Source of the DNA: a virus
Length of the DNA stretch: 64,000 nucleotides
Direction: 5' to 3' (one strand)
IMG/VR virus record: IMGVR_UViG_3300005537_000022
Coordinates: 1 to 64,000 of that record
Made by a program: the position numbers and the translations under genes. Positions 1 through 64,000 of this stretch are shown here, in pieces; the stretch's first letter is position 1, and each line of letters starts with the position of its first letter. Below the pieces are notes generated by a model. The model made no database searches. It was not told the origin of the DNA and was given only the letters and a program-made list of their open reading frames with translations.

Positions 1-25
1 CCCAACCGAAGGGACAAGCACCATC

Positions 26-778
26 ATGACCGAAACCACTGGCCGTATCGAGACCGGCGGCCCGGACCGCACCCCGCGCTCGGAGATCACGGGCATCCGC
101 AAGCCGGGCCGGAAGTACGAGCCCGGTCTCGCCCTCGACTTCTCCCCGTCCATGTACTGGTCGGCGCAGAACGAGGACAACGCGGCCGAGGAGTACCCGC
201 ACCCGAACTCGCGGCGCGCGATCCTCGAGGCGTTCCTGCCGCTGTTCATCGTCGCCCTGGCCAAGTGGGATTCCGAGGCGGCGGCCGAGCAGGCGGACGG
301 GGATGACGAGAAGGGCGGCACCATGACCGTCGGGTTCGCCGGGAACCTGATCGACGTCGGGGATCTCAACGAGTCGAACATGGCCCGCAAGCTGGAGCGG
401 GCGTGGGAGGCGGCCCGGGGCGGCACCATGATCGGCCCGGCGATCCGCAGGCTGATCGACAAGTACGACGCCGAGTTCGAGGACGACGACCCGGCTGTCA
501 CCCGCGTCCACGAGATCGCGGTCATCACTGACGGCGAGCCCGAGGACCCGGAGGCGCTGCTGCCCTACCTGAGGGCGGCGAACTCCAGGCGCGTCTACAT
601 CGTCGGCATCCTCGGCCACGGCCCGAAGGCGAAGGCCGCCTACGACCTGTACAAGAAGGCCGCCGACGACAACCAGGCAGCCGACGAGTTCGGCAAGCGG
701 CACGTTCACGTCGTGCTGTTCGACGGCGTGACCAACCCGATGGAAATCGCCGAGGATCTCGTCACCCTCGCGGGCTGA
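26..778 (+). CDS. von Willebrand factor A (vWA) domain protein
   Basis: MIDAS motifs LALDFSPS, GGT, VITDG; RBS AAGGGA upstream. Confidence 0.8.
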   Translation: MTETTGRIETGGPDRTPRSEITGIRKPGRKYEPGLALDFSPSMYWSAQNEDNAAEEYPHPNSRRAILEAFLPLFIVALAKWDSEAAAEQADGDDEKGGTMTVGFAGNLIDVGDLNESNMARKLERAWEAARGGTMIGPAIRRLIDKYDAEFEDDDPAVTRVHEIAVITDGEPEDPEALLPYLRAANSRRVYIVGILGHGPKAKAAYDLYKKAADDNQAADEFGKRHVHVVLFDGVTNPMEIAEDLVTLAG

Positions 779-796
779 CCCCCGCCCACGCTGATC

Positions 797-837
797 GTCC
801 CGTCTGTCCCGCGAACCCGGGACGGGGCGGACGGGAC
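797..837 (+). terminator. GC-rich stem-loop after vWA gene
   Basis: GTCCCGTCTGTCC pairs with GGGCGGACGGGAC (G-U allowed); no U-tract. Confidence 0.45.
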
Positions 838-882
838 CCCGGCGAACCCTGATAACCACGATGAATCGATGGGAAACGCACA

Positions 883-1914
883 GTGAGTGAGATTTCGCGG
901 GAACCGGCGGACGTGCCGGGCACCGCCCGAGGAGAACTGATGGCCGCCCGGGTGGTAACGCCCGGCGGCAGGGCGTTCGCGGCGTACACCGAGGTGATCG
1001 TCAGGCAAGGGCGCGGCGGCTACGCCTCCTACGAACTCCTCCACCCCCTTGAGCAGGAGGCATGGGAAGCGGCCGGCGTCGGGGGTGCCGAGGCGTACGG
1101 AGACGACGCGGTCCTGGTCGCCGAGCGGGACGCCGCCGTGGCGGAAGCACGGCGCCTCCGCGAGCTGCTCAACGAGGCCCGCATCGCCGACCCCGACGAC
1201 GACGGCCCCCTTGAGGACGCCGCCTCTCTCCACGAGGACCCGTCTGCCGATCCGTTCGCGGACGCGGACCCGCAAGCGGACGCCGAGGAATGCCTGAACG
1301 CCATCATCGAGATCCTGGCTCTCTTCGACGACGACCCGCAGATGACCGGAGAGCTCCTGTCGCCCCACCGGGACCAGACCGCTGAGAGTTCCGCGCTCAT
1401 CACCATCCGCGAGATCGGCCGCCGGGTACTGGAGGGCCGCTCGTCCAGCCTGGGCGGCCTCGCCGACAGCCTCGACCGCCAGGCCGCAGCGCTCGGCGGG
1501 TGCGCCCGGCAGCTCCGCGCGGAACTGGGACGGCAAGCCGCGATGGACGTCGTAGCCGCCCGCGAGTCAGAGATCCCCGTCCGCCTCGTCCAGCTCTGGC
1601 TCTGCGACCCGTGCATTGACGGCAACGGCCAGGAATGCCACACGCCCGGCTGCTCGCTGTGGCTCAACCGGCCGCCCAGCCGCGCCATCCGCGACGGCGT
1701 GGGCGTGACCATCCTCGCCGCCGCGCCGGAACCGCACGCGTCGCCCGACGATCAGCAGCGCTACATCGAGAAGCTCCACGACCTGCTCCGCGACATGTTC
1801 CAGTCGCTGCCGGATACGGCAGACGAGCAGGAGTGGCGCGACCGGGCGGGGGCGCTCAGCGTCTGCGACCTCGACGGCCAGCCGTACCGCGCGTACACCG
1901 AGGACGACCTGTGA
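883..1914 (+). CDS. hypothetical mosaic phage protein with Cys/His Zn-binding segment
   Basis: high-GC3 ORF, CDPC..ECHTPGC motif, GTGA overlap with next gene; start uncertain. Confidence 0.7.
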   Translation: MSEISREPADVPGTARGELMAARVVTPGGRAFAAYTEVIVRQGRGGYASYELLHPLEQEAWEAAGVGGAEAYGDDAVLVAERDAAVAEARRLRELLNEARIADPDDDGPLEDAASLHEDPSADPFADADPQADAEECLNAIIEILALFDDDPQMTGELLSPHRDQTAESSALITIREIGRRVLEGRSSSLGGLADSLDRQAAALGGCARQLRAELGRQAAMDVVAARESEIPVRLVQLWLCDPCIDGNGQECHTPGCSLWLNRPPSRAIRDGVGVTILAAAPEPHASPDDQQRYIEKLHDLLRDMFQSLPDTADEQEWRDRAGALSVCDLDGQPYRAYTEDDL

Positions 1915-2087
1915 ACGCCGCGACGCCAGCGCAGGCGGACGAGATCTTCCCCTGCTGCCAGCACTGCATCGACGGGGACGGGATGCTGCCCTGCGTCGAG
2001 GTTCACGACGAGCCGTGCGGCACCGGCGACTGCGGCCTGGTTACCGACACCGAACTGGCCCGGTGGCGGAAGGGACTCCAGCTGTGA
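1911..2087 (+). CDS. small Cys-rich hypothetical protein
   Basis: GTG overlapping previous stop; CCQHC..C..H..C..C. Confidence 0.6.
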   Translation: MNAATPAQADEIFPCCQHCIDGDGMLPCVEVHDEPCGTGDCGLVTDTELARWRKGLQL

Positions 2088-2638
2088 CCGCCGTGACGCC
2101 AGGGCAGGCGGCGTACGAGGCTGCCGTCCGCGTCATGCTCGACGGCGAGCCTGACACATCCGGTGAAGGCCCGGACTTCGCGTGGAACGCGATCGGCAAC
2201 CATGAGCGCCGGAGCTGGGAAGCCGCCGCGCAGGCCGTCGCCGCGCCGCTTGAACGCGAGCTGGCCGCGCTCCGCGAGCTGCTCGACGAGATCGGCGTCA
2301 TGGCGGCCAACGCGCCCGAGGACGGCGACTCGTACGGGCTCCTTGAGGAGATCGCCATGCGGATCGCGGCAGCCGGCGTGCCGGACACCACGCCGATCGA
2401 TGAATGGCCCGACCCGGAGAACCCCGTCACCGGCCGCACGCCCGGAGACGTGATCTGGGTCACTCCGGGCGACGGCACCCCCATCGGCGGCCTCCTGGCC
2501 CACGTCGGCATACGGCCGAATCCCGCGCCCGAACAGGAACGCGAGGACGCAGAAGCCGGCCAGTGCCCGCTGTGCGAGGCGCCGCTCAACCGGGACGGAA
2601 GCTGCTCGCGGTCGTGCGCAGGCGTGGGGGACGGGTGA
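2084..2638 (+). CDS. hypothetical protein, TPGQAAYE module plus C-terminal Zn ribbon
   Basis: coupled GTGA start; CPLC..CSRSC. Confidence 0.7.
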   Translation: MTAVTPGQAAYEAAVRVMLDGEPDTSGEGPDFAWNAIGNHERRSWEAAAQAVAAPLERELAALRELLDEIGVMAANAPEDGDSYGLLEEIAMRIAAAGVPDTTPIDEWPDPENPVTGRTPGDVIWVTPGDGTPIGGLLAHVGIRPNPAPEQEREDAEAGQCPLCEAPLNRDGSCSRSCAGVGDG

Positions 2639-3375
2639 TGAACGCCACGACGCCAGGGCGGGCGCTCTACGAGGTCATCGCCGCGCGCTTCACCGACGAA
2701 CTGGACACGTGGGTCGACTGGGACGAGCTCGAAGACCACGCCCGCACGATCTACGAAGACGCCGCCCAGGCCGCCATCGCCGCGCAGCAGCCGCAGGCCC
2801 GGTCGGGGCAGGCGGTCTACGAGATATGGCGCGCCGCTATCCCCGACTGGGTGTGCAACGTGCCCGGCGGCCCGTGGGAAGGCCTGCCGGAAACGGTCCG
2901 GGCCGGATTCAATGCCATCGCCGCGCAGATCGAAGCGGCCGGCCAGGTCGTCCGCGACATCCTCGAATCCCTCTGCCGGCGTGACGGACTGCCCCTGGAG
3001 AGCGCCGTCGTACCCGGCGAGCCTGCCGGGAACTACGAACTCGCCGGGCGGCTCGGCATCGGCCACGTCTTCGGCCTGCCAGGCGAAGCGCCAGCCTCCC
3101 CGCAGCCCGCGCCCGAGCTAGCCGCCGCGATGGCGCCAATGCCGAAGTGGGACGACCTGTCATACCAGGACAAGCTCATGCTCGCCGCGCTAGGCGATAC
3201 GCAGCCGCAGGCCGCGCCCGAACTGGCCGCCGCACCGCCCGACCTCCGCACCGCCTGGCGGCTGGCTGACGAGCGCCTCGCCCTGCTCAGCGAGATCCTC
3301 GGCCACCCCGGCATCGGCCAGGTACCCGCCGGGCTCCGCGCCAAGTGGCACGAGCGTGCCGGGCTGCCGTCATGA
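2638..3375 (+). CDS. hypothetical protein with duplicated TPGxAxYE helical module
   Basis: TGATG coupling; two internal repeats and a repeated APELAAA. Confidence 0.7.
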   Translation: MNATTPGRALYEVIAARFTDELDTWVDWDELEDHARTIYEDAAQAAIAAQQPQARSGQAVYEIWRAAIPDWVCNVPGGPWEGLPETVRAGFNAIAAQIEAAGQVVRDILESLCRRDGLPLESAVVPGEPAGNYELAGRLGIGHVFGLPGEAPASPQPAPELAAAMAPMPKWDDLSYQDKLMLAALGDTQPQAAPELAAAPPDLRTAWRLADERLALLSEILGHPGIGQVPAGLRAKWHERAGLPS

Positions 3376-3767
3376 CCGCAGCACCCGGCCCACCCCCGTA
3401 CACCGCCGTGCAGATCGCGCAGGTCTGCCACGAGGCCAACCGTGCGATGCAGCTCGTCAACGGCGACCCGTTCCCGTCGCTCCCCTGGGAAGAGGAGGAC
3501 GAGGAGACGCGCGAGTTCGCGACGGCGGCGGTCGGGTTCGCGATGCGGGGCGGCACGCCCGAAGAGCAGTTCCGCGAGTGGTCCCGTGCCAAGGCTGACG
3601 GCGGCTGGACGCACGGCCCGGTCAAGGACCCGGACGCTAAGACGCACCCGAGCCTGGTCCCCGACTATGCGGCGCTTCCGGCGTGCGAGCGGGCGAAGGA
3701 CGCCGTGTTCGCCGCGGTGGTGCGGGCGATGACGGACGGGCGCGAGGCGGACGGCGGCACGCCATGA
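3372..3767 (+). CDS. RyR (ryanodine receptor repeat) domain protein
   Basis: W..AK..GGWTHGPVKDPDAKTHPSLVPDYAALP..ERAKD signature. Confidence 0.85.
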   Translation: MTAAPGPPPYTAVQIAQVCHEANRAMQLVNGDPFPSLPWEEEDEETREFATAAVGFAMRGGTPEEQFREWSRAKADGGWTHGPVKDPDAKTHPSLVPDYAALPACERAKDAVFAAVVRAMTDGREADGGTP

Positions 3768-3988
3768 TGGGCACCCAGTGCGACACGTGCCGGACGTTCG
3801 AGCCCGGCACCCCGAACGGGTGGCTGGTCCTGGTCCAGGTCCAGCCCGTCACGTCGCCGTTCGCGGCCATGATCGGGGGCGGGGGCGGCGGCAATGCCGA
3901 GCCGGTGGCGACGTTCTGCTCGCCGAAGTGCGCCGCCGATTACTGCTACGTCCTGGCGTCGGCGGGAAGCACCGGAAGCCCGCCGTGA
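3764..3988 (+). CDS. small Zn-finger protein
   Basis: CDTC ... FCSPKC; ATGA overlap. Confidence 0.65.
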   Translation: MMGTQCDTCRTFEPGTPNGWLVLVQVQPVTSPFAAMIGGGGGGNAEPVATFCSPKCAADYCYVLASAGSTGSPP

Positions 3989-4251
3989 ACGACCTGAAGG
4001 CGGCGACAGAGCCCTGCATCCACGACCTTGACCCTGCGTGGTGCGCGGTGTGCAACGGGGCCGACAAGCGGGCGCAGGCGGAGAGCGGCGAATACGGGCA
4101 CGGTGACGGGCCGGATGCCCGTGGCCCGTGGTTCGCCGCCCGGTACCCCGGTCACTGCGGCGGCTGCCTGGAGCGCGTCGAGCCCGGCGACATGATCCGC
4201 GCTGACGGAGACGGCGGCTACCTGTGCCTGGATTGCGGCGAGGGATCATGA
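3985..4251 (+). CDS. small Zn-finger protein
   Basis: CIH..WCAVC and ARYPGHCGGC..GD.I..CLDC. Confidence 0.7.
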   Translation: MNDLKAATEPCIHDLDPAWCAVCNGADKRAQAESGEYGHGDGPDARGPWFAARYPGHCGGCLERVEPGDMIRADGDGGYLCLDCGEGS

Positions 4252-4283
4252 CCGGGCCGAGGGGTGCCGGTCAAATGACGGGC

Positions 4284-4493
4284 TCAGGACTCGCTGCGCT
4301 CGATCGATTTGATGATCGCGTCAACCGTCGTTCCCTTGGCGCCGAGTCTCGCGGCGATGCGGTACTTGGTCCAGCCTGCATCCAGGGCACGCTTAACGGC
4401 CTTCTGCCGCCTGAGCTGTATCTCGCGAATCAGGGGCATCGCCGCCTGTGCTTCGTCGAGCTCGCGCCCGATCTCCTCGTTGACGTCTTCCAT
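4284..4493 (-). CDS. small HTH regulator
   Basis: AVKRALDAGWTKYRIAARLG HTH; divergent from the SWIM gene. Confidence 0.75.
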   Translation of the reverse strand: MEDVNEEIGRELDEAQAAMPLIREIQLRRQKAVKRALDAGWTKYRIAARLGAKGTTVDAIIKSIERSES

Positions 4494-4503
4494 GACGGCG
4501 AGT

Positions 4504-4557
4504 CTACATCAGCGGATGTAGCTACACCGATTGACGTAGCTACACATGTGGGTGTAG
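4504..4557. promoter_or_regulatory. three abutting 18-bp palindromic operators (CTAC-N10-GTAG) over divergent promoters
   Basis: units at 4504-4521, 4522-4539, 4540-4557; TTGACG(4531)-N18-TAGTGT(4555) on +, TAGACT (4506-4501) on -. Confidence 0.8.
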
Positions 4558-4567
4558 TGTTTCACTC

Positions 4568-4978
4568 ATGAGCAACGACGCGACCACCGCCAGCAGCGAA
4601 ACCGGGCACCGCTGCCTGGCCTGCGGCCGGAAGCTGACCGTCACCACGGCCCCCTACGGCCCGGCCTGCGCCCGCAAGATCCGCCAGGCAGCCGCCCGCG
4701 TCACCGCAGGCTGCACCGCCGCGCAGCGCGACGACGCGGCCGAGCTGATCGCAGACGGCGGGATCGTCCCCGTCCGCGAGACGGCGAAGAACGGGACGCT
4801 CTACCAGACGGTCAGCAGCGGCGGCACCGAGGTTCACCTGACCACGGTGAACGGGTGCAACTGCACGGCAGGGCTTCGCGGCAGGCACTGCTACCACGTT
4901 CTCGCCGCCCGCATCCTCCGCGCCGCGAACCGCCGCCCCGCGACCGCGAAGCGCAACGACTACGTGAAGGCGGCCTGA
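4568..4978 (+). CDS. DUF6011-like Zn finger plus SWIM Zn finger protein
   Basis: CLACGRKLT..GPAC and CNC..G...CYH. Confidence 0.75.
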   Translation: MSNDATTASSETGHRCLACGRKLTVTTAPYGPACARKIRQAAARVTAGCTAAQRDDAAELIADGGIVPVRETAKNGTLYQTVSSGGTEVHLTTVNGCNCTAGLRGRHCYHVLAARILRAANRRPATAKRNDYVKAA

Positions 4979-5003
4979 CATGCCCACATGCAAGTTCGCA
5001 GGC

Positions 5004-5303
5004 ATGACCGACGACGCCGAAACCATCACCCGTCTCCGTGCCGCCATGGCGGGAGAGACCCCGCTTGAGCAGCTAGACGAGCACCTGATCCCCGAAGGAG
5101 CGCACTGGACCCCTGAAGGCCCGCACGGGGAACTGTGGGCGGTCCGCTGGTACTCCGCGACAGGGATCGTGGAGGCGCGAGGCTACCCGCACGGGAGCGG
5201 GGAGTTCCACGGGAAGGCGGCAGACCTGCAAGCGGCGAGGCGGGAAGCGCTCAGGATCGCCGGACTAATCAGCAACGGACAGACCGGGGAGGACGGCCAA
5301 TGA
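5004..5303 (+). CDS. hypothetical protein
   Basis: ORF with -10-like CAAGTT 7 nt before ATG; coupled to next gene. Confidence 0.6.
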   Translation: MTDDAETITRLRAAMAGETPLEQLDEHLIPEGAHWTPEGPHGELWAVRWYSATGIVEARGYPHGSGEFHGKAADLQAARREALRIAGLISNGQTGEDGQ

Positions 5304-5434
5304 CCAGCGTCCAGCGCCCCGAGCGCCCGTTCCGCACGATCCCGCTAGGCGAGTCCATGTGGTACCGCGCCGAGTACGGGACTGGCATCCCGGTGACGGA
5401 CGACGCCGGCGACGAGACCGAGGGGGACAACTGA
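5300..5434 (+). CDS. very small hypothetical protein
   Basis: RBS GGAGG, ATGA overlap. Confidence 0.5.
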   Translation: MTSVQRPERPFRTIPLGESMWYRAEYGTGIPVTDDAGDETEGDN

Positions 5435-5436
5435 CC

Positions 5437-5814
5437 ATGAGCGACGCAACCGGGGGAATCCTGCTGCGGCCCCGCGAGGTGCTGGAGCGGATCATCACGC
5501 CCGAATCCGAGGGCGAGCGCTGCACCTACTGCAAGAAGCCGATTGCCCAGGGGAGCTTCCACTGGCTGGGCGAGGACGGCCAGCCGCGACGGTCGGACCC
5601 CATGTACGGCGGCCAGATCCAGAGCTTCCGGGACTGGCGGCACGCGGACGGCACGCCCGGCCACGGGCAGGACGGGCACCTGGTCCTGCGCGACAGCCAC
5701 CGCTGCCCGCAGTGCAGGGAGTTCGACACGATCACCCGCCGGGACACCGGCTACGGCACCGACAGCGCCTGCACCGCGTGCGGGTGGAGCAAGTACTACG
5801 ACAGGGGCGACTGA
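5437..5814 (+). CDS. Zn-ribbon protein
   Basis: CTYC, CPQC, CTACGW. Confidence 0.7.
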   Translation: MSDATGGILLRPREVLERIITPESEGERCTYCKKPIAQGSFHWLGEDGQPRRSDPMYGGQIQSFRDWRHADGTPGHGQDGHLVLRDSHRCPQCREFDTITRRDTGYGTDSACTACGWSKYYDRGD

Positions 5815-5816
5815 CC

Positions 5817-6047
5817 ATGGCGAACACCACGACGCCGGCCAGGATCCACGCGGCGGTCACCGCCGCGCTCGCGGACCGCGCGGCCGGGCAGCGGAAGATC
5901 GCCGCCGGCCACGGGATGACCGGCCCGGCGTACGCCGGCACTCGCGAGGCACTGCGCGCCGAGGCGCGGCTGTGCGAAGACCTTCAGCGCATCCTCGGTC
6001 ACGTCACCCCGGAGGCGCTGGCATCGGTACTGGAGGCGCGGCCGTGA
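5817..6047 (+). CDS. hypothetical protein
   Basis: tightly packed ORF with purine-rich RBS. Confidence 0.6.
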   Translation: MANTTTPARIHAAVTAALADRAAGQRKIAAGHGMTGPAYAGTREALRAEARLCEDLQRILGHVTPEALASVLEARP

Positions 6048-6319
6048 GCCGGTCATCGGAACTTCTCAAGGCCGCCGCCGAGGCGCTCGACGACGGGCGC
6101 GACCCGCTCAACAGCGCCTTCCTGGACGAGCACGGCGTGACGCTCGACGAGTGCTACGACCTCGCCGAATCGCTGGCCATGGGTGGCCGCCTGATCGCGT
6201 GGGCGATGGAAAACCCTGTGCAGGCTGCCGCGTTCGCCGCGAACGGCTCGGCCGGGATGGCGATGGACGCGTTGACCAGGGCAATGGCCAAGATCAACTT
6301 GAGCGCGAAGGGGGACTGA
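6044..6319 (+). CDS. hypothetical protein
   Basis: GGAGG RBS, GTGA overlap. Confidence 0.65.
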   Translation: MSRSSELLKAAAEALDDGRDPLNSAFLDEHGVTLDECYDLAESLAMGGRLIAWAMENPVQAAAFAANGSAGMAMDALTRAMAKINLSAKGD

Positions 6320-6320
6320 C

Positions 6321-6650
6321 GTGCCGACCACGTTCACGATGTCCGCGCCGGCCGCAAGCCGCCCCCAGGCCCCGAAGCCGAAGGTCACCCTCGCCCCGGT
6401 CAGGAAGACCCGCATGGTGGGCGGCGTCTGCTGGGGTGCTGAAACGACTGACGGCGAGTGGGGCATGGACCGCCTGGAGGACACGGGGACGACGTGGGAG
6501 GTCACCCACAAGCCGACCAGGAAGGTCGTCGCGGACTTCCTCGGCTCCCTCCACCAGTGCCGCGCCTACGTGGGCTCGGGCGACGCACAGGATGCCCTGG
6601 AGCGCCTCCGGGCGCACGACGGCAGCGAAAGGACGGTGCCCGGTGAGTAG
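6321..6650 (+). CDS. hypothetical protein
   Basis: RBS AAGGGGG; packed ORF. Confidence 0.65.
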   Translation: MPTTFTMSAPAASRPQAPKPKVTLAPVRKTRMVGGVCWGAETTDGEWGMDRLEDTGTTWEVTHKPTRKVVADFLGSLHQCRAYVGSGDAQDALERLRAHDGSERTVPGE

Positions 6651-7119
6651 CTACACGCGCGTCGGCGAAGGCAAGGACGAGTTCGGCCGCCCGTGGAAGG
6701 TGTTCAAGCTCGGCGATGACGGCCTGGTCATCGACACCCGAACGGAGCTGGTGCTCGACGGTGCCGAGCGCGACCGCTTCGCCGAGGCCGTCGCCCGCGC
6801 GGTGACGCCGGGGCATGTGCCGCCGGCGGCCGGGAGTGACGAGTCCCCCGTGATCGAGGGCACCGTCACGCCGGAAGACGAGGCGTGCCCCTTCTGCAGG
6901 CCTGACGAGAACGGCACCCCCTGGCCGTGCGTGCTCGGCATGGCCCACAACAACCAGGGCCCGGACTACGACCCGCAGGAGACGGTGCACAGGGACCAGT
7001 CCGGCACCGAGTGGCGCGTCGCCCGCTGCCAGGACCCGGCCGCCCACGGCATGCCGCACTGCTGGTGCGCGATCCCCGGGCACCACAAGCCGATCGAGCG
7101 TGATGAGGAGACAGCCTGA
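6643..7119 (+). CDS. hypothetical protein, Cys/His-rich C-terminus
   Basis: overlapping GTG with AAGGA RBS; CPFC, C..H motifs. Confidence 0.65.
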   Translation: MSSYTRVGEGKDEFGRPWKVFKLGDDGLVIDTRTELVLDGAERDRFAEAVARAVTPGHVPPAAGSDESPVIEGTVTPEDEACPFCRPDENGTPWPCVLGMAHNNQGPDYDPQETVHRDQSGTEWRVARCQDPAAHGMPHCWCAIPGHHKPIERDEETA

Positions 7120-7601
7120 TGGAGATCACCGAGAGCAGTATCGCGCCGGCGCTTGAGGGCCTCTGGGTGTACGCCAGGAACCGGGACGGCACCCACCACG
7201 CCCAGGTCATCGCCGACGAGGACACGGCGGCATCACTGTGGGAGAAACTGGCCGCGCAGAACTTGGCCGCCCCGGTCGCCGCGCCCGGGAGCGGCGACCT
7301 GGAACGCGCCTACGTCATCAACGGCGACGACCTGCGCATCGCGCTCAGCGGGCGCAACGGGAGCCCGCCGCTCGTCCCCAACCCCCGCGACGTCGCCGCG
7401 TACATCCTCGACTGGATCGCGCGCCCCCTCGACGCGAAGCCCGGCGGCGCGGTCGACGCGCACATCTGCTGCGATCACGCCGCCGCCGACCCGGAGGTGT
7501 CGTTCCTCGCCGGCGTCGTCCGGGCCCTCGACGAGATGGGCGACCTCGCCGTCGCCCGCGTCATGGCCTACCTGTCCGACCGCTACCCGGCCGACAACTG
7601 A
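7119..7601 (+). CDS. hypothetical protein
   Basis: TGATG coupling, GAGGAG RBS. Confidence 0.7.
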   Translation: MEITESSIAPALEGLWVYARNRDGTHHAQVIADEDTAASLWEKLAAQNLAAPVAAPGSGDLERAYVINGDDLRIALSGRNGSPPLVPNPRDVAAYILDWIARPLDAKPGGAVDAHICCDHAAADPEVSFLAGVVRALDEMGDLAVARVMAYLSDRYPADN

Positions 7602-7609
7602 GGCCCCCG

Positions 7610-8065
7610 GTGGCTGAGCTGACCACCGTCCGCCCGCGACCGTGCCCGTCGTGCCCCTACCGGCGCGACGTCCCGTCGGGAATCTGGGACGCGTCCGAAT
7701 ACGACCGGCTTCCCGTCTACGACCTGGGCACCGGAGAGCAGGCCCTCGCGGGCGCGTTCTACCTGTTCCACTGCCATTCGGCGCCCGGGCGGATCTGCGC
7801 CGGGTGGGCCGGCTGCCACGACATGGAAGAGAACCTGGCGGTCCGGATGAACATCCGCGACATCGACCCGGCCGTCTTCGAGTACGTCTCCCCGGTGCCG
7901 CTGTTCGCCTCCGGTGCCGAGGCCGCGGAGCACGGCAAGCGGGACCTGCCCGCGCCGGGACCGGAGGCGGTGCGCAAGGCCCGGCAGCTTCTCGGGCTTC
8001 AGGCCAGGAGGAACCGGAACGAGAACGCCGCCACGGCGGCACGCAAGGAGGGAAGTCATGGATAA
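7610..8065 (+). CDS. DUF6283-like protein
   Basis: PCPSCPYRRDVPSGIW...FHCH...CAGW motif recalled from an actinobacterial MGE family. Confidence 0.7.
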   Translation: MAELTTVRPRPCPSCPYRRDVPSGIWDASEYDRLPVYDLGTGEQALAGAFYLFHCHSAPGRICAGWAGCHDMEENLAVRMNIRDIDPAVFEYVSPVPLFASGAEAAEHGKRDLPAPGPEAVRKARQLLGLQARRNRNENAATAARKEGSHG

Positions 8066-8462
8066 TCCGCGGCTCGGGCGCAAGGTGCTCGACTTCGTGA
8101 CCGCGCACCGCGATCAGTTCGACATGGGGGCGTGGGGCTACACGAGCCACGCCTGCGGCACGACGGGCTGCCTGGCCGGGTGGGCGATGATCCTCTCTGG
8201 CTACACGCTGGCAGTGAACCAGTCGTCCGGTGCCGAGACTTTCCGCCGCCCGGACGGCTCGGAGGTTTCCGACGAGGGGGGCGAGGCGCAGGAGCTGCTC
8301 GGGCTGACGGCCGGCGAGCGCGATAACGGCAGCGGGGCCTCCCCGCTGTTCCTCATGTATGAGGACGAGGCGATCGAACGGTTCCGGGAGCTCGTGGAAG
8401 CCTCCGAGGCGCGGGCCGCAGAGAGGGCTGCCACGGCGGCGCGAGAGGAGTGCCGGGCATGA
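8058..8462 (+). CDS. conserved actinophage hypothetical protein
   Basis: FDMGAW...CGTTGCLAGW motif; AAGGAGG RBS. Confidence 0.75.
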   Translation: MDNPRLGRKVLDFVTAHRDQFDMGAWGYTSHACGTTGCLAGWAMILSGYTLAVNQSSGAETFRRPDGSEVSDEGGEAQELLGLTAGERDNGSGASPLFLMYEDEAIERFRELVEASEARAAERAATAAREECRA

Positions 8463-8746
8463 CCTTCGCAGAGATCCGGCGCGGAGTCCGGCCGGGCCAG
8501 GAGTACACGGTCACGAACGCCCAGGTTCCGGAACTCGGCCCGGTCACGGTGCGGGTCGGGCGCGTGCTCGACTACGCGTTCTTCGTGGAGCACGGGTCCG
8601 GCGAGTCGAAGATCGCCTGGCCGCCTTCGCGCTACGTGACGCTTGACGACGACGGCACGCTGCACCTGTGCGGCACGGGAGATCACATCGGGCGCCCGTT
8701 CCTGACGCTCGTCCCGGTCGGGCCGCGCGGGCAGGTGAGCAACTGA
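8459..8746 (+). CDS. hypothetical protein
   Basis: GAGGAG RBS, ATGA overlap. Confidence 0.65.
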   Translation: MTFAEIRRGVRPGQEYTVTNAQVPELGPVTVRVGRVLDYAFFVEHGSGESKIAWPPSRYVTLDDDGTLHLCGTGDHIGRPFLTLVPVGPRGQVSN

Positions 8747-8934
8747 TGGAAGTTACCCTTGAGCAGCTCGCCGCTGCGGTCCGGGGCATCCCGATGGAAG
8801 CGCACCGGGGCGATATCGACGCCCACGACGACCCGCAGTACTGCCTCGTAATCCCTGCGGATCCTGAGGCGTACGCCAGCATCCTGCTCGACTACGTCGC
8901 CGCGTATTTCCCCGAGCAGGTGAGCGGACAGTGA
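8746..8934 (+). CDS. hypothetical protein
   Basis: TGATG coupling, AGGTGA RBS. Confidence 0.55.
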   Translation: MEVTLEQLAAAVRGIPMEAHRGDIDAHDDPQYCLVIPADPEAYASILLDYVAAYFPEQVSGQ

Positions 8935-9167
8935 ACAAGCGCGAGAAGGCGATCCTCGCCAAGGTGTACGAGGGCCTGAACCAGATGACGGGCCTCAGCC
9001 CGCTCAATCCGATGGACATCCGGGCGGTGAGCGCCAGCCTGAAGACTTGCACCGGGGCGGCGCGGGACCTGCTGTCCGCCGTCTCGAACCTCGGCTTCGG
9101 CGACTACGACGAAGCCGAGACCTGTGCCGACGAAGCACTGAGCACGCTCGCGGCAGGCCGCAAGTGA
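8931..9167 (+). CDS. hypothetical protein
   Basis: GTGA coupling. Confidence 0.6.
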   Translation: MNKREKAILAKVYEGLNQMTGLSPLNPMDIRAVSASLKTCTGAARDLLSAVSNLGFGDYDEAETCADEALSTLAAGRK

Positions 9168-9679
9168 GCGACCTCTACGGCCTCGACGACGACTGGCGTG
9201 AGGACGACGACGAGGACCGGGAGCCGGACGACGACTGGTACGACGACGATGATTACCGGGAGCCGGACCCCGAGGACGGCGATATTGCCAGGGCGTACGA
9301 GGAGCATTACGAGCACCTCGACACGGTCCACGGCGGCGGAGAGTGCGACTGCCGGCCCTCCCTGGCCGACCGCCTGTCCCGGCGGGCAGAGGACGCGGCG
9401 TACTGGCTGCGAGGCATCCGCAACCGGATGGCCGCCGCCACCCGGAGGCCGTGCACGCTGCGGCTCGGCCCGGCCGAGATCACCGTCCGCCTGAGCGCCG
9501 GCCGGGCATGCGGTGCCTGCGGCGGCAGGGGATGGTCCTACGGCCTCGACCGCAGCCGTCCCGACGAGAGGCCGCCCGGTTACAACACGGTGTCCCTGTG
9601 CGGGTGCGGGGCCGCGATCGGGCAACTCGCCGAAACGCGCCGCTACCTGCGGAGCACCGACAAGGCACCACCCTTCTAG
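9164..9679 (+). CDS. hypothetical protein, acidic N-terminus and CxxCxGxG Zn finger
   Basis: GTGA coupling; CGACGGRG..CGC. Confidence 0.65.
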   Translation: MSDLYGLDDDWREDDDEDREPDDDWYDDDDYREPDPEDGDIARAYEEHYEHLDTVHGGGECDCRPSLADRLSRRAEDAAYWLRGIRNRMAAATRRPCTLRLGPAEITVRLSAGRACGACGGRGWSYGLDRSRPDERPPGYNTVSLCGCGAAIGQLAETRRYLRSTDKAPPF

Positions 9680-9700
9680 CCACCACGAGAGGACAACGCA

Positions 9701-10231
9701 ATGGGATTCCCGATCGGGGCAAGGTTCGCCCATCCGGACGCCGGATGGAAAACGGACCAGCAACTCGCCGCGAGGCACCTGAAGCCCGGCCAGGTGTACG
9801 TGGTGCTCCGGCTTGAGGTGGGCCAGTCAGGCAGCACCCTGTACCTCAACGAGCCCGGCCTTCGTTACACCGCGTTCAACTCGGTCATGTTCGAGCCGGC
9901 CGCGCTGCCCGGCTTCGAGGACGACGAGGCGGAGGACGGCGAGCCTGGCATGTCCACGGCGGGCGACCTGGCCGACTACCTCGCCGCCCAGCCGAGGGAC
10001 CGCAAGGTGATCCTCCGCAAGGACGCCGAGGGCGACGGGCACTCTCCCCTCGCTGATGCCTGGGAAGCCCTGTACGTGGCCGACAGCACTCATTCCGGCG
10101 AGGTCTACCCGACCCCGGAGGACGTCGCCCTGTGGGTGGCGGCAGGTTCGTGGAGCGAGGCGGACGCGGCCGACCGGTACGAGCCGGGCGACGCCGCCGA
10201 GCGCGTCATCGTGCTGGGACCGGTGAACTGA
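9701..10231 (+). CDS. hypothetical two-module protein
   Basis: GAGGA RBS; second half (MSTAGDLADYL...VILRKDAEG) resembles a stand-alone phage protein. Confidence 0.65.
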   Translation: MGFPIGARFAHPDAGWKTDQQLAARHLKPGQVYVVLRLEVGQSGSTLYLNEPGLRYTAFNSVMFEPAALPGFEDDEAEDGEPGMSTAGDLADYLAAQPRDRKVILRKDAEGDGHSPLADAWEALYVADSTHSGEVYPTPEDVALWVAAGSWSEADAADRYEPGDAAERVIVLGPVN

Positions 10232-10572
10232 TGGCTGACTTCGGCGAGCTTGTGGCCGCGCTCCGCTCTTGGACCAGGAACCACGACCCGCACGTCCGGG
10301 CCGCTGTCGAACTGCTGATTACGCACGGGCACTGGCTGCGCCGCGAGGACTTCACCAGTGAGTGCGTGCGCCAGGTCGGCGGCGTCACGGTGATCGACTG
10401 GAACCATGCCGCCGGACCCTGGTACGCGTCCTCGTCCGAGGTCGCGATGCTTGACCTGGCGGTCGCGATCGGCTCCGACAGGTACCGGCTGTCCCGCATG
10501 GACGACGAGAACGCAGGGGCGATCGTGAAGGCGTTCGCCGCCGCGCTTGCCGTGGGGGCCCGCCGTGGCTGA
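10231..10572 (+). CDS. hypothetical protein
   Basis: TGATG coupling. Confidence 0.65.
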   Translation: MADFGELVAALRSWTRNHDPHVRAAVELLITHGHWLRREDFTSECVRQVGGVTVIDWNHAAGPWYASSSEVAMLDLAVAIGSDRYRLSRMDDENAGAIVKAFAAALAVGARRG

Positions 10573-11077
10573 CCGTCCCCTGATGCTGGTCGACGTTGAC
10601 GGCGTGCTGAACGTGATCACATCCGCGAAAGAGCGCCGCCGCCTGTGCCACTACGAGGGATGGCGGCAGAAGCGAGTGGACGCGGGCGGCCTCTCGTACC
10701 GGCTGACGGTCAACCCGGCGCACGGCCCGATGCTCCTGCGCCTGGCGGCGGAGACGGGTTCGGAACTCGCCTGGGGAACGACCTGGGAAGAGTACGCCAA
10801 CCTGTGCGTCGGCCCGCTGGTCGGCCTGCCAGAGCTGCCTGTCTGCCCGGTGGTGAGGTTCCCGCACAAGGCGGACGGGATCGTCCCGTGGACCGGAGGC
10901 CGGCCGTTCGTGTGGTTCGACGACGAGCCTGACGCCGCCGAGGTCACGGCACGGCTGGCGGGCGCGCAGGCGCATCTCGTGGTGGCCGTGGACGAGCGGG
11001 AAGGGCTGGCCGGGCGGCACATCGACGCTGCCCGCGAATGGCTTCTCGCGCTGACGCCGGAGGCTGGCCGTGGCTGA
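10565..11077 (+). CDS. HAD-superfamily phosphatase (HAD_SAK_2-like)
   Basis: LVDVDGVLN motif I, W.TTW, K, FVWFDD motif IV. Confidence 0.85.
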   Translation: MADRPLMLVDVDGVLNVITSAKERRRLCHYEGWRQKRVDAGGLSYRLTVNPAHGPMLLRLAAETGSELAWGTTWEEYANLCVGPLVGLPELPVCPVVRFPHKADGIVPWTGGRPFVWFDDEPDAAEVTARLAGAQAHLVVAVDEREGLAGRHIDAAREWLLALTPEAGRG

Positions 11078-11408
11078 CGAACCGCTCACCCTGCTCCAGG
11101 CCGCGCTCCTTGAAGCGGTCAGGCCGACCCCGGCCGGGCGGCCTCCGCGACGCCACGCCCCGGACCCGCTGGCCGCCCACGGCTGCCTCCACGCCGCCGT
11201 GCTGGTCACTCCGCGCGGGGAGCGGGTCTGGTACCCGTGCCGCAGCCACGACGGAGGACACCACCGCTTCGCCGCGCACTGGCCGCCGTGCCCCGCCCCG
11301 TGGTGCAGGCTCCCGGCCGGCCATGCCGCGGAGGGAACCATGCACGACATCCCGCCGGGAACCGTCGAGTACCACGACGAGACAGGAGTGACAGGCCATG
11401 TGCGGTGA
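11070..11408 (+). CDS. Cys/His-rich hypothetical protein
   Basis: repeated C..x.H.G.H motifs; coupled. Confidence 0.55.
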   Translation: MADEPLTLLQAALLEAVRPTPAGRPPRRHAPDPLAAHGCLHAAVLVTPRGERVWYPCRSHDGGHHRFAAHWPPCPAPWCRLPAGHAAEGTMHDIPPGTVEYHDETGVTGHVR

Positions 11409-11886
11409 GTGCGATATCGGCTCCGGCCGGTTCGCGGACATCGGGGCGGTCATGGACCAGGTGCGCGCGAACGTCCGCCGTCACGGCTGGCATGCCACCG
11501 CCGTGACGGAAATGCCCCCCTGGGCTTACACGACCGGCCTGGCCGGAACGTACGGCCATCCGGAACTGCTGGTCGCCGGCCTGGACCCGGGCACCGCGCA
11601 CGGCCTGCTCAGCGCGGCGGCGCGCCTGATCAAGGACGGGCGGCGCCTTGAGCCCGGCGCGGACATCACCCGCGTCGCCCGGGGCTTCCCGGTCCGGGTG
11701 GCCGACGTCTACCGGGGTTCGTGCCGCCTGTCGTTCGGGGTGGCGGACCGCTACTACGGCAGGCCGGTCCCGGTCCGCCAGATCCTCTGGCCCGACCCGG
11801 CCGGCCGGTTCCCGGGCGAGCCCGGCTGCGACCCGGAGATGGCGGCCGTGCAGGACACCGGAAGGGGAGACCGCAATGGCGGCTGA
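11398..11886 (+). CDS. DUF4262 family protein
   Basis: HGW..V...WAYTTGL...GHPELLVAGL...QILWPDPAGRFP. Confidence 0.85.
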   Translation: MCGECDIGSGRFADIGAVMDQVRANVRRHGWHATAVTEMPPWAYTTGLAGTYGHPELLVAGLDPGTAHGLLSAAARLIKDGRRLEPGADITRVARGFPVRVADVYRGSCRLSFGVADRYYGRPVPVRQILWPDPAGRFPGEPGCDPEMAAVQDTGRGDRNGG

Positions 11887-12286
11887 CGACCCGGTCTCGG
11901 CCGTCCTGGCGGAGATCCGCGACCGCAACGAGGCGTGGATCAAGAAGGCGCGGTTCACCGAGTGGACGGTGTCCCGCCAGGGCGAGGGGGATATCCGCCG
12001 CCTGCTGGCCGCTCTTGACGCGGTCCTGAAACGCCACCGGCCCGTCCAGCTCTACGGCATGGCGGAGGACTTCTCCGGCCGCCCGGCGTGCGCTCACGGC
12101 CCGGACTACGACGGGGACGCGCATTACGAGGGCGACGACGGGATCTGGTACTGCATGGGCGAGCCGACCGTTGTCGTGTGCGGTTCCTGTGCCGACCAGA
12201 GTGACAGCGACGCGTGGGTGTGGCCGTGCCCGACCTATGAGGACATCGCCGGGGCACTGGCCGGGAAGGGGAACGACGGTGGCTGA
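11876..12286 (+). CDS. hypothetical protein (C..C...WPCPT motif)
   Basis: RBS AAGGGG; common phage WPCxT Zn motif. Confidence 0.65.
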   Translation: MAADDPVSAVLAEIRDRNEAWIKKARFTEWTVSRQGEGDIRRLLAALDAVLKRHRPVQLYGMAEDFSGRPACAHGPDYDGDAHYEGDDGIWYCMGEPTVVVCGSCADQSDSDAWVWPCPTYEDIAGALAGKGNDGG

Positions 12287-12599
12287 GGGCGGCACCGGGA
12301 CCGCCCCGTGCTTCCTTGACCTCCAGTGGCACGGCTACTGGGGAGACAAGCCGTCCGGCGTTGCCTGCGGTGAGCCGTCGTCCGCCGCAGTCGGCCTTGC
12401 CTGCGTTCACGAGCATGTCGACGGGGGCCGCATCTGCGCCGGGTGCGCCGCGGATGTCCAGCAGGCAGCCGGGACGCTCACCTGCCCGCGCTGCTGGAAC
12501 AGCCAGGAGCGTCATGCCTGCTACTGCCTGGTCGTCATCTACTGGGATGGCGGCGGGAAGACAATCGTCCAGGGGAAGACGGGAGGCGCCGGTGCCTGA
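12279..12599 (+). CDS. Cys-rich Zn-binding hypothetical protein
   Basis: CVHEH, CAGC, CPRC. Confidence 0.6.
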   Translation: MAEGGTGTAPCFLDLQWHGYWGDKPSGVACGEPSSAAVGLACVHEHVDGGRICAGCAADVQQAAGTLTCPRCWNSQERHACYCLVVIYWDGGGKTIVQGKTGGAGA

Positions 12600-12906
12600 A
12601 CCAGCGACCGGGGAGGCAATGCCCGACAACGGCCCGTACGACAGCGACCGCCAGGCGCACGCCGCCGCCGTGGCCGCGATCCCGCCCGAAGGCGGATGGA
12701 GCATCCTGCGACGGGACCAGAACCGGGAACTCCTCGCCCGCGCACTCGAATCCGCGGGCGTCGAGCGCGGCCGGTACGACGACCGGGTCATCGAATGGCT
12801 GTCCGGGTACGGGGACGCGGTCTGCGCCGTGGTGGCCGGGCTGATCGCCCGTGCCCATGAGGCGGGGAAGGCCGCCGCCCCGGCCGGCGCGGAGGAGAGC
12901 CCGTGA
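12592..12906 (+). CDS. hypothetical protein
   Basis: GVERGRYDDRVIEWL..AVVAGLIARA motif seen in actinobacterial MGEs; alternative start 12619. Confidence 0.65.
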   Translation: MPEPATGEAMPDNGPYDSDRQAHAAAVAAIPPEGGWSILRRDQNRELLARALESAGVERGRYDDRVIEWLSGYGDAVCAVVAGLIARAHEAGKAAAPAGAEESP

Positions 12907-13235
12907 TCGCGGTCCTGAACTGGGCGCTGGCCCACTGGTTCCTGATCTTCCTGCTGTTGGGCGTCTTCGGGGGCGTCCGCGACTTCTTCGTCGGCGCCTG
13001 GAAAGAGGTCGCCGGCGTCCGGCACAAGCGCCGCATGAAAGAGCTGCGGGCGCAGGAGCGGATCGCCCGCGCAGCCCGGCAGGCGGCACCAGCCGGGCTG
13101 CCGAAGCCAGGGCCGTGCGTTCACCGCAACGTCGCCGCCGTGGTCTCGAAAGCCGACGAGGTCGTGGGATGGCTCTGCAGGACGTGCGACACCCAGCTTC
13201 CCGCCGACTGGGCAGTGAGAGAGGAAGACCTGTGA
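12903..13235 (+). CDS. membrane-anchored protein with C-terminal Zn ribbon
   Basis: N-terminal hydrophobic helix; CVH..CRTC. Confidence 0.7.
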   Translation: MIAVLNWALAHWFLIFLLLGVFGGVRDFFVGAWKEVAGVRHKRRMKELRAQERIARAARQAAPAGLPKPGPCVHRNVAAVVSKADEVVGWLCRTCDTQLPADWAVREEDL

Positions 13236-13882
13236 GGTTCAAGATCCGCCCGATCGGCCTGTGGACCGACCCGGAAACCCCGGACCGCCGGTCGTCGGGC
13301 GTGTTCCGTGCCACGTGGGACTCCACGCTGGACCTGCTGGGCCGCGAGGCCGAGAGCCTCGGGGCCGGCCTGGTCGTCGTCCAGGTCGACGTGCGGGAGG
13401 TCGACCTGCGCCTTGACGGCACCCTGAAGGCGCGGGCGAGCGTCAGCCATCCCGGCGTCGCCGTGTCGTTCGAGTCGGAGTACGGCCCGCTGCGGTACGC
13501 GACCGACCAGTACGAGCAGCAGTGGCGGGGGGCGATGCCCGGATGGCAGGCGAACGTGCGTGCCATCGCGCTCGCCCTCGGGGCGCTCCGCGCGGTCGAC
13601 CGCTACGGGGTCACCAGGCGCGGCGAGCAGTACCGCGGGTGGACGGCCATCCCGTCCGCGCCGCCGGGGCGCGGCCCGTTCACCGGGCGGGACGACGCCG
13701 AGGCGTGGATGATCCTGTGCGCCACGGAGTGCGGCATCGGAACCTGGGATGACTGGGAAGCCCTCTATAAGGCGCTGGCCAAGCGGATGCATCCCGACAC
13801 GGCCACCGGAAACCCGGACCTGTGGGAACGGCTCGACGCCGCCGCGACGCTGCTCGGGGCGAGAGGAGGCCCCCGTGCCTGA
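13232..13882 (+). CDS. J-domain (DnaJ-like) phage protein
   Basis: C-terminal YKALAKRMHPD; NVRAIAL.L.ALRAVDRYG conserved block. Confidence 0.8.
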   Translation: MRFKIRPIGLWTDPETPDRRSSGVFRATWDSTLDLLGREAESLGAGLVVVQVDVREVDLRLDGTLKARASVSHPGVAVSFESEYGPLRYATDQYEQQWRGAMPGWQANVRAIALALGALRAVDRYGVTRRGEQYRGWTAIPSAPPGRGPFTGRDDAEAWMILCATECGIGTWDDWEALYKALAKRMHPDTATGNPDLWERLDAAATLLGARGGPRA

Positions 13883-14234
13883 CATCCCGATGACCGGCCT
13901 GGCAGCGGTCCCGTGGCGTACCGGCCGCACCCTGGGCCGTACCCTCTACGCCCGTACGGGCGGGGACGACTGGAAGGCCGACACCGCGATCGGCATGCTC
14001 GACACGCCGGAGCTCGCGGCAGAAGCATGCGCGGCGCACAACGCGGTGCTCAGCCTAGAGCAGCTCGCCGCCGCCGGGTACGACGTCTGCACCGGCACCT
14101 GCAAGGGACCAGGCCAATCGGGGATGTACGCGTCCCTTGAGCACCTGGGACTTGACGAGCCGGAGGAGTTCTACGGGCAGACCGTAGCCGAGGCGCTGGC
14201 GAAGGCCCGTGAGTGGGCGGAGGGGAAGCCGTGA
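13875..14234 (+). CDS. hypothetical protein
   Basis: WRTGRTLGRTLY..IGMLDTPELA motif; AGGAGG RBS. Confidence 0.65.
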   Translation: MPDIPMTGLAAVPWRTGRTLGRTLYARTGGDDWKADTAIGMLDTPELAAEACAAHNAVLSLEQLAAAGYDVCTGTCKGPGQSGMYASLEHLGLDEPEEFYGQTVAEALAKAREWAEGKP

Positions 14235-14500
14235 TCTGGCAGATGATCTTCGGCGCCCTCGGGGGCGTCGCCTTCGTCGCCTTCGTCGGCGGCGGCGCCG
14301 CCGCGCTCTTGCTCGGGGCGCCAGGCCGGCGGCCGGGAGCGCCGGAACCGCCGCGCGCCGCCGCCCCGGCCACGCTGCACCCCCTGGAAGGGGTGCGGCT
14401 CGGGCTGCTGCTGAGCTTCCCTGACGGGGAGCCCTGCGAGGATGATTACCTCGCCCGCGAGCCGCCGCGGGAACGTAAAGAGACAGGAGACGCCAAGTGA
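14231..14500 (+). CDS. small membrane protein
   Basis: N-terminal TM helix; GTGA coupling. Confidence 0.55.
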   Translation: MIWQMIFGALGGVAFVAFVGGGAAALLLGAPGRRPGAPEPPRAAAPATLHPLEGVRLGLLLSFPDGEPCEDDYLAREPPRERKETGDAK

Positions 14501-15162
14501 CCCAGTCCGGTTACCGGCACCGCATCATCGTCATGGACAGGTCCGGCAGCATCGCGAACATCCTCCTAGGGCAGCAGGGCGGCCTGGAAGAGTTCTTCTC
14601 CAGCGAAGGCGCCGTCGCCGCAGGACACCCCTCGGGCAAGGCCACCTACTCGCTGTGGGACTTCGACGACGCGATCCGCTGCGTGCACTCGCTCGCCCCG
14701 CTTGACGCAGTACGGGGCTATGTCATCGAACCGCGCGGCATGACCGCCATGTACGATGCCGTCGGCGACGCGGTGACCGCCGAAGGGGAGAAGCTCGCCG
14801 CCCTCCCCGAAGACCAGCGGCCCGAGGACGTGACCGTCATCATTGCCAGCGACGGCCTGGAGAACTCCTCCCGGCGCCGCGCCGGCCACGAGGTCAAGGC
14901 CATGCTGGACCACCAGCAGGACGCCTACGGCTGGCGGGTCATCTACATGGGCACCGGCCAGGACGCGTTCGCCGAGGGCGCGAAGATGGGCGCACGCGGG
15001 AACCTGACGCTGAACTACGTGAACACGAACACGGGATCGGCGAACACGTGGGCCGCCGCGTCGGCGATGCTCTCCCGCGCGCCCGTCGCCATGGCAACCC
15101 CGGCCGGCTACGAGTTCACCGAGGGCGAGCGGGATCTCGCCGAGTCCGGCGGCACGGACTAG
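14497..15162 (+). CDS. vWA domain protein
   Basis: MDRSGS, PRGMTAMYDA, IASDGLENSS MIDAS motifs. Confidence 0.85.
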   Translation: MTQSGYRHRIIVMDRSGSIANILLGQQGGLEEFFSSEGAVAAGHPSGKATYSLWDFDDAIRCVHSLAPLDAVRGYVIEPRGMTAMYDAVGDAVTAEGEKLAALPEDQRPEDVTVIIASDGLENSSRRRAGHEVKAMLDHQQDAYGWRVIYMGTGQDAFAEGAKMGARGNLTLNYVNTNTGSANTWAAASAMLSRAPVAMATPAGYEFTEGERDLAESGGTD

Positions 15163-15181
15163 CTGAACGCATCATCGCCTC

Positions 15182-15457
15182 ATGCCGCCCCGCGACCCGA
15201 GGCTCTGCCCCGCGCTCGAACGCGCCCTCCCCGCCGGCGACGTCCCCGGCGGGGAGTACCGGCCCGTCCGCGAGCCCTGCCTCGTCATGTTCGGCGACGG
15301 CCAGTGGCACCAGGTGACCGTCAGGGCGCGCAGGAAAGACCGGCTGGGACGCGACATCATCGACATCGAATGGCACGCGGCCTGGTCGACGTGGAACGAA
15401 AGCTACGTCGCCACGCCGGAACTCATGAGGGAGCCCCCCGGGCCGGACGGCCCCTGA
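15182..15457 (+). CDS. hypothetical protein (SH3-like beta fold possible)
   Basis: ORF with CATCAT -10-like hexamer 6 nt upstream of ATG. Confidence 0.55.
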   Translation: MPPRDPRLCPALERALPAGDVPGGEYRPVREPCLVMFGDGQWHQVTVRARRKDRLGRDIIDIEWHAAWSTWNESYVATPELMREPPGPDGP

Positions 15458-15466
15458 CGGCGGTCC

Positions 15467-15601
15467 TCAGATCGAGGACTGGAAGCAGGCCGGCTTTTCC
15501 GGCGCGTGCTCCGGGGCGAGCACATGGACGGGAACCGCGGCGAGCTCCGCGAGCGGGACGTCACGGAGATCGCGGATCGATGAGACTGCGCTACCGGTCA
15601 T
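15467..15601 (-). CDS. FxSxx-COOH (FxsA-type) RiPP precursor-like peptide, 44 aa
   Basis: MTGSAVSSIRDLRDVPLAELAAVPVHVLAPEHAPEKPACFQSSI*: DLxxVPLxEL leader motif and terminal FQSSI; TAGCAT -10 7 nt before ATG. Confidence 0.8.
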   Translation of the reverse strand: MTGSAVSSIRDLRDVPLAELAAVPVHVLAPEHAPEKPACFQSSI

Positions 15602-15647
15602 GCGGCTGATGCTAGCGGGCGGCGCGCTCCCCCGGCGGCACTCTCCG

Positions 15648-15667
15648 GCACGCACGGCGCACGCACG
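15648..15667 (+). repeat. left pair of putative integrase arm-type sites
   Basis: GCACGCACG at 15648 and 15659 (11-bp period). Confidence 0.7.
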
Positions 15668-15680
15668 GAGATCCCGGTTC

Positions 15681-15706
15681 ATCCCGTCGCATCCCGTCGC
15701 ATCCCG
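15681..15706 (+). repeat. 10-bp tandem repeat in attP arm (possible Xis/RDF sites)
   Basis: ATCCCGTCGC x2 plus ATCCCG. Confidence 0.5.
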
Positions 15707-15776
15707 GCAACCCGATCCGGCCGTGAGCAGCCAGGACGCCTGCCGCCGTCGCATCGCGGTGGGTCCCGGCAGGGAA

Positions 15777-15844
15777 GGCGCCGCACTGCTAATGCGGTTA
15801 GGGTCTACAGCCCTTCCGGGGTTCAAATCCCCGAGCCTCCGCCA
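15777..15844 (+). other. attP core: 3' portion of tRNA-Ser(GCT)
   Basis: anticodon arm CCGCA-CTGCTAA-TGCGG, long variable arm, T arm CGGGG-TTCAAAT-CCCCG, AGCCTCC-GCCA end; 5' acceptor strand and D arm absent; adjacent to integrase. Confidence 0.9.
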
Positions 15845-15915
15845 GTTCCAGCGGGATTTCCGAATACCCGGCCCGTTCCGTGCGGCTGCCCGTTCTGTCC
15901 CTGTTTGACGGCCGG

Positions 15916-15935
15916 GCACGCACGAAGCACGCACG
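15916..15935 (+). repeat. right pair of putative integrase arm-type sites
   Basis: GCACGCACG at 15916 and 15927 (11-bp period). Confidence 0.7.
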
Positions 15936-15943
15936 CGCATGTT

Positions 15944-17407
15944 TCAGCGGCCCTCCCCGGCACCCGCGGGGCGCGCCCTCCGGGGGACGATCGCCGCGGC
16001 GCGCTCCGCCGCGGCGGCGGCCACTTCCGGGAACACGGTCACGTACACGGCGTCGGTGAACGACGTCCGGGAATGGCCGAGTATGGCCGAGATCACCCGC
16101 GTGTCCTCGCCAGCGGCCTTCAGCAGCGACGCCGTCCCGTGGCGCAGGTCGTGGAACCTCACCGGCGGCAGGCCGGACCTGAAGGCGAGGATCTCGAACC
16201 GCACCGAGGTCCACTGCGCCGGAACCTCCGACCCGTCCTCCCGCGTGAACACCAGGTCGGTGTCGGGCCAGTCGCGGCCCCACGCGAGACGGTCGGCCGC
16301 CTGGGCCTTCCGCCACGCGCGCAGCGCCGCCAGGGCCGGGCCGGGGATCGGGACCGCGCGGACGGACGTCTCCGACTTCGGCCCGCTGCCGCTGCCGGTC
16401 TTCCGCACCCAGATGACGCCCTGGTCAAGGTCGGCCTCGGCCCACGTGAGCCCGAGGATCTCATCCCGGCGCAGGCCGCAGTACACGGCGACGGCGAACA
16501 GGACGGCGAGCCGCTCGCGTTTCTCGTCGAGGTAGTCGAGGAACCGCCCGGCGTGCCAGGGCATCCACACCATGACCGGGCAGGGCCGCAGCGCGGGGGC
16601 CGCCCAGGCGTCCTGCCGCTCGACCGAGGACAGGGAGCGGCCCGCCTCCCATTCCGCGGCGGCCATGTGCTTCGCGAGCTCCCTGCGGAACTTCGCTTCC
16701 CGCGCGGGGGTCCACGCCAGGGGCTTCACCATGTCCGCGTGCGGGAGCTCGACCCCCGTGCACGGGCTGAGGGGGATCTTCTTGGTCGCCGCGGCCGCCT
16801 TCATCGCGGTCCTGAACGGGGCGAGCATCCGCTCGACGCGGGCCGGGGACAGCGGCCTGGTCGACTTCTTCCTCCGCGCCTCGCCCTCGGGCAGGTTCCG
16901 CCGCGCGTCGTCGGCCCGGGCCGCAGTCATGCGCAGCAGCATCTCCGACGGCTTCTCCCCGGCCGGGAGGGGCCGGTTGACCCGCAGCATCTCGGTGATC
17001 ACCTGGGACACCTGGTCGTCGCGGACGTCGGCCAGGCGCAGCTTCCCCAGGGCGGGCTTCCAGTACAGGCGGAACGCCTCTTCGTAGCTTTCGCGCGTCC
17101 GCGGCTTGAGGTTCCGCTTCCCTGCCAGCCAGGTGTCCAGGTAGGCCGCCACGCGCAGGGACCTGTCGGCCTGGCGCCGGCCGCCGCCGCTGCGCGCGAT
17201 CGCCTCGGCGAGGTCGTCCTCGGCTTCCTTCTTCGTGTCGAACGGGCCGAGGACCGGCTGCCTGCGCTCTTCTGTCATGGAGTCGTAGCGGGCGTACCAC
17301 TTCCCGTGCTTCGGGGACTTCAGCTTCGGGCAGGGGGACGACTTGGGGTACCGCCTCCGCGTTTCCGGGTTCCGGCACCAGCACTGCCGGTAGACGCTGC
17401 CCCTCAC
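15944..17407 (-). CDS. int: tyrosine integrase
   Basis: GLRRDE, PKS, FHDLRH, LGHS, catalytic Y (DAVY); GTG overlaps repressor stop. Confidence 0.95.
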   Translation of the reverse strand: MRGSVYRQCWCRNPETRRRYPKSSPCPKLKSPKHGKWYARYDSMTEERRQPVLGPFDTKKEAEDDLAEAIARSGGGRRQADRSLRVAAYLDTWLAGKRNLKPRTRESYEEAFRLYWKPALGKLRLADVRDDQVSQVITEMLRVNRPLPAGEKPSEMLLRMTAARADDARRNLPEGEARRKKSTRPLSPARVERMLAPFRTAMKAAAATKKIPLSPCTGVELPHADMVKPLAWTPAREAKFRRELAKHMAAAEWEAGRSLSSVERQDAWAAPALRPCPVMVWMPWHAGRFLDYLDEKRERLAVLFAVAVYCGLRRDEILGLTWAEADLDQGVIWVRKTGSGSGPKSETSVRAVPIPGPALAALRAWRKAQAADRLAWGRDWPDTDLVFTREDGSEVPAQWTSVRFEILAFRSGLPPVRFHDLRHGTASLLKAAGEDTRVISAILGHSRTSFTDAVYVTVFPEVAAAAAERAAAIVPRRARPAGAGEGR

Positions 17408-18057
17408 GGCTGCCGCCGCTTCGCCAGGGCGCGCTCGAGCACGTCCTGGAGGAGGGCGTTCTGCTCCAGGAGGGTGCCGATGACGGGATGGGCGCGCTGG
17501 AGTTCCTCCCGGGCCGCGCGGGCTTCCGCGAGCGCGGCCGTGATCTGCTCCGCCGCGGCGAGGCCGGGTGCCGAGGGGACGGCCGCGGCGACTTCCGCGG
17601 CGGCCTCGCTGCCGACGTACCGGGCCTCGGCGGTGATTACGGCCTGCTGGTAGGCGGCCCCGGCGCGGGAGTCGGCTTCCCAGTTGAGCTCGGTCATGAG
17701 GCACCGGTAGTACTCCTCCATCGGGACGCTCCCGCTGGCGATGACGTAGCGGCAGGCGGTGCCGTCGTCGTCGGGCGGCAGGAAGAACGCCGGGATGGGG
17801 ATGCGGAAGATGCTGGCCAGGTCGGCGAGTTCGTCGGCGTCGAACTTGCGGACCCGCCTGCCGTCCCATGACCGCTCGGCCGCCGACACCGCGGTCTTGG
17901 TCCAGCCGCCGAGCTCCGCGCCGAGCTGCTCCTGGGTCATGCCGGCCGCGCGCCGCCACCGGGCGATGTTGTAGGCGACGAGCATGTTCACGGTGATCGC
18001 GCGTTCCGGCGGGGCCGCCCGGCCCGGTTCCCTGCCCGCGTCGCTGATGTCATCCAC
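17404..18057 (-). CDS. XRE-family HTH immunity repressor
   Basis: NIARWRRAAGMTQEQLG...VSAAER; co-transcribed with int; TATGCT 6 nt before GTG (leaderless). Confidence 0.85.
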   Translation of the reverse strand: MDDISDAGREPGRAAPPERAITVNMLVAYNIARWRRAAGMTQEQLGAELGGWTKTAVSAAERSWDGRRVRKFDADELADLASIFRIPIPAFFLPPDDDGTACRYVIASGSVPMEEYYRCLMTELNWEADSRAGAAYQQAVITAEARYVGSEAAAEVAAAVPSAPGLAAAEQITAALAEARAAREELQRAHPVIGTLLEQNALLQDVLERALAKRRQP

Positions 18058-18089
18058 GGGCGGAGCATAACCGGTCAGGTCTGCGCGGG

Positions 18090-18199
18090 GACAGACTTTC
18101 CGTCAAGGTCTGGCGTGTTGCGGTAAATCGCGGTGCGGTGCGGTAATGTCGGCGCGATGGCAGACTTCACTGAAAGTCTGCGTTGTGACAGACTTTCCG
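18090..18199. promoter_or_regulatory. immunity switch operators
   Basis: CAGACTT..AAGGTCTG (18092-18112), GCAGACTT..AAGTCTGC (18160-18181), and GACAGACTTTCCG repeated at 18090 and 18187. Confidence 0.7.
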
Positions 18200-18453
18200 C
18201 GCGGGAGGCGCGCATGATCCGCAATCCCATGACGGTCGACGAGCTGCGGGCGCTTCCCGCCGCCGTGCCGATAGCCCTCGCCTGCCGGGCACTGGGCATC
18301 GGCATCACGAAGGGCTACTACCTTGCCAGGAACGAGCGGTTCCCGGTGCCGCTGAAACCGGTCGGCGGCGCGAAGTACCGTGCCCAGCGCAGCGCGATCC
18401 TCGCCTACCTCGGCGTCTCGGAAACGGCACCCGGCCGGGAGATCGCAGCGTGA
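18157..18453 (+). CDS. excisionase/Cro-like HTH protein
   Basis: DELRALP..V.I..A.RALGIG.T..Y.LAR..FPVP; divergent from repressor; start may be further downstream. Confidence 0.8.
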   Translation: MADFTESLRCDRLSAREARMIRNPMTVDELRALPAAVPIALACRALGIGITKGYYLARNERFPVPLKPVGGAKYRAQRSAILAYLGVSETAPGREIAA

Positions 18454-19139
18454 GCGAGAAGACCCCGGCCGCCCTCTACCGCGTCTTCGGCGCCGAGGAC
18501 ATGCTGCTCTACGTCGGCATCAGCGAGGATTTCGGCACGCGCTGGAAGCAGCACGCGAAGATCCAGCCCTGGTGGGACGAGAAGCGGCGGCTCACGGTCG
18601 ACTGGCACGAATCGCGGCCGGAAGCCGAGGCAGCGGAGCGCGCCGCCATCAAGGCAGAGAAGCCGAAGTACAACCTGGTGCACGCAGTCACCGCCGAGGC
18701 CGCGGAGCGCCGCAGGCGGAGGCGGCCGGCCGCCTCGCTGCCGGCGGCGCGGCGAGTCCCGCCCGGCGGCCTCCGGCTGTCCATCCCGCGGCTTGAGCAG
18801 ATGGAGCCGCTGGCGTCCCTGGCCGGATTTTCCGTGCTGAGCTACTTTCCGGTACCTGAGGCCGGCGACCCGGGCATCGAAGCCTGGGCGGCGGGCCTTT
18901 ACGCCGACCTGACCCTTGCCCATGCCCGCGGGCTGCACCGGATGGGGGCGATGCTGGAGAATTCGCGGGATGCCGAGCGCATCGCGGGCACCCCCGAAGC
19001 CGCCGCGGTCGCCAGGAAGTTCCGCCGCGGGCTGTACGGTTTCACCGGCATCCCGTGCCCGCGCTGCTCTGGCGCGCCGCCCTCGGGCATGACCTGCCTT
19101 GAATGCGGCTCCGGCGCCGTCGCGGATGCCGCCGCGTGA
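18450..19139 (+). CDS. GIY-YIG nuclease-domain protein with C-terminal Zn ribbon
   Basis: ALYR..LLYVGIS...RWKQH...E..AI..EKPKYN; CPRC..CLEC. Confidence 0.8.
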   Translation: MSEKTPAALYRVFGAEDMLLYVGISEDFGTRWKQHAKIQPWWDEKRRLTVDWHESRPEAEAAERAAIKAEKPKYNLVHAVTAEAAERRRRRRPAASLPAARRVPPGGLRLSIPRLEQMEPLASLAGFSVLSYFPVPEAGDPGIEAWAAGLYADLTLAHARGLHRMGAMLENSRDAERIAGTPEAAAVARKFRRGLYGFTGIPCPRCSGAPPSGMTCLECGSGAVADAAA

Positions 19140-20623
19140 CCCCTTACCCTGCGGGCGCGGACACCGTCCCCCTGCCCCTCGCAGAACCGTCAACCGGCCC
19201 GCCGACGGGCGGGCAGCTCGCCGCCCTCGGCGCCCTGCGCCGGGTCGCGGAGGAGCAGGCCCGCGGAACGGCGCAATCCCCGCCCCACCGTTCCCGCGGC
19301 GAGCGGCTGCGCCCCCTCATCGCGGCCGGGGTCATCACCGGGACCGTGCTCGGGATCGTGATCGGCATGCGCGCCGCATGGCACCCGGGCGGGCGGCCGG
19401 AGGTGCGGCTCGGCTGGTACGGCACCGCGGTGTCGCTGCTGCTCGGGTCGAAGCTGCTGCTTTCGCTGCTGGCCCGCCCGGTCCCGGACTCCCCGCGGGC
19501 GCGGGCCCTGCTGGCCCGCGCCCGGGTCGCCGCGGTGATCACCCTGTACAACGAGGACCCGGCCGCGTTCGCCGCGTGCCTTGACTCGCTGCTGGCGCAG
19601 ACGTCGATGCCCGCCGCGGTGACGGTGGTCGACGACGCGTCCGCCGGCCCGCGGTGCGCGGAGCTGGCCAGGTCGCGGGTAGGGGAGTTCGCCGCCCGCG
19701 GCACGCTGCTGCGGGTCGTCACGTTCCCGGAGAACCGGGGCAAGCGGGAGGGGCTCGCCGCCGGGTTCCGCGCGGATCCGGAGGCGTTCGCGTACCTGTG
19801 CGTGGACAGTGACACGATCCTGGCCCCGACGGCGCTGGAGCGGCTGATGCGGCCGATGACGTCGCGGAAGGTCCAGGCGGTGACCGGGTGCGTGCTGGCC
19901 GCGAACCGGGACAGGAACGTGCTCACGCGCCTGATCGACCTGCGCTACGCGTACGCGTTCCTGGGCGAGCGCGCAGCGTACAGCGTTCTCGGCTCGGTGC
20001 TGTGCGTGTGCGGGAGCCTCGCCCTGTACCGCGGCTCGACTGCCCGGAAGTACCTGCCGGCGCTGACCGGGCAGCGGTTCCTCGGCCTGCCGTGCACGTA
20101 CGGGGACGACAGGCACATGACGTTCCTCTGCTTGAAGGAGGGGAAGGTGGTGCTCGCGCCGGACGCCGTGGCGTGGACGCTCGTCCCGTACCGGATGGGG
20201 CATTTCCTCAGGCAGCAGCTCCGGTGGAGCAAGAGCTTCTTCCGCGAGTCGGCGTGGATGCTGGCCAGGATGCCGCCGTGGCGTGCCTGCTGGTGGCTGG
20301 CCCTGGTCGAGACGGTCACGTGGCTCGGGTTCACCGCAGCGCTCACCTGGTCGCTCGCGGTCCGGCCGGCGTTCACCGGCCAGTTCGCGGCGCTCGCCTA
20401 CCTGGCGTCGGCCCTGCTCCTGTCATATGCGCGGGCCGGTCATTACGCGCGGGCCGAGCACCCGGGGATGACCTGGCGGGGACGGCTCCTGACGCTGGCG
20501 ATCGCCCCGCTGTACGGGGCGATCCACATGGTCCTGCTGCTCCCGCTGCGCCTCGTCGCCCTGGTCACGCTGCGCGACCCGAGGTGGGGGACGAGGAAGA
20601 CAGTCGAGGTCGAGGCATCATGA
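19136..20623 (+). CDS. processive GT2 glycosyltransferase (hyaluronan synthase/NodC-like)
   Basis: YNED, VDD, NRGKRE, DSD, GDDR, QQLRW, WGTR motifs; N- and C-terminal TM helices. Confidence 0.92.
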   Translation: MTPYPAGADTVPLPLAEPSTGPPTGGQLAALGALRRVAEEQARGTAQSPPHRSRGERLRPLIAAGVITGTVLGIVIGMRAAWHPGGRPEVRLGWYGTAVSLLLGSKLLLSLLARPVPDSPRARALLARARVAAVITLYNEDPAAFAACLDSLLAQTSMPAAVTVVDDASAGPRCAELARSRVGEFAARGTLLRVVTFPENRGKREGLAAGFRADPEAFAYLCVDSDTILAPTALERLMRPMTSRKVQAVTGCVLAANRDRNVLTRLIDLRYAYAFLGERAAYSVLGSVLCVCGSLALYRGSTARKYLPALTGQRFLGLPCTYGDDRHMTFLCLKEGKVVLAPDAVAWTLVPYRMGHFLRQQLRWSKSFFRESAWMLARMPPWRACWWLALVETVTWLGFTAALTWSLAVRPAFTGQFAALAYLASALLLSYARAGHYARAEHPGMTWRGRLLTLAIAPLYGAIHMVLLLPLRLVALVTLRDPRWGTRKTVEVEAS

Positions 20624-21555
20624 GGACCCGCATCCTGGCTGTCGCGGCGGCCGTCTCGGCGTGCGCGATGGCGGCGGCCTGCACGGCGGCAGTCCGCACC
20701 GGGGACGCGCCCCGCGCCGCCGCGGCCGTGCCCGCGGTGACGGCACTGCCCGCGCATCCCGTGGGCATCGTGACCGGGGACCTGGCCGGGTTCGGCGCCC
20801 GCTGCGGGTGCTCGCCGGATCTCGCCGTCAGGTACGTCCGCTGGGGCGAGACCGCGCAGTCAGCCGGGCTGGCCTACGACCTCGGGCGGGGGGCGGTGCC
20901 GCTCGCGGAGCTGGAGCCGTACGGGGTGAGCCTGGCGCAGGTCGCGGACGGCTCCGGGGACGGGTACCTGGCGGCGTTCGCACGGCAGGTGTCCGCGCTG
21001 CGCGGCCCGGTGCTGCTGTCGTTCGCGCCCGAGGCCAACAACGACTCCTACCCGTGGGGCTGGCGGCGTTCGGGCGCCGCTGAGTACCGGGCGGCGTGGC
21101 GGCACGTCGCCGCCGTGTTCCGCGCGGCCGGGGCGCGGAATGCGCGGTGGGCGTGGATCGTGAACGCGGCCAGCATCCACACCGGGCCGCTGCCGCCCCT
21201 GTGGCCCGGCCCGGGAATCGTCTCGTACATCGGGATCGACGGGTACGCCACCCATGAGTACACGACGTTCGCCGGCCTGTTCGGGCCGACGATCGGGCAG
21301 GTCCGCCGCCTGTCCCGCGTCCCGGTGCTGATCACCGAGACCGCCGCCGACCCGCAGGCAGGGCAGGCCCGGTGGATGGCCCAGGTGACGGCCGGAGTGC
21401 GCTCCTACGGGGCGGCGGGGTTCGCCTGGTTCGACGTCGACCAGGAGAACGGCATGGACCCGGACGCCCCCCGGGGAAACCGGCACGACTGGTCTCTCGA
21501 CGGCGACCCGGCGGCCCTCGCCGCGTTCCGGGTAGCAGCGGAGGCGGCGCGGTGA
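20620..21555 (+). CDS. GH26 family glycoside hydrolase, probable secreted lipoprotein
   Basis: signal peptide with AAAC; FAPEAN..YPW, WPG..YIGIDGY, LITET. Confidence 0.85.
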   Translation: MRTRILAVAAAVSACAMAAACTAAVRTGDAPRAAAAVPAVTALPAHPVGIVTGDLAGFGARCGCSPDLAVRYVRWGETAQSAGLAYDLGRGAVPLAELEPYGVSLAQVADGSGDGYLAAFARQVSALRGPVLLSFAPEANNDSYPWGWRRSGAAEYRAAWRHVAAVFRAAGARNARWAWIVNAASIHTGPLPPLWPGPGIVSYIGIDGYATHEYTTFAGLFGPTIGQVRRLSRVPVLITETAADPQAGQARWMAQVTAGVRSYGAAGFAWFDVDQENGMDPDAPRGNRHDWSLDGDPAALAAFRVAAEAAR

Positions 21556-21806
21556 CCGTCTTCCTGGTCGCGTACGGGCTGTTCTTCCCGCCGGCGTGGG
21601 GATTCTGGTACGCGCGGTTCCTGCGCCGCCGGGGGATCAGGGCGTTCAGCGGGCAGGCCTACTGGTTCATCGGCGGGGTAACGGTGCTGGCCGTGTTCGC
21701 CTTCGCGGGCAGCCCGGCCGCCGTCGTGGCCGCCGACCTGTCCGCCATCGCGGCGTCCGTCGCCCTCGGGGTCCGCTGGGAGCTGGGCAGGAGGCGGGGA
21801 CGGTGA
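21552..21806 (+). CDS. small membrane protein (3 TM)
   Basis: hydrophobic helices; GTGA coupling. Confidence 0.65.
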   Translation: MTVFLVAYGLFFPPAWGFWYARFLRRRGIRAFSGQAYWFIGGVTVLAVFAFAGSPAAVVAADLSAIAASVALGVRWELGRRRGR

Positions 21807-22147
21807 CGATCGCGGAAGGCGTCGTGGCTGCGTGCTGGGCGGCCACGATCGTGAATATCGGCGTGGCGAGGCGGCGCGGCTTCATGTCAGGCGTGGCGCG
21901 CATGGCCTGGGTCTCAGCCGCCTCTTACGGCACTGCGGCGCTGTTCCTCGCGCTGGGGCGCGACTGGCCGGCGGCCGGCGGGGACGCCGCGCTTGCCGCC
22001 TTCTGGCTGTGGCTGTGGTGGCGCGGCCGGCGCGGGAAGCGGCGCAAGGCACTCAAGGCGATCGGGGACAAGTCCCGGGCGGTCCTCGCCGCGATGGCAA
22101 GGAACATGCCCCGGCCGGCTCCCCGGCTGGCACCGCAGAGCGCATGA
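21803..22147 (+). CDS. small membrane protein with basic tail
   Basis: 3 hydrophobic helices, WWRGRRGKRRKALKAIGDKSRA; GTGA coupling. Confidence 0.7.
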   Translation: MTIAEGVVAACWAATIVNIGVARRRGFMSGVARMAWVSAASYGTAALFLALGRDWPAAGGDAALAAFWLWLWWRGRRGKRRKALKAIGDKSRAVLAAMARNMPRPAPRLAPQSA

Positions 22148-22214
22148 AAAAACGGTTCCGGCCGCACGGAAGCAGCCGGAACGGCTACACGATCAGCCAA
22201 GGAGGAGTTCGCCG

Positions 22215-22727
22215 ATGTCCCTGTACGACGCGGCCGTCGCTGACGGCCGCCAGCATGAGCGAGGCGCTGTACTGCTCGCGATCCTCGGGAACCCTGTCGT
22301 CGCGCGGTTCCGGGACGCATGGGTGGAGAAAAGCGGCGACGGCCCGGTCATCGCCATCTACACGAGGCAGGGCGGCGGGAACCGCGAGTGCTACTGCGAC
22401 GGCGGCGACCCGGGCCGGGCCCACGTCCCGGAGCAGTGCTACGCCGCCTGCAACGAGGCGCTGGCCGCCCATCCGCTGTACCTGCGGGACGCCGACGACG
22501 GATTCGATGCCACGTACGCCACGTTCTACTTCCGGGTGCCCGGTGAATACCGTGACGCGCTCGCGGAGGCGGCAGGCGACCCGGTGGACACCGATGCCCG
22601 CTGGCGGGAGGCGATCGAGCGCATCCGGCGCGGCGAGATCCGGCCTGCGGAAACCGCGATGATGGACCAGATCGCAGCCGCGCTCGGCGACCCGTCACCG
22701 GACAGCCCCAAGATCATCAGGATCTAG
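22215..22727 (+). CDS. conserved phage hypothetical protein
   Basis: RFRD..IYTRQGGGNRE...HPLYLRD.DD.FD.TYA motif; AGGAGGAG RBS. Confidence 0.75.
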   Translation: MSLYDAAVADGRQHERGAVLLAILGNPVVARFRDAWVEKSGDGPVIAIYTRQGGGNRECYCDGGDPGRAHVPEQCYAACNEALAAHPLYLRDADDGFDATYATFYFRVPGEYRDALAEAAGDPVDTDARWREAIERIRRGEIRPAETAMMDQIAAALGDPSPDSPKIIRI

Positions 22728-22732
22728 GGCAC

Positions 22733-22996
22733 ATGATGTCGGGCGGGCAAGAACCCGGGCGCGAGGCGGCGCGGGAGGGCTTCCGGACTGTTACGGAGTC
22801 CGGGGAGCAGATCGTCGTGGTTGACGGCTATAGCTACCGCTGGCGTGGCAATCCGCTTGCCGTCGGGGATCGCGTCATGCTGCCCGAGAACTGGCTGAGC
22901 GCACTGAAGTACGGAAGCGGCCCGTTCCCGGGAACTGTAACCGGCATTGGCAGCAGCTATCAAGGCGAGCTGGCGGCGGTTTTGCGCAAGCTCTGA
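22733..22996 (+). CDS. hypothetical protein
   Basis: ORF with lower GC3, ends before the terminator. Confidence 0.55.
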   Translation: MMSGGQEPGREAAREGFRTVTESGEQIVVVDGYSYRWRGNPLAVGDRVMLPENWLSALKYGSGPFPGTVTGIGSSYQGELAAVLRKL

Positions 22997-23009
22997 TGCT
23001 GGGCACGCG

Positions 23010-23054
23010 AAAAAGCGCCTCCCGCGAGCCTGTGACGGCTCACGGGAGGCGCTT
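23010..23054. terminator. intrinsic terminator between converging transcription units
   Basis: AAGCGCCTCCCGCGAGCC / GGCTCACGGGAGGCGCTT stem; A5 on + gives a U-tract on the - strand. Confidence 0.85.
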
Positions 23055-23202
23055 CGGTACGGTGCCGGTCCGCAGGCGTGGACCTTGCGGCGGGATAAGG
23101 CTTAAGGCTCGCTAACGCGGGAAGCGCCGCCGGGCGGCCCGTGTGAAAGGCTGCCCGGCGGCGCTTCGCCGTGAAATCGCGAGAGCTGTTGCGACAGGAA
23201 GC

Positions 23203-23472
23203 TTACAGTGCCGCGATCATCGCCAGGATGCGTTCCGCGTCGGGGATCAGCCCGGCGATGGCCTGCTCGACGGCGGGGTCGGCCTTGGCGGCGGCGAGGA
23301 TCTTCGGCAGGTACGCCTCGATCTCGGGGATGACGGCGCGGGCCTTCTCCGCGTCGGCGGCGATCGTCTTGAATCCGGGAACGAGGTGCTCTTCGACCCA
23401 GCCGGCGAACCCGGACGGGTGGGTCGAAGGGGCGGGAGGGGCCGGGACCGGGGCTGAGGTGGGGGTGTTCAC
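23203..23472 (-). CDS. small helical hypothetical protein
   Basis: GGAG RBS before GTG; high GC3. Confidence 0.6.
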   Translation of the reverse strand: MNTPTSAPVPAPPAPSTHPSGFAGWVEEHLVPGFKTIAADAEKARAVIPEIEAYLPKILAAAKADPAVEQAIAGLIPDAERILAMIAAL

Positions 23473-23536
23473 GGGGCTTGCTCCGTTCGGTTCGGGGGCT
23501 GGCGCGGGGAGCGCGCGAGTGCGGGAGGATGGGTGC

Positions 23537-23791
23537 GTGAGCGGCCAGGACGATAACGATGCCTTCTGGCGGCGCAAGATCGCCGAGGCCGATGCGGCGG
23601 GGGGCCCGGTGAATGTGCGCCTCGGTGACATTCCCAAGGTTCCGGGTGCCAGCGCGGCGTTCGTCCTTCCGCGCCAGGATGTCACCAGAGGGCGGAAGGT
23701 GATCCTCGACTGCCACGGCCAGGTGATCACCGAGACGTCCGAGGACGTGGTCCTGACCTTGACCGTCTGGTCGCCGGCGGGCCGTCAGTAG
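23537..23791 (+). CDS. antisense-oriented small hypothetical protein
   Basis: GAGGAT-N6-GTG; fills the gap between two - strand genes. Confidence 0.5.
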   Translation: MSGQDDNDAFWRRKIAEADAAGGPVNVRLGDIPKVPGASAAFVLPRQDVTRGRKVILDCHGQVITETSEDVVLTLTVWSPAGRQ

Positions 23792-26700
23792 CTGACGATC
23801 TCGTAGTAGACGGTGCTCGTGTCCGTGGCGGACGAGCTGTTGACCGTGAAGCTGGTCCCTGCCGTCAGCGCGACGGACAACTCGCCGAGGGTGCCGCCCG
23901 CGGCCTGCCGGTTCAGGCGGACAATCGAGCCGGCCGTGATCTCAGTGTTCGCCACGGTGACGGTGCCCGCCGCCAGGGTGACGGTGCCCGATGCGACGGA
24001 CGGCATGGGCGGGACGGCATCCTGCGCGCCGAACCAGGTGACAGCGGTTACCTGGTCGGCCAGGAACAGCAGCCCGTCCAGTGTTGTGGCGAAGCCTCCC
24101 ACGGGGTAGGGCGGCGAGCCGTTGCCCGTCTGGAAGTTCAGCGCGGCCGACTGGGCGGCGGTCAGGCCGTAGGCGGCTTTCTGGACGCCGCCGACGTACA
24201 GCGCGACCCATACGGGGACGCCGAGGGCGTTGCAGATGACCTCGATCCCGATCGTGACGGTGGCCGGCGGGGTCACCGTGGCGGCGCTGGCGATGAGGGT
24301 GGTGAGGGTCGTGCCGGCCCCCGTCACCAGATCAATGGCTCCCCCGCCGTGGACATGGGCGCCGATCCAGTTGTTGGCGTTGGTGCCGCCCCGGCACCAG
24401 CCGGCGATAAGCGCGACGTTGAAACCCGATGAGGGCAGTACGAACGTTGCCGATGTCAGCCGGGAGACGCCGTTTTCCTTAGTCGGAACCAAGGCGATTG
24501 AATTTCCCGACGACGTCGATTTCAGGCCGGTGCCGCTGGTGATCGTGAAAGTGTTCTGGTGCAGTGACCAGGGGTGGAACGTCGGGTTCGTCAGGCCCAA
24601 TGACGTCATCGGGGAATAGATGCGGCTGAAATTGTCCTGCGGGTGGATGCCCTTCCAGCTCTGGTCACGGTACCCGCCGGCGTTGACGATCTCCAGGCGG
24701 CCGAGCAGGTTGCTCGCCCCGGCGGTGCCGAGTGACAGCGGGAAGCTTCCGCCCGTAACGCTGTGGACTTTCACGCTACCGACGAACGAGCCGTTGTTGC
24801 CGTTCGGGTTCGGCTGGCTCACGAAAGCCGTCATCTGGACGGAGTTGTACTCGTAGTCGAGCGTCCCGTATACCCTGACCGGATTAGAGGACAGGTCAGT
24901 GGTCGCGTTGAAGATTATCGCGCAGTTCTCGACGTCAAGCTCATTGAAGAACAGGCCGTGGCCGGTGTTGGTCGTCGTCGCGTTGATGACGATGTTAGCG
25001 AAATAAACGCTCACATAGTCGAGCAGCATATGCTCGCCGAACCGGAAGGCGATCGGGAGGTTGCGGAATCCGCACTGCTCGAAGACGTTCATTCCCTCGC
25101 TTTCAAATCCGGGGATGACGATCGCCTCGTTGGTGCCGGTCAGCGTCTGCGCCCCGTCGAATGAGGTCATTCCGTACAGCCGCCGGCCCCTGATGGAAAG
25201 GCAGCACAGGGCGTTGACGATGCCGCACTGCGGGTTGGACGGCAGCTCGACGGTCACGTCCTCAAATGCGAGGGTGACATTGGTCCACGGCTGCGGGGCC
25301 GAGAAAGCGGTGTTGGCGGGGATGCAGTCGAACACCCATCCCCCCGTCGCGTTGGAGACCAGTGTCACGCCGCCGCTGATAGGGCGCTCCTCGCCGGGCC
25401 ATCCCGGTGACACCATCCCCTTGATCGTTATCGCCAGGCCGGTGGTGTCCGACGCCGACACTGCGGGAACGAGGATCTGGCCGTTGTAGGTGTAGCCGAG
25501 CACGGTGGCGCTCTGCAGCGCGCCGTTGATCGTGTACGTGCCGGGGATGCTGATGACGACTTCGCCGCCGGTGCCCGCCGTGGCGAGCGTGTTCAGTGCG
25601 CCCTGGATCGCGGCGGTCACGTCATTGCCGGGGACGACCCCGTAGGCCCGGCAGATGTCGATGCTCGCCGGGCTGCTCAGTGCGTTGCCCGCGTTGTAGG
25701 CGGTGTTCGCGGCCAGGTACCGGGTGTCGAGCTGCGTCAGCGCCAGGTCGTCGGCAAGGACGTACCAGATGCCGCCAGATGCCTTGTACTGGAGCAGAAG
25801 CCCCTGGGCTAGAAGGGTCAGCGTGGCCGAAGTGGCACCGGCCGTCTTATTGAACACGTCCGAGCCCGCGCAGGCGACAGTGACCGTGCTCGTGCCGCCC
25901 TGGATCACCATCTTGACGCCGACGACGGTCAGGTCCGCCGGGGCGTTCGGCAGGGTGACGGTGAAGGACCCGCCCGTCGTGTCGCACGGCACGTAGTCTC
26001 CGGCCGCCGCACTGTAGGCGGACGTCTTGACCGCTGTCGGGGTGAGCAGGCCCGCGAAGTTCCGGGTGCTGCTGCCAGTGCCGCCCTGTCCGATCGTGAC
26101 CGTGTTCCCGCCCGCCGGCGTCTGCCCGAAGGCCGCGCTGTCGGTGCTGGCGGACCCGTTGGCGAGGCCGGTGAGCTTGTGCCCGTTCATCGGCACGCTG
26201 CCCGCCGTCGCGTTAGCGCCGGCGATGGCCGACAGGTCGTCCGTCGAGGGGAGCGCGCCGACCTGTGCCGCCGTGTAGTCTCCGGACTGCGCCGTCACCG
26301 CTCCCGTGCGGCCGAACACGCTGGCGACCGCGCCGCCGGTCCCTGGCGGCACCGCCCACGTCCCGTCGCCCCGCAGGAACTCGGTGCTGCCGCCCGGCGG
26401 GGCGGCGACAGGGGTGCCCTGGATCTTCGCCACCGTCGGCGCGGTCGCGGTGCCCCCGATGTCCCCTGCGGGCGGGAGAATGCCGGCCGGCCCGGGGCCG
26501 GTATTCGCCAGGGCGAACAAGTCGACGCTGGACGGGGTATGCGGGAGGAAGAACGACCACGGGGCGAGAACCTCGCCGGCCAGGGTGACGGTCACGGTGT
26601 AGAACGCGAACGACGTCTGGCCCCCGAAAGTAAGGCCGCCCTGGTCCGTGGCCAGGAGCTGGAGCGTCCCGCCGGACAGGTTCTTCAGGGTGCCGTTGAC

Positions 26701-26847
26701 GATCTCGCCGACCACGGGCACGCCCGGCTGGAGGACGGGGATGCCGGCGGCGTACACCGTCGTGTTGACGGCGAACGACGCCGTCCCGGAAAGCGGGCTG
26801 CCCTGGGAATCCTGGAACGTCCCGGTGATCTGGGTATACAGCAGCAT
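23785..26847 (-). CDS. large tail fiber/tailspike-like protein with beta-helix domain
   Basis: 1020 aa G/T/S/A-rich; FLRGDGTW, VASVFGRTGAV tail repeats; YG..DVTAAIQGALN pectin-lyase-type start; lower-GC variable middle. Confidence 0.8.
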   Translation of the reverse strand: MLLYTQITGTFQDSQGSPLSGTASFAVNTTVYAAGIPVLQPGVPVVGEIVNGTLKNLSGGTLQLLATDQGGLTFGGQTSFAFYTVTVTLAGEVLAPWSFFLPHTPSSVDLFALANTGPGPAGILPPAGDIGGTATAPTVAKIQGTPVAAPPGGSTEFLRGDGTWAVPPGTGGAVASVFGRTGAVTAQSGDYTAAQVGALPSTDDLSAIAGANATAGSVPMNGHKLTGLANGSASTDSAAFGQTPAGGNTVTIGQGGTGSSTRNFAGLLTPTAVKTSAYSAAAGDYVPCDTTGGSFTVTLPNAPADLTVVGVKMVIQGGTSTVTVACAGSDVFNKTAGATSATLTLLAQGLLLQYKASGGIWYVLADDLALTQLDTRYLAANTAYNAGNALSSPASIDICRAYGVVPGNDVTAAIQGALNTLATAGTGGEVVISIPGTYTINGALQSATVLGYTYNGQILVPAVSASDTTGLAITIKGMVSPGWPGEERPISGGVTLVSNATGGWVFDCIPANTAFSAPQPWTNVTLAFEDVTVELPSNPQCGIVNALCCLSIRGRRLYGMTSFDGAQTLTGTNEAIVIPGFESEGMNVFEQCGFRNLPIAFRFGEHMLLDYVSVYFANIVINATTTNTGHGLFFNELDVENCAIIFNATTDLSSNPVRVYGTLDYEYNSVQMTAFVSQPNPNGNNGSFVGSVKVHSVTGGSFPLSLGTAGASNLLGRLEIVNAGGYRDQSWKGIHPQDNFSRIYSPMTSLGLTNPTFHPWSLHQNTFTITSGTGLKSTSSGNSIALVPTKENGVSRLTSATFVLPSSGFNVALIAGWCRGGTNANNWIGAHVHGGGAIDLVTGAGTTLTTLIASAATVTPPATVTIGIEVICNALGVPVWVALYVGGVQKAAYGLTAAQSAALNFQTGNGSPPYPVGGFATTLDGLLFLADQVTAVTWFGAQDAVPPMPSVASGTVTLAAGTVTVANTEITAGSIVRLNRQAAGGTLGELSVALTAGTSFTVNSSSATDTSTVYYEIVSY

Positions 26848-26910
26848 TGGGCCGCGCCCTCCATTTCACAGGTGATCCGGAACAGGGGAAGGGCACGGGG
26901 TGAGGGCATG

Positions 26911-26939
26911 AAAAAAGCCCCGTGCCGGACGGCAGGGGC
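26911..26939 (-). terminator. intrinsic terminator after endolysin
   Basis: GCCCCTGCC/GGCACGGGGC stem followed by T6 on - strand. Confidence 0.8.
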
Positions 26940-26957
26940 CTCGGGAAGCGGCGCGGG

Positions 26958-27800
26958 CTAGACGGCGAGCAGCGCCGCCCAGGTCAGCGGGCCGACCTTG
27001 CCGTCAGGGTAGAGCCCACGCGCCGTCTGGAATGCCTCCACCGCGGCGAGGGTTTCCAGGTCGAACGTCCCGTTGACCGTCACGGCGTGGCCGCGGGCGC
27101 ACAGGAGCCCCTGGACGGTCCGCACGGTCTCCGCGCCGGGGAAGCCGCTGATCACGAGCGGCAGCCTCTTCAGGAACGGGTCTTCCCATGCCGGGGGCAC
27201 TGGCGGCTGCTTCTTCACGTAGGACGCGATCCACGTGCCGAGCTGCTCTGCGGTGCCGTTGAACGCGTCGGCGTCCCCGCCGTCCGTGCCGCCCCCGTCG
27301 CGCCACTGCCAGAACGTCCAGCCGTCCCACGGGGCGACCGACGCCGGGGCGGCGGGCTCGAACCAGGCGATCCACAGCGGGTAGCCCGCGCAGTCCGCCA
27401 GGCCGGCGAGCGACGACAGGTCCGAGTAGGCGAGCACCGGCGACCGCGGCCCCGCGAGCTCCGCCGTCTTGCCGAGGAACGCCTTCGCCTGGGCCCCGGT
27501 GACGCCGGCGTAGTCCGACAGGGACACGGCGAGCATGTCGCCCGGCTTCAGCCCCTGGGCGGCGACGGTGGCGACGAAATGCTCCGCCTGGGCCACGGGG
27601 TCATCGGCGGTGAACTCGTGATACGCACCGCGCCAGATCCGGGCCGATCCGATGGCGGACCAGTTGGCGGCGAAGTGCGGATCAACTCCGGTGACGCCAT
27701 TGGTCGCCTTGCAAAAGGCGAAGTGCAGCCCGCTCAGCATCTCCTCGTCAACCGGCTGCTGGTATGCGCTGACATCGACTCCCTGGGCGCTGTCCGTCAT
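26958..27800 (-). CDS. endolysin: GH25 muramidase plus peptidoglycan-binding domain
   Basis: GVDVSAYQ, KAT.G, RGAYH, LWIA, WTFWQW, DAD.F; C-terminal FQ.ARGL.PDGKVGPLTW. Confidence 0.92.
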   Translation of the reverse strand: MTDSAQGVDVSAYQQPVDEEMLSGLHFAFCKATNGVTGVDPHFAANWSAIGSARIWRGAYHEFTADDPVAQAEHFVATVAAQGLKPGDMLAVSLSDYAGVTGAQAKAFLGKTAELAGPRSPVLAYSDLSSLAGLADCAGYPLWIAWFEPAAPASVAPWDGWTFWQWRDGGGTDGGDADAFNGTAEQLGTWIASYVKKQPPVPPAWEDPFLKRLPLVISGFPGAETVRTVQGLLCARGHAVTVNGTFDLETLAAVEAFQTARGLYPDGKVGPLTWAALLAV

Positions 27801-27821
27801 CGCCAGAGCACCTCTCCTCGT

Positions 27822-28370
27822 TTATGCGCGGCGGGAACCCAGTGCTTCGCTCGCGCGCCGCTGCTTCCGTCGTTGACGTTGATAGGCCGCCCCGCGGGCG
27901 CGCATGCAAATGCGGCAGTAGCGTCCGCCGCGTCCCGGGTCGACGTAGGTGTTTTCCGTGCTGTACTCGTGACCCTGCGGGCAGTGGGTCTTCCCGGCGT
28001 TGTTGCGACCATGCTCAACCATGTCCCGCATGTTTTCCGAATGGGTGCCCCATTCCAGATTGGAAACGGCATTGTCGGATGGATCGCCATTGCGGTGACA
28101 GCCCTCAGTACCTTCCGGGGCCGGGCCGACGAATGTCTCCAGCACGAGCCGGTGCACGTACTTGGTAACAGGCGTGCTGTGCTGCCAGAAGTTCACGTAG
28201 AGGTGGCCTCGCGCGCCTCGTCCGGGCTTCAAGATGCGCCCGCTGCTGAGATACGGCTTGCCGCCATTCGTTATATAGCGATCCACGCTCCGCACACGGC
28301 CGAGGTCGCTGACCTCGTAGAACCCTTCCCAGCCGGTGACGGACGCCCAGCGTTCACTAAGCTCACCCAT
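27822..28370 (-). CDS. NUMOD4-HNH homing endonuclease
   Basis: YEVSDLGRVRS, VHRLV..FVG, CHRNGD..DN..NLEWGT..EN, KTHCPQGH Zn finger; lower GC. Confidence 0.92.
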   Translation of the reverse strand: MGELSERWASVTGWEGFYEVSDLGRVRSVDRYITNGGKPYLSSGRILKPGRGARGHLYVNFWQHSTPVTKYVHRLVLETFVGPAPEGTEGCHRNGDPSDNAVSNLEWGTHSENMRDMVEHGRNNAGKTHCPQGHEYSTENTYVDPGRGGRYCRICMRARGAAYQRQRRKQRRASEALGSRRA

Positions 28371-28481
28371 GTCGGTCTGCTCCTCAGATCGGCCAAGCCC
28401 CGGGGTGCTCGCAACGCCGCCGGGGCACTTAGAACATTTTATCGCTTATCTGGCTTGATAGTGGCGAGATCAATGCACGCG

Positions 28482-28874
28482 CTAGCTACGCCCATGACCG
28501 TCCTTCCCTGCCGCGATCTTCGCGAGCGCGGCCTTGATCTCGTCGACCGTGTTGTGGATGGACGTGAGCGCCTGATGGTCGGCGTCCGCCTTGGCGTTCT
28601 GGGACTTGCCGAGCTGGTTGCCGACGAAGGTCATGACCGCGCAGAAAACGAGCTGGACCCCGTTTGACCAGTACAGCATGTGGTTCTGCGTGCCGTTGGA
28701 GACGACCGCGCCGAGCATCGAGTAGAGGGCGAAGATCCAGATCGCGGCGGCCGAGCCGTAGAAGGCGGCGACCTTGAATGCCGCTGCCCTGTTCAGTTTC
28801 TGGGCTGCGCTGCTTTCGCGCTTCAGGAGTTCGCGGGGGTGCGGGACGTGCGCATGCGGGCGCGGGGCGGTCAT
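28482..28874 (-). CDS. 2-TM membrane protein (DUF1003-like), holin candidate
   Basis: YGS..IWIF, WSN.VQLV..FVGN, ADADH coiled tail; next to the lysin. Confidence 0.65.
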   Translation of the reverse strand: MTAPRPHAHVPHPRELLKRESSAAQKLNRAAAFKVAAFYGSAAAIWIFALYSMLGAVVSNGTQNHMLYWSNGVQLVFCAVMTFVGNQLGKSQNAKADADHQALTSIHNTVDEIKAALAKIAAGKDGHGRS

Positions 28875-29065
28875 CGGTACGCCTCCGTGTTCTCTGGACT
28901 GGCGCATGCGGCCGTGAGGACAGGCGGTGCGCCTGGCCGTGGTCCCGTCCGGGCCGGGACGCCTGCGGGCGGATCCTCGGACGGCGGCGTGCCCGCCCCC
29001 GAAATCCGGGTGACCGTGATACTGCCGCCGTTCGCCATGGTGCTGGTCCTCGTGAAGGCGGTCAC
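28871..29065 (-). CDS. small hypothetical protein
   Basis: 4-nt overlaps with both neighbours. Confidence 0.45.
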   Translation of the reverse strand: MTAFTRTSTMANGGSITVTRISGAGTPPSEDPPAGVPARTGPRPGAPPVLTAACASPENTEAYR

Positions 29066-29478
29066 GCCGTCCCCCAGTCGGGCGTTCCGTCGCCGCCGCC
29101 CGCGAAGATCCGCGCAGCGGCACCGTCCATGCCGAGCGGGTTGCGGGGCTTGCCGCCGAACCGTGCACGGGCCTCAGTGGCCCGCTGCACCTGGAAGTCG
29201 ATCTTGAGACCGCCCGTGCGCTCGCCCAGGTAGGCGCCGATCGCGACGCACAGGAGTTCCCAGCGCTCGCGCGTCGGGCATGCCTCCGCGAACTCGTCGT
29301 CGTCGAGTATCAGGCGCACGTCGATATCCCGTGGCGGAGTCCCGTCGTTGCCGACCCCGGCCGAGCCGACCAGGTACGGGTGCTCGCCGCCGAACGCCCT
29401 GCTGACCACCCGGCACGCCTGGTCGAGATGGTAAAGCTCCGTGGTCGTCAGCAGGTCGGTGCGGCGCTTCGCGCTCAT
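29062..29478 (-). CDS. minimal Pol-beta superfamily nucleotidyltransferase
   Basis: YLVGS...RDIDVRLIL...IDFQ (GS, DxD, third D). Confidence 0.75.
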   Translation of the reverse strand: MSAKRRTDLLTTTELYHLDQACRVVSRAFGGEHPYLVGSAGVGNDGTPPRDIDVRLILDDDEFAEACPTRERWELLCVAIGAYLGERTGGLKIDFQVQRATEARARFGGKPRNPLGMDGAAARIFAGGGDGTPDWGTA

Positions 29479-29789
29479 GCGTCGACCAGTTCGCCGCCGC
29501 GGATCCAGCCGTGCCACGGCCGGTTCGGGTCGGTGTCGTTGATCGACGGATTGACCGTGATGTTCGGGGCCTCGCCGGTTACCGTCCAGCAGGCACCGGA
29601 GGCTGACGCGATGCCCGAATACCAGACCGTCATGTTCGGCAGCACAACAGCCCAGCACTCGTGCACGAACCACATGTCGCCCGGCTTCAGGTCCGGGTGC
29701 GGCGCATCAGCCTCGGGCGTTCCGGGCACCGGCAGGCGCGGGCCGCCGATATCCGGCACGGGAACGATGCGCAGCGGGATGCCGGTCAC
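29475..29789 (-). CDS. DUF6527-like protein
   Basis: WTVTG..PNITVNPSI...WHGWIRGG. Confidence 0.65.
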   Translation of the reverse strand: MTGIPLRIVPVPDIGGPRLPVPGTPEADAPHPDLKPGDMWFVHECWAVVLPNMTVWYSGIASASGACWTVTGEAPNITVNPSINDTDPNRPWHGWIRGGELVDA

Positions 29790-30331
29790 TTCGCCGCCTT
29801 CGCCGCGGCGGCGGTCAGCATCGCCTCGTGGATGAGGTCGATCTTCGCCCGCGCGTCGGCTGCCTGGACCCGGTCGCGGGTGACGGTCAGTTCGTTGTCT
29901 TGCAGCGTCTCGCCTGCCGCCGACAAGTTCGTCGACCCGGTTACCCGGTAAAGCATGTCGATCACGGCGACCTTAAGGTGCATGATCCGGTGCTTTTCCG
30001 ACTGGCCGATCGCGATGGAGTTCGACGGGAATGCGGACTTGGCGAGGATGTTCCGCTCGTGCACTCCAGCGGCCTGCGATGAGTCGAGCGTCAGCGACAC
30101 GTAGCAGCCAGGGTCATCGAGCCGGTCATGGACGGCCGCCGCGATCTCGTCGTCAGCAAACCCGTACATCGCCAGTATCAGGCTGTGGGTCGCGGAACGG
30201 ATCATCGTCATGAGCACGCCGTGGAGGTCGTCGTCTGGCGCCCAGAATGTGTAGGTGTCCTTGGGCTGGTCCGGTGGCCACGGGCCGCGCTTGCGGTATC
30301 CGGCGAGCTCGGACAGGTCAGCGAGGGCCAT
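29786..30331 (-). CDS. phospholipase D (single HKD, Nuc-like) protein
   Basis: AMYGF, MHLKVAVID...TGSTNLS...QDNE. Confidence 0.88.
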   Translation of the reverse strand: MALADLSELAGYRKRGPWPPDQPKDTYTFWAPDDDLHGVLMTMIRSATHSLILAMYGFADDEIAAAVHDRLDDPGCYVSLTLDSSQAAGVHERNILAKSAFPSNSIAIGQSEKHRIMHLKVAVIDMLYRVTGSTNLSAAGETLQDNELTVTRDRVQAADARAKIDLIHEAMLTAAAAKAAK

Positions 30332-30453
30332 GCAGCCTCCTTGCCGCGAAGTTGATGAGGGAGAGGCCCGCCCCGCCCGCTGACGTCGCTCGGCTTCACG
30401 GGCGGCTGGGTCGGGTCAAAGCGACAGAAGGCCCCGAGACTGGCCTCTCCCGG

Positions 30454-30807
30454 TCAGGGGGCGGCATCCGGGGAACGGTGCCGTGCGAGCTGACGGCGGA
30501 CCCGGATGTCAAGCGCGGAATTGACGAGCCATATCGCCTGGACGCCGCTGAACACGATGAGGGCTTCCGGGCTGAGAGTGCCCGCGCCGGGGATCCGGAC
30601 GCCGATGATGTCGAGCAGCGCGACCGCCGAGTAGACCGCGGCGGCCAGGACCCGGCACGCCGCGGTGCGGACGTAGCCGCGCCCGGCGAGCCCCTCGGCG
30701 GCGTAGGAGGCGTGCTGCCGGCGCAGGTGGACGAGGGCACCGGACTGGAGGACCAGCGATGTCCACGACACCAGCAGCATCAGCAGCAGGAGCGCCCGGC
30801 CCGTCAC
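30454..30807 (-). CDS. membrane protein (3 TM), holin candidate
   Basis: three hydrophobic helices in the lysis region. Confidence 0.65.
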   Translation of the reverse strand: MTGRALLLLMLLVSWTSLVLQSGALVHLRRQHASYAAEGLAGRGYVRTAACRVLAAAVYSAVALLDIIGVRIPGAGTLSPEALIVFSGVQAIWLVNSALDIRVRRQLARHRSPDAAP

Positions 30808-31139
30808 GGGCCGGGGCCGCGCAGGGCCCGCTGGAGCGCGGCGACTTCCGCCTCAAGCTCGGTGATCCGCTTGCGCGCCCCGTCGAGCTGGGCCTGGTAG
30901 TCGCCCCTCAGCCCGTCGAGCTGCCGCTGGTAGTCGGCCCGCTGCCGTTCCAGTTCCCCTGTCACCCGCTTGATCTCGGCCTGGAGGGCTTCGTTCAGCT
31001 CCGCCCATGAGGAGACCGCGTCGCGTTTCTCGTCGCCGGCGTCCTTGCTCTTGACGAGGCGCACGGGGACCACGTAGGCGGCGACGAGGGCGCCCGCGCC
31101 GAGAACAAGCTCGGTGAGGAGCGTCGGGTCAACCGCCAT
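30804..31139 (-). CDS. N-terminal TM plus coiled-coil protein (lysis accessory)
   Basis: single TM followed by heptad repeats. Confidence 0.75.
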   Translation of the reverse strand: MAVDPTLLTELVLGAGALVAAYVVPVRLVKSKDAGDEKRDAVSSWAELNEALQAEIKRVTGELERQRADYQRQLDGLRGDYQAQLDGARKRITELEAEVAALQRALRGPGP

Positions 31140-31596
31140 TGCCGTCTTCCGCGTCGCGGGGGCGGGACGGGACGAGCACTTCCCGGTAGTCGAGGAGGAC
31201 GGCGGCCCGTGCCAGCAGGTAGGCGTTGAACGCCCATGAAACCCAGGTTTCCGGGGTGGTGGAATCGTTGGTGGCCCACCGGACGATGAACGCGAGCGTC
31301 CATGCCAGGGTGATGATCCCGGCCGCGGTCAGGGCGGCGACGGACAGCCACCGCATCCGGTAGGCGGCGACGGCGGCGAGCAGGGCGGCGGACACGCACG
31401 CGAAGCACAGTCCCCACGCGGGGGCGGGCATGATCGCGAGGAGGTTGCTGTAGGCGGGGGTCCGGGACCACCGGGCGCCCTGGAGGAGGAGGGAGAGGGC
31501 GTAGATCCCGTACCCGGTGCCGATGACGGTCATGTTGGCGCGGCTCGCCCCGATGGTGCGGGCGAACGGCCTGGACAGCCTGGGCATCGTGAGCAC
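31129..31596 (-). CDS. 4-TM membrane protein, holin candidate
   Basis: four hydrophobic helices; start 31596 or 31587. Confidence 0.7.
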   Translation of the reverse strand: MLTMPRLSRPFARTIGASRANMTVIGTGYGIYALSLLLQGARWSRTPAYSNLLAIMPAPAWGLCFACVSAALLAAVAAYRMRWLSVAALTAAGIITLAWTLAFIVRWATNDSTTPETWVSWAFNAYLLARAAVLLDYREVLVPSRPRDAEDGNGG

Positions 31597-31630
31597 CCCC
31601 TGGCTGCGTGCGGATGCGGGATCACGGCGG

Positions 31631-33556
31631 TCAGGCGAGCTGGGCGAGCCCGGACGGCTGCCCGGAGGAGTACGTCACCTGCGTGACGGCGGGCAGCATG
31701 GCCGCCGGGGAGCCGGGCGGGAACGCGGTCGCCTCGAGGACGCCGAGGAGCTGCCCGGTCGATGACCCGTAGGCGAGGGTGACGGCGCGGGCCCCGGAGT
31801 CGTCCAGCAGGTGCATGAGCGGGCCGGACGGGGACTGGTCGTAGATGTCGGCCGGGATGACGTGCCCGGCGTGGGCGGTCCACGGGCCGCCGCTGCCGGG
31901 TGCCGAGTACAGCCACGGGGCAAGCCCGGATGACGCCATCTCCCCGAGTTGCAGGTAGTTCACTGCCGCGTCGCCTCCGGCCTGGTGGAAGACCAGGTGG
32001 TAAGTGGATCCGGCGACCAGGCCGGAGGCGGCCAGCGGCACCGGCACCATGGGCACCGGCTGCAGAAGCCCGAGCTGGTAGGAGGTGAGCTGGAAGGTGA
32101 ACGCCTCCCAGTTCCCGGCGAGCCCGGACGGGTAGGCGGCGCACTGGAAGGTGCCGGCCACGTCTCCCCAGTCCTGGAGCTGCCACTGCGGGGCGGGCCC
32201 GTCGGCGGTGAACGACAGGATCTGGGTGCACGCGGAGGCGGTCGGCGTGTTGGAGTTGAGGCCGGAGATGATGAGGAGGACGTTCCCGGCGGTCGCCTGG
32301 TTCCAGCCGGGGACGAACGCGGCCGCCGGCTCGGGCAGCGGCGGGCCGGGCGCCCAGGACTGGAGCGACCCGTCGGGGTTGATGCCCGCGATCCACGTCT
32401 CTGCGAGGAAAGTTCCGGAGGAGTCGGTGCCCCCGGTGATGACCAGCCAGTTCCCGATGACGGCGCAGAACGGCCGGTACAGGCCGCGGGGCAGCGACTG
32501 GCAGGTTACCCACGCGGAGATCTGCCCGTTGCTGACTTGCGCCCGGTAGACGGCCGGGGACGCGGTGGACGCTCCCCCGGTCGCGGTGGCGCCGCACGCG
32601 AGGTAGACCGTGTCGTTCCAGGCGGCCATGCCCGCGCAGACCGCGGGCTGCGGGAGGGCCTGCTGCGCGGACCAGGCGCCCACGGTGCCGGTGCCGGGCG
32701 CCCACGGCGCGGTCCACACGTTCGCGAAGGCGGTCGAGCCGGAGAACCCGCCGGCGACGACGATGGTGTCGGGGGTCGCGGCGGCGCACACGGTGGAGGC
32801 GGCCTGCGGCAGCGGCGGCTGGGGGATGGCGCCGGAGACGGCGCTGCCGCCGAGGTACTGGACGGCGGAGACGCCGGTGATCGCGGCGAGGGTCACCCCG
32901 TCGGCCCCGCCGACGAACAGGGTCCAGTTCCCGCTGGTGACGGGGGTGGCGTAGTTGCCGGCCCCGTTGGCGGACACGGCCGGCTGGCTCCACGTCGTCG
33001 CGAACGCCGTCCCGAGGCAGGCGGTGTTGTACCGGGACAGGGCGAGGGGGCCGGCGGCGGCGAGGCCGGACGGGGCGGACAGGGCGGTGATGTGCGCGGC
33101 GGGCACGGTCGCCTGGGCGGCCGGCGATGACGTGCGGGGGGCGCCCGACCCGTTGTCCGGGTACAGGGTCACCTGGAGGTCGGCGCCGTTCCCCGCGGCC
33201 AGGACGGGCACCTGGACGCGGCCGACCTGGTTCGAGCCGAACGGCATCGTGAACGGCTGGTCGACGTCATGCAGCGGCAGCGCGCCGATGCCCCCGATGG
33301 ACGACGGCGGGAGCCAGAAGAAGTTGCCGGCCGACGGCGTCCCGCTCACGGACGCGGCGGTCCAGATCCGGTTCCCGGCGTACAGGGGGACGATGCCGTG
33401 CACCGTGAGGAACTGGGCGACCTGGACCGCCGCGTTGACCGCGCCGGCGTCGGCCGGCATGCCGGCCCGCGCCGCCTGCCAGTACGGGCTGACGTACGGC
33501 GGGCTGGGATAGGAGCCGTAGTTGGCGTAGTACTGCGCCGGGTAGAGGTCGCTCAC
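31631..33556 (-). CDS. minor tail protein with kelch-like beta-propeller
   Basis: repeated hhhGG...W...LP blades; position in the tail module. Confidence 0.75.
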   Translation of the reverse strand: MSDLYPAQYYANYGSYPSPPYVSPYWQAARAGMPADAGAVNAAVQVAQFLTVHGIVPLYAGNRIWTAASVSGTPSAGNFFWLPPSSIGGIGALPLHDVDQPFTMPFGSNQVGRVQVPVLAAGNGADLQVTLYPDNGSGAPRTSSPAAQATVPAAHITALSAPSGLAAAGPLALSRYNTACLGTAFATTWSQPAVSANGAGNYATPVTSGNWTLFVGGADGVTLAAITGVSAVQYLGGSAVSGAIPQPPLPQAASTVCAAATPDTIVVAGGFSGSTAFANVWTAPWAPGTGTVGAWSAQQALPQPAVCAGMAAWNDTVYLACGATATGGASTASPAVYRAQVSNGQISAWVTCQSLPRGLYRPFCAVIGNWLVITGGTDSSGTFLAETWIAGINPDGSLQSWAPGPPLPEPAAAFVPGWNQATAGNVLLIISGLNSNTPTASACTQILSFTADGPAPQWQLQDWGDVAGTFQCAAYPSGLAGNWEAFTFQLTSYQLGLLQPVPMVPVPLAASGLVAGSTYHLVFHQAGGDAAVNYLQLGEMASSGLAPWLYSAPGSGGPWTAHAGHVIPADIYDQSPSGPLMHLLDDSGARAVTLAYGSSTGQLLGVLEATAFPPGSPAAMLPAVTQVTYSSGQPSGLAQLA

Positions 33557-33558
33557 GG

Positions 33559-35403
33559 CTAGCTCGCCGGATATGCCTGGACCGGCTCGACCGAGTAGCC
33601 GTCGCAGGTGATCGTCGGGGAGCCGGCAGCCGACGCCCATGCCGCGTTCAGGACGATCGCCTGGGCGGACTGCGTGCTGACCGTGATGCTGGGGTTGGAG
33701 TGCTGGGACGCCGCGCCGTTCCACGCGTACTTCTCGTTGGCGGAGAAGGTGCCCGACGTGCCGGTGGCGGTGACCGTGATCAGCGCCTCGTATTCCCACG
33801 TGAAGCTGGCGGCGGCGGCCGGGTTGGTGCCCGGCGTCCAGGTGCCGAGGGACGCGGAGCCGAGCTTGGCCTGGAGGCTGAGGTTAACGGCCGTGCCCGC
33901 GGCCTGCGTGCCGTGGCCCCACGCCCGGACGCGGTAGACCTTGTTCGTCACCATGTCATAGGCGGGAACGGTCACCGATCCGGACAGGGCCGTGAGGGTC
34001 ACCACGGTCACCGTGGCGCCCTGGCCGGCCGAGGAGTCCGCCAGGCCCAGGCCGATGTTCCCGCGCTTCATCACGATGCCAGCCGTGCCGTTGTCGACGA
34101 CGGCGGCCGTGCCGTACCCGGTGCCCGGCCCCTTGGAGTTGCTGAGCGTCACCTCGGTCGCGCCGGAGGCCACGTAGACGGCGGAACGCGGAACGCTGCC
34201 GCTGCCCAGGCCCGCGTTGGCATTGACATTGAAGTGGCAGGCGTCGATTGTCACCTGCGCGACGCCGCTCGCGATGTTGATCTCGTCGTAGGTGTTGCTC
34301 GCGAACTTGTAGCCGCTGCCGCCGCCGAACACGCAGTCCGTGATCGTGTACCCGGTGCCCCCGTTGATGGCGATCGAGTGCCCCGGCTGGCCGATGAACT
34401 TGCACGCCACGACGGTCGCGTCACCCTGGAAGCTGCTGCCGAACAGCAGGCCGGGCACGTTTGCGGCGACCGCCGCGCCGGAGAAGATGCAGTCGTTGAG
34501 GTAGGCGTGCACGCCGTAATCGAACTCGACGGCGGCAATGCTGTGATTGTTCAGCTCCAGGTCGTAGGCGAAGAAGATGTGCGGCTGCTGGGGAATCGCG
34601 TCCTGCGTCCACAGGATGCCCCGGTCCCCGTCGTGGCAGATGACGTGCCGCAGGTTCACGCCGAGCGTCTGCCCCTGGAAGAGGACCGACGCGGCCGTGG
34701 CCACGCCGGTCCCGGCCGGCTGCCAGACGGACGTGTTCGTGACCTCGCACACCTGGCATTCGCCGGTGAAGGCGATCCCGTTGACGGCGGTGTACAGGTT
34801 GGCGTTGTCGATCAAGAGCTGGTTGCAGGCGTTGGCCACGATGCCCTGGTTGAGGCGCTGCGAGGCCCCGCCCTGGTAGAAGCCGCAGTTGCGGACCGCC
34901 CCGTAGTTCACCCCGGACAGGTACAGGCCGATGTCCGTGTCGGCGAACGCGCCCGGCCAGTGGTCGGAGTAGAACGACAGGTCGTCGATGATCACGGTGC
35001 CGTCGTTGCCGGACTGGCTGCCCCACGAGCCGGTCTGCGTGATCGACAGGCCGGTGACGCTCGTGCCCGTGGCCGCGAGACGGAGCTGGGTGGCCTGCGG
35101 GCCGTCCCCGGTGATCGCCAGCGGCGCGGTGCCCGAGTAGGTGAGCCCGGACGTGATCTTGTAGCTGCCGGCGGGGATGCGGATGCGGCCGCCGTAAGTG
35201 GCGCCCGCGACCGCGGTCAGGGCCGCCTGGAACGCGCCGGTGGAGTCGGCGGAGCCGGTCGGGTCGGCGCCCCCGGCGAGTGCCGTGTTCAGCACGTTCA
35301 GCGGGGCGCCGAGGCCGTTGAGGACGTCGGCTATGTTGTTGTGGTCGGGGGTGTGCCCCGGGTTGCCGACCGCGTGCGCGTCCGACGGGACGGTGAAGCT
35401 CAA
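33559..35403 (-). CDS. tailspike with pectate-lyase-like right-handed beta-helix
   Basis: GGADPTGSADSTGAFQAA, IPAGSYKI, C.F beta-helix rungs. Confidence 0.85.
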   Translation of the reverse strand: MSFTVPSDAHAVGNPGHTPDHNNIADVLNGLGAPLNVLNTALAGGADPTGSADSTGAFQAALTAVAGATYGGRIRIPAGSYKITSGLTYSGTAPLAITGDGPQATQLRLAATGTSVTGLSITQTGSWGSQSGNDGTVIIDDLSFYSDHWPGAFADTDIGLYLSGVNYGAVRNCGFYQGGASQRLNQGIVANACNQLLIDNANLYTAVNGIAFTGECQVCEVTNTSVWQPAGTGVATAASVLFQGQTLGVNLRHVICHDGDRGILWTQDAIPQQPHIFFAYDLELNNHSIAAVEFDYGVHAYLNDCIFSGAAVAANVPGLLFGSSFQGDATVVACKFIGQPGHSIAINGGTGYTITDCVFGGGSGYKFASNTYDEINIASGVAQVTIDACHFNVNANAGLGSGSVPRSAVYVASGATEVTLSNSKGPGTGYGTAAVVDNGTAGIVMKRGNIGLGLADSSAGQGATVTVVTLTALSGSVTVPAYDMVTNKVYRVRAWGHGTQAAGTAVNLSLQAKLGSASLGTWTPGTNPAAAASFTWEYEALITVTATGTSGTFSANEKYAWNGAASQHSNPSITVSTQSAQAIVLNAAWASAAGSPTITCDGYSVEPVQAYPAS

Positions 35404-35425
35404 CGCGGCGCTCCCCTCCGGCCGG

Positions 35426-35971
35426 TCACGGGGTGATGGTCAGGAACGTCGACCCGTAGGTCGCCAAACCCTGGCCGGAGGACGAGGCGCCGAACAGGTA
35501 GCCGAGCGCGATGTTGTCGGCGGCGGCCACGGTGAGGGTCTGGGACAGGGGGGCGAGCGGGACGGACCCGGAGCCGGGCGTGACGCTGCTGGCCGTCTCC
35601 CCGATCGCGCCGGCAAGCGCGAACCGGGCTGTCGTCGCCGACAGCACCCGGACGGTGAGGACCAGCCAGCCCGCGATCGTCGCGCCGGAGGAGAACGCCC
35701 CCGTGCCCACGGAGGGGGCCATCGACGTCCACGTCCCGGCGACGTCGACGGCGAACGCGAGCGCGTTCCCCTGCCACGTGCCGGTGAACTCGGTGCTGAT
35801 CATGTAGACGGTGCCGGCCGAGGGGGTGCCGGGGAGCATCGTCCAGAATTTCGTGAACGCGGTCGCGGTGGTGACGTTGCCGGGGTTGTAGGAGGTCGGG
35901 TCGGCGGAGCAGGCGACGGGGGCGTTGCCGCCGGTGAGGCTCGCGAGCAGCAGGACGGTCGCCGAGTCCAC
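35426..35971 (-). CDS. minor tail protein
   Basis: beta-rich; resembles the C-terminal domain type of the tailspike. Confidence 0.6.
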   Translation of the reverse strand: MDSATVLLLASLTGGNAPVACSADPTSYNPGNVTTATAFTKFWTMLPGTPSAGTVYMISTEFTGTWQGNALAFAVDVAGTWTSMAPSVGTGAFSSGATIAGWLVLTVRVLSATTARFALAGAIGETASSVTPGSGSVPLAPLSQTLTVAAADNIALGYLFGASSSGQGLATYGSTFLTITP

Positions 35972-35974
35972 GCC

Positions 35975-36706
35975 CTATGCCACCCCCGTCAGCAGCGGCC
36001 CCGAGTAGGACAGGGTGCGCTTCGCGACCGCGTACCCGTTCGCCGACTGGCCCGCGGTGTATTCCTGGCTGCCGGTGAGCAGGCCGGCCGTGTAAGTGAG
36101 CCACGTCCACCGGGCGCCGGAGTCCTCCCACGTCCCGGCGAGCGGCAGCAGGGGCGACTGGTCCCAGACCTGGTACGTGAGCCCGTACGGCTGGGCGGTC
36201 CACGTCGCCCCGTCCGGTGAGGTCGACGCGCCGGAGGACTGGTTGGACTGGTGCCAGCCGTACCAGTCGCCGGAATCGCCCGTTTCCTGGGCGACGATCC
36301 AGTACCGGGTGCCCGCGACCAGGCCGGTGAAGGGCAGCGGGACCGGTATCCACCCGTAGGAGCCGGCGGCGAACTCTTTCGGGAGTGCCGCCTGCGACAG
36401 GATCGTGCCGGACGGGGCGCCGGAGCCGTTATCGGTTTGCAGGGTGAGCGGCCAGGGGGGCGGGGAGCCGGTGACCGCGGCGTATACCTCCACGTAGCCG
36501 GCCTGGTTATGGCCGAGGGCCGCGGTGAACGACTGGGCGTACCAGGCGGCATTGGACTGCTCGCCCGTGCCGCCGGCCGTCGCCTGGGATACGGCGAGCG
36601 CCCCCTGGTAGAGGTAGGTGACGGTGTGGGAGGCGAGGAACTGGTTGACCTGTCCCGCCTCGCCGGGGTACCCGGTGGTGGCGGCGAGCCATGTCGGGGC
36701 CGGCAT
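35975..36706 (-). CDS. minor tail protein
   Basis: AQSF..LQTDNGSGAPSG..GLVAGTRYWIV; paralogous to the ends of the 31631-33556 protein. Confidence 0.7.
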   Translation of the reverse strand: MPAPTWLAATTGYPGEAGQVNQFLASHTVTYLYQGALAVSQATAGGTGEQSNAAWYAQSFTAALGHNQAGYVEVYAAVTGSPPPWPLTLQTDNGSGAPSGTILSQAALPKEFAAGSYGWIPVPLPFTGLVAGTRYWIVAQETGDSGDWYGWHQSNQSSGASTSPDGATWTAQPYGLTYQVWDQSPLLPLAGTWEDSGARWTWLTYTAGLLTGSQEYTAGQSANGYAVAKRTLSYSGPLLTGVA

Positions 36707-36738
36707 CCGCTCACCGCCTCGCGTGGGATGCTGTCGGG

Positions 36739-37050
36739 ATGAGCCCTGTCACTGTCTTCGGCGCAACGGCCGATCCTGACGAGCTGCGCGAGATCGCCGC
36801 GCTGGCCGGCGCTGGCCGCTCACCCGGGCTGGCTGAGCGGCTGGCCGTCTATGGCCTCAAAACCACGCCCGCCGTCGACAGGAACGGCAACTACGGGCCG
36901 GCCGGGATGTTCCTGGTGGCGGCCCCTCCCGGCGGCGCGGCCTTCGTGTCCGAGGGATTCTGCCCGGACTGCCGGGTGCCGCTCGCAGGCGACGCGCGCA
37001 ACTGGTGCCCGTCATGCACGGCCACCTGGCACCGGGCGCCGCGCGCCTAG
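36739..37050 (+). CDS. antisense-oriented small Zn-ribbon protein
   Basis: GATGCT-N6-ATG; CPDC..CPSC; fills the gap exactly. Confidence 0.6.
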   Translation: MSPVTVFGATADPDELREIAALAGAGRSPGLAERLAVYGLKTTPAVDRNGNYGPAGMFLVAAPPGGAAFVSEGFCPDCRVPLAGDARNWCPSCTATWHRAPRA

Positions 37051-37637
37051 CTGCCCGCGACGCTGAGGGCCACCTGCAAGAGCACGGTATCCGGCGACGT
37101 GACGGTCACCGGCGACCCGAGCGCGTAATGGTCGAGCATCGTCCCGCTCCCCGCCGATGAATTCGCGCCGGCGAACACCCCGGCCTCGGCGACCGTCCAC
37201 GGCGAACTCGGGGGCGGGAAGTAGAACAGCCACGTCACCAGCGCCGGGATCGACGGGGTCGCCGGCGAGTACGCCCCGGCCCCCACGGTTTCCCGTCCGA
37301 GCTCGGCGTACAGCGCGGTATCGGACGCGGCCGGGGTGCCGGTCCCGGACCCGACGGCCCCGTACAGCGGGGTCAGGTACGTCGCGGCGGTGACGCCGAG
37401 GTTCGCGGCCTGGTCCTGGATCCCGGACCATGCGAGGGCGGCGGCGAACGCGGTCAGCCCGTTCGTGCAGGTCACGTTGTCGCCCTCGCACCGGGCGGTG
37501 ACGGCCTCCGGCGGCGGGCTCAGCACGGCGCGGATGTCGCGGCGGTGCGCGCCCAGCCATGCGCCGTTGACGGCGGTGACCGTGATCCGGGCGTGCAGGC
37601 CGAGGGACGCGCCGGAGCGCGCACGGCTCAAGACCAT
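37047..37637 (-). CDS. minor tail protein
   Basis: N..TNG, AVGSGT.TP..DT.L..E..R, EAGVF motifs typical of tail/baseplate proteins. Confidence 0.75.
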   Translation of the reverse strand: MVLSRARSGASLGLHARITVTAVNGAWLGAHRRDIRAVLSPPPEAVTARCEGDNVTCTNGLTAFAAALAWSGIQDQAANLGVTAATYLTPLYGAVGSGTGTPAASDTALYAELGRETVGAGAYSPATPSIPALVTWLFYFPPPSSPWTVAEAGVFAGANSSAGSGTMLDHYALGSPVTVTSPDTVLLQVALSVAGS

Positions 37638-37843
37638 ATGAACTGCCCCCACTGGCCTGCGTCCCAGGCCGGGCTGACCTGGGCCGTCACTGTCGCGGAG
37701 TCGGTGATGCCGAGGGTCTCGTCGGCCTCGGTGAAGTGCCCGGTGCCGGTCGCGGTCGTGTCCCCCGCCGTGGCCGCGCCGATCTGGTCCGACAGGGAGC
37801 CGAACACGTCGGCGAACGAGTACGGGCGGAACACGCCGGGCAA
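37628..37843 (-). CDS. small tail protein
   Basis: ends WDAGQWGQFIWS; GGGGGT RBS. Confidence 0.6.
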   Translation of the reverse strand: MPGVFRPYSFADVFGSLSDQIGAATAGDTTATGTGHFTEADETLGITDSATVTAQVSPAWDAGQWGQFIWS

Positions 37844-37870
37844 GGCACACCCCCCGGCCGGACTGCCTGA

Positions 37871-39262
37871 TCAAAGCCGGATCCCGGTTATCTGGCAGGT
37901 CCGGTAGCCGGCCTCGCCGAAAGTGACCTGGTTGGCGATGGCGATGAACGTGTCGTTGATTCCCCACGCCGACCGCTGCACGTCGTAGACAAGCGGCGTG
38001 TCGAGGGTGAACGTCTGCCCGGCCCGCACCCACCCCACCCAGTCCGGGGAGGTGTTGAACGTGACCCGCTCAGCGATGAACGCGTACTCGGTGCGGTCCT
38101 GCATCGCCCTGGCGAGCGCCATCGGCATCGACGTGAGCGACGAGTCCGAGATGTACTCGGCGTACACGCCCCCGTTCGGCCCCGTGTAGGCCGCCTGGGA
38201 CGCGGCGTCGTTCGCCTGGGCGATGACCGGCACCTCGTAGGAGTACCAGGCCTCGATCACCGTGCCGGCCGCCGGGGGGAACTCTGCGACGAGGAACCAG
38301 CCGCCGCCCGCGTTCTGCACGATGGACCACGGCCCGGACGGCGCCTTCCCCGACGATTCGACGGTGACCGCGGTCGCGGCGCCCCCCACGTACAGGGCCG
38401 GGGCGGGCGAGGATGACACCGTGTACCGCAGCGGCCACGACGCGGCCGTCCCGTCCGCCCGCCACGTGTCCGTCGGCCCGGACGCGTACGACCACCGGAT
38501 CACCTGGGTGGCGCCCTGCACCAGCACCCGGTTGCGGACGGAGGTGCCGTCGTACTCGTAGGCGAACTGGGAGTCGTTCAGGACGTGGCCCTCGTACAGC
38601 GATCCCATCGTCGTCGGCGACGTGGTGAAGGTGACGCCGGAGTCCTGTGCCGTGGACTGGTCGTAGAAGTGGAGCCGGCGGAACTCGTCGACGTACCAGC
38701 CGTAGGGGGTGACCTGTCCCATGGCGGCGGCCAGGGTCCGCCACGCCCCCGACAGGGTGGTGTAGCCGGAGGTCCACTGGGGGAGCGCGGGGCCGGGGGC
38801 GACGTAGCCGCCGGCGGCGTAGGCGACGGCGGTGATGCCGCAGCCGGCCCCGTTGGTGAGGGCGATCACGATCTGGTCCCCGGCCTGCACTGATGACGGG
38901 GGCCAGCGGACGATCGCGTTGTCCGCGTAGGCCGTGTAATCGGTGCAGTTCAGGTACCATTCGTTGCGGTTCGGGCCGTCCGGGCGGAGCACCGGCTTGG
39001 TGATCACCCCGGCGAACAGCGTCTGCCCCGCCGTCGTGTCGTGGAGCTTCACCTGGGACATGGCCGGGATCTCGATGGCCGGGGTCCCGGAGTGCTCCTC
39101 GACGAGCGTGAGCGCCGCCGTGTCGCCCTGCCGGCCGAACGACTGGGTGATCGTGCATCCCTGGTCCGCCCCGTCGTACGCCAGGTACTGCGTGTAGTAC
39201 GACGTGGAGCCGCCCGGCGGGGTGACCGCGAGCTGCACGTCCGGCAGGGGGATGCCCGGCAC
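37871..39262 (-). CDS. baseplate hub/distal tail-like protein
   Basis: directly after tape measure; LFAG.I, WYVD..R.LHF, NRVLVQG motifs. Confidence 0.8.
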   Translation of the reverse strand: MPGIPLPDVQLAVTPPGGSTSYYTQYLAYDGADQGCTITQSFGRQGDTAALTLVEEHSGTPAIEIPAMSQVKLHDTTAGQTLFAGVITKPVLRPDGPNRNEWYLNCTDYTAYADNAIVRWPPSSVQAGDQIVIALTNGAGCGITAVAYAAGGYVAPGPALPQWTSGYTTLSGAWRTLAAAMGQVTPYGWYVDEFRRLHFYDQSTAQDSGVTFTTSPTTMGSLYEGHVLNDSQFAYEYDGTSVRNRVLVQGATQVIRWSYASGPTDTWRADGTAASWPLRYTVSSSPAPALYVGGAATAVTVESSGKAPSGPWSIVQNAGGGWFLVAEFPPAAGTVIEAWYSYEVPVIAQANDAASQAAYTGPNGGVYAEYISDSSLTSMPMALARAMQDRTEYAFIAERVTFNTSPDWVGWVRAGQTFTLDTPLVYDVQRSAWGINDTFIAIANQVTFGEAGYRTCQITGIRL

Positions 39263-39263
39263 G

Positions 39264-42200
39264 TCAGCCCCTGATGCTGATCTTGCGGCCGGCGGCGGGC
39301 AGGAGCTGCGACGCGACCTGCCTGCCGATCTTCGCGGTCAGCTTGTCGATGTCGGAGTCGGACATGACGGTGTTGCCGTGCACGTCGATCACCACCGTTA
39401 TCCCGCCGCCGCCCCCGTAGCCGCCGCCTGCCGGGGCGACGGCGGAGGCCGCCAGCGCCGACCCTGCCGCGGCGCCGCCCGCGCCCAGCCCCGCCGTGGC
39501 CGACAGGGCGCTGCCCGCGACCCGGCGCGCCGCGCCGAGGATGTACGGGATGGAGGCGATGAGCCCGTTCCCGAGGCCCATGCCGAGGTACATGCCGTGC
39601 GGGTAGGTTTTCTTCGACGGGGAGGAGATGCCGAGCGCCGACCCGATGCCGCTGATGATCGACGACGCGAATCCCTCGATCTTGGACATCAGCCAGCCGG
39701 CCGCCCCGGAGATCCCGTTCCAGATGCCCTGCACGATGCCGGCGCCGATGGACACCATCTGCCCCGGGAGGCCGGACAGCCAGCCGAGGATCTTGCCGGG
39801 CAGCGACGAGTACCAGGCCAGGAACCTCGTCCCGGCGTTCCAGACCGCAGACGCGGCCCCGGCGATCCACCGGCCGAACATGCCCGGCAGGCCGGTGAAC
39901 CAGGAGAGCACGTGCTGCACGAACTGGACGCCGTCGGAGAACCAGTGCTTGATGTCGTCCCAGTGCCTGACGATCTGCGTGACGGCCAGGCCGAGCGGCC
40001 CGGCGACCAGCCCGACGATCAGCGTCCAATGCGACTTGACGAAAGATATTACGTCAGAGATAATTTTCGAAATAAAGTCGTAGACATCATCCCACGCGAC
40101 CTCGACGCCGTGCACGATATCGTGCCAGTGCGTGACGATCTCGTAGACGGCGCCGGCGACGGCGGCGACCACGAGCCCGATCCCGAGCAGCATCACCGCG
40201 TTCGCCGCCACCCACGCCGCTGCCGTGGCCAGGGCCCCGGCGATGTTCCCCGCGACGACGACCGCGACCTTCGCCAGGCTCTGCGCTGCCCAGACCGCGC
40301 CCTGGACGGCCATCCCGGCCGCCGACGCCGCCCACGAAGCCGCCGTCGCAGCGGCCCCGGCGACGTTCCGCGCCACGACCACGGCGACCTTCGCGACGGA
40401 CTGCGCCGCCCAGGAAACGCCGGCCGCGGCCTGCTGCCCCATGGACGCCAGCCACGACGACGACGACTCCGCCGCGCCCTCCTCGTTCGCGACGGCGACC
40501 GCCCCCGCGTCGGCCTCCTGCTCGGCCGCCGCCGCGTCCGCCGCGGCGGCCTGCTCGCCGGAGGACTCCCCGGAGATGATCCCGAGCTTCTTCAGCAGGC
40601 CCATCGCCGCATTGGCGGCCTTGCCGACGTCGTCGATGGCGCCCTTGACCGCCTTGTAGGCTTTCGCGGCCCCGGCGATCACCGCGATCGTCGCGGCGAT
40701 CGCGGCCACGCCGACGAACAGGATCTCGGTCAGCGTCTTGTTCTTCGCCGTCCACTCGGCGATCGGGATGACCACCTTCGTGACCGCCGACAGGATGGCG
40801 GTCACCGCAGGGAGGAGCGCGGTGCCGATCGCGATCCCGGTGTTCTCCACCCCGGTCTTCGCCTGGTCGAGCTTGAAGTTGAACGTGGACTGGATCTTGC
40901 CCCAGTTGTCGACGGTGTCGCCGCCCTTGCGGGCCGCCGCCGCCACGGTCGCCGCGTTGTGCTGGAACGTCGACAGCCGGCCGCCGGTCAGCATCAGGGC
41001 GGTGGTCAGCCCGGTGGTGCCGCCCATCGCCTTGTACATGGCCTGCGTGTACGTCTGGCCCAGTGCCCCGGAGTGCTGCTTCGCCGCCGTGGCGACCATG
41101 TTCAGGGTGGCGGCCAGGCCCCGCTTGCCCATGTTCTTCGACAGGTCCGTGGCGGACAGGCCGAGCGCGCCCAGTTCCTTCTGCGCGACCTTATTCGGCG
41201 ACTGGAGCGAGAGAATCGTGTGCCGTAGGTCCTGCGTGGCTTGCTGGGCGGACATGTTCTGCGCCGTCATCGTGGCCAGCGCGCCGCCCACGTCGGAGAA
41301 GCGGATCTTCGCGGCGGCGGCGACCGGGGCGACGTTGCCGAGCGAGGACGCGAGATCCTGCATCCGCATGTCGCCCGCGCCCACGGTGGCGATGAGCTGG
41401 TTCATCATCGACGCCGCGTAATGCGTCTGCTTCCCGGCGTTGCTGCTGGTCATGCCGTAGGCGTTGAGGGTGCCGGTGAGGGTCTTGCCGATCGTGTCGA
41501 GGTCGGCGCCGCCGACCCGCGCGCCCTCGGCGGCGATCTTCAGCACGGCCAGGCCCTGCGCCCCGTGATAGCCGGCGCTCTCCACGTGATACATGGCGGC
41601 GGTGATCGCCTCGGCTGAGGTGCCGGTTGCCGTGGACACGTTCAGGATCCCGGCCCGGACCATGGCGAGGTTCCCCTGGGTCTCGCCCGCGTCCGTCACG
41701 AGATGCTGCGTGGAGTCCTGGAAGTTGCCGGCCGCCTTGACCATCACGCCGGCGGCGACCCCGAGGCCCAGCGCCATGATCCCGGCGATCTTCCCGGCCT
41801 TGCCGAAGCTGGCGCCCGACTTCTCGCCCGCCTTGCCGGCCCGGGTCTGCGCGGCGGCGGCCTCGTCGTTCTTCGCCGCTACCGCCTTGGCGGTGTCCGC
41901 CTGGAGCTTCTCCGCACCGGAGAGGGTCTTCTGCGCGGCGGCGTTCTCCTTGGACGCGGCGGCGAGCCGTTCGTTCGCCTCCATGAGCCGGTACTGCGCG
42001 GCGACGTCGTCGTCCGCGGCCCCGGCCGCTGCCTGGTGCGCTTCCAGGAGGCCGCGCTCGGCGTCGGCCTGCTCTTCCGCCGTCCGGGTGGCCCTTTCCT
42101 GGGCCGCGCTCACCCTCGCGGAGGCCAGTTCCAGCGCGTCGGCACCGGAGGCGGTCTTGAGCAGCGACTCGTCGATCGAGTCGCCGGCGCCCTTCGCGGC

Positions 42201-42323
42201 GCCCGCGGCACGCTCGGCGGTGCCGGCGAACTTGTCGAGGGACTCGTCGACCTTCGCGAAGATCTCCGACGCCCGGTCGCGGGCCTCGAGGATCGCCAGG
42301 AGCGTGAAGGACTCGGCACCCAC
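39264..42323 (-). CDS. tape measure protein (TP901 family core)
   Basis: 1019 aa Ala-rich helical; VGAGDMRMQDLA..LG.V.P core; W-spaced repeats. Confidence 0.92.
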   Translation of the reverse strand: MGAESFTLLAILEARDRASEIFAKVDESLDKFAGTAERAAGAAKGAGDSIDESLLKTASGADALELASARVSAAQERATRTAEEQADAERGLLEAHQAAAGAADDDVAAQYRLMEANERLAAASKENAAAQKTLSGAEKLQADTAKAVAAKNDEAAAAQTRAGKAGEKSGASFGKAGKIAGIMALGLGVAAGVMVKAAGNFQDSTQHLVTDAGETQGNLAMVRAGILNVSTATGTSAEAITAAMYHVESAGYHGAQGLAVLKIAAEGARVGGADLDTIGKTLTGTLNAYGMTSSNAGKQTHYAASMMNQLIATVGAGDMRMQDLASSLGNVAPVAAAAKIRFSDVGGALATMTAQNMSAQQATQDLRHTILSLQSPNKVAQKELGALGLSATDLSKNMGKRGLAATLNMVATAAKQHSGALGQTYTQAMYKAMGGTTGLTTALMLTGGRLSTFQHNAATVAAAARKGGDTVDNWGKIQSTFNFKLDQAKTGVENTGIAIGTALLPAVTAILSAVTKVVIPIAEWTAKNKTLTEILFVGVAAIAATIAVIAGAAKAYKAVKGAIDDVGKAANAAMGLLKKLGIISGESSGEQAAAADAAAAEQEADAGAVAVANEEGAAESSSSWLASMGQQAAAGVSWAAQSVAKVAVVVARNVAGAAATAASWAASAAGMAVQGAVWAAQSLAKVAVVVAGNIAGALATAAAWVAANAVMLLGIGLVVAAVAGAVYEIVTHWHDIVHGVEVAWDDVYDFISKIISDVISFVKSHWTLIVGLVAGPLGLAVTQIVRHWDDIKHWFSDGVQFVQHVLSWFTGLPGMFGRWIAGAASAVWNAGTRFLAWYSSLPGKILGWLSGLPGQMVSIGAGIVQGIWNGISGAAGWLMSKIEGFASSIISGIGSALGISSPSKKTYPHGMYLGMGLGNGLIASIPYILGAARRVAGSALSATAGLGAGGAAAGSALAASAVAPAGGGYGGGGGITVVIDVHGNTVMSDSDIDKLTAKIGRQVASQLLPAAGRKISIRG

Positions 42324-42342
42324 GGGGGATCACCCCCGCCCG

Positions 42343-42567
42343 CTAGCGACCGCCGCCGGCCCGCGCCCGCGCGGCCCTTGCCTGCTCCTCGCGGCGGATC
42401 AGCGAGATGAACAGGGCGTAGTCGTCGATCTCGCGGCGGGGCCTGTTCTCCAGGTCGTCCCGCGTCCAGCCGAGTTCCCTCCAGAACTCACGCTGGATCA
42501 GGAACGCCGTAAGCTGCGGCGGGCCCTCCGTCCCCATCCGGATCGCCGCCGAGGTCCTCGCCAGGAA
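42343..42567 (-). CDS. tail assembly chaperone, frameshifted extension (gpT-like)
   Basis: LGWT.DDLENRP motif; overlaps the chaperone ORF in the +1 frame. Confidence 0.7.
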   Translation of the reverse strand, partial: FLARTSAAIRMGTEGPPQLTAFLIQREFWRELGWTRDDLENRPRREIDDYALFISLIRREEQARAARARAGGGR

Positions 42568-42961
42568 ACTGGGCCGCTTCCTTGGAACTGCGCGGCCCGT
42601 TGAGGTCGTCGCACACCTCGTAGACCTCCATGCGCACGGCTACGGGAAGGGCGGCGATCGCCTTGCGCTTTTCCTTCTCCGGCTCCAGGGGCCACGGGGT
42701 GCCGTCCGGCCACGGGGCGCCGTCCAGGTTCCAGGCCGTGACCGACTGGAAGAGCATCTCTTCCTGGGCGCTGCGCGGGTCGACCGTGATCGTCTGCGTG
42801 CCGCCGTCGACCCTGACCGCCATGCGCCCGGTGCCGAGGTGCCTCTCGACGGGGGCGTACTCGGCACTGGAAAGGGCGCGCTTGACTTCGATCCAGTAGC
42901 CGCCGGGGAGGTCGATGCGCTCCGTGCCGCCGTATCCGGCGGCATCGAGGAAACCTGGCAT
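42488..42961 (-). CDS. tail assembly chaperone (gpG-like)
   Basis: between tail tube and tape measure; V.AWNL.G motif. Confidence 0.8.
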   Translation of the reverse strand: MPGFLDAAGYGGTERIDLPGGYWIEVKRALSSAEYAPVERHLGTGRMAVRVDGGTQTITVDPRSAQEEMLFQSVTAWNLDGAPWPDGTPWPLEPEKEKRKAIAALPVAVRMEVYEVCDDLNGPRSSKEAAQFPGEDLGGDPDGDGGPAAAYGVPDPA

Positions 42962-42984
42962 TTATCGCCTTTCGCGGTCGCGGG

Positions 42985-43959
42985 TTAGTAGGGGGTGGTT
43001 ACGCCGTTGGTGATCACGGCCTGCACCGTGTACTGGGAGCCGCCCGTCAGCGGCCTGGACGCCTCGAACGCGAGCGTCGACATGACGACGTCTTCGAGCT
43101 TCACGTCGGGCGCCACCTTGGTGAGCGCGACCTGCGGGAGGGTGAACGCCACCGAGTAGCCGCCGCCGCCGGGGTGGGTGAACGACAGGGCCAGGGCGCC
43201 GAGGGTGCCGTTCACCATCGTCGTGAAGTCGCCGTAGGTGGAATCGGTGAGCGACGACCAGACGACGTCGATCGTGCCGCTGGCCTTGACGGTCACCGGG
43301 GTGATGAAGCTGGGCCCGTGGTTGCCGGAGAACGTCCACGTCTCCTTGAGCCCGTTGTCGATTTCGAGCTGGATGCTGGAGACCTCGGCGCGGGCGTGGC
43401 TGTCGAGGGTGACCGACGCCTCGGAGAACACGAACGGCAGCTCGTTCGTGATGCTGACCGCGGTCGGGGTGGTGAGGGCGGTGACGGACTGGGCGGACAG
43501 GTCGGCGCTCACGGACACGGCCTCGTTGCCCGCCGCCGCCTTGACGGTCAGCTTCCCGACCTTGCAGCCGGCGAACTGGAGCGACTGGTAGCCGCCGATG
43601 TTCTTTTCCACGGTCAGCGAGGCGAGCGTGTTGGCCTGCGAGATCGTGTGGACGTACGGGCCGGTGCCGGTCACGGCGTCGGTGCCGACCGACGCCCTGA
43701 TCAGCGCCGCCGCGTTGGACGGGAACAGGGCGCCGTCGATGCTCCCGGTGCCCTTGGCTTCCCCGTACAGGTTGAAAACCTGCCTGTCGCGGACGTTCAT
43801 CATCAGGCCGGGAGAGAACCAGCCGGGGTCCCATTCCAGGCCGTTGGTGGTCATCGGCAGGAAGGTGGAGGCGGCCACGGGCACGCCGAAGGACGTTTCG
43901 ATGGCCAGCCCGGTGGCGGAAAGGGAACCGGCGCGCTCGGTGATGGTCGGGAACGGCAC
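42985..43959 (-). CDS. major tail (tube) protein
   Basis: GLAIETSFG, SLTVEK, FAGCKV..L motifs; AAGGAGG RBS. Confidence 0.88.
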   Translation of the reverse strand: MPFPTITERAGSLSATGLAIETSFGVPVAASTFLPMTTNGLEWDPGWFSPGLMMNVRDRQVFNLYGEAKGTGSIDGALFPSNAAALIRASVGTDAVTGTGPYVHTISQANTLASLTVEKNIGGYQSLQFAGCKVGKLTVKAAAGNEAVSVSADLSAQSVTALTTPTAVSITNELPFVFSEASVTLDSHARAEVSSIQLEIDNGLKETWTFSGNHGPSFITPVTVKASGTIDVVWSSLTDSTYGDFTTMVNGTLGALALSFTHPGGGGYSVAFTLPQVALTKVAPDVKLEDVVMSTLAFEASRPLTGGSQYTVQAVITNGVTTPY

Positions 43960-43999
43960 GGATGCCTCCTTGCTCCGCCCACGGCGGCAGAATGGGCGG

Positions 44000-44470
44000 G
44001 TGAGCGAAGAACTGGCCGCGTGGCGGCAGGCGGAAGGCCGGCCTGGCGCGGAATGGGCGACCCCGCGCGAGGTGGCGCGCATCCGCGTTGAGGTCGCCTA
44101 CGGCGACGGGACCGCGATGACGTTCGCGGCCGACCGGCCGGAGAAAGCCGAGATCGACTTCGACTGGGCGCTTCCGGTCGCGCCGTTTCCCTGGGAGCCG
44201 CCGGCGCTCCAGGTCGCGCGGCCTCCTGTGCTCCGGGTGTCCGTCTCATTCGAGGCGCACCCGGCGCGGCCCGCGACCTCCGAGATCCGCACGGCGCCGG
44301 CTTGCGAAGCCCGGCTGACGGACAGGGAGCTACTTGACCCGGTCCTCGGCAGCCCCTGGATGCGCGCGCTCGCCGGGCGCGACCGGGAAGCGTGGGCCGC
44401 CACGGGCGACCTCATCGCGCAGGCGTTCGAGGCAGGCAAGTTCGCGGCCGGTCCCGGCAGGAAGCCGTGA
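44000..44470 (+). CDS. antisense cassette gene 1, hypothetical
   Basis: CAGAAT-N6-GTG; coupled to next gene. Confidence 0.6.
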   Translation: MSEELAAWRQAEGRPGAEWATPREVARIRVEVAYGDGTAMTFAADRPEKAEIDFDWALPVAPFPWEPPALQVARPPVLRVSVSFEAHPARPATSEIRTAPACEARLTDRELLDPVLGSPWMRALAGRDREAWAATGDLIAQAFEAGKFAAGPGRKP

Positions 44471-44874
44471 GTGATGCCAGCGGCCTGGCCAGGTTCTTCG
44501 CGGCCCGGCTGGACGACGACGCGCGCTACTGGCGCGTCATCAGTGAGGCGAGAGAACGCCGGTGGGCCAGCCCGAGCCCGAAAGACATCGCCGACGTGAC
44601 GGCACTGTTCCTTGACCTGCTGTCCGACCCGGCGGTTCTTGACGAGTGCGAGCGGTGGGAGGCAGTCCCCACGCCGAACGCGATAGAGAGGGGACTCGCT
44701 GACATCGAGGCCGACCGGGCGATCCTGGCCAGGTACGAGACGCTGCTGTGCCCGTCGTCGCCAGCCGACCGCCTGACGTTCCCGGCGCTGGCAGAGGCGG
44801 TCCTGGCGTGCATCCGCGACCGGGCGGCGAGGTACGCGGGGCACCCGGATTATGACGAGAGGTGGAAGCCGTGA
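44467..44874 (+). CDS. DUF6221-like protein
   Basis: L..F..ARLDDD...ADIEA.RAIL...YAGHPDYDERWKP. Confidence 0.75.
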   Translation: MSDASGLARFFAARLDDDARYWRVISEARERRWASPSPKDIADVTALFLDLLSDPAVLDECERWEAVPTPNAIERGLADIEADRAILARYETLLCPSSPADRLTFPALAEAVLACIRDRAARYAGHPDYDERWKP

Positions 44875-45218
44875 CCGCCACGTGGGACTGGCGCAAGCAC
44901 TACCGCCAGACGCTGGAGATCGAGAGCCCGCTGGCCACCTGCGGCGGGTGCCGGTTCACCACGGCGCTTTCCGGGACGTGGACAGTGGAGGACAGCAGGC
45001 TCGTGTTCCGCGCCGACCTGAACCCGCTGGCGAGACGGGGGCCGGGCATGGACTCCTGCTGCGAGGGAACCCACGAGGGCACCCCTTCCGGGGTGCTCGA
45101 TTTCCGGTACCTCACCGTGGACGGCAAGCCGCTGGGCGATGAAGAGTACGCGGCGCTCAAGGCGAGCGCGGCATCCCCGGAAGCACGGGAAGAGGAGATG
45201 GGACATGAGCGGCGGTAG
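44871..45218 (+). CDS. antisense cassette gene 3, hypothetical
   Basis: GTGA coupling. Confidence 0.55.
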   Translation: MTATWDWRKHYRQTLEIESPLATCGGCRFTTALSGTWTVEDSRLVFRADLNPLARRGPGMDSCCEGTHEGTPSGVLDFRYLTVDGKPLGDEEYAALKASAASPEAREEEMGHERR

Positions 45219-45510
45219 CTACAACTATCTCTACTGCCACGTCCGGGGCCTCGAAGGGCAGCGCGAGGACATCGAGAAGATGGAGCGCCGCCTCCAGTCG
45301 CACGGCTACTACGCGGCGGCGAGGTCAACCCGCGAGGTGCTGCGCGCCCTGGACGCCGCCGAGCGGATCGCGGAGAGCCTTGAGGATGTCTGGCTGGCGG
45401 TCGAATGGGCCGACTCGGGCGACAGCGGCGAGGAATCGGTGCGGAAGGCCGTGGAGGCGTTCAGTCCCTGGCCGCCCGAGGGCGGCGCGGCGGCCCCGCT
45501 GCCGGGCTAG
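45205..45510 (+). CDS. conserved phage hypothetical protein
   Basis: MSGGSYNYLY...VW.AVEW.DSGD motif. Confidence 0.7.
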   Translation: MSGGSYNYLYCHVRGLEGQREDIEKMERRLQSHGYYAAARSTREVLRALDAAERIAESLEDVWLAVEWADSGDSGEESVRKAVEAFSPWPPEGGAAAPLPG

Positions 45511-45719
45511 GCGGCCGGCTCCCCGTTCCCGCCCTGGCCCGGCACCGGGCGCTTGCGCCGGGCGGCTTCCGCCTCTTCGATGTCCGGCCTCCGCAGGTAG
45601 CGTTCCGCCTGGTCCTCCGGCACCTCGAACTCGTCCCCCGGTTCCAGGTGCCCGGCTTCGGTGAACGCCTGCGGGTGCGTCCCGGTGTACCTCAGCCGCA
45701 CTGTGCCGTCGCCGCTCAC
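45507..45719 (-). CDS. small virion-region protein
   Basis: LRYTG...PGDEFEVP motif; GTGA coupling. Confidence 0.6.
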   Translation of the reverse strand: MSGDGTVRLRYTGTHPQAFTEAGHLEPGDEFEVPEDQAERYLRRPDIEEAEAARRKRPVPGQGGNGEPAA

Positions 45720-46159
45720 AGCCCCATCGTCTCCTTAACGGACGCCTCGAACAGCGCGGCCACGGCCGGCCCGATGGCGGCCATCGCGTCCTCGGCGAAC
45801 CTGTTCGGCCGCGTTCCCGGGTGGTTCACCCGCTTCGCGAACATGACGGCCCCGTGCCCGCTGTTGCCGACCCAGCGCAGGGCGCGGGCGTGGCGGGCCG
45901 CGATCGGGTGCGGCCCCGTGCCGCCGATGATGTACTTCGCGTACGAGGCCTGGCTGTAGTACATGACCAGCCGGGAGCCCGCCGAGGCTTCCTGCCGGTC
46001 AGCGACCGACTCGCGGAACGCGCCGGTCCGGAACGGGGCGCGGGCCCGCAGCATCTGCCGTCCGAGCGGCGCCGCCCGCGAAGCCCACAGGCCCGAGGCG
46101 GCCTCCCAGTCGAGCTTCGGGAGCCGGCCCTCGCGCTCCACCGTCATCCTGATGCTCAC
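45716..46159 (-). CDS. HK97 gp10-like tail completion protein
   Basis: APFRTG.FR.S, YA.Y...GT.PH.I, VNHPGT.PN.F. Confidence 0.85.
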   Translation of the reverse strand: MSIRMTVEREGRLPKLDWEAASGLWASRAAPLGRQMLRARAPFRTGAFRESVADRQEASAGSRLVMYYSQASYAKYIIGGTGPHPIAARHARALRWVGNSGHGAVMFAKRVNHPGTRPNRFAEDAMAAIGPAVAALFEASVKETMGL

Positions 46160-46662
46160 CCCTGCTTCACCTCCGTGATGCGGAGCTGTATCTCCGTCGA
46201 GAACCAGAGCTGCCGCAGGGACATGGTGGTCCGCTCGGGCGGGTAGTCCATGCCCCAGTTCTCGCCTATGGACGTGATCTGGGTGTCGGTCGCCGCCGTG
46301 GCGTTCGGCCCGACCGGATTACCGGCCGCGTCGATGAACAACGGCATGACAGTGGTCTCGAACACGTCCGTCACCGCGTCGATCACCTGCGTGAACGGCT
46401 CGTTCGCGAGCGCGTCGTCCGGGGTGTCGAGGTAGGCGAGGTAGAGGCTGACCGGCCAGGTGCGCTTGCGGAAGCCGGGCCCGCGCGGCGCGGACTGGCG
46501 CACCACGTCGACCCGGCCCGGCCAGATGTAGGCGCGGGGCTCCTTCAGCTTCTCCGACGTAGGCGGCGTGATGTACGCCTTCAGCGGGCCGGGAACGCCC
46601 GGCGGCATGGCCAGCCCGTCGGCCAGGCCCCGGATATAGCGCGCCACGCTGTACAGCCCCAC
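46156..46662 (-). CDS. putative tail terminator/neck protein
   Basis: position in the head-tail joining module. Confidence 0.6.
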   Translation of the reverse strand: MGLYSVARYIRGLADGLAMPPGVPGPLKAYITPPTSEKLKEPRAYIWPGRVDVVRQSAPRGPGFRKRTWPVSLYLAYLDTPDDALANEPFTQVIDAVTDVFETTVMPLFIDAAGNPVGPNATAATDTQITSIGENWGMDYPPERTTMSLRQLWFSTEIQLRITEVKQG

Positions 46663-46666
46663 GGGC

Positions 46667-46813
46667 TCACCAGATCCCCTTCGGGGCGTTGACCGTCTTC
46701 TTCCCGGCCCCGGCGGACTTGCCGGCGACGGCGCCCTTCGCCTTCTTCGCGGCCAGGGCTGCCGCCCGCCGGTTCCGGCCGGTCCTGCGGCTGCTTCCGC
46801 GCTTGTTCGCCAC
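46667..46813 (-). CDS. 48-aa highly basic peptide (not in ORF track)
   Basis: GAGGAGG RBS, GTG; MANKRGSSRRTGRNRRAAALAAKKAKGAVAGKSAGAGKKTVNAPKGIW. Confidence 0.7.
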   Translation of the reverse strand: MANKRGSSRRTGRNRRAAALAAKKAKGAVAGKSAGAGKKTVNAPKGIW

Positions 46814-46824
46814 GATGCGCCTCC

Positions 46825-47785
46825 TCAGATCACTCTCTTGAAGGGGTCGAGCAGCAGTTCCATCTCCGTCGCGATGTCCGAGATCCCGGAGCCGGAGGAA
46901 ACCTTCTCCCCGGTCAGGGTCTGGATCGTCACCGAGTCGATGCCGCCTTCCAGCGCCTGGATCGCCGCGGCGTAGACCGCGCTCTCGATGACCGTCGCGG
47001 GAAGCGCGGACACGACCGTGCCCGCCTCATGCTGGTACTGGAGCGGCGACGACAGGGTGAGCATGCCGGGGCCGGACAGGGCGAATCCCGCGCCGTTCGG
47101 CAGGGGGAACGCCGTGTTCGCGGTCACCGACGCGACGACGGCCTGCTCGGTCGCGCCGCCGTCGTAGGCGAAGCCGGCCGCCCCCGCCCACCCGGTCACG
47201 TCGTCGACGTACAGCGTTTCCGCCCCCTCCGGGGCGTCCTCGGTGAGCGACGTGTGCGGCCAGCCGTTCACGTGCGACGCCTGGACGAGCAGGCCGCCCC
47301 TGCGCCTGGCCGCCGCCTGCCACGAGATATAGCCGGGGGCGACGTCGACCGTCCAGCTCCCGTCCGGCCCGGTCGGGGCCGCGGAGTCGCCGGAGAAGAC
47401 CAGCGGGTGGCGGATCCGCCACTGCCCGGCCGGAACCGGCGTCCACGCCGCGGGGAACGACCGCGCGGGCGACGTCTGGATCGCCAGGACCTCGGTGACC
47501 GGCCAGCGTTTCATGATGAGCACGCCGTTGCCCGTATCCGGGTCGACGTTGCAGCGGGGCATCCCCGGGCCCGCGGGGTACTCGGTGTTCACCGTGGCCC
47601 GCAGCACCTGGTGAACATAGGTGTCGATGCGGCTGGTGGCCTGCCAGCACATCTGCCGGGCGGCGGCGAGCTGGTCGGCCTCGGTGGACTGCGGGGCGGG
47701 GATGATCGACCACGACACGCCGGGGTAAACCAACCGGGGCGTTGATCAGCATTTGAGGGCTGACATAAGGCGTCCCGAGTGACAT
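46825..47785 (-). CDS. head-tail adaptor-like protein, reading frame broken near 47725
   Basis: GGAGGTGA RBS with MSLGTPYVSPQMLINAP in one frame; GVSWSIIP..ATSRIDTY..LL.PF.R in the +1 frame. Confidence 0.7.
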
Positions 47786-47844
47786 TGGCATCACCTCCCG
47801 GGGAAGACGCTGGGCGATCGGCAGCTTCGCGAACTGGCCGGCCG

Positions 47845-48210
47845 CTAGCAGCCGACGGCGGCCTGGGTTGCGAAGGCCGTCGTCGTCCCCGCCCACTTGA
47901 GGTACCAGCCCGCGGGCAGCCGGACGGTGTACACCGTCCCCGCCGTGGCCGCGGCCGACGCCATGATCGTGGCGGCGTTCGCCGCCGACGTGGGGCCGAT
48001 CGTGATGGACGTCGCGGTACCCGAGGTCGTGCACTCCAGGTAAACCTGGTAATCCCGGGTGGTGTCCGAGAGCTGGGCCGCGGTGCCGCTCGCGAACGAC
48101 GGGGTGAGGACGGGGGCTGAGGCGGCCGTGCTCGTCCCGGCCGGGAACGACACGGGGTCGGTAGGGACGCCGGCCAGGCTGCCGGGGCCGGACGCAAGGG
48201 CGTTGGACAT
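47845..48210 (-). CDS. putative head decoration protein
   Basis: GGAGG RBS; T/A-rich beta protein ending VRLPAGWY. Confidence 0.65.
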   Translation of the reverse strand: MSNALASGPGSLAGVPTDPVSFPAGTSTAASAPVLTPSFASGTAAQLSDTTRDYQVYLECTTSGTATSITIGPTSAANAATIMASAAATAGTVYTVRLPAGWYLKWAGTTTAFATQAAVGC

Positions 48211-48327
48211 GAAAACCTCCGGGCATGGGAAAGCGCCCCGGGGCGGTCGCGTCCGGGGATGGAACGAGCGGTGCAGGGGTTTTCTCACGCGGCCTGGCGC
48301 GGGTCGCGCCGGGTTCGCGGCGGCTTG

Positions 48328-48771
48328 TCAGGCGGACTTGTCCGCCGGGGCCTTCCGCCGCGGTGCGGGCTTGTCCGCAGGCTCGGCGTCGCCTGCGGCG
48401 TCACCTGGCTGCCCCGCGGCGGGACTGGCGGCGGCGCGAAGCTCGGCAAGCTCCCGGCGCAGCTCGGCAAGCTCGGCCGCCAGGTCCGCCGGGGCGCCCG
48501 CGCCATGCGCCTGCTTGCTCAGCTGTACCAGCTCGGACACGGCGGCGTACAGCACGGCCGGGTCCCGGTGCCGCTGCTCGGCTTCCTGGTGCATGCGCTC
48601 GGCGCGCATTTCCTCGTCTTCCCACATCCGCTTCTTGCGGACGTGCTGGCGCAGCAGCCGGTCCGACAGGTCGTCCGGGAAGGTGAACCCGCCGTCGCCG
48701 TCCGGCTCGAACCGGCCGTATTCCGGGTCCTCGTGCGCGATCGCGCCAATGCGCGAGTACAGCCTGGCCAT
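48328..48771 (-). CDS. hypothetical virion-region protein
   Basis: AAAGGAG RBS; follows the capsid gene. Confidence 0.7.
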   Translation of the reverse strand: MARLYSRIGAIAHEDPEYGRFEPDGDGGFTFPDDLSDRLLRQHVRKKRMWEDEEMRAERMHQEAEQRHRDPAVLYAAVSELVQLSKQAHGAGAPADLAAELAELRRELAELRAAASPAAGQPGDAAGDAEPADKPAPRRKAPADKSA

Positions 48772-48792
48772 GCCTGGCGCTCCTTTGAACAC

Positions 48793-48838
48793 GCCGGAAG
48801 CCCGGGAGGCGGAGCAGAATCCCCCCGGGGCTTCCGGC
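48793..48838 (-). terminator. stem-loop downstream of major capsid gene
   Basis: GCCGGAAGCCC / GGGCTTCCGGC stem. Confidence 0.6.
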
Positions 48839-48901
48839 ACGGGCGTTTGAGCCGCGATGCCGCGGCGGTGCTTTTCGGTGCAGTCGGCCGGTTACGTTCG
48901 G

Positions 48902-50404
48902 TTAGCCCACGTTCTGGAGCACGGACATGGCGAGCGGGGCGCGGTTCACGAAGGCGCCGTTGCACCTCAGCTCCGTCTCGCGGCGCGGGCCGCCGCCGGC
49001 CGTGTTCGCGATCCGGGAGGCGGCGTACTCGAACTGCGTCATGTCCCGCAGCGCCCGGTAGGCGAGCACCGAGGAAATGTTGGCCTGCGGGAACGGAACG
49101 CGGTCGCTGCGCGCGATGATCGTGCCCGGGGGCACCGACACGTGGACCTCGATCGGCACGGGAATGCCGCCCGCGGGGGCGTTGAGCACGTGCCCGACCC
49201 GGCCGCCGGCCACGACGTCGACACGGCCGTTCTTGTCGGTGTTGAGGAACGTCGTCGCCGAGTTGCTGCCCAGGATCAGGTTGGCTATCTCCTGCGCTTG
49301 GGCCGCGTTCACCATGATCGCGGTCGGGGAGACCTTGATCGACTGCCACAGCGCCAGGAACAGGTACTGCTCGATCTCGGTGACGGTGCCGCCGGTCAGG
49401 GTGAGGGCGGCCCCGTTGAGGCTCGTGTTGATCGACGGGTTAGCAGTGCCGGTGCCGGTGGTGACCCACTGGCCGGTGGCGTTGTAGTCGCCGGACAGGG
49501 TGGCGAGCAGGCCGTCCATGTCCGCGGCGTTCGCCGACCCGTTGTCGGCGCCGCTGTTGAAGGTCGGGACCGTGTTCGCGATGCCCTTCCAGCCGGTCGA
49601 CAGGTCCGGGACGGTGATGGCGGACGGGAGCGCCTGATTCGAGGTGATGACCTTGGTCATCGTGACCGCGTTGGTGGTCGTGGTCGTGTAGTAGTACCAG
49701 GTCGTGCCGTTGCTGGACTGGAACCAGTCGTAGCAGACCGCGCCGCGTACGCTGGCCACCGAGGCGGTGATCGAGTTCGTCGTCCCGGACCCGAACGTGG
49801 TGCTGCTGCTGTTGCCCTGGCTGTTGCCCGAGCCGTAGTAGTACCCGCTGCCAGTCCGGGCCGCAACGCCGACGTACACCTGGACGGCGCCGATGGTGCC
49901 GCCTGTGCCGACCTGGGTGAGCGACGGCGCCGCCGGCTGGACCAGCGCGAACGACTGCGCGCCGATGAACTTGCGGTCCTTCGCGATCAGCATCTGGTTG
50001 ACCAGGTTGAACGTCGCGACCGCGAAGGGGTCCGCGTATCCCAGGGCGAGATCGTAGGAGTCCTGGGTGACGATGGTGTCGAACGACAGCACCTTGTATG
50101 CGGCCTGGAAGTCCTGCTCGCTGAAGACCAGCTCGGAGCCGGCGTAGTCGAACGGGGTGGCCGGGTCGGGCTGGGCGGCGTTGGTGTTGAGGATCGCCCG
50201 CCAGACGGCGTACTTGTTTCCGTCCTGGCTCTTCTCCGTCGGGATCATGTCGAAGAACGGGGTGACGACCGGGACCTGGGAGACCAGGCCGGACAGGTCG
50301 TAGGACGTGATTCCGGTGGCAGTGGTGATGCCGGTGGTCTGCGCCTTGGCGATATCCGCCATGGCCGCGAGGGTCTCCTCGGAGATCTCCTGCTGCGTGG
50401 GCAC
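48902..50404 (-). CDS. major capsid protein with central inserted domain
   Basis: 500 aa after scaffold; very high GC3; YDL..VPVVTPF, DGLL, I.VH..VPPGTI; GGAAGGAGG RBS. Confidence 0.8.
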   Translation of the reverse strand: MPTQQEISEETLAAMADIAKAQTTGITTATGITSYDLSGLVSQVPVVTPFFDMIPTEKSQDGNKYAVWRAILNTNAAQPDPATPFDYAGSELVFSEQDFQAAYKVLSFDTIVTQDSYDLALGYADPFAVATFNLVNQMLIAKDRKFIGAQSFALVQPAAPSLTQVGTGGTIGAVQVYVGVAARTGSGYYYGSGNSQGNSSSTTFGSGTTNSITASVASVRGAVCYDWFQSSNGTTWYYYTTTTTNAVTMTKVITSNQALPSAITVPDLSTGWKGIANTVPTFNSGADNGSANAADMDGLLATLSGDYNATGQWVTTGTGTANPSINTSLNGAALTLTGGTVTEIEQYLFLALWQSIKVSPTAIMVNAAQAQEIANLILGSNSATTFLNTDKNGRVDVVAGGRVGHVLNAPAGGIPVPIEVHVSVPPGTIIARSDRVPFPQANISSVLAYRALRDMTQFEYAASRIANTAGGGPRRETELRCNGAFVNRAPLAMSVLQNVG

Positions 50405-50430
50405 GATGCCTCCTTCCGGGGGGCATGCGA

Positions 50431-50458
50431 AAGCCCCCGGAGCGGTGCTCACGGGGGC
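50431..50458 (-). terminator. terminator/attenuator-like hairpin before capsid gene
   Basis: GCCCCCGTGAGC/GCTCCGGGGGC plus TTTC on - strand. Confidence 0.6.
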
Positions 50459-50481
50459 TGGTTCGGTCTTAGGGCGGAGCG

Positions 50482-52500
50482 CTACCGGCGGGCGCCGTGG
50501 ATGGCCTCAAGGTGCGTGATGGCCGACCGGTTCAGCTCGGCCGCGATCCGGTTGGCCTCGGCGGGGTCCGCCGTGTACATGCGCTGCTTCATCTCCCTGG
50601 CCTTGGCCACGTCGATGAGGGGCGCCGCCCCGTGGTCCTGTCCGCGAAGCTGGCTCGCCGGGGGGACCTGCCCGTTCGTGAATACCTTCGGCGCGGCGGG
50701 CGTCTCCTCCACCTTCGCGATGCGGGCCTCCAGCTCCCCGACCTTCGCGAGCGCCCCGGCGACGTCGGCCTGCTTGGCCACGTCCTGTGCCGGGGGCATC
50801 GCGCCGAGCGCTGCTGCCACTGCCTTCGCGACGGCGCTCTCGAGCGCGCCTTCCGTCACCGTGATCACGCCTGTGCCCGCGGCCTTCCCGACCGCGTCGG
50901 CGGGGGTTCCCGCGTCGGCCGGGGGCTGCGGGGTCATGTCGCCGGCATCCGGGGCGGCGTCCTGCGCCCCGTCGCCGTCCGTGCCGTCCGCGGCGGGCTT
51001 GCCGCCCGCGCCGGTGACCGGCTGGATCGCGTCGGGGTCGACGATGCCGATGAGGTCGCCGTCCTGGTCGAACACGGCCTGCATCGCCTTCTTCTCCCCG
51101 TCGCCGTCGGCCTTCGCGACGCGGAGCGCGATCGACTCCGTGTCGGTGACGCCGACGAGGCGCCGGCCCTGGTCGTAGACGAGGGTGAGCGCGGCCTTGA
51201 CGACCTGGCGCCCGGGGACGTCGCCGGGGAGCGCCGCGGCGGAGCCGGCCGCCACGGGCTCGCCCGGGGCGGCGTCGCGGGCCTGCCCGGCGGGGGATGC
51301 GGTCTCCTTGGCGACGTCCGCCGCCTTGGTCTCGGGCACGGTGCCCTCCTTCTCCTTGGCGACCGGCTCTGCGGCCTGGGGTGCGGACGGGAGGCTCGCG
51401 AGCACGTCGCCGAGGGCCTGCGCGGCGTCCCGGATCTTCGTCTCGTTGCTGGCGGACAGGACGCGGCCGGACTTGGCGACGGCCGCCAGTCCCTCGGCGG
51501 CGTCAAGGTGCGCGGTATCGAACCCGGCGAGCGCCTTGCACATCTCCGCCATCTCCGCGCCGATCTCCGCCTCGGCCTGCTCCCCGGCGGCGAACACCGC
51601 GAGGTTCCCGATGGCGTAGTCGATGGCGCAGGCGGCGTCCTCAAGGCTGAACGCGTTCTCCGCGTCGGACGGGTCGGCGGAGGCGGCTTCGAGCATTTCC
51701 CGCTCGGCGAGCATGCACAGGGCGTTCTTCGCGCGGGCGAGGATGCCCGCCCACTTCTGGGCGGTCGCCGCGTCGATCGCCTCCCACGCCGGGGAACCGG
51801 GGTCGGTCGGGTCGCCCGGGACGTCCATCTCGTCATCGGGGGCGGCGAGAGGAGTCGTCGGGTCCATGCCGTCGATGCCCTCGTCGAGGACGACGGCGTC
51901 CCCGGCCATGTCCATTACGTCCTTGCTCACCGCGTACGGCACGCCGGCCTCCTTGGAAACCTTCTTCTCGCCGAACCTCCGCTGGGCGGCTTCGACCTTG
52001 GGCTTCGCCTTGTCGCCGAACTTCGCGCCCTGGGCGATGCGGGCGGCGGCGTTGTCCGCGTGGGCCTTGTCGTGGATGGCGAAGTGCCGCAGCGAGCGCG
52101 GGGTCGTCTTGCCCTCGGCGTCCTTCTTGCCGCCCGGTTCGATGTAGGCGAATGCCGAGTCGGGCAAGTCGTTGAGGCTCTTCGTGCTCATGTCGGCCTT
52201 GGCGACGGAACCGGCTGGGTCCGCCTCGCGTACGCTCGCGGCGTGGATGAACGCGGCCATCGCCGCCGGGGAGCCCTTGATGACGATCCCGTTCGGCAAG
52301 GTCGTTTCCCCCGCCTCGGCTACGGCTGGCACGGGGGCCTCCTCGATGAGGTCGCGGACGAAATCAGGCTCGAGAAGACCGCCGCCTTCCGTGCCCTTCA
52401 TGACGAGCCACTCATCGACGCCGTGCGCCGGAGCGCTCACCAGGTCGGCGCGCGGCAGGTCGGCGTCGAACAGGCCCGTGAACTCCTCGTCGTCATCCAT
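50482..52500 (-). CDS. capsid scaffolding/maturation protein
   Basis: acidic Ala-rich; DLVSAPA..LVMK N-terminus, LPDSAFAYIEPGG..RHF.IHD module, KSGRVLS.SN motif. Confidence 0.7.
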   Translation of the reverse strand: MDDDEEFTGLFDADLPRADLVSAPAHGVDEWLVMKGTEGGGLLEPDFVRDLIEEAPVPAVAEAGETTLPNGIVIKGSPAAMAAFIHAASVREADPAGSVAKADMSTKSLNDLPDSAFAYIEPGGKKDAEGKTTPRSLRHFAIHDKAHADNAAARIAQGAKFGDKAKPKVEAAQRRFGEKKVSKEAGVPYAVSKDVMDMAGDAVVLDEGIDGMDPTTPLAAPDDEMDVPGDPTDPGSPAWEAIDAATAQKWAGILARAKNALCMLAEREMLEAASADPSDAENAFSLEDAACAIDYAIGNLAVFAAGEQAEAEIGAEMAEMCKALAGFDTAHLDAAEGLAAVAKSGRVLSASNETKIRDAAQALGDVLASLPSAPQAAEPVAKEKEGTVPETKAADVAKETASPAGQARDAAPGEPVAAGSAAALPGDVPGRQVVKAALTLVYDQGRRLVGVTDTESIALRVAKADGDGEKKAMQAVFDQDGDLIGIVDPDAIQPVTGAGGKPAADGTDGDGAQDAAPDAGDMTPQPPADAGTPADAVGKAAGTGVITVTEGALESAVAKAVAAALGAMPPAQDVAKQADVAGALAKVGELEARIAKVEETPAAPKVFTNGQVPPASQLRGQDHGAAPLIDVAKAREMKQRMYTADPAEANRIAAELNRSAITHLEAIHGARR

Positions 52501-52519
52501 CAGCGACCGCCTTGCCTGC

Positions 52520-53038
52520 TCATGCCGTCTCGATCCGGCGGCGGGCCGCCCGGCCCTGCGGGGAGAAGCCGTTCACGCGCCGGGATTTCGCCAGGCTCCA
52601 CGCGTACTCGTCGCAGATCCCGCCGATCAGCCATGCCATGCCGGACTTGATCACCAGGCCGCTGGGCTGCTCCCAGTCCGGCCCCCGGTAGATGTAGTTC
52701 TCGGTGACCGTCATGTGGCCGAGGGTGCCGTCCAGGTGGGCGATGCCGATCTGGCCGCCGCCGGGAAGGAAACTCCAGCAGGCTTTCTCAAGCTCGTCGG
52801 GGGTGAAGGTGTCCCGGCCGCCGTCCTGGCCCTTGCGGATGCGCGGGTCGGGGCCCGCCTGGTAGGCCAGCCCGAGGAGGAAGCGCTTCTCGTCGCCGGA
52901 CTTGGCCACGGGAAGCGCCTGCCGGACCACGCCCCGCCGTACCGGGGCCGGGAGCTGGCGGGCGGCGTCCTCGGCGAGGATCTTTCGGATCTCCGCCCGC
53001 AGCGTGTCCGGGTCGATGTTCACCAGCACGGCCACCAC
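52520..53038 (-). CDS. XkdF-like prohead serine protease domain
   Basis: EKRF.LG.AY, D...D.F...ELEKA, H, W...K...NGFS.QG. Confidence 0.8.
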   Translation of the reverse strand: MVAVLVNIDPDTLRAEIRKILAEDAARQLPAPVRRGVVRQALPVAKSGDEKRFLLGLAYQAGPDPRIRKGQDGGRDTFTPDELEKACWSFLPGGGQIGIAHLDGTLGHMTVTENYIYRGPDWEQPSGLVIKSGMAWLIGGICDEYAWSLAKSRRVNGFSPQGRAARRRIETA

Positions 53039-53061
53039 GTCACCTCCGCGAGAATGAGCGT

Positions 53062-53526
53062 GTGAGCGAAGACATCCACCGGGAAGGGCGAAGGCCGGTG
53101 AGCGGGCGAGACGAGCTGGTCCCGTGGCTGCGGCAGCGAATCCGCGAGCGCCGCTACCTTGCCGGGCGGGCCATCGAGCTGGGCAACGCGGCCGTGTGGG
53201 AAGAGACGAGCAGCGGCGTCCTCGTTACCGGCGAGCCGACCGAGGCTGACGCCTGGCACGGCACCTGGGCGATGGGCGACTCGTCGCTAGCCCGGCTGAT
53301 GGAAGCCAACGACCCGAGGGACACGATCGCCCGGTGCGAGTCCGAGCTTGCGGTCCTTGACCTGCACGACGCCGAGCCGCTTGAGACGGACCTGCCTGAC
53401 GGCGACTACCGGGTCCGGCAGGTCTGCACTCGGTGTGATGACGGCTACTGGCCTTGCCGTACCGTCCGCCTGCTCGGCTACGGGTACCGCTGGCAGCCCG
53501 GCTACAGGGAGGAGTGGAAGCCGTGA
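53062..53526 (+). CDS. DUF6221-like protein (second copy)
   Basis: WLRQRI...NDP....A.CE....LDLH...WPCRTVRLL...Y...PGYREEWKP; GAGAAT-N6-GTG. Confidence 0.75.
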   Translation: MSEDIHREGRRPVSGRDELVPWLRQRIRERRYLAGRAIELGNAAVWEETSSGVLVTGEPTEADAWHGTWAMGDSSLARLMEANDPRDTIARCESELAVLDLHDAEPLETDLPDGDYRVRQVCTRCDDGYWPCRTVRLLGYGYRWQPGYREEWKP

Positions 53527-53708
53527 GCGAAGACGACTGTTACGACGGCTTCCTGCCGGCACTCGCGCGAGTGGGCGACGACGTGACGCTGACGTGGGAG
53601 ATTGTCAGCCGCGTCCTTTACGAGATGCGGAACGCCGAGAACGCGTACGGGCCGGGCGGCCCGTTGCCGGCTCGGCGGCTGGGGCGGCCAGGTGCCCGCC
53701 TCGCCTGA
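53523..53708 (+). CDS. small hypothetical protein
   Basis: GTGA coupling; overlaps the convergent gene by about 90 bp. Confidence 0.4.
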   Translation: MSEDDCYDGFLPALARVGDDVTLTWEIVSRVLYEMRNAENAYGPGGPLPARRLGRPGARLA

Positions 53709-53995
53709 TCTGCCAGTACGCGGATGACGCGCTCACTGAATGCCTCGTCGTCCTCCGGCTTCGCGACGGCCAGCCCTTCCCCTATGACGACGAGCACGCG
53801 GAACGGGAGGCCCTGCGCGTCAAGGACCTGCTGGTAGCAGTCGGCCTGGCCGGGCGTCCAGTCCGTGACCCGGATGACCAGCGTCTCGCCCGGCTTCACG
53901 ACGGCGTGCCCGGCGATCACCTCGATGATCCGGTCGCGGAGTGCTTCCTCGTCGATCTCGGGGACGAGTTTCACGTGCATGGCCGCGTCAGCCAT
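53618..53995 (-). CDS. hypothetical protein
   Basis: VVKPGETLVIR motif; GAGAGG RBS. Confidence 0.6.
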   Translation of the reverse strand: MADAAMHVKLVPEIDEEALRDRIIEVIAGHAVVKPGETLVIRVTDWTPGQADCYQQVLDAQGLPFRVLVVIGEGLAVAKPEDDEAFSERVIRVLADQARRAPGRPSRRAGNGPPGPYAFSAFRIS

Positions 53996-54434
53996 GACCC
54001 TCTCCCAGAGCGCCGATCTCGGCTGCGGCACGGGCCCGGACCCGCATCTCGCCGACGAGGAACGGGAACGTGGCCGTCCGGAACCCGCCGCCGTCCGGCA
54101 CCGGCTCGCCGAACAGCGGCTCGCCGTCCTCGTCCGTCAGCATGGTCAGGTCGGCGGTGACGAGCGCCTCGGCATTCGCGCGGATCGTGATGTCAGTGCA
54201 GGTCTTGATCTGCGCGCCCGACACGGCGTCGGTGACCGTCAGCAGGCAGCCGGCCATGACGTTGTACGGGCTGCCGGCGTTCACCGGGGCCGGCCATTCG
54301 ATGATGATCACGCCCCGGTACGGTGCGGCTTCCCGCTCCTGCCTCGCGCCCTCAGCGGGAACGCGCAGGACCGTCAGGCCCTCGGGCACCGCGAAGCCGC
54401 CGTCGCCGACGGGGCATGGGCTGTCGTCGCTCAA
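53988..54434 (-). CDS. hypothetical protein
   Basis: high GC3; TTG overlapping upstream stop. Confidence 0.6.
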   Translation of the reverse strand: MSDDSPCPVGDGGFAVPEGLTVLRVPAEGARQEREAAPYRGVIIIEWPAPVNAGSPYNVMAGCLLTVTDAVSGAQIKTCTDITIRANAEALVTADLTMLTDEDGEPLFGEPVPDGGGFRTATFPFLVGEMRVRARAAAEIGALGEGHG

Positions 54435-54865
54435 GCTGCGCACTCCCCGGTAATCGTCACGCCGCCGCCGAATACCGCCGGCCGGCTTTTGGTTGCCGTC
54501 GCCCACGAGACAAGCCCCACCGCCTCGTCGGCTCGCTTTTCGTCGGCCACCGCCATGTACCGGGCGCGGCCGGCGTCCCCCTGGCAAGAGGCGAATGTCC
54601 AGATGCCGGCTTCCCACAGGAGCCTGGCGTCGGCATGGATTCCCAGGTCCACCCACGCGACGCGACCGCCGGCTATCAGCAGTTCCTGCCGGTGGCGGGC
54701 CCCCGCCCAGAGGTACCCGGCCCCGCGCTTATGGGCCGCGCCCCCAGGGCAGTCGCACTGGACGAAGCCGGAGTGGAGCCCGGCCCAGGGCGTCGGGTAC
54801 ATCAGCGCCCCGTAGCACTTAACGCACCCGGCGTTGAGAACACGGGGCATCAGGCGCTCGTTCAC
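54431..54865 (-). CDS. hypothetical protein
   Basis: VD.GI....LW.AGI.T..SCQG motif. Confidence 0.55.
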   Translation of the reverse strand: MNERLMPRVLNAGCVKCYGALMYPTPWAGLHSGFVQCDCPGGAAHKRGAGYLWAGARHRQELLIAGGRVAWVDLGIHADARLLWEAGIWTFASCQGDAGRARYMAVADEKRADEAVGLVSWATATKSRPAVFGGGVTITGECAA

Positions 54866-54901
54866 GCCTGCTCGCCGCGTTCGCCAGGGATGATGGCCGG
54901 C

Positions 54902-55234
54902 ATGACCCCTTCCGAGTACGTCCACCCCGAGTCCGGCCGCCTCTACCGGGAGGGCGACCCCGCGCACCATTTCGCCCTGCTCGCCGCAGGGCTCGCAAGG
55001 GAATGCGAGACATTCCTCCGCCACTACAACGAGCGGCTCAAGAACGCGGACTACCTGGCCCAGTACCATGAATGGCCGTCCGATCCCGGCAGCATCGCAC
55101 GGTCCATGGCTCACACCATCGAGGCGCTCGACAAGGCGTACACGGCCATCACGGTCGACCGGGACCTGCACCTGTTCGGGCTCGGGAGGCAGGACGAGGA
55201 GTGGCACCGCAAGTACGGGAGACTTGAGGAGTGA
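54902..55234 (+). CDS. antisense cassette hypothetical protein
   Basis: GATGAT-N7-ATG; good codon bias. Confidence 0.6.
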   Translation: MTPSEYVHPESGRLYREGDPAHHFALLAAGLARECETFLRHYNERLKNADYLAQYHEWPSDPGSIARSMAHTIEALDKAYTAITVDRDLHLFGLGRQDEEWHRKYGRLEE

Positions 55235-55551
55235 CTGATCCCCAGGCGGCGGGCGTGTACGGGCCGCCACGCCGGCCAGAGCTCAACCGGCGGTTCCCCG
55301 CCTGCGCCTGGATCGCCCGCAGGCTCCTGGCCGAGGTGTACGGCTGCCAGCCCGGGGACCTGATTCCCGGCGAAGACGAGCTGCTCGCGCACGCCCGCAC
55401 GGTCATCGCGGCCGAGAAGGAAGCGGAGCGGACGCGACGCGGCCTTTTCAGGGTTGTCGGCGGCAAAGCGCAGTACGCGGTCGCCATGGTGCAGGAAATC
55501 GGCGGCATCTTCGACCGGGCCGATGCCGACGAAAAGGGCAGCGGGGAGTGA
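55231..55551 (+). CDS. hypothetical protein
   Basis: GTGA coupling. Confidence 0.55.
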   Translation: MTDPQAAGVYGPPRRPELNRRFPACAWIARRLLAEVYGCQPGDLIPGEDELLAHARTVIAAEKEAERTRRGLFRVVGGKAQYAVAMVQEIGGIFDRADADEKGSGE

Positions 55552-55555
55552 GCAC

Positions 55556-55804
55556 GTGAACGAGGCCGCCGGCGAGACGCCGGGCGGCGATGAGACCGTC
55601 TTCGGCGTCCCTCTGCTGGCCCTGGTGCGCAGCTTCCGGAGCGACCCGCTCGCCGCGAAGGCGTTCCTCGCCGCCGAGGGCTACCTGCTGGCCGTCGAGC
55701 GGCTGAAGACGGACCCCGGCGTGACCCTGGAGGAGGCCGCCGCGCTCAAGGCCGGCATCCACGGCACCGCCGGGGACCCTGGGCACGCGCCGCATCCGGG
55801 ATAA
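55556..55804 (+). CDS. hypothetical protein
   Basis: GGGGAG RBS; high GC3. Confidence 0.55.
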   Translation: MNEAAGETPGGDETVFGVPLLALVRSFRSDPLAAKAFLAAEGYLLAVERLKTDPGVTLEEAAALKAGIHGTAGDPGHAPHPG

Positions 55805-55812
55805 TCGCAGGC

Positions 55813-56313
55813 ATGACCGACAGTCCCGCAGAGATCCCCGCCGCCTTCAGCGGGCGGGTGAACGGCTCCCTGACTTCCGCGCAGCAGACCGCCGAGAACA
55901 CGGCCCGGATCGCCGCCCTGGTCGCCCAGATCCCCCAGGCGATCGGGATGATGCTCGCCCAGGTGGCCCGCGCCATACCCTCGGGCCACCTGTGCGCCAC
56001 GTGCCTGGCGAACAGGATCGCCTGGGAAGTGGCGAACCGTTCCCACGTCGAGGCGGCTATCGCCGGCGCGCGGGCGGCGCACGGGCTCGCTGAAGGGGAC
56101 CCGGTGCCGCCGGGGTTCGACCCGGCCCCGTTCCTGCCGGCGGACCTGCGGCCCGGCGCGGTGCGCGGCATGCCGCCGCTCACGGCCGCCATCACCACGG
56201 TCGCCGGGACCGACACCTGCTCCGAGCACATTCCCGGCCGGGCCGGGGGCCGGACGCTGCTGGTCGCCTCCGGGGCGCTGTCCCCGTCGGGGATGGCGCG
56301 CTTCGGCACCTAG
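55813..56313 (+). CDS. hypothetical protein (CxxC ... CxxH)
   Basis: GATAAT-N7-ATG; CATC and CSEH. Confidence 0.65.
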   Translation: MTDSPAEIPAAFSGRVNGSLTSAQQTAENTARIAALVAQIPQAIGMMLAQVARAIPSGHLCATCLANRIAWEVANRSHVEAAIAGARAAHGLAEGDPVPPGFDPAPFLPADLRPGAVRGMPPLTAAITTVAGTDTCSEHIPGRAGGRTLLVASGALSPSGMARFGT

Positions 56314-57116
56314 GCCGGGACTATCGCGCACCGGCAGCCGCCCGGGTGGGCCGGCGGGCACAGGTCGCCCGAAGGCCACTCGATCCCGGCGGGACGGGGA
56401 TCGGCGGCGGCATTGTCCAGGCACGCCTTGCAGGTCCGGGAGTCCTGTACGGCGGCCCACCGGAGCAGTCCCGCGCCGTTCGCCTGGTACCACTCCAGCG
56501 CGGCCAGGCCGCCCGCGACCGTGATCTGGGTGACGGCCAGCCCCTCGGCGTAAGCCCCGTCCGCCACGGCGGTCTCCAGCATGCCCGCGAGCTCGGACGC
56601 GGCCGTGTCCGGATCCCAGCCGGCGAGCACGCGGGAGACTACGTTCAGGTAGCCGTCCCCGATCGCCTGGGCGATGCCCGGCCCTTCCCCGCCGCCGGAG
56701 CCGCCGGCGAGCGAGGCGAGCAGCGCGGCCAGGCCGAGCGCCTCCGCCAGCCGCCTCGCCTTCGCCGTGTCTCCCGGGGTCCAGCCGGCCGTGTCCGCGT
56801 CGGCGCTGCCCGCCATCGCGGCCTGCGCCGACGTCCCGCCGATCGCCAGGGCGTCGGCGGCGATCCGCTCGGCCAGGTCCCCGGCCGGGACCGTGATCCC
56901 CTGCGACCGCAGCCAGGCGAGAGCCGCCGCGTTCCGCTCCCGCTTGCCGGGCGCGCTGCCGTCCTGATCCGGGTGGCCGGCCGTGTACGCGGAGGCGATG
57001 GCGTCCAGTTTCCCGCGCGAGAGCGCCTGCCGCGCCGCGGCGGTGACCTTCGGGGCCCACCAGGCGGCGGCGGCCAGGTCTAGCTTCCAGCCCGGCCAGT
57101 CACCAGGGCTTTTGGG
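56310..57116 (-). CDS. Mu gpF-like minor head protein domain, probably reached by -1 frameshift from portal
   Basis: W.A..D.RTC..C..N...PPAHP..CRC; no RBS-supported start seen; CCCAAAA at junction. Confidence 0.8.
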   Translation of the reverse strand, partial: PKSPGDWPGWKLDLAAAAWWAPKVTAAARQALSRGKLDAIASAYTAGHPDQDGSAPGKRERNAAALAWLRSQGITVPAGDLAERIAADALAIGGTSAQAAMAGSADADTAGWTPGDTAKARRLAEALGLAALLASLAGGSGGGEGPGIAQAIGDGYLNVVSRVLAGWDPDTAASELAGMLETAVADGAYAEGLAVTQITVAGGLAALEWYQANGAGLLRWAAVQDSRTCKACLDNAAADPRPAGIEWPSGDLCPPAHPGGCRCAIVPA

Positions 57117-59443
57117 ACGGGCATCGCCGCCTTCACCGCGACGGTCTCTTCCGGCTCGCAGCCCAGCAGCGGCAGCACGTCGCCGAGGGAGGCGGCCAGC
57201 TCTTCCCGCAGCATCGGGTTGCCGGGCAGGTCGCACGGGTCAGCCCACATGATCGCCTCGACGGCGTCGCCGTCCGGGTCGTCCGGGTTCGGCACCACGG
57301 CACCGCCGCGGACGGGGACCGCGGCCTCGGACTCGGTCGTCCACACGATGCCCCGGTAGATGCCGTCCCCGGCCGTCCACTCGCCCGTCACCGAGCCGGG
57401 AGGGGGAACGGCCCCGGTTTCCTCTGCCCATTCGCGCCATGCGGCGCGCAGCGGGGACTCATCGCCCTCGACGTGCCCGCCGGGGAACTCGATCTTGCCT
57501 CCGGCCGGGTCGCCGGGGTCGAGCGCCCGCTGGATCATCAGGACGCGGCCGGTGTCGGCGGCGAGGACCGCGAGGCCCGCGACCGCGACCTCGCCCGCGG
57601 CCTTGCGGACCGCGAGCCTTCCGTCGTCGTTGAGGTTGTGCGCCCAGACCCCTGGCACCGAGCGGAACTCGAAGTCCCGCCACTCGCCATCCTTGCGGCG
57701 GGCCTTCGCGAACCGGCGGAATGCCCGCATCTCCTTGAGGACGGCCGTGCTGCGGACCGCATCCGCGTCCTCGTCATCGTCGTCATCGCCGGCGAGGTCG
57801 TAGGAGTAGATCCCCGTCTCCGCGGTGATCCCCGCGGAGGCGTTCCCGGCCGGGGCCGCGCCCTCGCCTTCCTTGGCGACGGGCTGGCCGGGCCCGGCCT
57901 CGTCGGCCGGCGTCATCTTCGGCTGCGGGGGCGGCGCCGGTGGCATCGCGGACTCGCCGAACTCCCGCTCGGCCAGCGACATGACCTTGATCGGCGGGTT
58001 CGGCAGGACGCCCTCCGTGCCGCCGAAGACCGTCCGCGGCAGCTCCGCGCCTTCCTCGGGCAGCCCGTCCGCCGGGTCGACGTCGCCCGCGACGGCCAGC
58101 AGCGAGGAAACCGGGATGGGCCCGGCTCTCTCCGTGTAGATGAACCGGGGGATCGGCCGGGCGTCGGTCAGCCCGTAGCGCATCTCGCGGATCTCGGACG
58201 GGCCGATGACGCCCATCTTCATGTACTTGTCGTCGGCGTTCGCCTGGTCTACGCGGTCGTCCTGCTCCTCGCCGAGGTCGAACGCGAACTTGAGCGGAAG
58301 CTGCATGTCGTCTTGCAGGAAAGCGGTCAGGATGTCCTGCACGTGGTGGGCGAGCGGGAGGTCGCCGACGCGGTGCTGCACGTCGGCCTGCGACTCGCCG
58401 CTGCTGCGGTTCACGCTCTCGGTGAACCCGAGGTCGCTGGGGACCACGGAGTAGGCGGCGCACGTCTTGCGCATCAGGAACAAGCTGAACTTGTCGTCGA
58501 AGTCCTTCTCGCTGCTCCACGCGAACGACGAGCCGCCCGGGATCCACCGGATCTGGTGCTTGCCCTCCTGGTTGCCCAGCATGAAGCCGTCCCAGTATTC
58601 CTGGAACTGCTCGATCTGCTCCGGGGTCCAGCTTTCGGGGGCGCCCGCGAAGGCGGCGGGCAGGTTCCCGGCGGTGAACCGCTGGAGGAAGTAGAGCTGG
58701 AACCGGATGTCGGTGTTGGCGTTGAGGAGGATGTCCTCCAGCGGCGCCCGGCCGTAAGCCGAGTCGTCCTGCGGGTCGTACGGCTCGTAGATCAGGTCGT
58801 CGCGGGTCAGCCAGTCCCAGGCCAGCCCGTTGACGTACTGGACGTAGGCGGGGGCGGGAGAGTCCGGGGGGTCGCCCCAGTAGTCGAGCAGCGGCGCGAT
58901 CGTGGTGCCGTCGACGACCCTCAGGCCGACGCACCGGCCGGCCCGGTTCCGCATCCGGGCCAGGGTGCCGGCGTCGTAGGACAGTACGCCCCTCATCCAC
59001 TTGGCCAGCCACGGCTTGAACAGGGTCTTGCGGTCCGGCCGCTTCAGCGCGCGCATCCCGGCGGCGATGTCATCGGCGACGTCGCCGTCGTGGCCGTCGG
59101 CGGCGACGAGCTTCCAGTCCAGGCTGCGGAGGCTGGCGATCCTGTGGCGGATGCAGAGCTGGGCTACGTCGTAGGAGCCGATCAGGCCCTTGAGCGTCTC
59201 GAAGCTGACCCGTTCGTGGGTGCGCGGCCGGGTGGCCACGTTGTACTGCGGGACGTACTCCTTGGACCGCGGGGTGCGGGAGAACCCGTCGTACGGCGCG
59301 ATCGGCTCGCCTGGCGAGAACGGGGACGACGGGCCCATCTGGGCGCGTTCCTCGGCTGCCTCGATCGCGGGCGGGACGGAGCTGCCGAAGACCTTCGCGA
59401 CAGGCACCGGCGCGGCGGCGGCGGCGCGGGAACGGACGCTCAT
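57080..59443 (-). CDS. portal protein with C-terminal NUDIX hydrolase domain
   Basis: HK97-like portal motifs (YG..PLE, F..GN.P, V.PSDLG, EIRE..GL); Nudix box GHVEGDESPLRAAWREWAEETG. Confidence 0.9.
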   Translation of the reverse strand: MSVRSRAAAAAPVPVAKVFGSSVPPAIEAAEERAQMGPSSPFSPGEPIAPYDGFSRTPRSKEYVPQYNVATRPRTHERVSFETLKGLIGSYDVAQLCIRHRIASLRSLDWKLVAADGHDGDVADDIAAGMRALKRPDRKTLFKPWLAKWMRGVLSYDAGTLARMRNRAGRCVGLRVVDGTTIAPLLDYWGDPPDSPAPAYVQYVNGLAWDWLTRDDLIYEPYDPQDDSAYGRAPLEDILLNANTDIRFQLYFLQRFTAGNLPAAFAGAPESWTPEQIEQFQEYWDGFMLGNQEGKHQIRWIPGGSSFAWSSEKDFDDKFSLFLMRKTCAAYSVVPSDLGFTESVNRSSGESQADVQHRVGDLPLAHHVQDILTAFLQDDMQLPLKFAFDLGEEQDDRVDQANADDKYMKMGVIGPSEIREMRYGLTDARPIPRFIYTERAGPIPVSSLLAVAGDVDPADGLPEEGAELPRTVFGGTEGVLPNPPIKVMSLAEREFGESAMPPAPPPQPKMTPADEAGPGQPVAKEGEGAAPAGNASAGITAETGIYSYDLAGDDDDDEDADAVRSTAVLKEMRAFRRFAKARRKDGEWRDFEFRSVPGVWAHNLNDDGRLAVRKAAGEVAVAGLAVLAADTGRVLMIQRALDPGDPAGGKIEFPGGHVEGDESPLRAAWREWAEETGAVPPPGSVTGEWTAGDGIYRGIVWTTESEAAVPVRGGAVVPNPDDPDGDAVEAIMWADPCDLPGNPMLREELAASLGDVLPLLGCEPEETVAVKAAMPVPKALVTGRAGS

Positions 59444-59498
59444 CCGGCCGACCCCCCGCGTGCCGCGTGGCGGCGGTAGGCGTTGCCGTTCGCGCCCG

Positions 59499-59759
59499 TC
59501 ACCCTGGCGGAGGCGTCCAGCCGAGCGAGACCAGCGCGTCCCGTGTCGCGTCGGTGACCTGCACCCGCGCGCCGGGGCCGAGCAGGAGCTTCAGCGCCCC
59601 CTGGTCGACCAGGCCGAGGGTGACCACGGGCACCCCGTCAGAGGCCGCGGCGACCGACCAGGAGGAGACGGACGAGAGGGGGTGGCCGTTGACCTTGACG
59701 GCGCCCGTGAACGGCCACTGCCCGTCGACCTCGAACACCGGGGGCTGGTCGTCAGCCAA
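59499..59759 (-). CDS. hypothetical protein
   Basis: ends L..LGWTPP; GGAG RBS. Confidence 0.6.
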   Translation of the reverse strand: MADDQPPVFEVDGQWPFTGAVKVNGHPLSSVSSWSVAAASDGVPVVTLGLVDQGALKLLLGPGARVQVTDATRDALVSLGWTPPPG

Positions 59760-60150
59760 GTCGCGCTCCAGTCATGTCGTGGCGGACCATCCCGGTGGCC
59801 GCGTCCCAGGGCGCCCCGTCCCGCGAGATCACCGCAGGCGTCAGCGGCTCCGGGGCGCGGCCGGTCCGCTCGTAGAAGTCCTGCTCGGCCCCGGCCAGCA
59901 GGCCGATGTCGCGCCGTGCCTCGTCCCGCGCGGCGCCCTCGGACGGCTGCGGGAGCCCCGCCGGGCAGATGACCCGGCCGTCGGAAGCCAGGCGGAGCGG
60001 GTAGAACCAGTCCTCCCCGGCCCAGGGCTCAAGCGGGGGCGGCAGGCCGGAGCCGCGGACGACTGCCCAGCGGCAGCCGAACAGGGTAGCGGGACGCTGT
60101 TCGGGGACCGTGCGGGCGAGGGTGACGGGGCCGGGGTCGACGGAGGGCAC
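59752..60150 (-). CDS. hypothetical protein
   Basis: GAGGAGG RBS; between terL and portal. Confidence 0.55.
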   Translation of the reverse strand: MPSVDPGPVTLARTVPEQRPATLFGCRWAVVRGSGLPPPLEPWAGEDWFYPLRLASDGRVICPAGLPQPSEGAARDEARRDIGLLAGAEQDFYERTGRAPEPLTPAVISRDGAPWDAATGMVRHDMTGARLG

Positions 60151-60172
60151 AGGCGGTCGCCTCCTCGCCTGT

Positions 60173-61837
60173 CTACCGGCCTGTCATGCGCGCCCGCATC
60201 GCCGCGTCCCTCGCCAGCTTCCTCGCGGTCACCGGGTCGGGAGGGACTGGCGGTTCGGGTTCCGGGGCGTCCTCGGGGGCCGGGGCGCGGCGCGGGGACG
60301 GCGCGGGGTTCCCGGCTTCGGCCTCCGCGAGTTCGGCTTTTCTTTTCGCCCAGTTAATCCAGGCTTCAGCACCGCCGCCGACATTCAATAGCCAGTACCT
60401 CAATGCGTCCATGAGGTGGTCGGGGGCGCTGGAGTTCGCATCTTCAGGGTCGCCCCGGGTCGCGTGCGGGAGATTGGATAGTTCCCACCACGTCTTCGGC
60501 AGCGTCCGGAAGAAATGGATCATCGGGCAGGTTTCCCAGCCCATCCCCCGGTGCATCAGGCAGGCAGGGCCTTCGGCGAGGTAGGAGTGGACGCGCTGCC
60601 ACCCCGAGACCCTCGATCCCGGACCCTTGCCCGCAGGCGTCAGGTGGACGCCGTTGTCCGAGTAAATCCGGGAGATCGCCTTGGCATCGCCCCTGGTGGC
60701 AAACATCGCGTCGTCGCCGTACCGCGCCGCGATGTGCTCGGCCTCGCCCTCGGACGCGAGGATGCGCTTCGCCTGCTCCGCTTCGCCGACCTGGGTCTCG
60801 TAGATCTCGCGGTAAGCCCAGCATCTGCCGTCCTCGTCGACCGCGCCCCACAGCACAGCCCACGGTGCCGTGTAGCCCCAGTCAACCGAGCAGTACCGGC
60901 GCCACGAGGCGGGGAGCGTGAACGGGTCGACAGAGTGCCGGTCCCAGCGGAGCTCGGGGAACATCTGCCCGGCGAACTGGCCCCAGTCGCCGTCTCGCAT
61001 CGCCGCGCGACGGGCCGGGTCGGGGATGGCGTCCAGGCGGCGGAAGTACGCCTCGTCCAGGTGGGGGTTGTCGGTGGCCTTCGCGGGGATGAACCGCACC
61101 GTGAGGCCGTGGTCGTCAGTGACGACCTTGCGCCCGTGCTCCGTCGGGTCGATGTACCGGGCGCGGACCTCGCCGTGACCGGGGCCGCCCGGGTTGGACG
61201 TCGACCGGATGCCGATCACCGGGACGCCGTGCGCCGACCGGAGCCGCTCAAGCGCGATCACGTCAACGATCCCCGGGGCGAGCAGCGTGCGCTCGTCGAC
61301 GAACACGAGCTGGTACGCGCCGCCCTGGCGCCGGGACGCGTCGTCGAGCGTCTCCATGTAGCGCAGCCGGATCAGCGAACGGTTCGGGAAGGCGACTTCC
61401 TTCTCCGTCTTGTTCAGCCTGCCGCCGAGGGCCTCGCCCCAAGCGAACCGCTGGAACTCCGGGTAGATCGACTCCGCGAGCTCGTCATAGGAGCGGCGCA
61501 GGATCAGGACGCGGATTCCGGGGTACCGGGCACAGGCCCGCAGTGCCTCGGCGACGATCGCGGCCGTCTTGCCGCCGCCCGCCGATCCGCCGTACAGGAC
61601 GTCGTCCTCGGTCGCCGCATGGAACTGCTCTTGCGGGCACTGGCCGCAGGGCTCGGGAACAATCGCGTCGCCCCGCTTGCGGGCCGCCTGGCGCGGCAGG
61701 CAGATCGGCTCGTAGCCCAGCACCTTGAAGGCGTCTACATTGCGGAGCCGCTCTTCGTCGGCCGCGCGCTTGCGCTCGCGGAGCTCGGCGAGACGGCGGA
61801 GGGTGTCAGGCGACGCCAGGACGAGGGGTGCCGGCAT
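60173..61837 (-). CDS. terL: terminase large subunit
   Basis: Walker A YGGSAGGGKT, Walker B VFVDE, TSNPGG, RNase H VDWG, DHLMDALRY. Confidence 0.95.
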   Translation of the reverse strand: MPAPLVLASPDTLRRLAELRERKRAADEERLRNVDAFKVLGYEPICLPRQAARKRGDAIVPEPCGQCPQEQFHAATEDDVLYGGSAGGGKTAAIVAEALRACARYPGIRVLILRRSYDELAESIYPEFQRFAWGEALGGRLNKTEKEVAFPNRSLIRLRYMETLDDASRRQGGAYQLVFVDERTLLAPGIVDVIALERLRSAHGVPVIGIRSTSNPGGPGHGEVRARYIDPTEHGRKVVTDDHGLTVRFIPAKATDNPHLDEAYFRRLDAIPDPARRAAMRDGDWGQFAGQMFPELRWDRHSVDPFTLPASWRRYCSVDWGYTAPWAVLWGAVDEDGRCWAYREIYETQVGEAEQAKRILASEGEAEHIAARYGDDAMFATRGDAKAISRIYSDNGVHLTPAGKGPGSRVSGWQRVHSYLAEGPACLMHRGMGWETCPMIHFFRTLPKTWWELSNLPHATRGDPEDANSSAPDHLMDALRYWLLNVGGGAEAWINWAKRKAELAEAEAGNPAPSPRRAPAPEDAPEPEPPVPPDPVTARKLARDAAMRARMTGR

Positions 61838-62399
61838 CCGCCTCTCCGAGTTCGGCCGCCAGCCGGGCTATCTCGGCGTTCACCACGTCATCGGTGATGA
61901 CCTCGATGCGCGACTGGGACGGCGCGTCGTAGCCGATCATCTTCGCGCGGCGCTCGACGAGGGCACGGATCTCGCGGATCGCCGCGACGGCCGGGGCGTC
62001 GTCCATGACGTCTTCGTACAGCGGGAGGGGTGCCCCGTCGCCGTCACGCAGAACCTCGCCAGTCTCGGGATCCCGCTGCCAGCCGATCTGCTTGCCGACC
62101 ACATGCCCCTGGGAAACGGTGACGTGCGGGCGGAGCATGATGTCCCATGCCTGCTCGATGAGGCGGTCGATCCGTTCGAGGTCAAGCTGCTTGGCCTGCT
62201 TGACGTCCTCGGAGGGGATGTCGGCGTAGGCGCGCATGACCGCGTCGTGGGCCTTGCCCTTGGAGGCGAAGCCGAGCTTGTCGGCGATGCGCTGGAAGCT
62301 GTAGCCGCGGGCGCGGAGGGCGGCGGCCTCGGCGTCGCGCTTCACGCTGCTGGCGGTGCGGGCGAAGCGGCCGTTGCCGCCCCGGGTTCCCGTGGTCAT
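61806..62399 (-). CDS. terS: terminase small subunit (HTH)
   Basis: ALRARGYSFQRIADKLG, ERRAK..G.DAP; directly upstream of terL. Confidence 0.8.
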   Translation of the reverse strand: MTTGTRGGNGRFARTASSVKRDAEAAALRARGYSFQRIADKLGFASKGKAHDAVMRAYADIPSEDVKQAKQLDLERIDRLIEQAWDIMLRPHVTVSQGHVVGKQIGWQRDPETGEVLRDGDGAPLPLYEDVMDDAPAVAAIREIRALVERRAKMIGYDAPSQSRIEVITDDVVNAEIARLAAELGEADAGTPRPGVA

Positions 62400-62421
62400 G
62401 GGTTCCTCCCGTCGCCAGTGC

Positions 62422-62616
62422 TCAAGATCGCGCCCGGGACCCGGCGCCGCACGGGGCTGCCGCCGTCTTGCGCGTGATTGCCCGCGCCAGCTTCTGCGCG
62501 TGGCGGGCGGCGGAGAGCGCGTCCGGGTGGCCTGCCGTGCAGCAGGGGAAGGACTGCCCCTCGAACGGGATGATGGCGCGGTGGATGCCGTTGTCGTTTT
62601 CGACGGTGACGGTCAC
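62422..62616 (-). CDS. small hypothetical protein
   Basis: GTGA coupling. Confidence 0.45.
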   Translation of the reverse strand: MTVTVENDNGIHRAIIPFEGQSFPCCTAGHPDALSAARHAQKLARAITRKTAAAPCGAGSRARS

Positions 62617-62867
62617 GCGGCGGCGGTCGCCGGCCGGGGTACGGCCCGGCGTGCCCGGTACTTCGTCGCGTGGTCGGCCTTGGCGACCTCGACGGGGTCG
62701 AGCAGCACGGTCCTGCCCTCGCGCGCGGCGACCGGGAGCTTCTTCTTGGCGGCTCGCGGCCCGTAGCCGCGGCTGATCCACTGGGAGATCGTGTCCGGGG
62801 TGACGCCGCACAGCCGGGCCGCGGTGTCCCTGTCGATCAGGCCGTCGTCGCGGGTGATGGCCAGCAT
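62613..62867 (-). CDS. MerR-like HTH DNA-binding protein
   Basis: AARLCGVTPDTISQWISRG; GGAGGT RBS. Confidence 0.75.
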   Translation of the reverse strand: MLAITRDDGLIDRDTAARLCGVTPDTISQWISRGYGPRAAKKKLPVAAREGRTVLLDPVEVAKADHATKYRARRAVPRPATAAA

Positions 62868-62985
62868 CCGGGGCACCTCCCGGGAACTGGAAAGGCCCCG
62901 GGCCTGGCCGAAGCCTGATCCGGGGCACACGTCTCCTGGGCCTGATACTGACATGTCAGGAACGGGAGCGCAATCCGGCGCGCGG

Positions 62986-63891
62986 TCAGGCGAGGGTTTC
63001 GGGCTGCCGGCCGTCCGCCCACCGGGCGTAGCGCCTGGTCCAGTCCCGGTACCCGGCCTCGGTCATGACGTCGCCGCACTCGGCGCACACCGACCACGGA
63101 GGGTCCTGGCCGGGGTCGTCGGGCAGGTCGGCCCGGCGGAGGGCGAGCATGTCGCATTCCGGGCAGGGGACGCCGAGCAGCTCGACCGGGCGGGGCCGGG
63201 TCTCGCCGAGGGCGGCCCGTGCCATGCGGTGGAGCCAGAGGATCTCCAGTCCCGCGTCGGCGCCGCCGAGCTCGGGGCGCATGGCGGCGTAGCCGGAGCG
63301 GACGGTGCCGTCGGGGGCGGCGTCGCCGAGCATGGCGATGAGATGGTGGGCGGCGGCGCGGCGCACCGGCTCCGGCTCGAGGGCGAGCAGGGCGTCCAGG
63401 CGGGGGGACAGCACTTTCACGGCCCGGTCCACGAGCCAGCCGTCCCGGACGATCCTGCGGCCCTCGCCGTCGCGGTCGGGCAGTTCCGCGAGCGAGGCGA
63501 CGCCGGCGACGCGGTCATGCCAGGAGGCGAGGGACTCGGTGATGGCGCGCATGAGGGCCTCGGTGCCGAGGCCGAACGGGATGCGGGGGCCGAACGGGGA
63601 GCGGACCGCCGTAGTGCCCTGTCCCGGGTTCCGGAGGTCCCCGGCGAGCGCGGCGTAGTCGCGGGGCAGGGCGTCCAGGGCGGTGGCGGCCTTGCCCCGG
63701 TCGGGGTCGCAGAAGGCGCGCGGGCCGCGGAGGGGGATGCGTTCCGGCCCGTCGGGGCCGTCGGCGGTGACGGCGGACGCGCAGTGCTCCCCCAGGGCGC
63801 AGGGGCGGCCGTCCAGGGGCCTGCCGTCGCGTTCCGGATCGCCGCGGAAGCTGGTTGACGGGGGTGAATATGCCCAGGGAGGCAGTGCCAT
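62986..63891 (-). CDS. Zn-finger protein, putative late transcription regulator
   Basis: C...C..FC N-terminus, CPEC..CAECG C-terminus; usual position upstream of HTH and terminase in actinobacterial prophages. Confidence 0.65.
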   Translation of the reverse strand: MALPPWAYSPPSTSFRGDPERDGRPLDGRPCALGEHCASAVTADGPDGPERIPLRGPRAFCDPDRGKAATALDALPRDYAALAGDLRNPGQGTTAVRSPFGPRIPFGLGTEALMRAITESLASWHDRVAGVASLAELPDRDGEGRRIVRDGWLVDRAVKVLSPRLDALLALEPEPVRRAAAHHLIAMLGDAAPDGTVRSGYAAMRPELGGADAGLEILWLHRMARAALGETRPRPVELLGVPCPECDMLALRRADLPDDPGQDPPWSVCAECGDVMTEAGYRDWTRRYARWADGRQPETLA

Positions 63892-64000
63892 GCGCCCATG
63901 ATCACCTACCGGGGCATGCGGGGCGAACGAGGCGCGCGGGTCCTATCCCGTCTCGCCGAGTGAGCGCTTCAGGAACTGCTTCTTGTGCTCCTGTCCCCAC

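Follow-up and report, generated by a model that had tools for sequence, protein, structure and literature searches.

A diverged FxsA-type (FxSxx-COOH) precursor gene beside the attP site of a temperate actinophage

The 64,000-nt stretch of viral DNA analyzed here (hereinafter, the window), part of a 98,382-nt record with a CheckV completeness estimate of 100%, encodes next to a phage attachment site a peptide of 44 amino acids (aa) that, judged by its sequence, is a genuine, albeit diverged and atypical, member of the FxsA (FxSxx-COOH) family of cyclophane RiPP precursors. Under our preferred interpretation, to which we assign a probability of roughly 0.55, this peptide is a diverged FxsA-family precursor that a temperate actinophage carries as single-gene cargo in its attP-proximal arm and that is matured by the host and modulates the host Fxs system. 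The initial annotation of this DNA described an FxsA-type precursor that was phage-borne, adjacent to attP and orphan, and all these elements stand; what did not follow is a score above the cut-off of the curated hidden Markov model (HMM) of the family. The locus contains the following features:

14497-15162 (+): 221-aa phage protein with no assigned function (phrog_7371, 4e-36; 62-68% identical in three IMG/VR phages)
15182-15457 (+): 91-aa gene with no assigned function (58% identical homologue beside the FxsA ORF of the related phage G011)
15467-15601 (-), including the stop codon: FxsA-type (FxSxx-COOH) precursor ORF, 44 aa (sequence, HMM, hhalign)
15602-15614 (-): candidate -10 element of a leaderless transcript, TAGCAT (15614-15609), followed by 7 nt and ATG
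15674-15771 (no strand): direct repeats of CATCCCGTCG-type units at 15674-15709, with a further copy at 15746-15771, candidate P-arm integrase arm-type sites
15759-15844 (+): tRNA-Ser(GCU)-like attP (ARAGORN; only 28 bits with Rfam; tRNA alignment)
15944-17407 (-): tyrosine integrase, 487 aa (PF00589, 2.9e-21; PF14659)
17404-18057 (-): HTH (XRE-type) repressor-like gene (HTH_3; 61% identical homologue in G011)

The 44-aa ORF extends on the minus strand from the ATG at 15601-15599 to the TGA at 15469-15467, with frame, start and stop all intact, and its product consists of a leader with DLRDVPLAEL (residues 11-20), followed by HVLAPE and the C-terminal ACFQSSI, so that the F-x-S-x-x motif directly precedes the stop codon (FQSSI-TGA). 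As originally described, this ORF forms the end of a longer open frame, which comprises 157 aa (15467-15940) and passes antisense through the tRNA-like attP. The GC content at the three codon positions is 0.66/0.73/0.73 in the upstream 113 codons, a non-coding pattern, versus 0.71/0.51/0.80 in the 44 codons, which show the coding pattern of a genome with 71.7% GC, the third-position value (GC3) of 0.80 falling short of the 0.85-0.98 seen for most genes in this DNA; none of the plus-strand frames over the same bases is coding-like. The public gene call at this locus is a 71-aa product (P0002) that starts at an upstream ATG, but 44 aa is the better call because the homologues from the related phage locus L017 and the metagenome contig L096 both begin with Met-Thr at the 44-aa start. 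The TAGCAT-N7-ATG pattern pointed out previously is present, and the L017 copy starts in a similar context (TACTCT, 6 nt, GTG); thus, by their sequence pattern, both resemble the leaderless starts frequently used by actinomycetes. The ORF is not preceded by a Shine-Dalgarno sequence, and a scan for sigma-70 promoters and terminators, with a consensus ill-suited to actinomycetes, found nothing. Among public sequencing runs, window DNA is present in one DNA run, a soil metagenome that is probably the source, with no RNA run listed.

The assignment of the ORF to the FxSxx-COOH precursors is supported by a sub-threshold match to the curated model, by hhalign and by a custom HMM. In the NCBIfam search with the 44-aa peptide, TIGR04268 was the sole match (21.3 bits, E 2.4e-4), short of the curated cut-off of 28 bits, and the aligned part reported was the leader only, with the block (A)DLRD(V/I)PLAE(L/M) aligned to model positions 2-20. 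Because high-GC DNA such as this can yield spurious TIGR04268 matches of 14-16 bits, independent tests were sought. One such match, at 62967-63044(+), was rejected as a chance similarity, being antisense to a 301-aa gene and having no FxSxx end; it gauges the noise level of this model in high-GC DNA. The C-terminal motif alone is insufficient as well, given that 354 kb of DNA contained 7 ORFs of at least 30 aa with an F.S..-stop ending, or roughly one per 50 kb.

With three peptides as seeds, a profile search retrieved 96 proteins, nearly all of which had a precomputed PF27839 match or were named FXSXX-COOH in their source, and 55 FxsA peptides from this set, with the window and L017 peptides left out, made up the alignment (A4) used for further comparison. 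In the subfamily with the most members, the consensus reads ADLRD(I/V)PLAE(M/L)PALGLDVLGRTIGRVLP...VPVAAFQSSI, with FQSSI being the commonest ending (55 of 95 retrieved FxsA peptides), so that the DLRDVPLAEL and FQSSI segments of the window peptide both represent the consensus of this subfamily. With hhalign, the 44-aa peptide matched the 55-peptide profile at 96.7% probability (E 3.8e-10) over residues 6-44 and 39 columns. The custom HMM built from the 55 peptides was run with filters off against every stop-to-stop frame of at least 25 aa in all six frames of the 98,382-nt record (1,670 frames), where it gave the window ORF 27.3 bits (E 2e-7) and the next best frame 8.3 bits; on the other loci (557 kb, 11,544 frames), the same HMM detected only clear FxsA genes, the noise not exceeding 8.8 bits. 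As a lead only, the two nearest clusters of the peptide in the ESM Atlas are both named FXSXX-COOH (score 0.83).

Other searches with the peptide returned little. The 71-aa gene call of the window has no precomputed PF27839 match, and a Pfam search of the peptide gave no match at E up to 10, the copy of Pfam used apparently being without PF27839. No close homologues were detected among 5.8 billion clustered proteins (word-indexed search) or 1.84 billion cluster representatives (phmmer), and scans of viral contigs and genome contigs with the 71-aa call recovered only the peptide itself.

The orphan status of the precursor, proposed for the 64 kb, extends to the whole 98,382-nt record. No match was found there to the FxsB radical SAM/SPASM enzyme (TIGR04269) nor, at E<=0.001, to the HExxH peptidase (TIGR04267), the Fxs TPR protein (NF040586, FxsT) or FxsC (TIGR04276), the last being a weak blank, with a model that matched in no control genome. 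With no maturase on the phage, the peptide would be cross-linked and cleaved only by host enzymes.

The attP beside which the peptide gene had been placed is genuine, as indicated by both the tRNA alignment and the metagenome assembly. Compared with three intact tRNA-Ser genes adjoining related integrases (L026, L027 and L103), only the 3' ~58 nt of the predicted tRNA-Ser, from the anticodon stem to the 3' end, match a real tRNA-Ser, the 5' part being unrelated. Both the window and L017 keep only these 3' ~58 nt, with the 5' half replaced by a common unrelated motif, CGTCGCATCGCGG. This motif belongs to the local direct repeats of the window, which are present, as the left arm repeats of the initial annotation, at 15674-15709 and 15746-15771, and represents, going by its sequence, a plausible arm-type integrase site. 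Thus, the locus combines a 3' tRNA piece with a tyrosine integrase, and intact tRNAs adjoin related integrases, as is typical of the tRNA-type attP of temperate phages. In the source metagenome, contigs of 16.2 kb and 82.1 kb end or begin within 15810-15842, which places the crossover core at about 15810-15842 and implies that the assembled molecule is the attP form; the depth is 48-49x in both arms and 117-207x in the 33-nt core. The start codon of the peptide lies ~210 nt from this core. Short contigs of the same metagenome (18-77x) can be aligned to 15777-15842, from which they differ by an A>G substitution and the loss of 1 nt shortly before the core (15807-15809); these are probably the intact tRNA-Ser of the host or attP sites of other phages. 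A scan of genome contigs with the exact 44-nt tRNA 3' piece, in search of attB, yielded no match, and blastn of the region against GenBank phages gave only a 66-nt tRNA-like match.

On both sides, the peptide gene is flanked by phage genes. The 221-aa gene belongs to phrog_7371 and has homologues in IMG/VR phages, so that the left flank, which also holds the phage-conserved 91-aa gene, is phage DNA, in agreement with the originally claimed phage carriage; the 91-aa gene is convergent with the peptide gene, the two stops being 9 nt apart. The N-terminal DRSGS of the 221-aa protein resembles a vWA MIDAS site, with no Pfam match, and its homologues extend to giant-virus MAG records at 27-34% identity. 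Relatives retrieved via the 221-aa gene share only that gene, a weak tblastn match in L005 turned out to be a tRNA region, and TIGR04268 is absent from five such records. On the other side of attP, the end of the repressor-like gene overlaps the start of the integrase gene by 4 nt (17404-17407), so that the two appear to be co-transcribed and translationally coupled. Over 400 relatives of the integrase were detected at 60-79% identity, soil metagenomes being the source of nearly all of them.

Used as a single query of viral contigs, the integrase returned nothing; an alignment of related integrases was needed, and this retrieved three IMG/VR phages. The closest is phage G011 (124,995 nt, direct terminal repeats, estimated 100% complete), in which, at locus L017, an integrase with 69% identity is followed by the same tRNA-Ser-derived piece as in the window and, ~470-640 nt past this piece and within 650 nt of attP, by a 56-aa FxsA ORF with the tail ...DIPLAEMPALGLDVLGKVIGRALPDP...AGAFQSSV-stop. 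The FxS C-terminus is therefore conserved near attP of a related phage. The 56-aa ORF is itself a public gene call (P0124) with a precomputed PF27839 match, aligns with TIGR04268 end to end at 16.9 bits and scores 62.5 bits with the custom HMM; its product aligns with the window peptide at E 5e-5 when the two are compared by BLASTP once. The genes common to the two phages are the integrase, with attP, the 91-aa gene, the repressor and about eight others, and little else, with the peptide gene and the 91-aa gene in swapped order. Because these phages share little overall, the FxsA gene belongs to a shared integration/immunity module in two mosaic phages. Loci L018 and L019, with integrases of the same family, have no FxsA gene. 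Altogether, FxsA was found in two (the window and L017) of 32 integrase-family loci, namely, the window and 31 others whose integrases share at least 55% identity and for which no less than 900 nt of downstream sequence was available, although this denominator is soft because many of these loci probably are integrated prophages with the peptide arm at the far end. The FxsA gene is thus an occasional cargo that most phages with this integrase family lack.

Stand-alone FxsA genes, with no fxsB in the record, were identified in seven other IMG/VR records (G011, G006, G008, G009, G007, G010 and G014), a lower bound since these scans rest on two short patterns each. Four of the seven are estimated to be 100% complete and have terminal repeats, namely, G011, G006 (113 kb), G008 (55 kb, inverted terminal repeats) and G009 (119,829 nt, direct terminal repeats). 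In G009, three tandem FxsA-like ORFs (L107:4621-5366), with the ends AAFQSSI, AAFNSSL and AAFNASL, are located between two blocks of a tRNA array. On the metagenome contig L096, ~800 nt separate a tRNA-Thr and its adjoining integrase from a canonical FxsA gene (46.3 bits), the GTG start of which overlaps by 4 nt the stop codon of the preceding phosphoesterase-like gene. A calcineurin-like phosphoesterase-type gene (weak YfcE-family match) recurs near orphan FxsA genes, at L096:4283-4876(-), L116:7156-7782(-) and 19482-20051 of G011, lying 2-3 kb from FxsA in the latter two, whose copies of the gene share 90% identity with one another and 54-56% with the L096 copy; it is absent from the phage of the window. 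A tblastn search of FxsA peptides, with short queries and the low-complexity filter on, against 50,697 GenBank phage records and the PLSDB plasmids gave no match, PHROGs contained no FxsA match, and in the open-access literature searched, no paper on phage-borne FxsA copies was found.

Among all the FxsA sequences found, the window copy is the most diverged, and the divergence is non-uniform. The linker between PLAE and the Phe comprises 20 residues, ~9 fewer than the mode of 29, whereas the other peptides span 24-38; the I-G-R-x-L-P motif has lost the Arg that is invariant in all 55 aligned members, possibly through replacement by the His of HVLAPE; and the residue before the Phe is Cys, as opposed to Ala in 55 of 55 aligned and 85 of 89 retrieved peptides with the motif ending. 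By contrast, the two functional blocks match family variants at every position (10/10 and 5/5). The shortened linker, the lost Arg and the Cys before the Phe together imply that the window peptide may be a poor or dead substrate. These changes fit an account that we consider unlikely, in which an FxsA gene was gained from the host or another phage into a variable cargo slot at attP and is now decaying, nonfunctional and still open. The sub-cut-off score, the lack of close relatives, the low GC3 and the rarity of FxsA in this slot across the integrase-family loci are all in line with such decay. However, two functional blocks have been retained perfectly while the rest changed, in an intact frame. 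Moreover, at conserved residues, four copies (the window, L017, L096 and L116) use differing synonymous codons (for instance, CTC/CTG/CTA for Leu, GCG/GCC for Ala, GAG/GAA for Glu and TTC/TTT for Phe), which indicates protein-level constraint across the copies rather than simple retention of DNA, and the recurrence of orphan FxsA in many unrelated phages argues for selected carriage.

If, as preferred, the precursor is matured by the host and acts on its Fxs system, recognition would presumably depend on the blocks that have been kept, DLRDxPLAE, xVLxPE and FQSSx. Speculatively, with a shorter linker and no invariant Arg, the peptide might be a binder that is poorly processed, in other words an inhibitor; the shortened window version, in which a portion of the leader is missing, might even serve specifically for competitive inhibition instead of being a substrate. 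The system on which the peptide would act has been described by Kaur, Burroughs, Iyer and Aravind (2020, eLife; PMC7159879), who placed the FxSxx peptide, together with a metallopeptidase and an rSAM-SPASM enzyme, within the vWA-MoxR (VMAP ternary) systems of actinobacteria, which have a TIR/AP-ATPase effector, and predicted the peptide to be a toxin or signal of this predicted conflict system. FxsB is listed among the cyclophane-forming rSAM-SPASM enzymes (PMC10114670). MAGs named Trebonia sp. (Treboniaceae, Streptosporangiales) are the source of an integrase relative (64% identity) as well as of two FxsA peptides of the FQSSI type, and one Trebonia-type FxsA cluster has members on contigs of 247 kb and 486 kb, which, from their size, are taken to be chromosomal DNA. 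Thus, the host is probably a soil actinomycete, a Trebonia-like member of Streptosporangiales, and these observations point to the presence of the matching host-type peptide in such bacteria.

In mechanistic terms, the peptide gene would be transcribed leftward from its own candidate leaderless-type promoter. From the geometry of the locus, integration would place the gene just inside the prophage end opposite the integrase, ~210 nt in and reading inwards; given this siting and its own candidate promoter, the peptide could be made both in lysogens and during infection. The FxsB radical-SAM enzyme of the host would then cross-link the FQS motif (in triceptides, or three-residue cyclophane RiPPs, a 3-CyFE radical SAM enzyme joins the aromatic residue to residue +2 by a C-C bond, with a mass change of -2 Da), and the host HExxH peptidase would cleave the product, which, either by itself or through competition of the precursor for the host enzymes, would modulate the Fxs conflict system with its TPR-vWA component and TIR/AP-ATPase effector. 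Such modulation, whether by blocking or by triggering, would benefit the phage or the lysogen.

The same location accommodates a second account, which we regard as rather improbable, namely, that the prophage contributes an extra or altered Fxs peptide that primes the host against superinfecting phages or competitors, a defence benefit conferred by lysogenic conversion as opposed to anti-defence. The future prophage end combined with a candidate promoter of its own is a typical moron position, the phage is temperate, with an integrase and a repressor, and the peptide of the host system is predicted to amplify that system (PMC7159879). Nevertheless, large, apparently lytic tRNA-array phages, such as the one with three tandem ORFs (L107), carry FxsA as well, and this fits counter-defence better. 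A very slim chance is left for an arbitrium-like signalling peptide that serves the phage autonomously, independent of the host Fxs machinery: a small peptide gene within an integration/immunity module is compatible with such a role, but there is no signal peptide, no receptor gene was recognized next to the peptide gene, and the similarity is specific to the leader and core motifs of a RiPP family that needs FxsB. Finally, a chance ORF in the attP arm that merely resembles FxsA, as its short length, the sub-threshold curated score and the background of spurious matches and F.S.. endings might suggest, is effectively refuted by the end-to-end profile match, the 19-bit gap to the next frame in the genome, the low noise of the custom HMM across the other loci and the homologous ORF in the same module of the related phage.

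A broader possibility, which we put forward tentatively, is that temperate and lytic actinophages carry stand-alone FxsA look-alikes and exploit the radical-SAM maturase and peptidase of the host either to produce the peptide controlling a TIR/STAND-type conflict system or to prevent its production, a form of counter-defence or defence hijack by RiPP-precursor mimicry. If such mimicry is real, it would constitute a new class of counter-defence, a RiPP precursor dependent on host enzymes; if, instead, the window copy is a relic, what remains is a minor annotation of cargo beside attP. The repeated gain by phages of the peptide gene alone is indirect evidence that the Fxs system matters during infection. 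The phage FxsA copies also provide natural variants for probing the action of the peptide, and the DLRDxPLAE block and FQSSx end that survive in the shortened copy show which parts of the precursor a phage retains.

Among the known systems, the vWA-MoxR (VMAP) systems (PMC7159879) contain the same type of peptide (FxSxx) as the window phage, whereas their metallopeptidase, rSAM-SPASM, TPR-vWA and TIR-AP-ATPase genes are absent from this phage. The FxsA family (TIGR04268, TIGR04269, PF27839) resembles the window peptide in size (44 aa), the DLRDVPLAEL leader, the FQSSI-COOH end and a near-full-length profile match, and differs from it in the longer linker, the invariant Arg, the residue before the Phe and the score relative to the cut-off; unlike the FxsA genes that accompany FxsB, the window gene is on a phage and has no FxsB, HExxH peptidase, FxsC or FxsT in its replicon. 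The orphan FxsA genes of other uncultured actinophages are, like that of the window, stand-alone, without fxsB and often near tRNA genes or att sites, but they score 31-62 bits with the custom HMM and have the full linker, compared with 27 bits and a shortened linker for the window copy, which is located ~210 nt from a mapped attP core. Phages of the sublancin/SPbeta type carry a whole cluster consisting of the precursor, modifying enzyme and immunity, whereas the window phage carries the precursor only. What it has in common with phage-encoded RiPP clusters, such as sublancin on SPbeta (10.1101/2020.10.01.322628), is the presence of RiPP-related genes on a temperate phage.

What the first reader, a model, noticed from the sequence alone, without database searches (positions are those of the whole stretch)
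56310..59443. Portal-NUDIX fusion extended to gpF by a candidate -1 frameshift at C CCA AAA
Seen: the portal ORF carries an intact Nudix box after an acidic linker. Near its end the mRNA reads GTC CCA AAA GCC (57116-57110, X XXY YYZ). The -1 frame continues directly into the gpF-like minor head domain, which has no convincing start of its own; a weak GCCC..GGGC hairpin follows. Known: CCCAAAA is a used -1 slippery site in some phage structural genes, and gpF/MuF proteins often carry enzymatic cargo. Inference: two products, 787 aa and about 1044 aa, place a nucleotide hydrolase in the virion, possibly to destroy host alarmones, immune signals or ADP-ribose at injection.
Basis: partly seen in the sequence, partly recalled or inferred. 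Interest (0 to 1): 0.75.

Follow-up and report, generated by a model that had tools for sequence, protein, structure and literature searches.

The report
Frameshift joins portal-NUDIX to MuF
In this 98-kb soil phage, a ribosome-slipping signal (C CCA AAA) near the end of the portal gene very probably lets one gene make the DNA-gate protein both without and with an extra head-protein (MuF) domain. About 80 diverged relatives keep the same signal, and I found it described in no paper.

Summary
On the minus strand, ORF 57080-59443 (787 aa) is portal plus an intact NUDIX domain. C_CCA_AAA (57116-57110) lies in X_XXY_YYZ phase 9 codons before its stop, and the -1 frame runs on for 266 codons into a MuF-type domain, giving a 1044-aa product.

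Comparison is decisive. Of 118 non-redundant portal-NUDIX loci, 84 have an in-phase slippery heptamer at this junction, mostly CCCAAAA, built from rare codons.
- 16-18 loci are "extending", like the window: MuF lies in the -1 frame. In 10 of 16 that frame is closed 0-2 codons before the heptamer, with no start codon for 34-80 codons after it.
- 66 are "truncating", like dnaX: MuF is in frame and the -1 frame stops after a median of 4 codons (background 68).
- None needs a +1 shift at this junction.

The layout changed at least 9 times on the tree while the heptamer stayed. A downstream hairpin is enriched and covaries in one subgroup; in the window it is only modest.

Independent initiation, assembly error and pseudogene are poor fits. 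The NUDIX substrate and its delivery to the host remain untested.

NUDIX-portal/MuF fusions are published; the frameshift is not, as far as I could find. This scan has already noted the same signal in at least seven other genomes.

The parts
57080..59443 (-). Zero-frame ORF, 787 aa: portal-NUDIX, the short product
58181..59155 (-). Phage_portal domain (aa 97-421)
   Evidence: Pfam PF04860, 56.2 bits against cut-off 39.1; phrog_2662 portal, E 4e-43
57767..57787 (-). Acidic run DDDDDED in the linker before NUDIX (aa 553-559)
57209..57574 (-). NUDIX domain (aa 624-745)
   Evidence: Pfam PF00293, 55 bits against cut-off 21.1
57410..57478 (-). Intact Nudix box GX5EX7REUXEEXGU (aa 656-678)
   Evidence: regex match
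57110..57116 (-). Slippery heptamer C_CCA_AAA in X_XXY_YYZ phase: the proposed -1 shift site
   Evidence: same heptamer and phase in relatives
57055..57109 (-). Predicted downstream stem-loop, a candidate stimulator; it contains the zero-frame stop
   Evidence: fold -28.3 kcal/mol, z -1.32; z -1.6 against other windows of the same gene
57080..57082 (-). Zero-frame stop TAG, 9 codons after the heptamer. It arises from the rare Leu codon CTA of the -1 frame (AAG CTA GAC = KLD).
56310..57110 (-). -1 frame continuation of 266 codons plus stop: MuF-type minor head domain, the C-terminal part of the 1044-aa long product
   Evidence: Aligns from WPGW to the end with the in-frame MuF part of P0057 (E 3e-25) and of Sonali gp3.
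56322..56597 (-). Match to Pfam Phage_Mu_F (C-terminal part with the HPxxCRC motif)
   Evidence: PF04233, 21.4-21.9 bits, below the 29.6 cut-off; phrog_2841 minor head protein, and phrog_2662 positions 600-707
60173..61837 (-). Large terminase, the gene just upstream (context: head module)
   Evidence: phrog_2, E 7e-35

Best explanation
A programmed -1 ribosomal frameshift. Most ribosomes translating the late head mRNA read the portal-NUDIX ORF to the TAG at 57082-57080 and make a 787-aa subunit. A fraction slip back one base when the P and A sites hold CCA and AAA of C_CCA_AAA (57116-57110), probably helped by the GC-rich stem-loop just downstream. These ribosomes continue in the -1 frame and make a 1044-aa subunit carrying a C-terminal MuF (SPP1 gp7 / Mu gpF type) domain.

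The two products share the portal and NUDIX parts. I infer that they co-assemble into the 12-subunit portal, so that only a few subunits carry MuF inside the capsid. This would mirror phages in which a separate MuF protein binds the portal in few copies.

Shown here: the sequence anatomy; conservation of heptamer, phase and frame relation; absence of an alternative start; the enriched downstream structure. Inferred: that slippage really occurs, its efficiency, co-assembly, and the stoichiometric purpose.
For: 1. Anatomy in the window. There is one in-phase X_XXY_YYZ heptamer in 787 codons, placed at the NUDIX/MuF junction 9 codons before the stop, and the -1 frame is open for 266 further codons.

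2. Conservation. Of 118 non-redundant portal-NUDIX loci from isolate genomes, metagenomes and IMG/VR, 84 have a complete in-phase heptamer at this junction. Counting 10 further loci cut off by a contig end, the heptamers are CCCAAAA 78, GGGAAAA 9, GGGAAAC 1, CCCTTTA/C 3, plus 3 doubtful (GGGTTTC 2, AAAAAAT 1).

3. Selection at the nucleotide level. In the same genes AAA is 9% of Lys codons and CCA 3.7% of Pro codons, and 0 of 32 other Pro-Lys pairs are CCA-AAA.

4. No own start. In 10 of 16 extending loci the MuF frame has a stop 0-2 codons before the heptamer and no ATG/GTG/TTG for 34-80 codons after it. The window has only GTG 57236, without an SD. Homology to in-frame relatives starts right after the heptamer, while the 40 residues upstream in that frame match nothing.

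5. Frame logic. The spacer from the heptamer to the conserved WxGW codons is 0 mod 3 in 61 loci, 2 mod 3 in 14 and 1 mod 3 in none.

6. In the 37 truncating loci tested, the -1 frame stops after a median of 4 codons against a background median of 68, as in dnaX.

7. The layout changed at least 9 times on the portal tree while the heptamer stayed.

8. Downstream structure. Mean MFE is -19.2 against -13.7 kcal/mol for control windows, mean z -1.3. In one subgroup the hairpin is 90.7% paired against 44-57% for slid controls, with 3 pairs showing compensatory changes.

9. C_CCA_AAG is reported as highly shift-prone in E. coli (review PMC5009743).
Against: - There are no protein, ribosome-profiling or reporter data for any member, so slippage is inferred.
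- The window's own stem-loop is only modestly better than shuffles (z -1.32, 19 of 200 as good). Its strong core starts about 12 nt after the heptamer, further than the classic 5-9 nt.
- Structures in extending relatives are weak and not alike.
- A few relatives (L008, L012, L015, L016, L160) are plain fusions without any heptamer, so the two-product design is not obligatory.
- The tree is a FastTree with a midpoint root, and the loci are related, so counts of loci are not independent events.
Confidence: 0.85

Rival explanations
1. Two separate genes. The MuF-type protein is started independently, at GTG 57236 or by re-initiation near the portal stop, and no slippage occurs.
For: The -1 frame is open for 41 codons before the heptamer in the window and begins with GTG 57236. 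Portal and MuF are separate genes in many phages, such as SPP1 (PMC6316719).
Against: GTG 57236 has no SD-like sequence, and the 40 residues it would add are an Arg-rich off-frame reading of the NUDIX region with no homologue. No other start codon exists from 57236 down to 56900. In 10 of 16 relatives with the same layout the frame is closed 0-2 codons before the heptamer, with no start for 34-80 codons after it. This reading does not explain the conserved rare-codon heptamer in in-frame relatives.
Confidence: 0.05
2. An artefact or decay. A one-base assembly error or a real frameshift mutation broke an originally fused portal-NUDIX-MuF gene, leaving a pseudogene.
For: Most relatives, including the cultured phages Sonali and Mufasa8, have one continuous ORF. 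The window is a metagenome-derived virus record, and reads cannot be checked here.
Against: The same layout occurs in 16 loci from independent assemblies, among them four Kitasatospora isolate genomes. The shift is always -1 and never +1 at this junction. The A run has the same length (4) in both layouts; the difference lies in the variable spacer after it. The MuF frame stays open and conserved over 260-340 codons.
Confidence: 0.03
3. The heptamer and hairpin are kept for another reason, such as an RNA processing or stability element, a DNA site or a protein motif. Ribosomes do not shift at a useful rate, and in extending phages MuF is simply not made.
For: Pro-Lys is also conserved as protein in this linker. 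No expression data exist.
Against: A protein motif does not explain the exclusive use of rare CCA and AAA plus a preceding C. It also fails to explain the strict phase, the nearby -1 stops in in-frame relatives, the replacement by other canonical heptamers (GGGAAAA, CCCTTTA, CCCTTTC), or the long conserved open MuF frame in extending phages.
Confidence: 0.05
4. Transcriptional slippage. RNA polymerase adds or drops an A in the A run, so that some mRNAs are in the other frame.
For: The site contains a homopolymer run (AAAA). Transcriptional realignment is a known route to two products (review PMC5009743).
Against: The run is only 4 A. From general knowledge of such sites, productive slippage needs roughly 7 or more identical bases. 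The conserved CCC before the run, the codon phase and the downstream hairpin are features of ribosomal, not transcriptional, slippage.
Confidence: 0.02

Closest known systems
E. coli dnaX tau/gamma -1 frameshift (A_AAA_AAG plus stem-loop)
   Same: One gene and two products that share the N-terminal part; heptamer plus downstream stem-loop. In 66 relatives the -1 frame stops within a few codons, so shifting removes a C-terminal domain, exactly the dnaX layout.
   Different: The window has the opposite layout: shifting adds the domain. The heptamer is C_CCA_AAA. No upstream SD-like stimulator was established. The protein is a virion part, not a replication factor.
Lambda G/GT tail assembly chaperone -1 frameshift, conserved in long-tailed phages (Xu, Hendrix and Duda 2004, as cited in PMC7302621 and PMC10885494)
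   Same: A conserved -1 shift in a phage structural operon extends a short abundant product into a longer, rarer one, and is thought to set a fixed ratio.
   Different: Different genes (portal and MuF, not chaperones), and both products here are likely virion parts. This family also flips between extending and truncating layouts.
Capsid-gene frameshifts: Lactobacillus phage A2 major head protein (Garcia et al. 2004, listed in PMC5009743 and PMC10885494); T7 gene 10A/10B (my own knowledge)
   Same: A -1 shift near the end of a head gene gives a C-terminally extended minor form that is built into the capsid.
   Different: Those act on the major capsid protein. I recall the A2 site also being C_CCA_AAA but could not check it, as the paper is not held.
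Arthrobacter phages Sonali gp3 and Mufasa8 gp3 ('portal and MuF-like fusion protein')
   Same: The same portal-NUDIX-MuF order, 45-46% identity to the window's portal-NUDIX. CCCAAAA sits in phase at the same junction.
   Different: MuF is in frame there (995 and 1000 aa), and the -1 frame stops 9 codons after the heptamer. They are annotated as a single product, with no frameshift noted.
SPP1 gp6 (portal) and gp7 (MuF prototype)
   Same: MuF is brought into the procapsid by the portal in a few copies (PMC6316719). The long product would achieve this covalently.
   Different: SPP1 uses two genes and a non-covalent contact, with no NUDIX and no recoding.
NUDIX domains fused to MuF, portal or prohead protease in phages (Iyer et al. 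2022, PMC9503650)
   Same: That paper notes such fusions and proposes packaging into the head and action against NAD/ADP-ribose-derived signals.
   Different: It mentions no frameshift. The family membership and substrate of this NUDIX are not resolved.

Membership tests
Canonical -1 programmed ribosomal frameshift cassette | Slippery heptamer X_XXY_YYZ in the zero-frame phase | tested here: met
   C_CCA_AAA at 57116-57110 is in phase, and is the only such heptamer in the ORF.
Canonical -1 programmed ribosomal frameshift cassette | Long open -1 frame that encodes a conserved protein part and has no start of its own | tested here: met
   266 codons, homologous to in-frame MuF parts. The window has no usable start, and none is possible in 10 of 16 relatives.
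Canonical -1 programmed ribosomal frameshift cassette | Stimulatory RNA structure a few bases downstream | tested here: inconclusive
   Family-wide enrichment (mean z -1.3) and covariation in one subgroup. The window's own stem-loop is modest (z -1.32) and is not shared in form with the other extending loci.
Canonical -1 programmed ribosomal frameshift cassette | Site conserved at the nucleotide level among diverged relatives | tested here: met
   84 of 118 loci; rare codons used only here.
Canonical -1 programmed ribosomal frameshift cassette | Two protein products seen, with a trans-frame junction peptide | not testable with these tools
   No proteomic or profiling data are available.
Phage portal protein (Pfam PF04860) | Profile match above the curated cut-off, and a position next to the large terminase | tested here: met
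   56.2 bits against 39.1; the terminase lies just upstream.
NUDIX hydrolase (Pfam PF00293) | Profile match above the cut-off and an intact Nudix box GX5EX7REUXEEXGU | tested here: met
   55 bits against 21.1; box at aa 656-678.
NUDIX hydrolase (Pfam PF00293) | Assignable substrate class (MutT, ADP-ribose pyrophosphatase, RppH and so on) | tested here: inconclusive
   All NCBIfam equivalog hits are far below their cut-offs. PDB hits are weak and mixed, MutT-like at 1e-5 and ADPRase at 2e-4.
MuF / SPP1 gp7 minor head protein (Pfam PF04233) | Profile match above the curated cut-off | tested here: not met
   21.4-21.9 bits against a cut-off of 29.6.
MuF / SPP1 gp7 minor head protein (Pfam PF04233) | Full-length homology to proteins that do pass the cut-off, in the same position after the portal | tested here: met
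   Aligns over aa 47-308 with P0057 residues 780-1047 (E 3e-25). P0057 and Sonali gp3 score 37.1 and 38.5 bits. The C-terminal HPxxCRC motif is shared.

The most novel reading that the evidence does not exclude
The portal/MuF junction is a third widely conserved recoding site of tailed phages, after the tail chaperone and capsid sites. A -1 frameshift sets the number of MuF-bearing portal subunits. The layout flips freely between 'shift adds MuF' and 'shift removes MuF', with stimulator strength adjusted to keep the product ratio: truncating loci have stronger downstream structure (z -1.54 against -0.71). It also reaches beyond NUDIX-bearing actinophages. Two Tengunoibacter (Chloroflexota) prophage copies have portal and MuF joined by an in-phase T_TTT_TTC, with the MuF frame opening exactly at the heptamer.
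Probability: 0.5. Interest if true: 0.8.

Novelty: new variant of a known kind. Interest (0 to 1): 0.72.

Why it matters
- Portal-MuF and portal-enzyme-MuF genes are annotated as single products or as two unrelated genes. If the shift is real, each encodes two virion proteins, and annotation pipelines miss one of them.
- It would explain how a 12-subunit portal can carry a bulky internal domain in only a few copies.
- It offers a natural series in which the same signal works in both directions, which is useful for studying how frameshift efficiency is tuned.
- It can be tested directly in cultured Arthrobacter phages (Sonali, Mufasa8).
- The built-in NUDIX enzyme adds a possible counter-defence or nucleotide-cleaning function at the DNA gate.

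Tried and rejected
- tblastn of the MuF part against cultured phages found nothing at E 1e-5, although the pairwise comparison with Sonali gp3 is significant.
- RNAalifold on a mixed set of 18 truncating loci gave no useful consensus, because loop and spacer lengths differ. A gap-free subgroup worked.
- The extending loci share no common fold.
- CCCAAAA frequency in the window is not above chance, so I do not use it as evidence.
- Two loci with GGGTTTC (L081, L184) and one with AAAAAAT (L202) were picked up automatically but not verified as the homologous junction. I left them out of the later counts.
- L114 has MuF in the +1 frame, but the break lies well inside MuF and has no heptamer. I read it as an error or decay.
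- L147 was mis-framed by my motif finder.
- The NUDIX substrate could not be assigned.
- The phage A2 paper is not held, so my recollection of its heptamer is unverified.
- Literature searches and the 2016 recoding review (no 'portal' or 'MuF' in the 300,000 of its 429,602 characters that are held) gave no report of this frameshift. PRFect lists MuF-like and VIP2 genes among its 'false positives', which is only a hint.
- I ran no structure prediction, because it would not bear on the frameshift.
Full report
**What is in the window**

The window belongs to a 98,382-base IMG/VR virus record rated complete, with 71% G+C. On the minus strand a head-and-tail module runs from the large terminase (60173-61837) to a tape measure gene (39264-42329).

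Directly after the terminase lies ORF 57080-59443, 787 aa.
- It matches Pfam Phage_portal (aa 97-421) and NUDIX (aa 624-745), both above the curated cut-offs.
- It has an acidic run at aa 553-559 and an intact Nudix box at aa 656-678.
- Nine codons before its TAG the mRNA reads GTC CCA AAA GCC. CCCAAAA (57116-57110) therefore sits in X_XXY_YYZ phase, and it is the only in-phase heptamer of this type in the ORF.

After a -1 slip the reading continues VPK|SPGDWPGWK for 266 codons to 56310, giving 1044 aa. This part scores below the Pfam MuF cut-off on its own (21.9 against 29.6 bits). However, it aligns end to end with the MuF part of relatives that pass the cut-off.

**Is it a real recoding signal?**

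The window alone cannot tell. CCCAAAA occurs once in 64 kb, about as often as chance predicts, and the downstream fold is only modestly better than shuffles (z -1.32). Relatives decide the matter.

A protein search gave hundreds of portal-NUDIX proteins in two length classes, about 780-850 aa and about 1015-1110 aa. The short ones nearly all end with ..PK plus 8-25 residues.

I fetched DNA for relatives from species genomes, metagenomes and IMG/VR and classified 118 non-redundant portal-NUDIX loci:
- 84 have a complete in-phase slippery heptamer at the NUDIX/MuF junction.
- 10 more are cut off by a contig end.
- 24 have none. These are either truncated contigs, variants without MuF, or five plain fusions whose linker has been replaced.

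Among the 94 loci with a heptamer (the 84 plus the 10 cut ones), CCCAAAA occurs in 78, GGGAAAA in 9 and CCCTTTA or CCCTTTC in 3.

In these same genes AAA is 9% of Lys codons and CCA 3.7% of Pro codons. None of the 32 other Pro-Lys pairs is CCA-AAA. The heptamer is therefore kept as nucleotides, not as amino acids.

**Two layouts, one signal**

- **Extending layout.** In 16 verified loci, including the window, four Kitasatospora isolate genomes and several metagenome phages, MuF lies in the -1 frame and the zero frame stops 7-24 codons after the heptamer.
- **Truncating layout.** In 66 loci, including the cultured Arthrobacter phages Sonali and Mufasa8, MuF is in frame. In the 37 of them tested, the -1 frame stops after a median of 4 codons, often as CCCAAAAGGTGA or CCCAAAAGCTGA. 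The background median in the same genes is 68. This is the dnaX layout.

The spacer between the heptamer and the conserved WxGW codons is 0 mod 3 in 61 loci, 2 mod 3 in 14 and 1 mod 3 in none. The flip is therefore made by small indels in a variable linker, and a layout needing a +1 shift is never seen.

On a tree of the portal part, well-supported branches force at least 9 changes of the extending state (FastTree, midpoint root).

**No other way to make MuF**

In 10 of 16 extending loci the MuF frame has a stop 0-2 codons before the heptamer, and no ATG, GTG or TTG for 34-80 codons after it.

In the window the only candidate start is GTG 57236, 40 codons upstream. It has no SD-like sequence, and the residues it would add have no homologue.

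**RNA structure**

Across 56 loci the 45 nt after the heptamer fold more stably than other windows of the same genes: -19.2 against -13.7 kcal/mol, mean z -1.3.

One subgroup has a 9-bp hairpin starting 3 nt after the heptamer, with a GC core 6 nt after it:
- 90.7% of cells are paired, against 44-57% in slid controls.
- Three pairs show compensatory changes.
- None of 500 shuffles reaches the observed covariation score.

Truncating loci fold more strongly than extending ones (z -1.54 against -0.71, Mann-Whitney p 0.006, not corrected for relatedness). This fits the idea that they need a higher shift rate to give the same product ratio, but it is only a lead.

**Mechanism proposed**

The proposal is a -1 tandem slip of tRNA-Pro and tRNA-Lys on C_CCA_AAA. 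The 2016 recoding review reports C_CCA_AAG as highly shift-prone in E. coli (PMC5009743).

I infer that the short and long subunits co-assemble into the portal, so that only some subunits carry MuF on the capsid-interior side. In SPP1 the separate MuF protein gp7 is brought in by the portal in a few copies (PMC6316719).

The NUDIX domain is in both products. Its substrate is open. Whether it is released into the host is unknown, and a covalently joined domain would need cleavage first.

**Rivals**

- **Separate initiation.** Contradicted.
- **Assembly error or pseudogene.** Contradicted by recurrence in independent assemblies, the exclusive -1 direction, the constant A4 run and the conserved open MuF frame.
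- **Transcriptional slippage.** Unlikely on four A.
- **A non-translational role of the motif.** Does not explain the phase, the stop placement or the swaps between canonical heptamers.

**Known or new**

- Portal-MuF fusions are described in actinophages (PMC7302621).
- NUDIX domains fused to MuF, portal or the protease are described by Iyer et al. (PMC9503650).
- Sonali gp3 is annotated as a single fusion protein.
- I found no paper that reports a frameshift at this junction. The mechanism is classical; the gene pair, the breadth and the layout flipping are new.
- This scan has already noted the same signal in at least seven other genomes. I reached my reading before seeing those notes, and I tested the shared claims myself.

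**Verdict**

I put about 0.85 on a functional -1 frameshift, pending protein-level proof.

Noticed in passing
L031:5434-5500 and L032 (Tengunoibacter tsumagoiensis, two prophage copies): A portal without NUDIX (567 aa) is followed by a MuF ORF in the -1 frame. That frame opens exactly at an in-phase T_TTT_TTC, with a TGA just before it and a 7-bp GC stem after it. This looks like the same portal-to-MuF frameshift in another phylum, with another heptamer.
   Followed up: partly
window 42300-43000, minus strand: Upstream of the tape measure gene lies a chaperone-like ORF pair in which the second part (..REFWRELGWTRDDLE..) is in the +1 (or -2) frame relative to the first, not the usual -1. No in-phase -1 heptamer was seen for that pair.
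   Followed up: no
L008, L012, L015, L016 (Streptomyces prophages), L160: These are plain portal-NUDIX-MuF fusions that have lost the heptamer. In the four Streptomyces prophages the PK linker is replaced by an acidic low-complexity stretch, in L160 by a short linker; L012, L015 and L016 carry a Cys-rich insert (CPCCSGSGEHSNGCECLHCDASG-like) between NUDIX and MuF.
   Followed up: partly
P0080, L162; L169: Some relatives keep only the last 50 or so residues of MuF (the Cys/His HPxCGC end) directly after NUDIX. Others (L169) have no MuF at all and go straight to a protease-like gene.
   Followed up: no
window 57080-57088 and the same place in L056, L078, L148: The zero-frame TAG stop is created by the rare Leu codon CTA in the MuF frame (AAG CTA GAC). 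This suggests selection for early termination of the short product.
   Followed up: no
contig lengths: Many relatives sit on contigs of 94-105 kb (98,122; 98,687; 97,469; 99,284 and others). This is a coherent group of roughly 98-kb soil actinophages, some also integrated in, or assembled with, Streptomyces and Kitasatospora genomes.
   Followed up: no
all junction loci: The structure downstream of the heptamer is stronger in truncating than in extending loci (z -1.54 against -0.71, p 0.006, uncorrected for relatedness). This would be expected if both layouts aim at the same short:long ratio.
   Followed up: partly
L114:4700-4760: This is the single locus where MuF continues in the +1 frame. 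The break is inside the MuF part and has no slippery site, so it is probably an assembly error or decay.
   Followed up: partly
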